DNA of 64,000 bases from Podarcis muralis (GCF_964188315.1 NC_135660.1:28892001-28956000); one strand, 5' to 3'; shown: positions 1-64,000, counted from the stretch's first letter. The notes: generated by a model from the letters alone, not told the origin. Program-made: numbers and translations.

Positions 1-954
1 TATATCAGGATTACTACCATAGAAGTTTGAACATACAGAATCAATTATTAGCCTTTTAAGGCAGTAGGTTTAGGTTTGGTTCCTCCAACAGACTTCTGAT
101 CTCTAGTCTGATAAGACAGTTACACAAACAAGAGAGTGTCCAGACACAAGTAAGTTAAAAAAATGTAATTTATAAGAAAATAACACTTCTTTTGGTGTGA
201 AAAGGAAACAAAAAATGAATAAATACCTGGCTCATATGAAATGAGGTCTTACAACTTAAATTGTATAAAAATAATATTTGCACAGCCACCTCCAATTAAC
301 TGGTGGATTGACAACAAACAAAGACTCTGTATTTTTTTGAAAGAGTCTCTCTCCCATGCAGCAGATCTTAAGAAAAGATTTTTTTCCAGTTTCTGTCCAG
401 AGCTAGTATATGACTTGCCTTTCAATGTAGGTTTTTCTTATCACAATAATCTGAGCAATTGCAGATAGGACTCAGCTGAGATGAATGTCAATAAAAGAAG
501 CATTTTCATCTAGCTCCCCCTCAATATTAGTGGACCCTGAATTTTTAGTTTATTAAGGCCATTTTGGGATTTGTGTTTAAAACATTTCAAACTCTCAGTT
601 GCGTTCAAAAAGAACAAAAACTCTCCCACTGAAAGCAAGAGGATTTAAACAATCAACTTTGTCTAGAGTATGCAGCTATGTTTGTAGCACTGTTGCCCTT
701 CTGTTCTTGGATTTCCAATGAGAGTGAGACTGACATTTTAAGTCACTGTTCAGTTGTTTCACTCTTGACCAAAGAAATAAGACAACTAAGCTCCATGAAA
801 TGTGAAGTTTGGAAATGTCATTCGCAAATAGCAAAAGCAAAAAAAAAGAGTTAATTTTATTTCATGTAATTTAAGCAAACCAAAACCAATTAACTAGGAA
901 ATGAAAGGGAAGTGAAAAGCAGTAAACTGGGCAGAATCAGTGATGGCCAATCAC

Positions 955-1113
955 CTGCGATTTTCATCCAGCACATCCAAGACTTGCTGGTAAGCCCTAC
1001 GGGTAGAAGACTGGATAAGCGACAATATGCCCCGAGCAGAGTAAAGATTAGATCCATCTTCAGAGAACATTTGGGGTGGACAGACACGAACCTGTTGAGG
1101 TGATGGTGTCACA
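955..1113 (-). CDS. MFF: MFF coding exon (159 nt, phase 2-2; cassette exon in mammals)
   Basis: aaacag|T GTG ACA... VTPSPQQVRVCPPQMFSEDGSNLYSARGILSLIQSSTRRAYQQVLDVLDENR AG|gtgatt. Confidence 0.96.
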
Positions 1114-4100
1114 CTGTTTGTGCAAGTGTAGCAAATGAAGAGAGAAACACTAGTGTCAGGTTTTCAGACAGGAAAAAAAATCATCCATCAACCAACCCTT
1201 TTTGAAAAATTAAAAGCTGACCCCCATTTTTTCTTCTTCCTTCCCCATCAACAGATTAAAAACCACATCAAGGAAATGTTAGTGGGTATCTTGTGAACTG
1301 ACTCTTGGAACCCTTTATATGAGGCAAAATATCAAGGATAATGGCTTTGATTCATTGTGATCAAAGAATACTAAAAACCAGAGCCATGATAATAAGCAGG
1401 TCTGTATTAAAAACACAGGACACAACAGCACTCTTTAGCAGATAGTAAAGACAGATTTGGATTCACTGTATGCCAGAATCATACAATGCAGATCACAGCC
1501 TCAAATATATCCAAGTTACTCAGAGACTGGAGGAGAGTATGTTGAAAACGTTCTGAAAAACAGAAGCCTATATAAAACAAGAGTGACATAAACATAATAG
1601 TTTGATTGTTTTTTGCAAATACAGGGCTATGTGAAAAACATGCAAATATAGGACTACAAAAGAAACATGCAAGATAGCAAAAACACTGGTTAAGGCTTCT
1701 TATATCCCAAATATTCCGATAAGCAAAAATTTCTTTTAGCACTTATCATGAAAGCAAGAGGCTGAGGATTAACCAAAAAAAATTGCATCAAAAGCACTCA
1801 TTGTCTATAAGACAAATGAAAGTGCAATTCAGCACCATCTATATAAATGGGAATTTTGCAATTCACTTCAACAGGATATTGATTAAACTTTTATTTTTCA
1901 AAGGTCAATTCTCAGAGAGCTATTGATCCCAACAAGATTTCAGAAAACTACGCATATGAAGAGGCAAGAGAAGTACTAAGCAAAATCTTCAAAGCTTGTA
2001 GTATTGACCTTTTTTGTTTTTGTTTAAAAAGAAACATTTCTCCCTTTCCACATTAAGATTGTTCTTTAATTTTGAGGTTTAACTACATTAATCAAGATTT
2101 TACCGTTTAGTCTGAACTCTGCCTTACGAAGAGCAGGAAGAGAAGCATTAGGGGTATAGCATTTTAAGTCCTTCTGAATAATCAGTTAATGACACAATCT
2201 GGGTGCAAGCCAACAAGCACTTTTGTTTCAAGCAACATTTTAAATAATTATTTTGAAATGAACCTGATGAACTAAGAGGGTACTCTGTGGAATCCATCAA
2301 GGGATTGAAAGGCAGTCATGCCTATCCTCCGTTTAAGAACAAAACAATTATATATAAAATACAATTTTAAAAAATCCTTATTGAATGTTAGAAAGAGAAA
2401 AATACAGAGCTTGTGGAAAGAGAAAAGAAAAAGCAGTACTGATAACCTGGAAATAAAAACGTTTGGGCCTCAAAAAAAACCAACCATACACATGTAGTGT
2501 CCCCATATAATAGTCTGCCAAGCCTGCTGTACAGTACGTATATATTCTATAGAAATAGCTCTGATGAATACACTCAATGCACCTTTAAAAATGACTATAT
2601 ATAGGTTATATATTGTAATTATATCCTCACACACAACCCTATATTCTTGCAGGGAGGCTATGTCTGTTGTGCTTCAAATGGACAATAATTACTTATGTTT
2701 GCACAACCAACAAATAAGAAAAGCTATTCTCACAATCCTGAATGTATTTAAATAAAACGAAACCTCAAAGAGTTTTCAGTGGAACTTGCTTTCAAGGAAG
2801 TCTCATTAGAACTGCAAACCTCTTGTACCTTGTTACTTGGGCAACAGTAAAATGCAGATTTTTTGATATGAAGTTCTGCAAGTAAACCAAAAACAACTAT
2901 TCTAGCAAACACAAGGCTGCAAATTAATATTGTTCTATGATCCTAGTGTTTTACAAAAAAAATTTAAAAAAATGAGAGAACAGGTCCCTGTCTCAGCAAG
3001 CTTACTACTTAAAATGGAACATTGGGTTTCTTACTGTGAATAGGACCTCAGGTTGATAAGTGAGTCGGCCATGAAACGTGATTTGTCCAAAATACGGCCA
3101 TGTGACTAACTGATTTAACTGGCTTAGGCTTCTGAGAACCTAGACAGAACAGTAGACAAACAAAATATGACTAGGGAATCAGGATGCCATACTGAACCTG
3201 ACACAGAGAAAAGGGGGATTTGCTGTGATTAACCTGAGTGGCCTGGGATGCAGAGCGTTCTCATGACTGGCTCACTTATCCACTTGAGAGGAAATATACC
3301 TAACAATATATTTTTCAGCTAATATAAGCTGAAATTTATTTTATTCTTTGCTATCTTCACATACCAGAAAACCAACTATGGTGGTCAAGACCTGCTGCTG
3401 GGACTGATTCTATGACTGAAGAGGAAATCCTCTACACCAGAGCTTTTCAACCTTTCTGAGTTCACGGCTCCCTTAACCAACTACATTCTTTCTGTGGCAC
3501 CCCTGTGGGGCTCCGAAGCCCAGTTATGTGACCCCTTGCCTGCAGAACTGGCAGCCTCTCACCCTTTTTCGAACACCCTCCCCTGTGGAGTGTTCCCTCA
3601 ACCTCCTCTCCTTGGGAGTTCTCTGGACTGCTGCTGCTGTGGTCCCTGGTCTTTGACCTGCCCCACCCCAAAGAGAGGTGCCTCCCAGAGGCACCATTTG
3701 CCCGCAGAGCCTATAGCCAGGGCTGCTGCAATAAAACAGCTGTGCAAGCCTTTGGGAGGCAGAGACGTGAGAGGGCATCAGAGGAAGAAGGGAAAGAGAC
3801 AGAGGCCAGTGTTGCCCAAGGGCACCTCTGACCATCATTCAAGGCATCCCAGGGTGCCACGGCACTCTGGTTGAAAACCACTGCTCTAAACCTTACCAAG
3901 GTGGAGAGCCAATTGAATTCAATGGAACTTCTTCAGAATGTATAGGATTTGACTACAAATAGGTTCATTGAAAGAAAAAAACCTGACTGATTCATCCACC
4001 ATCTGCTCATGAACTACATTTACTGCTTTTATTGCCACAAAAACCGTCTTCAGGGACTCTGTGTAAGGCTGGTTGTGTATATAATGTCTGAGAAATGTGG

Positions 4101-7100
4101 TGCTAAAAACCCAAGTCAAAGCTAAGATACACTCAAAAAGCTATACAACAGACTTATATAATAATCAAACCATCACTTCATTCAGTTCAGTATTGTCTAC
4201 ACCTGGAAGCATCTGTCCAGGATTCGAGACTGGAATCTTTCCTAACACTACCTTGAGAGGATAGGAGCTGAAATGGGACCTTCTGCATGCAAAGAATGCA
4301 CTCTGGTGAGCTTTCCCCAGGTTGTGTGATAAAATGTATATTAGGGATCAAACTCTTATTTACAAATTTGGGGGTGAAACTATTTACAAAATGGCAAAGG
4401 GGAAATAACAGACAACATTCATAATGACATCGCAAGTAATATAAACCCATAAATAATTGTGGGAAATTCAGGAACATGTACAAAATCATATTCAGCTTAA
4501 AATCTGACAACAGTTTCTCATTAGCTATGATATGCAGTCACTTTCTCTAGCAAGTTGAAGCAAGAAGCTTCAAGACTAGCACAATAAAAGAAGGGTTTAT
4601 TAAAAATTCTATGTCTCTCCCCTTCCTTTATTCCCTGTATCAAGTTAGTGATCTAAGAAGCCTCAGCTTTTAAGTATCAATAGGGAGAGACAGAGGAACA
4701 ATAACTTAAAGAAGGCCAATTTCCCTACAGTATTTATAGAACTTATAATATTGCTTATACCAGTGCTTTTTTCTAAAAAAAATGTTTAAGGGTACTCTCA
4801 TTTTCCTATTCATACTGAAATACTGCCACTCAATGAGGCCAAACTTAGATTCACAAAATGTTTAGGGGTATGCATACCCCCAGAAAAAAACACACTGGCT
4901 AAGCCACTTATGTAGAAAGAATATATTTGCAAATAGAAGTTATGCATTGTCATATTTTTCCACCCTGATTATGGTACCTATCTGGCCTCTGGGCCCACCT
5001 GATATCCTTGCACTGGCCTAAAATTTGCATGCATAAAACCCAAAGTGCATAGGTCTGAACAGTGCAGTCAATCCACAAACCAACCACATGGTTCAGCTGA
5101 TATGTGTTGGATTTTGCACACACATATCTCTACTACGCTCATGTAGGATTAGTATGCCAGAAACATGCAACCTTGTCCTCTCCAGCAACCACTGTTTATC
5201 CCTAAAATTTGTTCTCAAATTTTATAGTTAAAAACTAAGCAAAAATATGCTTCCAAATTCATTACAAGAATGACAAATTTTCATATTCCGTTAATTTGTG
5301 TCTTAATTACAGGTGGAACCAAGCATACAGAATATTTTTAAAAAATCAAATCAGACAATATAGACAAGTCTCTTAGATGGCAATGCATTAAGTACACACT
5401 TGACATATTTAAAAGTGAATGGTTATAATTAGTGGTCAAGCTTACATTTCATCTTTAGCTGTGAAGGGTGACTGGTACCTTGGCATTTTAACTCTCAGGA
5501 CAGTTTCAAGATTGTGCTACCACTAATCACAGTTGTTAATATCTTAAAGAGGGAGCAACTTTCTAAATAATTGGAAGGTCATTAAGGCAATCATCATTAC
5601 TGGTTATCACTTCTTGTGCCTAGTTATTACTAGTCCTCAAAAGCATTTGAGAATCTGTGTATGCTCAAAAGGTTATCAGGAAAGCCACTACATACAGTTG
5701 TATGGCAAGTGCAGAAATGACAACATATATTGTTCCAAGAAGGCAGATGAGGAAAAGGAACCAAGCCAATTCCTCTTCTAGACATGGTAAGGTTTGGCAC
5801 AGAATTTTCTCATTGTTGCAACAAACATACTAGAATGCCATGTCACAGTTCCTATACTAGAATGTGGAAGCTACCCTGTGCAATTGCACTTGCCATGCAT
5901 GGCGCTCAGTGCCAACTACTAACATGCATATGCACCCTCCAAAAGAAAGAAAAACATGTGTTTGCCAAAATGCTGCACAACAGCACTTGAAAGGATAACT
6001 ATTTATACACTGTTAGCTTCTTTGGCAACAATTTCTTTTTTTGTGGAAAAACAGGAAACAAATTGAAAATGAAAACTGGAGGCAACAGCCTGGAAACTCA
6101 GAACTGAGAAGGCAATGCTATCAGTATACCACATCAAGCAACACCCTTAATTCAGTCCATGTAAAACTCACCACTGCAGCACTAGAATATCATCCTACCC
6201 TTTTCAAATGCAAGTGGGATTGGCAAAAGTACTGCGATGGCTGCAGATAGATTCAGGAAAGGTCATATACCTTAGCTTGACACTTGGAGGACATAGTTTA
6301 TATCCAACGACCACTTACCCTTTGAATGAGTCATCACAGCACCAACCTCACAAAAAGGCCTCACAACACCAGCTCCAACAGTGACCTACAGATAGCTAGA
6401 AACCCTTCTGTGAGACCTTGAACTCCCAGTCACCCTTGTGATAGCATATAACTTCAACTACAGAGGAGACAAGGAGTTGTTGTTCTAGCTGTTTCCATCT
6501 CCCCACTTTCCTCTCCTGCCAACAGGGGACAAGCAGGAAAACAGTAGTGGAAAGTGATTTCTTTCTTCAGGCTCATAGCTGGAAGCAAAATGAAGTGTTT
6601 ACCTCACTACAAGAATCTTAATTAAAAGATACTGATCACCCCATAGTCTTAATGAATCAGCATTTATAAGTTTGTAATAAAGACCCACTCTGTCCTTTGC
6701 ATGGCATAAACAAAGACGATGTAATTAATTCTAAGCATGCAGGCAGCAGAAGATTCAAGTAGATCCAATAACAATATGAAATACTTCCCTTCACACAAAT
6801 CCACTACAAATGTATTTTAGAAACAAACTTTCTTTATCCTATAAAGAGAGTTCTGGATCCAGACTAGGTTAGTGACACTTTAAAAGTAAAGGTAAAGGGA
6901 CCCCTGACCATTAGGTCCAGTCGTGACCGACTCTGGGGTTGCGGCGCTCATCTTGCTCTATAGGCCGAGGGAGCTGGCGTACAGCTTCCGGGTCATGTGG
7001 CCAGCATGACTAAGCCGCTTCTGGTGAACCAGAGCAGCGCACAGAAGCACCATTTACCTTCCTGCTGGAGCGGTACCTATTTAACTACTTGCACTTTGAC

Positions 7101-10100
7101 GTGCTTTCGAACTGCTAGGTGGGCAGGAGCTGGGACCAAACAACAGGAGCTCATGCCGTCACGGGAATTCGAACCATCGACCTTCTGATCGGCAAGTCCT
7201 AGGCTCTGTGGTTTAACCCACAGCGCCACCCACGTCCCTATATACATATATACTGGGGGGGGGGGATACCAAATGCTGCTATATGAAGACATTTAGCAAA
7301 TGCTGTTTTATGCAGCTGAAAAAATGTTTTGAGAACAATCACACAAAATTTACTTCATTAATAGTTAGTTATTATTCCAACAAAAAGAACAAAAAATATT
7401 TGGAAAGTCAGTTGTAGCTGTGTAAGATTAAGTAACTTCTCTTTATAAAGAAGATAATCAGTTGAAAGGCATATCCTAAGCATGAACTGGTACGGAACAC
7501 ATGAAGAAGCTTTTTCTACAAATGTTGCATGCGCCAATAACCCCTCTACTCACATTGACTCATTTCTCATCAATTGACCATTTTGACGATTTGCGTTTTC
7601 ACTCATGGAGCGTTCTCTTTTCAGTCTCCCAACTGAGCGAACCTGTAAAACAAAGCGGGGGGGAGGGATACGTCTTTCACCACTGCTATGGCATCAGTAT
7701 CCAGCTTTACCTAATATCAACAACTGAACCATTTTCATTTTTAGTAAAGCAGAAAATGAATAAAAACAGTATTCCTGGATGGTGACATTTTTCCTGATAT
7801 TTTGGAAAGTAAGGAGAACAAAGACTCCCCTCTCTTGCATGTCCCCCATTTTTAAAATGAGAAAAATTTGTCAAAAATAATTTAAGTTTACCAACAGCTT
7901 TTGAAATTAAGTTTGGTTTAAGACAGAAATAGAGAACCATTGGGTCTCTAGACATTGTAGGACTCCCAGCTCTCATCAGCCCCAGCAAGCACAGAACATC
8001 AGGAAAGATGGGAACTGTAGTCCAAGAACATATACAGCCCTTCCACTAAAATTCTTATGCCAGTTTACACAATAATAAAATACAAATGATTAAAATGCAA
8101 ATCCAAATTATCATAAAAACCTGAAGACCAAAAGGCATTAAGTCTTATAAGTTAGATAAAAACAATCAAGATAGCCCAAATTATGTCTAAGCAGCCTGGT
8201 ACCAAAAATACAACCAAGTAAACACCACATAAAAAAGTGCTCTGGGGGTATCTTTGCTTTCAACAGGGAGTATTAAAATAATATACTGTGTTCTACAAAG
8301 CAGTAACCTATTTTATAGTACTGATCTGAAATGGAGTATAAAGCAATAAATATTTGACTTCTCTTTTGACTTATTAAATATAATATTGAAACAAAACATG
8401 ATGAAATGAAAGGCATAAAGAATACTAGCCTCTTCATTTTGAGGAGTCTGAGTAGGGGCTCGCTCTAAGTCCAGGAAATCTAGTGGTCGTTCACTGAGTG
8501 AAATAACACGGGGAGGTGTTTTCAGTGACAGAGACTTGAATGGAGTTGACTGGAGAAGATCTAGATCTGGCGGCCTGGAGAGTGGAATGTCTTCACTATT
8601 ACCTGTAAGTTAATATTAAGATCAAGAACATTTTACTAACCAATTATTCAAAATGGCTCAATGGGTAGACTGCTGGAGCTGGGTAAAATCAAGCTCAAAT
8701 CCCATATGAAGTATGAATTCACTAGGTGGTCTTAAGCAAATCACACTCAAGTTCATATGTAAAAATAAATTGAATGGGTGTGAAGTCTGACAGCATGCTG
8801 CTTTATCACTTCTGTCCACCTGAAGGCAAACGTACCTGCCACTACAATCCGCTCTGGAACCTGCATTGTTACACTGGCATTTGGAATCCCCCCTTCATGA
8901 GCACTGTGTTCAAGGTCAGCATTTGGTGGAGCAACCTTGAGCTTTTCCGGAACTCTCATTCTCTGATTGATCCCTTCAGTATACTCCATTTCATATTGAA
9001 TTCGATTCATTTCTGCCATTTCGGCAGCCGGAGATGGGAAAGCTGTCGTGCTCATCCTAATATGAGATAAAACAACCTGAATTACCCCTCAGTAGTAAAA
9101 AGAAACACAACATGGGTTTTGATCCACAGTAAATTGAAGTCTTCCACTGTTGGTAGAGAATGTGTTTTAAGTCTATGTAACAGTGGATGTGCAGCACAGC
9201 CATTGTGTATAAGATGCCCCCTATGATTTAACATTGGAATTAAAATTTGCATACACCTGCTTTACTGCTTGCTCCATGTGAGTAGAGAAACAAGCCACAT
9301 AGCCAGTTATCCACAGCTTCTGGTTTTGATGCAATGCTAATAAACATAATTAATTAATGGCTTTCAAACAAACCATAATATAAACCAAGGTTTAAAGTTG
9401 GCTTCCGTATCTTGGCTTGTTTGGAAGCCATTAACCATAGTTCCCAGTTCAGATGCAAAAGGAAGCTAGAGTTAACCATAGCTTCGTGTGTGAAGGGCAA
9501 AGCAAAGTGAGAGCACAGGAGCTGCATGTGGGTGCATGAAACTTTTACATATCTTTGCACCAAGATATCAAAGCCTTATTAAACAGAAATTTGTTTGTGC
9601 AAATGTGGCCAATTTATGCCAACCCAGGGTAACCATATTGGAGGCAGAAGGTAAAGAGACCAATTTCACAAATATTAAGCATACAGGGTGCAAAGAGAGC
9701 CTGCAAGTGAGCAAGTCTCACATTCTGACCTACATTTCAAAAAATGAGGGTTCTGTATCTCTCTTCCCCCAACTTCACCCCACACCTTAGATTCTTGCTT
9801 CAAGATTCATGAAGCATCTACAACCATCTAAATTAAATAGTACTAATTATTCCAAATGAGTGCCTAGCTCTGGGCAATTTATTTTAAAGACATCTCTTTC
9901 TAACAGGCAAGAACAGGGGTGATTAACCTCTCCTCCTTAACTGCTATGCACATACAAGTAAAGGAGAAGGGGCTATGTGCCTGACTGCCTGTGTCCTTTG
10001 CTGTGTGGGAGAACAGTGTGCAGGAGACTGTGGAATGGCCACACTCTTTTGGCCATACCCAACTTTAGAATGTGGCTCCCAGAAGGGCAGCCAAGGGTGA

Positions 10101-10739
10101 AAGTGGCCCTTGGGCCAAAAAAGCTTAGCCACCACTGGCCAAGAACAAAGCATACTTTTGAAGATCCCAGTGTTCTGATGGAAGACAACGCAGGCCGTAT
10201 CAGCATTCTCCATTCTCAAATAATGAGACTTCCCCAAAGCCATTCAAACAAAATTAACAGTTCCAACCTGTATGCATTTTAAATTCACCAATATAGATTC
10301 ATATTAAGGATTCCTTAACATTTAAGGCAGAGACAGCCAACACAGAGCCCTCCAGGTGTTGTGGGACTCCAACTTCCAGACCATTGCCCATGTTGGCTGA
10401 GGCCAATGAGATGCAGCCCCACAAAACACCAAAATTCCACTTGTCTGCTTGCAAGTATAGGCTCTAACTACCAAATGTTTACCTATGCTGCAAACTGAAG
10501 AATACATTTCTATTGTTTCTTTCACTATCCAAATTTCTGTGAAAAGGAGGCAAGGCCCTATCTTTCCCTCAAGTAAGGGAACACATTAGGCTAGATAACA
10601 GTTTTTTAAATATTGCAATCAACAGAGATAAAAATACCTACAAGAGTCAATCTTCTATCTGCTTCTACAAGCACAAGTTCAACTCTACAGCTTTCACTAA
10701 CCTTCCTACAGGAATGTCACTGCTTGATCGCTTGCTCAT
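955..10739 (-). CDS. MFF: Mitochondrial fission factor, multi-exon CDS, 3'-partial: join(10739-10702, 9056-8836, 8602-8430, 7642-7554, 1113-955); continues beyond the left edge
   Basis: Spliced translation MSKRSSSDIPVGRMSTTAFPSPAAEMAEMNRIQYEMEYTEGINQRMRVPEKLKVAPP...LKRERSMSENANRQNGQLMRNESIVTPSPQQVRVCPP...RRAYQQVLDVLDENRR is collinear with human MFF as recalled. Position downstream of COL4A3 matches known synteny. Confidence 0.97.
3438..3883. mobile_element. hAT-type MITE
   Basis: TIRs CAGAGCTTTTCAACC / GGTTGAAAACCACTG; 8-bp TSD CTCTACAC / CTCTAAAC (7/8 match). Confidence 0.8.
4761..4897. mobile_element. Short MITE remnant, probably hAT
   Basis: Imperfect TIRs CAGTGCTTTTTTCT / AGAAAAAAACACACTG; internal palindrome GGGGTATGCATACCCC at 4865-4880; TSD poorly conserved. 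Confidence 0.55.
5446..5520 (-). pseudogene. MFF: Degenerate homolog of the 75-nt MFF cassette exon (pseudo-exon or poison exon)
   Basis: G TAG CAC AAT CTT GAA ACT GTC CTG AGA GTT AAA ATG CCA AGG TAC CAG TCA CCC TTC ACA GCT AAA GAT GAA AT|gtaagc, i.e. *HNLETVLRVKMPRYQSPFTAKDE versus recalled human WHRSDSAPRNKISRFQAPISAPEY. Donor is intact, there is no AG at the homologous acceptor, and W is replaced by a stop. Confidence 0.75.
6883..7238 (-). mobile_element. Sauria SINE, full length
   Basis: tRNA-like head GGGACGTGGGTGGCGCTGTGGGTTAAACC...GGTTCGAATTCC; Bov-B-related 3' end ...GGGGTCCCTTTACCTTTAC; homologous to four other copies in the window. Confidence 0.92.
7554..7642 (-). CDS. MFF: MFF coding exon (89 nt) carrying the RERSMS motif
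   Basis: ttacag|VRSVGRLKRERSMSENANRQNGQLMRNES AT|gtgagt. Confidence 0.96.
8430..8602 (-). CDS. MFF: MFF coding exon (173 nt) ending in a GC donor
   Basis: ttacag|GT NSEDIPLSRPPDLDLLQSTPFKSLSLKTPPRVISLSERPLDFLDLERAPTQTPQNEE|gctagt. Confidence 0.93.
8836..9056 (-). CDS. MFF: MFF coding exon (221 nt) with N-terminal Drp1-recruiting repeats
   Basis: attag|G MSTTAFPSPAAEMAEMNRIQYEMEYTEGINQRMRVPEKLKVAPPNADLEHSAHEGGIPNASVTMQVPERIVVA G|gtacgt. Confidence 0.97.
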
Positions 10740-10808
10740 TTTGTTGTTTGCTTGCAACGTTTTAATATCACTACACTGCAGCACTGTTCACTTTACGTAA
10801 CAGTATCC
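10702..10808 (-). CDS. MFF: MFF exon 2 (5'UTR 10808-10740; CDS from ATG 10739)
   Basis: tttag|GGATACTG...ATG AGC AAG CGA TCA AGC AGT GAC ATT CCT GTA GGA AG|gttagt = MSKRSSSDIPVGR versus recalled human MSKGTSSDTSLGR. Confidence 0.9.
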
Positions 10809-11789
10809 CTAAACAGTGGAACTTTTGTACATAAGACAGCATGACAACTGCTTTCAAGCTGTAATGGGGGGGGGAGGGGAAAAAAGAACAGAAAACAGCA
10901 TTAGGCATATTACATAATTAAATATTTATTACCTATGACATATCTAATCTGTACCCATCTATTCCGTAATGTGAGCTCAGTAAGTAAATGTCAGATATAC
11001 TTAAACTTGTGAGGCTTCGTAAATGCCAAATTTTTAAGTCCCCAGTTCTGATTTTTACAAGAATGGAACTATAATTCAACAGATGTACTCTTGAAGGAGC
11101 AAAATATGCAATCAGATGGCAGTTGCTAAATTTACAAAATAATTAAACCATCCTAAAGAAAAATAGATTGTGTTTGTGCCTATCTAAATATAACTACAAC
11201 AAAGCAGAGACTACTTGGTTTCTAACACTTGCTTTTATCCTAGGCTACATGGCAGGCAGATCCAAAAACAAGACAGGGAATCTGCCTACTTAAGCATATG
11301 GTTTATTACAAATCTCACAAGGGTGAATAAGTATATGTGGTGGGAGTTTAGAAATCAGAATACAACTAACCACGCTGCATATGTTGCAGTGTAGCAAGAG
11401 ATATTATTTTGCTGCCATACAGAAAAGTGGGAACAATTGTGACATGAACGTCAGCATGTTCACACTTCTGTAAAAAAGCTCAACCCCTACTGAGAATCTT
11501 AAGATGTAGAATAAAATGTGAACAAAGGACAGCATAGATGAGGTACCTGTGGTCCGACTTTGATAGCAAAGGCCAAGAATCCAGGGCCATTCCCTTCAAC
11601 CACTGAAGAAAGCCCAAAGAACCAACATTAATCCCTGTAAGCCTTGTGCACCTGTGGATGAGTGTGTCAGGTTGAAGCACTCTACATCGGCAGCATCTGG
11701 AGGACACCGGTTTGGGGAAAAGCCAGTGGAACTGCTGGCACATGCAGAAATCAGCTTTCGGCATAAAAGCACTGCCAGAAGTTGTTACC

Positions 11790-11975
11790 CAAATCTTCAG
11801 GCAACAGAGGAGTGTCTGACCCTCGGCTCGCAATACCAGTTGCTGGGATTCCGCAAATGGGGAAAGTGCTGCGGTGCACCGATCCCGCTTACGGGCTTCC
11901 CATGATGACTCCTTTGAGAAGAAGAAGCTGGATGAGATGGGCCTTTGGCCTGATCCTGCAGGGCCCTTCTTAAGG
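11790..11975 (+). mobile_element. CR1-type 3' end/3'UTR fragment in MFF intron 1
   Basis: AATACCAGTTGCTGG...CGGGCTTCCC...GCTGGATGAGATGGGCCTTTGGCCTGATCCTGCAGGGCCCTTCTTA resembles the squamate CR1 terminus. Confidence 0.65.
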
Positions 11976-12240
11976 CGCACCAAAGACATGGTTTGCAATG
12001 TTTAACGGCCTGAGGGCAAGGAGTGTAACAGGTTCATAAGGCAAACTCTGTGGTAACAGTTAAGGAGAGCCCAGGGCAGGATCGGAGCAGAGGTCTACCC
12101 AATTCAGCACCCATTCCCTCAGCGTGGCAAGCTGGGTGCTTTGACAAGAACCTTCAGCACAAAGCACGTAATATATAGCATGTAAAGGTCCCTTGAGAAT
12201 AGAAATTACAGCCATAACTGAACCGAGAGGTGGGGAAAGG

Positions 12241-12396
12241 CATAGTTGTCAACCTTCCCTTTTTTTGCAGGAAATTCCCTTATTCCAGCGCCTTTCCCCC
12301 GCTGCTATCCCGGATTGTTAGATATCCCGTAGACTGTCCCCGGGACAGGTGAGGCTGCTGATCCCTTATTTTCAAATCTGAAAGTTGACAGCTATG
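12241..12396. mobile_element. hAT-type MITE at the edge of the MFF CpG island
   Basis: TIRs CATAGTTGTCAAC / GTTGACAGCTATG; 8-bp TSD GGGAAAGG / GGGGAAGG. Confidence 0.75.
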
Positions 12397-12499
12397 GGGG
12401 AAGGGTGGTCGTGGGGGGGGGGGGGAGAGACTCTGGTCAAAAACCGAGAAAAGCGCAGTAAGCCAATGGGATTAATGGTTATTTTGGGGGGGGAGGGGG

Positions 12500-13420
12500 G
12501 ATTTGGCATGACTGTAACAAAGGCCTCAGCGACGGGGGTAGACGCGAGGAATAACGGCAACGGCAGGGGAGGCGGGCTGAGGCAACGATTTGATAGGAAC
12601 CTGTGTGGGCTGAGGGACCGTTATTTATGAGGAAGAGGGTTCAAAGATGGGGCGGGAATAACCCCCCCCCCTTCCCGCCAATGCTGAGGGAACCAGGCGC
12701 AACGGCGGTTGGACTCGGGCATCTGGTCGGTGGTAGGAGGTGTGTGTGCTAATTTCGCAGCTTCCTCCCCATTCCCGCGCCCCCCCCCCCGGCTCCTTCT
12801 GAGGGGAAGGGAAGGCCCAGACCAGCACTCTCTCCGGTTCTCACCCTGAGGCCAACGGGGAGGCGGCTTCTTGGGTCCCGGGTATCCACTCCGACCGCTT
12901 TGGTCTCGGTTCCTCTCTCTCTCTCTCAGGGGCCGTTAGCCAAAGGGCATCCAAGCAGCCCCTCGCCTACACAGCCCTGGAACAGAAGCAACGAAACGAA
13001 ACAAAAAAAAAAAACCGACCCCGATTGGCCCCACAGAGTTGCCGTAACCGGCGGGGGAAAGAATGAGCCGTGACACCTCACGTGACGGGAAAAGGGGTGG
13101 GGAGGAAAAAAAAGGTAGCCGGCAGGGGCTGAAGGTGCAGGGGCCATCTTTACTGTGGTCACGATGCTGCTTCGGGGGAAGCGAGTACCGTACTGTGGAT
13201 TCAATTCCCTGCTGCTCATGGCGATGCAGCGTGGTTTAGGTGATGAGACCCATGTGCTGTAAGAGAGTAGAGCTCAGCCCCTTATATAAGTGTGGGGGAT
13301 TTGGCTCATACGTGATGCTCAGCTTCAGTTTGCTGCGGAATTTGCAGATAGGTTTTTTGATACACTGGCGGCTGTGGGCGGCGAAGACCTAGATATTCGG
13401 GGAAAGGAGCTTAATATCCT
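12500..13420. promoter_or_regulatory. CpG island and MFF promoter
   Basis: High GC and CpG against an AT-rich background; GC box GGGCGG near 12650; CCAAT (minus) 13024-13028; E-box TCACGTGAC 13078-13086; YY1-like AAGATGGCC (minus) 13142-13150; palindromic CTTATATAAG 13281-13290. Confidence 0.8.
12845..12990 (-). other. MFF: Probable non-coding MFF exon 1 (5' boundary approximate)
   Basis: Donor GGCCTCAGG|gtgaga at 12845/12844 inside the CpG island, upstream of exon 2. Confidence 0.55.
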
Positions 13421-13459
13421 GCTAAGGTTTTGTAGATCCGCCCCACTTGCTTTCCAAGT

Positions 13460-13509
<50 letters not shown>
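13460..13509. repeat. (AGAT)n microsatellite forming the Bov-B tail
   Basis: About 12 AGAT units abutting the LINE 3' end. Confidence 0.95.
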
Positions 13510-13511
13510 TA

Positions 13512-14014
13512 CAGTTGTTTAGTCGTGTCCGACTCTTCATGACCCCATGGACCAGAGCACGCCAGGCACTCCTGTCTTCCACTGCCTCCCGCAGTTTGAT
13601 CAAACTCATGCTGGTAGCTTCAAGAACACCATCCAACCATCTCATCCTCTGTCGTCCCCTTCTCCTTGTGCCCTCCATCTTCCCCAACATCAGGGTCTTT
13701 TCCATGGAGTCTTCTCTTCTCATGAGGTGGCCAAAGTATTGGAGCCTCAGCTTCAGGATCTGTCCTTCCAGTGAGCACTCAGGGCTGATTTCCTTAAGAA
13801 TTGATAGGTTTGATCTTCTTGCAGTCCATGGGACTCTCAAGAGTCTCCTCCAGCACCATAATTCAAAAGCATCAATTCTTCGGCGATCAGCCTTCTTTAT
13901 GGTCCAGCTCTCACTTCCATACATCACTATTGGGAAAACCATAGCTTTAACTATATGGACCTTTGTTGGCAAGATGCTGTCTAGGTTTGTCATTGCTTTT
14001 CTCCCAAGAAGCAG
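13512..14014 (-). mobile_element. Bov-B (RTE clade) LINE, 5'-truncated 3' fragment
   Basis: Open frame LLLGRKAMTNLDSILPTKVHIVKAMVFPIVMYGSESWTIKKADRRRIDAFELWCWRRLLRVPWTARRSN...SRTRLN, the characteristic Bov-B ORF C-terminus. Confidence 0.95.
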
Positions 14015-14184
14015 TATATGTACATGTACATGTATATACATGCGTTGCACGTTCGCATGCTATGGGCACTTCACGCACATTACAATCCTACGTGATAAGG
14101 TATATCAATCTATTATTTTCCGATACTGGAGTTAGGGCTGTGAGATTCGAATCAGTGCTTTCAATCACCCATACCTGGGAGGAA

Positions 14185-14250
14185 GCTCCACTGGCCACCG
14201 CGAGAACAGGATGCTGGACTAGATGAGCCACTGCACTAGCCTGATCTTAT
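14185..14250 (+). mobile_element. CR1-type 3' tail remnant
   Basis: GGCCACCGCGAGAACAGGATGCTGGACTAGATGAGCCA. Confidence 0.55.
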
Positions 14251-15527
14251 AAACTTAGTGGGACTTACTTCTGAGTAGACTAGCCTAGGATGGTGATTTT
14301 AACCATTATGCTCAGCGAGTGGGATTTCTTGCCTTGCTCCATAGTTCCACCCAACCCCCAGAAGTATGATCTCAGGAGATGTTTCCTTTTAACTTCCATA
14401 AGCATAGGCACACTTCAACTCACTGTAAAATGAATTGCAGTCTTGTGTCTACTCCCACTGAATTTAATGGGGCTTAGTTACATGTACTCTTGCATTGTAG
14501 TTACTGAATTACAGTTCTGAATTACAGAATTTTGGAAATTTATCTGCTTGTGTATTTATAGTTTCTTTTTCGAAACATAATTCTCATGGATTATGTTATT
14601 CTCTTCCCTCTTACTTTCCTGCCAATCATTCATTTTGCTTCCACACAGAATAAGTAAAAAATAAGAGGGGGCATCTCATTGTCTTTAGAGATTTTCTTGT
14701 ACCCAGGTCTTATTTTGAGTGAGGAACTTATAATCAAACCCTTAAAAAGAAAAGACTGGCACCTGCAATTTCCAACACCACCAGTACAGCCCATTTTGCA
14801 GGCAAAGAGGTTTATGACTGCAATGGGAGCACCCAGGGAGGTTTCTTTTGACATGAAGCACAGGCTTCCTCTGTTATCCCCCATCCCCCCATCCTTTAAG
14901 AACTTTAAACTCTTAGCAAATTTGTTTGTATTCTGTTTTTAATTTGTATCTGCTATGTTCTCATCTTTTATTGCATATATGCTTTCCTAAATTTTAGTTG
15001 TTGTGTGGCATAACAATCTATTCTCTATGAAACATGTATTCAGCCAGTAGTTTACAATCAGGTAGATATCTGGGGCCCAGGAATTTATGTCCTCTTCCCA
15101 TGCATCTAATAAAAAGTCACTTTAAAAGAAGGTTGCATTTGATTGTTGATTTGTGCTATTGATAAGAGGTCAGAAAGAAGAATATAATTCAAAAATCTGT
15201 CCCACAAGACATTTTATTTACTACCAGAACATTTGCATTAACACATCCGATTGCTTGCAGTTACAGAGCATATGAAGTGTTCTTGCTCTACCATATAAGA
15301 TAATTATCTGTGATGCTGTAATGATTCTGGGGTTGTCTTAAGCACTTAATTTTCAGCACAGCAAGCTTTGGCATCAGAATGATTTTGCAGCATTGTTATC
15401 ACTAAAAGTCCACCATTAAAAGACAGACACCAGAGTAATTAAAATATAAATTAAATAAAAATGTTTACTTGCAAAAATACCCATTAGTAATGCGGGGGAA
15501 ATGGCGCACTTGTAGATCTCTAAATCC

Positions 15528-15533
15528 TTTATT
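15528..15533 (-). terminator. Candidate distal COL4A3 polyadenylation signal
   Basis: AATAAA on the minus strand within an AU-rich UTR-like block, followed by U-rich sequence. One of several candidates; others include 18314-18319 and 18005-18010. Confidence 0.3.
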
Positions 15534-17710
15534 TAGAATTATACATTTACACAAGTATGTAGATTAATGAGGTAAGATTATTATTGTTAAATATTGCAGT
15601 GCTGATACTTGTGCAAAAGCTTTGAGCAACCTTAATGTTAACGTTAATTCTTTCAAGTGCAATGTTATAAATACAAAACATTCAGAACTACACTTTTATA
15701 CAAAAAAGTACATAAATTATAATAATATATAAAGACCCTGATCCAATTCCAGCTGTGCTTTGTTGCACACTAACACAACTAGTGGCCCTAAGCTGGGACT
15801 GCCTGTGCAGCCCCCATCATCAAGTTCAACAGGAATTGGATGTACCTTGTCATGAGTTTTTAGATCCAGATGGACATCTGCATTAGCTGTGCATGGAAGT
15901 CTCCTTTGCTGGATCAGAATGATGTACCTAAATTTGCACTCCTATACTCACTTTACCTGGGAACAAATCCCATTGAAGTCAATGAGGCTTTCATCTGAAT
16001 AGACACATATAAGATTGCTCTGAAAGCTCATTGAACACAGTGTGACTTACTTCTGAATAAATGCATAGGGTTGCAGAGTCGGTTTACTTAAACCACAGGT
16101 TCTATATAAACCTTTCCCCAGACAGTACCACTTGAATTTGCTGAAAAGCTATTACCGTACCTTTAGCTGCTTGGGTTTCACTGGATGGACTCTGATTAAA
16201 TTTGGCTGATGTTTTCAACCACCATTTATGTCCACAGAAATTATTATTATTAGATTTATTATCCACCCTTCACCATAAGGCCCCACGGTGGGTCACAACA
16301 ACGTAAAATACAAACAATAAAACAGTTTAGAACAAATTAAATGTGCAGATACTACCTGATACCTTATAATAGAGACAAAAAGGAGAGGTTTTGCATTTAT
16401 TGCAGTGGCTAAAGTACCATACAAAATATTCTTATGGGAGATCCCATTTAAATTTGGTGCACATTTTTGACATCATACTCCAGCCTCATTCTGAATATGC
16501 CTATTCAGCCTCAAAATAAAAATAAAAATTACAAGCACAGTTTCAACACATAGTACAATACTGTATACTAATCATTTGTGCTACATATACAGGCTGAATG
16601 AAAACCAATTTTCTTCCATTTCAGTTTCTGGTTGATGATTCTTGTTAAGGGTTATCAGGAGAGTGGCCATTTATAGTTTGTCAGTTCTGCCTCAGTAGCC
16701 TCAGGCTGGAGCCGTATTAGGTTAGTCATACCTTAGTCCCAAAGGGATTTAAGGTACTCATGCTTCCCTTGTCCCTTTTATTTCAGTGGGCTTAAAGCAT
16801 AGCTAGCTTAATCTGGAACCAATCCAAAGGCAGCATAAATCACGTAAGATTTGCATTTTTTTAGGACTCGTTTAGTAAGGCTGGCCAAAATACTAACTGA
16901 AGTTAGTAGGATCCATTAAATATGCAAATGTATCACGGATGTATTTAGAGGGCAGCTTACCTACAAGTTCATCTTGTAAATTTCTATTGCACTGCTATGA
17001 ATATGCTAAAATTCTCTTTCTTTGCCAAAGGAAGGACGACTGGAGAATTATAATTCATTTGATGAACTTTCAAACGTTTCATGCAGCCCCCTCCCACTTA
17101 ATTGCTTGTTGCGCCAGAGTTTCAACTTAAATAATATCTGCTTTGGCAACACTTATGTAAACCAACACTACCCTGATTGCTCCATTTTGCAGGTAGAAAA
17201 GCACAAGAAAGGCAGCTTGAGCTGTCTTTTTCTAGATTAAAAAGACCGGCGACGCTCTCGTTCAGATTTAAACAGACCCAGGAGTTGGCAGAGTTCAGAA
17301 GGTGACAACCTTTTAGTTCTGCCAACACAAACAATTTACTCCAAGAAAGTGCTTTGCATTTTACTAGAAACAAAAGCTAAAATATTGCACTATTTCAAAT
17401 TCCATTATAGTACAGCATTGGTATCTTCAAGTTTACTGTGCAAATACAGTTTGGCTTTAGTTAAGGCACCTGTGAAACTGTAGAGAAAAAGAAGACACGC
17501 CACCTAGTGTTGGAAACAGAAAGTGGAGGGAAGGCACAGTATCTGAACCCAGCATATGGCATTCATGTGCATTTTGGATAGTTGCACTCTGTGAGTGGAA
17601 TTCTGTAAGCACAAATATTCTTGCCTGCTAGGTGGAATGATCTTCCCTCTCCTCCCCTGCGACCCATTCCGGGGGTTCTCCTGACCCGAGCAGATGCTTG
17701 CATGGGAAGA

Positions 17711-17856
17711 TCCATAAAATTGTAGAGCTGGAAGAGACCCTGAGGATCATCTAGTTGAACCCCCTGCAATGCAGGAATATGCAGCTATCCCATACAGGGA
17801 TCGAACTTGCAACCTTAGCGTTATCAGCACCACACACTAACCAACTGGGCTATCCA
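17711..17856 (-). mobile_element. Short tRNA-Ile-derived SINE with CR1 tail
   Basis: Head TAGCCCAGTTGGTTAGTGTGTGGTGCTGATAACGCTAAGGTTGCAAGTTCGATCCC (A/B boxes, GAT anticodon loop) joined to GGGGGTTCAACTAGATGATCCTCAGGGTCTCTTCCAGCTCTACAATT. Confidence 0.8.
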
Positions 17857-18369
17857 GGGAAGAAGAGAGTGGGGAAGTCACATTGCCCTAGCAGGACTTG
17901 TCGCACTGGCTCCCACCAGCACAACTCAGTTGAGTCTGGCCTTGTGTCATGCTGTAACTGCTGGAATAAACTAACACAGAGAAGGATGCCTGGGTCACTT
18001 GTGCTTTATTATCGGCTAGCTACCTTCAGTAAGAGTGCTGCTGTATGCTGGTTCACCCTGGAGAGCAGGGTCACATATCTGGTCAGGCAGGGGGCTACTT
18101 TTCTCTTTGTAAAGGGGAGAGGAGATTGAAAAGCTTCCAACAGTTACACTAAAGCAGCACAGAGTGCAACTCTATGCAATATACAAATGAGTGGCATGCT
18201 TGGTCCAGAAGCTATGTTTTCCCTACACTTTCTGTTCCCACTACTTTGTGGAGTGCGTTCTCATCTCTGCAGCTTTTAAAACACCATATTACAAGTTCAC
18301 AAAACCTTTTTGGTTTATTTTAGTTTGGCGACACAAAACTGGAGCTTCGTTCTCTAATGACAGTTCTGT

Positions 18370-63915
<45,546 letters not shown>

Positions 63916-64000
63916 CTGCAATACAGAATCTGTGTAAAGACTTTGCTTGCACCGTTGTCATTTCTTCTGCAAATTCATTACAGATCTTCACATAACATTC

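What the first reader, a model, noticed from the sequence alone, without database searches (positions are those of the whole stretch)
5440..5530. The 75-nt MFF cassette exon appears dead or converted to a poison exon
Seen: between the 89-nt and 159-nt MFF exons lies a 75-nt, phase 2-2 segment with an intact donor (AT|GTAAGC). It translates *HNLETVLRVKMPRYQSPFTAKDE. The first codon is TAG, and the bases before the homologous start are TG rather than AG. The two nearby AGs (gattag| giving 77 nt, tggtag| giving 71 nt) both shift frame into TGA within 9 codons. Known (from memory): human MFF has an alternative 75-nt exon here, WHRSDSAPRNKISRFQAPISAPEY, directly after an AMPK-site serine (RNDS; here RNES). 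Inference: this lineage either lost the isoform or uses the exon for NMD-coupled regulation. Skipping it leaves an in-frame protein (NES-I-VTPSP).
Basis: partly seen in the sequence, partly recalled or inferred. Interest (0 to 1): 0.75.

Follow-up and report, generated by a model that had tools for sequence, protein, structure and literature searches.

The report
Disabled MFF cassette exon, wall lizard
In this wall-lizard genome a small optional exon of the mitochondrial fission gene MFF carries a young stop codon and can no longer add its 25 amino acids, but its missing AG splice signal is an old change shared by all lizards and snakes examined, so this is ordinary exon decay with one open question about splicing.

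Summary
On the minus strand, the 75-nt homologue of the amniote MFF cassette exon (5520-5446) lies between the 89-nt exon (7642-7554) and the 159-nt exon (1113-955). It starts G|TAG, is preceded by TG instead of AG, and keeps a GTAAGC donor.

Comparison with 11 other loci changes the dating. The T at acceptor position -2 is present in every squamate where the site exists: gecko, skink, Rhineura, Lacerta, two Podarcis and snakes. Bird and turtle have AG, so the acceptor change is old.

The TAG is young and private. Podarcis raffonei, Lacerta agilis and Rhineura keep TGG. The window lineage has four private substitutions in 79 nt. One of them also destroys an in-frame CAG acceptor 9 nt downstream.

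Other lineages broke the exon independently: a 1-nt deletion in Lacerta, stops in skink and snakes, indels in gecko.

Only one annotated squamate protein contains the exon, P. raffonei isoform X6, and it needs a GT-TG intron.

Every acceptor near the exon's 5' end in this genome gives a premature stop. Only a hypothetical internal 48-nt version stays open. Whether the remnant is silent or used as a poison exon needs RNA data.

The parts
7554..7642 (-). MFF 89-nt exon (...RLKRERSMSEN...RNES, ends in phase 2 with AT); donor gtgagt follows at 7553
   Evidence: Pfam Miff; 100% match to P0169 exon by exon
5446..5520 (-). 75-nt homologue of the amniote MFF cassette exon, phase 2-2, now with an in-frame stop
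5517..5519 (-). TAG at the ancestral Trp codon. The derived base is A at 5518 (TGG in P. raffonei, L. agilis, Rhineura, bird, turtle). It also creates an AG acceptor for a 71-nt frameshifting exon.
5521..5522 (-). TG at the position of the ancestral AG acceptor; T at -2 is shared by all squamates sampled
5523..5524 (-). New AG (private A-to-G at 5523) giving a 77-nt frameshifting exon
5511..5513 (-). AAT codon. The private G-to-A at 5512 destroys the in-frame CAG acceptor (66-nt version) kept in P. raffonei, Rhineura, bird and turtle. L. agilis lost the same G independently (to C).
5440..5446 (-). Exon end and donor T|GTAAGC. The last exon base, T at 5446, is a private C-to-T at a CpG. The GTAAG core is conserved in all squamates sampled except the snakes.
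5543..5559 (-). Conserved polypyrimidine stretch ending in AAG, 22 nt upstream of the TG site. It is a possible acceptor for a 97-nt exon with TAA at codon 3 (5538-5536).
5446..5493 (-). Hypothetical 48-nt in-frame open version using the internal AG at 5495-5494 (I-V-KMPRYQSPFTAKDE)
   Evidence: no annotated protein carries it
5495..5497 (-). TGA reached by both the 77-nt and the 71-nt versions
5296..5740 (-). Conserved block around the exon (about 220 nt upstream to 150 nt downstream), alignable across squamates and partly to bird and turtle
955..1113 (-). MFF 159-nt exon (VTPSPQQVRVCPP...DENR)
   Evidence: (Pfam Miff E = 3e-16)

Best explanation
This is the remnant of the ancestral amniote MFF 75-nt cassette exon. 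In this Podarcis genome it can no longer be included productively.

Shown: squamates as a group carry TG where bird and turtle carry the AG acceptor.

Inferred: after that change the exon could be spliced in only through neighbouring sites. Candidates are an in-frame CAG 9 nt downstream, or rarely the TG itself.

Shown: on the branch leading to this species four substitutions fell within 79 nt.
- One turned the Trp codon into TAG.
- One destroyed the +9 CAG.
- Two of these changes (the TAG itself and the change at 5523) created out-of-frame TAG acceptors.
- One changed the last exon base.

Shown: the 75-nt frame and the 97-, 77- and 71-nt versions all meet a stop within 10 codons, far upstream of the last exon junction.

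Inferred: the gene therefore makes only the exon-skipped proteins, the annotated 318- and 305-residue isoforms. Any stray inclusion would be removed by nonsense-mediated decay.

Shown: independent breaks of the same exon in Lacerta, skink, snakes and gecko, a substitution pattern without codon bias, and its absence from the isoforms retrieved for 15 of 16 RefSeq-annotated squamates. Together these point to relaxed selection on the coding function across squamates.
For: - Sequence and frames.
- The window is identical to assembly GCA_964188315.1, and its exons match P. muralis MFF X1.
- P. raffonei differs at exactly four sites in and beside the exon, and all four are derived in the window.
- L. 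agilis has a 1-nt deletion leading to TGA, and has lost the same CAG.
- Skink has TAG plus TGA. Snakes have two stops and a lost donor. Gecko has indels.
- Bird and turtle have CAAG|G, while all squamates have T at -2.
- The X1 isoforms retrieved from squamate RefSeq annotations are 315-326 residues and lack the exon.
- A search with the lizard exon region found only P0166.
- By my own count from the alignment, about 8 non-synonymous versus 2-3 synonymous changes occurred in Lacertoidea, which is the neutral ratio.
- In human cases, AG-to-TG acceptor mutations activate neighbouring AGs rather than splicing at the TG (PMC2374985).
Against: - The exon and its flanks are more conserved than the surrounding intron. 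P. raffonei versus Rhineura is 90.7% in the exon against 73% background. The block has 1 substitution on the raffonei branch against 6.8 expected.
- On the window branch, the flanks of the conserved block, away from the 79-nt exon zone, carry no private substitution. My estimate of the expectation is about 4.9, from the rates.
- These points suggest some function persists, at least at the RNA level.
- Rhineura and P. raffonei still have the exact 75-nt open frame.
- RefSeq models an exon-containing isoform in P. raffonei.
- A 48-nt in-frame version remains open in the window.
- No transcript data could be examined. No second individual or assembly of this species was available.
Confidence: 0.6

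Rival explanations
1. The segment is a regulated poison exon. It is still recognised through the conserved upstream polypyrimidine-AAG (97 nt) or the new TAG acceptors (77 or 71 nt) together with the conserved GTAAGC donor. Its inclusion lowers MFF output through nonsense-mediated decay.
For: - All these versions carry early stops.
- The donor and the upstream acceptor-like signals are conserved in nearly all squamates, even where the reading frame is broken, as in skink and gecko.
- Conservation is at nucleotide level without a codon pattern.
- The flanks of the block carry no private substitution on the window branch, while the exon's 5' end gained two canonical AGs.
Against: - There is no transcript evidence.
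- Polypyrimidine content before the new AGs is poor, 0.44-0.50.
- Snakes lost the donor.
- Within lacertids the block does not evolve significantly more slowly than the intron, except on the raffonei branch.
- Several other 100-nt windows in the same intron are equally conserved.
Confidence: 0.2
2. The exon survives as a shorter productive exon. The internal AG at 5495-5494 gives a 48-nt in-frame insert of 16 residues. In that case the TAG and the other 5' changes lie in what is now intron.
For: - The 48-nt version is open in the window, P. raffonei, L. agilis, Rhineura, Pogona and gecko.
- All lacertid lesions lie upstream of it.
- By my count from the alignment, this 3' part differs at only 2 of 48 positions between Pogona and Rhineura.
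Against: - No protein with such a 16-residue insert was found in the word-indexed search, which scored only proteins of 189-600 residues. That search should have picked up shared 5-mers.
- The AG is simply part of the ancestral Arg codon, so its presence is not evidence of use.
- Skink and snakes lack it.
Confidence: 0.1
3. The stop is an assembly error or a private or polymorphic allele of the sequenced animal, and the species still has the P. raffonei-like open exon.
For: Only one assembly of this species could be read, because L002 is the window's own assembly. Four changes clustered in 79 nt are somewhat unusual. Only 2.8% of 79-nt windows reach four by the strict count, which scores three at this exon; the fourth was assigned with Rhineura as outgroup.
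Against: All four differences are clean substitutions, not homopolymer indels. One is a CpG transition. The surrounding 400 nt match the relatives perfectly in register.
Confidence: 0.07

Closest known systems
Amniote MFF 75-nt alternative exon (insert MWHRSD... after the ...RNDS AMPK-site region), as annotated in birds, turtles and platypus
   Same: It has the same position between the 89- and 159-nt exons, the same length and phase, the same GTAAG donor, and 13 of 24 residues identical to the bird exon.
   Different: Here there is no AG acceptor, an in-frame TAG, and a faster-changing N-terminal third. It is not annotated in this species.
TG-AG tandem 3' splice sites of U2 introns (Szafranski et al. 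2007, PMC2374985)
   Same: TG sits at the intron end with AGs within 28 nt: an AAG 22 nt upstream, and in P. raffonei and Rhineura a CAG 9 nt downstream. The TG and its flanks are conserved across a whole order. The P. raffonei X6 model needs a GT-TG intron.
   Different: No transcript evidence could be seen here. In this window, use of the TG would still meet the TAG.
Poison (NMD-coupled) cassette exons, as in SR-protein genes (general knowledge)
   Same: Inclusion introduces an early stop. The exon and its flanks are conserved at nucleotide level without a codon signature.
   Different: Conservation is modest, not ultraconserved. Inclusion is unproven, the acceptors are weak, and snakes have lost the donor.
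Lineage-specific death of an alternative exon (pseudo-exon formation)
   Same: There are independent disabling mutations in several related lineages, a neutral non-synonymous to synonymous ratio, and absence from annotated transcripts.
   Different: Decay is slower than in the surrounding intron, and two lineages still have a perfect open frame.

Membership tests
MFF gene (Pfam Miff, PF05644) | Flanking exons match the Miff profile and the species' annotated MFF protein | tested here: met
   E = 3e-16 and 1e-3; exon-by-exon tblastn identity to P0169
Amniote MFF 75-nt cassette exon | Syntenic position, 75 nt, phase 2-2, sequence homology | tested here: met
Amniote MFF 75-nt cassette exon | Canonical AG acceptor at the exon start | tested here: not met
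   TG at 5522-5521; bird and turtle have AG
Amniote MFF 75-nt cassette exon | Open reading frame across the exon | tested here: not met
   TAG at 5519-5517
Amniote MFF 75-nt cassette exon | GT donor | tested here: met
   T|GTAAGC at 5446-5440
Poison exon (NMD-coupled) | Inclusion puts a stop more than 50-55 nt upstream of the last exon junction | tested here: met
   Stops at 5538-5536, 5519-5517 or 5497-5495. The 159-nt exon lies downstream, and the gene call in L002 extends about 12.7 kb further.
Poison exon (NMD-coupled) | The exon is actually included in transcripts, and more so when NMD is blocked | not testable with these tools
   No RNA data could be reached. Exact look-up of the predicted truncated products found nothing, which is uninformative.
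Poison exon (NMD-coupled) | Nucleotide-level conservation of exon and flanks above the intron background | tested here: inconclusive
   It is clear for Rhineura versus Podarcis (0.87-0.91 against 0.73-0.75). It is only at the 95th percentile of windows in the intron, and is not significant within lacertids except on the raffonei branch.
TG-AG tandem 3' splice site | TG at the intron end with an AG partner within 28 nt | tested here: met
   AAG lies 22 nt upstream. In the window there are also AGs 2 nt upstream and 4 nt downstream.
TG-AG tandem 3' splice site | Transcripts spliced at the TG | not testable with these tools
   Only the RefSeq model XP_053246063.1 of P. raffonei implies it. Its supporting evidence could not be inspected.
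Decaying pseudo-exon | Independent disabling lesions in relatives and no codon-aware constraint | tested here: met
   The roughly 8: 2-3 non-synonymous to synonymous count is my own, from the alignment, and has low power.

The most novel reading that the evidence does not exclude
Squamates have kept this MFF exon alive for over 200 million years without its AG. They would do so by splicing at a conserved non-canonical TG, in tandem with nearby AGs. The P. raffonei isoform X6 model and the exact 75-nt open frames of Rhineura and P. raffonei hint at this. The wall lizard then switched the exon from coding to unproductive by gaining a stop and two canonical out-of-frame AGs while losing the in-frame CAG.
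Probability: 0.15. Interest if true: 0.6.

Novelty: new member of a known kind. Interest (0 to 1): 0.35.

Why it matters
MFF is the main DRP1 receptor for mitochondrial and peroxisomal fission. The insert lies in its disordered linker, just after an AMPK target serine (PMC7404275). Mouse isoforms without the optional inserts bind Drp1 more strongly in a two-hybrid assay (PMC4666140).

A whole reptile order that has weakened or dropped one insert, with a species-level knockout here, is a natural experiment on whether that isoform matters. The practical lesson is about dating: the 'acceptor lesion' is squamate-wide, and only the stop is young.

If the P. raffonei model rests on real transcripts, the locus would be a rare conserved TG 3' splice site and worth a minigene test. 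Otherwise this is ordinary turnover of an alternative exon.

Tried and rejected
- **Second copy of the exon in the window:** none found (blastn and tblastn).
- **Pfam on the 23-residue piece:** no hit, because the Miff profile skips this insert.
- **Rfam on 4800-6200:** nothing, so the conserved block is not a known intronic RNA gene.
- **RNA structure:** the 201-nt fold has z = -0.6. The six-species consensus fold has -2.9 kcal/mol and no compensatory pairs. I dropped a conserved structure as an explanation.
- **Search with the lizard exon region of P0166:** it returned only P0166. The search depends on shared words and on length, so diverged or truncated products could be missed.
- **Exact look-up of the truncated products expected from TG-spliced inclusion** (P0166:1-174 and 14-174): not in the collection, which is uninformative.
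- **Look-ups of X2 isoforms** (P0168, P0170): failed, because only the longest product per gene is indexed.
- **Clustering of the four private substitutions:** nominal only. 2.8% of 79-nt windows reach four by the strict count (which scores three at this exon), and one of the four is a CpG site. I do not claim positive selection.
- **Long ORFs elsewhere in the window:** no Pfam hits.
- **Gekko X1 extra residues:** they lie before the 89-nt exon, not at this exon.

Full report
**1. What is in the window**

The gene on the minus strand of 1-10,739 is MFF.
- Coding exons lie at about 10739-10701, 9058-8834, 8609-8430, 7642-7554 and 1113-955.
- They match the annotated Podarcis muralis isoform X1 (P0169) exon by exon.
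- The two exons flanking the finding hit Pfam Miff.
- The window is 100% identical over 11,739 bases to contig OZ076959.1 of assembly GCA_964188315.1, on which that protein is called.
- Earlier notes of this scan also call the genome a wall lizard.
- I compared exons one at a time by reference.

**2. The observation**

- The 89-nt exon ends in phase 2 (..TCA AT).
- The 75-nt segment 5520-5446 reads G TAG CAC AAT ... GAA AT, followed by GTAAGC.
- The two preceding bases are TG.
- The AGs at 5524-5523 and 5518-5517 give 77- and 71-nt versions. Both reach TGA at 5497-5495.
- Skipping gives NES-I-VTPSP, as in P0169.
- There are no N runs and there is no second copy of the exon.

**3. Homology**

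A profile-free search with the 159-nt exon found vertebrate MFF proteins. A bird isoform (P0010) carries the insert MWHRSDTVPRNKMPRFQSPLSTKDC at the same junction, and 13 of 24 residues match the window. Turtle (P0191) and platypus (P0201) isoforms have it too. The exon is therefore ancestral to amniotes (an inference from three lineages).

**4. Comparative DNA**

I fetched the MFF locus of:
- P. raffonei (L001), Lacerta agilis (L003), Rhineura floridana (L004) and Pogona vitticeps (L005);
- three snake assemblies that carry the Pantherophis-type protein (L006-L008);
- the gecko Paroedura picta (L009), the sparrow Zonotrichia (L010), the turtle Macrochelys (L011) and the skink Tiliqua (L012).

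The alignments are.

*(a) Acceptor.* Bird and turtle have CAAG|G.

| Lineage | Sequence at the ancestral acceptor |
|---|---|
| Gecko, skink | CATG\|G |
| Rhineura, Lacerta, P. raffonei | AATG\|G |
| Window | AGTG\|G |
| Snakes | GTG\|A |
| Pogona | site deleted |

The AG-to-TG change is thus squamate-wide and old. Polarity rests on the exon being used with this boundary in bird, turtle and platypus proteins. I could not fetch a mammalian locus.

*(b) Reading frame.*
- Rhineura and P. raffonei keep an exact 75-nt open frame.
- The window has TAG.
- L. agilis has a 1-nt deletion that leads to TGA.
- Skink has TAG and TGA.
- Snakes have two stops and have lost the donor.
- Gecko has indels.

*(c) Private changes.* The window differs from P. 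raffonei at four sites within 79 nt. With Lacerta and Rhineura as outgroups, all four are derived in the window.
- 5523 A-to-G creates a TAG acceptor.
- 5518 G-to-A creates the stop and another TAG acceptor.
- 5512 G-to-A.
- 5446 C-to-T, a CpG site and the last exon base.

The raffonei branch has none.

*(d) The +9 CAG.* The change at 5512 destroys a CAG 9 nt inside the exon. In P. raffonei, Rhineura, bird and turtle that CAG would give a 66-nt in-frame open exon. L. agilis mutated the same G independently.

**5. Annotation evidence**

The longest isoforms retrieved for Rhineura, Hemicordylus, Pogona, Sceloporus, two Anolis, Zootoca, Paroedura, Gekko, Elgaria, Tiliqua, Python, Candoia, Pantherophis and P. 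muralis are 315-326 residues and lack the insert.

The single exception is P. raffonei isoform X6 (P0166, XP_053246063.1, 343 residues), which reads ..NES-MWHSLETV... Mapped on L001, this needs an intron ending in TG. A search with that region found no other protein. No 340-residue CAG-spliced version sits in its cluster.

Whether X6 rests on transcripts or on alignment of foreign proteins cannot be seen here. An in-frame canonical CAG lies 9 nt away and is not the one modelled. That makes a protein-guided model at least as likely (my inference).

**6. Constraint**

| Comparison | Exon | Upstream 100 nt | Downstream 100 nt | Intron background |
|---|---|---|---|---|
| P. raffonei vs Rhineura | 90.7% | 85.7% | 77.8% | 72.7% |

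- Against Pogona, snake, gecko, turtle and bird, the exon block is one of only two to six alignable islands in the intron.
- The exon window is only at the 95th percentile of 100-nt windows, and several other islands are equally conserved.
- By my count from the alignment, substitutions in Lacertoidea are about 8 non-synonymous against 2-3 synonymous, with no third-position excess. That is the neutral ratio, though power is low.
- Branch counts in the -220 to +150 block: raffonei has 1 observed against 6.8 expected (P = 0.009). The window has 3 by the strict count against 5.95 expected, all in the 79-nt exon zone, and none in the flanks of the block.

So something in the block has been under nucleotide-level constraint, while the coding content has not. 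This fits either a slowly dying regulated exon or a non-coding splicing role.

**7. Mechanism in this genome**

Possible acceptors:

| Acceptor | Exon length | Outcome |
|---|---|---|
| Polypyrimidine-AAG at 5559-5543 | 97 nt | TAA at codon 3 |
| TAG at 5525-5523 | 77 nt | TGA at 5497-5495 |
| TG at 5522-5521 | 75 nt | TAG at 5519-5517 |
| TAG at 5519-5517 | 71 nt | TGA at 5497-5495 |
| GAG at 5496-5494 | 48 nt | in frame, open |

Apart from the unannotated 48-nt version, every one of these gives a premature stop well upstream of later junctions. Any such transcript should therefore be an NMD target (established rule; inference here).

Published work shows that TG acts only as an alternative to an AG within 28 nt. 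It also shows that AG-to-TG mutations activate neighbouring AGs (PMC2374985). This suggests how the exon could have persisted in squamates, through the +9 CAG, and why losing that CAG matters here.

**8. Verdict**

The coding isoform is lost in this species, and the loss is recent. It sits on top of an ancient squamate-wide weakening of the acceptor and repeated independent decay elsewhere. Silent relic (most likely) cannot be separated from functional poison exon without RNA data. This is a new example of a known kind of event, with moderate to low interest. The possible conserved TG splice site is the only unusual angle.

**9. Negative results**

- Rfam found nothing.
- No significant or covarying RNA structure.
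- No exact match for the predicted truncated products.
- No Pfam domains in the other long ORFs of the window.

Noticed in passing
window 8424-8430 (minus strand): The MFF exon ending at 8430 (..CAA AAT GAA GAG) is followed by GCTAGT. The intron before the 89-nt exon therefore appears to be a GC-AG intron.
   Followed up: no
L011:11084-11166 (Macrochelys suwanniensis): The turtle keeps the AG acceptor and an open 75-nt frame, but the donor reads AT instead of GT (CAC|ATAAGC). Its annotated protein (P0215) lacks the insert. This may be an independent loss outside squamates.
   Followed up: partly
L005:13121-13204 (Pogona) and L009, the about 102 nt ending at the GTAATC donor (Paroedura): Pogona has a canonical AG (..AAAATAG|) giving an 84-nt in-frame open version. 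The gecko has the conserved TTTAAG| acceptor giving a 102-nt in-frame open version. Neither is annotated, and both could be chance.
   Followed up: partly
window 5519-5530 with 5425-5436 (minus strand): A 12-bp helix can form between the acceptor zone and the sequence just after the donor, looping out the whole exon. The private A-to-G at 5523 turns a central A-C mismatch into G-C. The fold is not significant (z = -0.6) and shows no covariation.
   Followed up: yes
window 19745-20102 and 6885-7242: A dispersed repeat of about 360 nt, roughly 89% identical, is present both in the MFF intron and about 13 kb upstream. It is also present in P. raffonei.
   Followed up: no
window 12001-14000: A GC-rich stretch (0.52 against about 0.40 elsewhere) lies just upstream of the first MFF coding exons. 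It is probably the CpG-island promoter.
   Followed up: no
L006-L008 and L012, at the homologue of window 5517-5519: The same Trp codon became TAG independently in snakes and in the skink, and TGA in the gecko. This is expected for neutral G-to-A change at TGG over long times, but it also creates an AG each time.
   Followed up: partly
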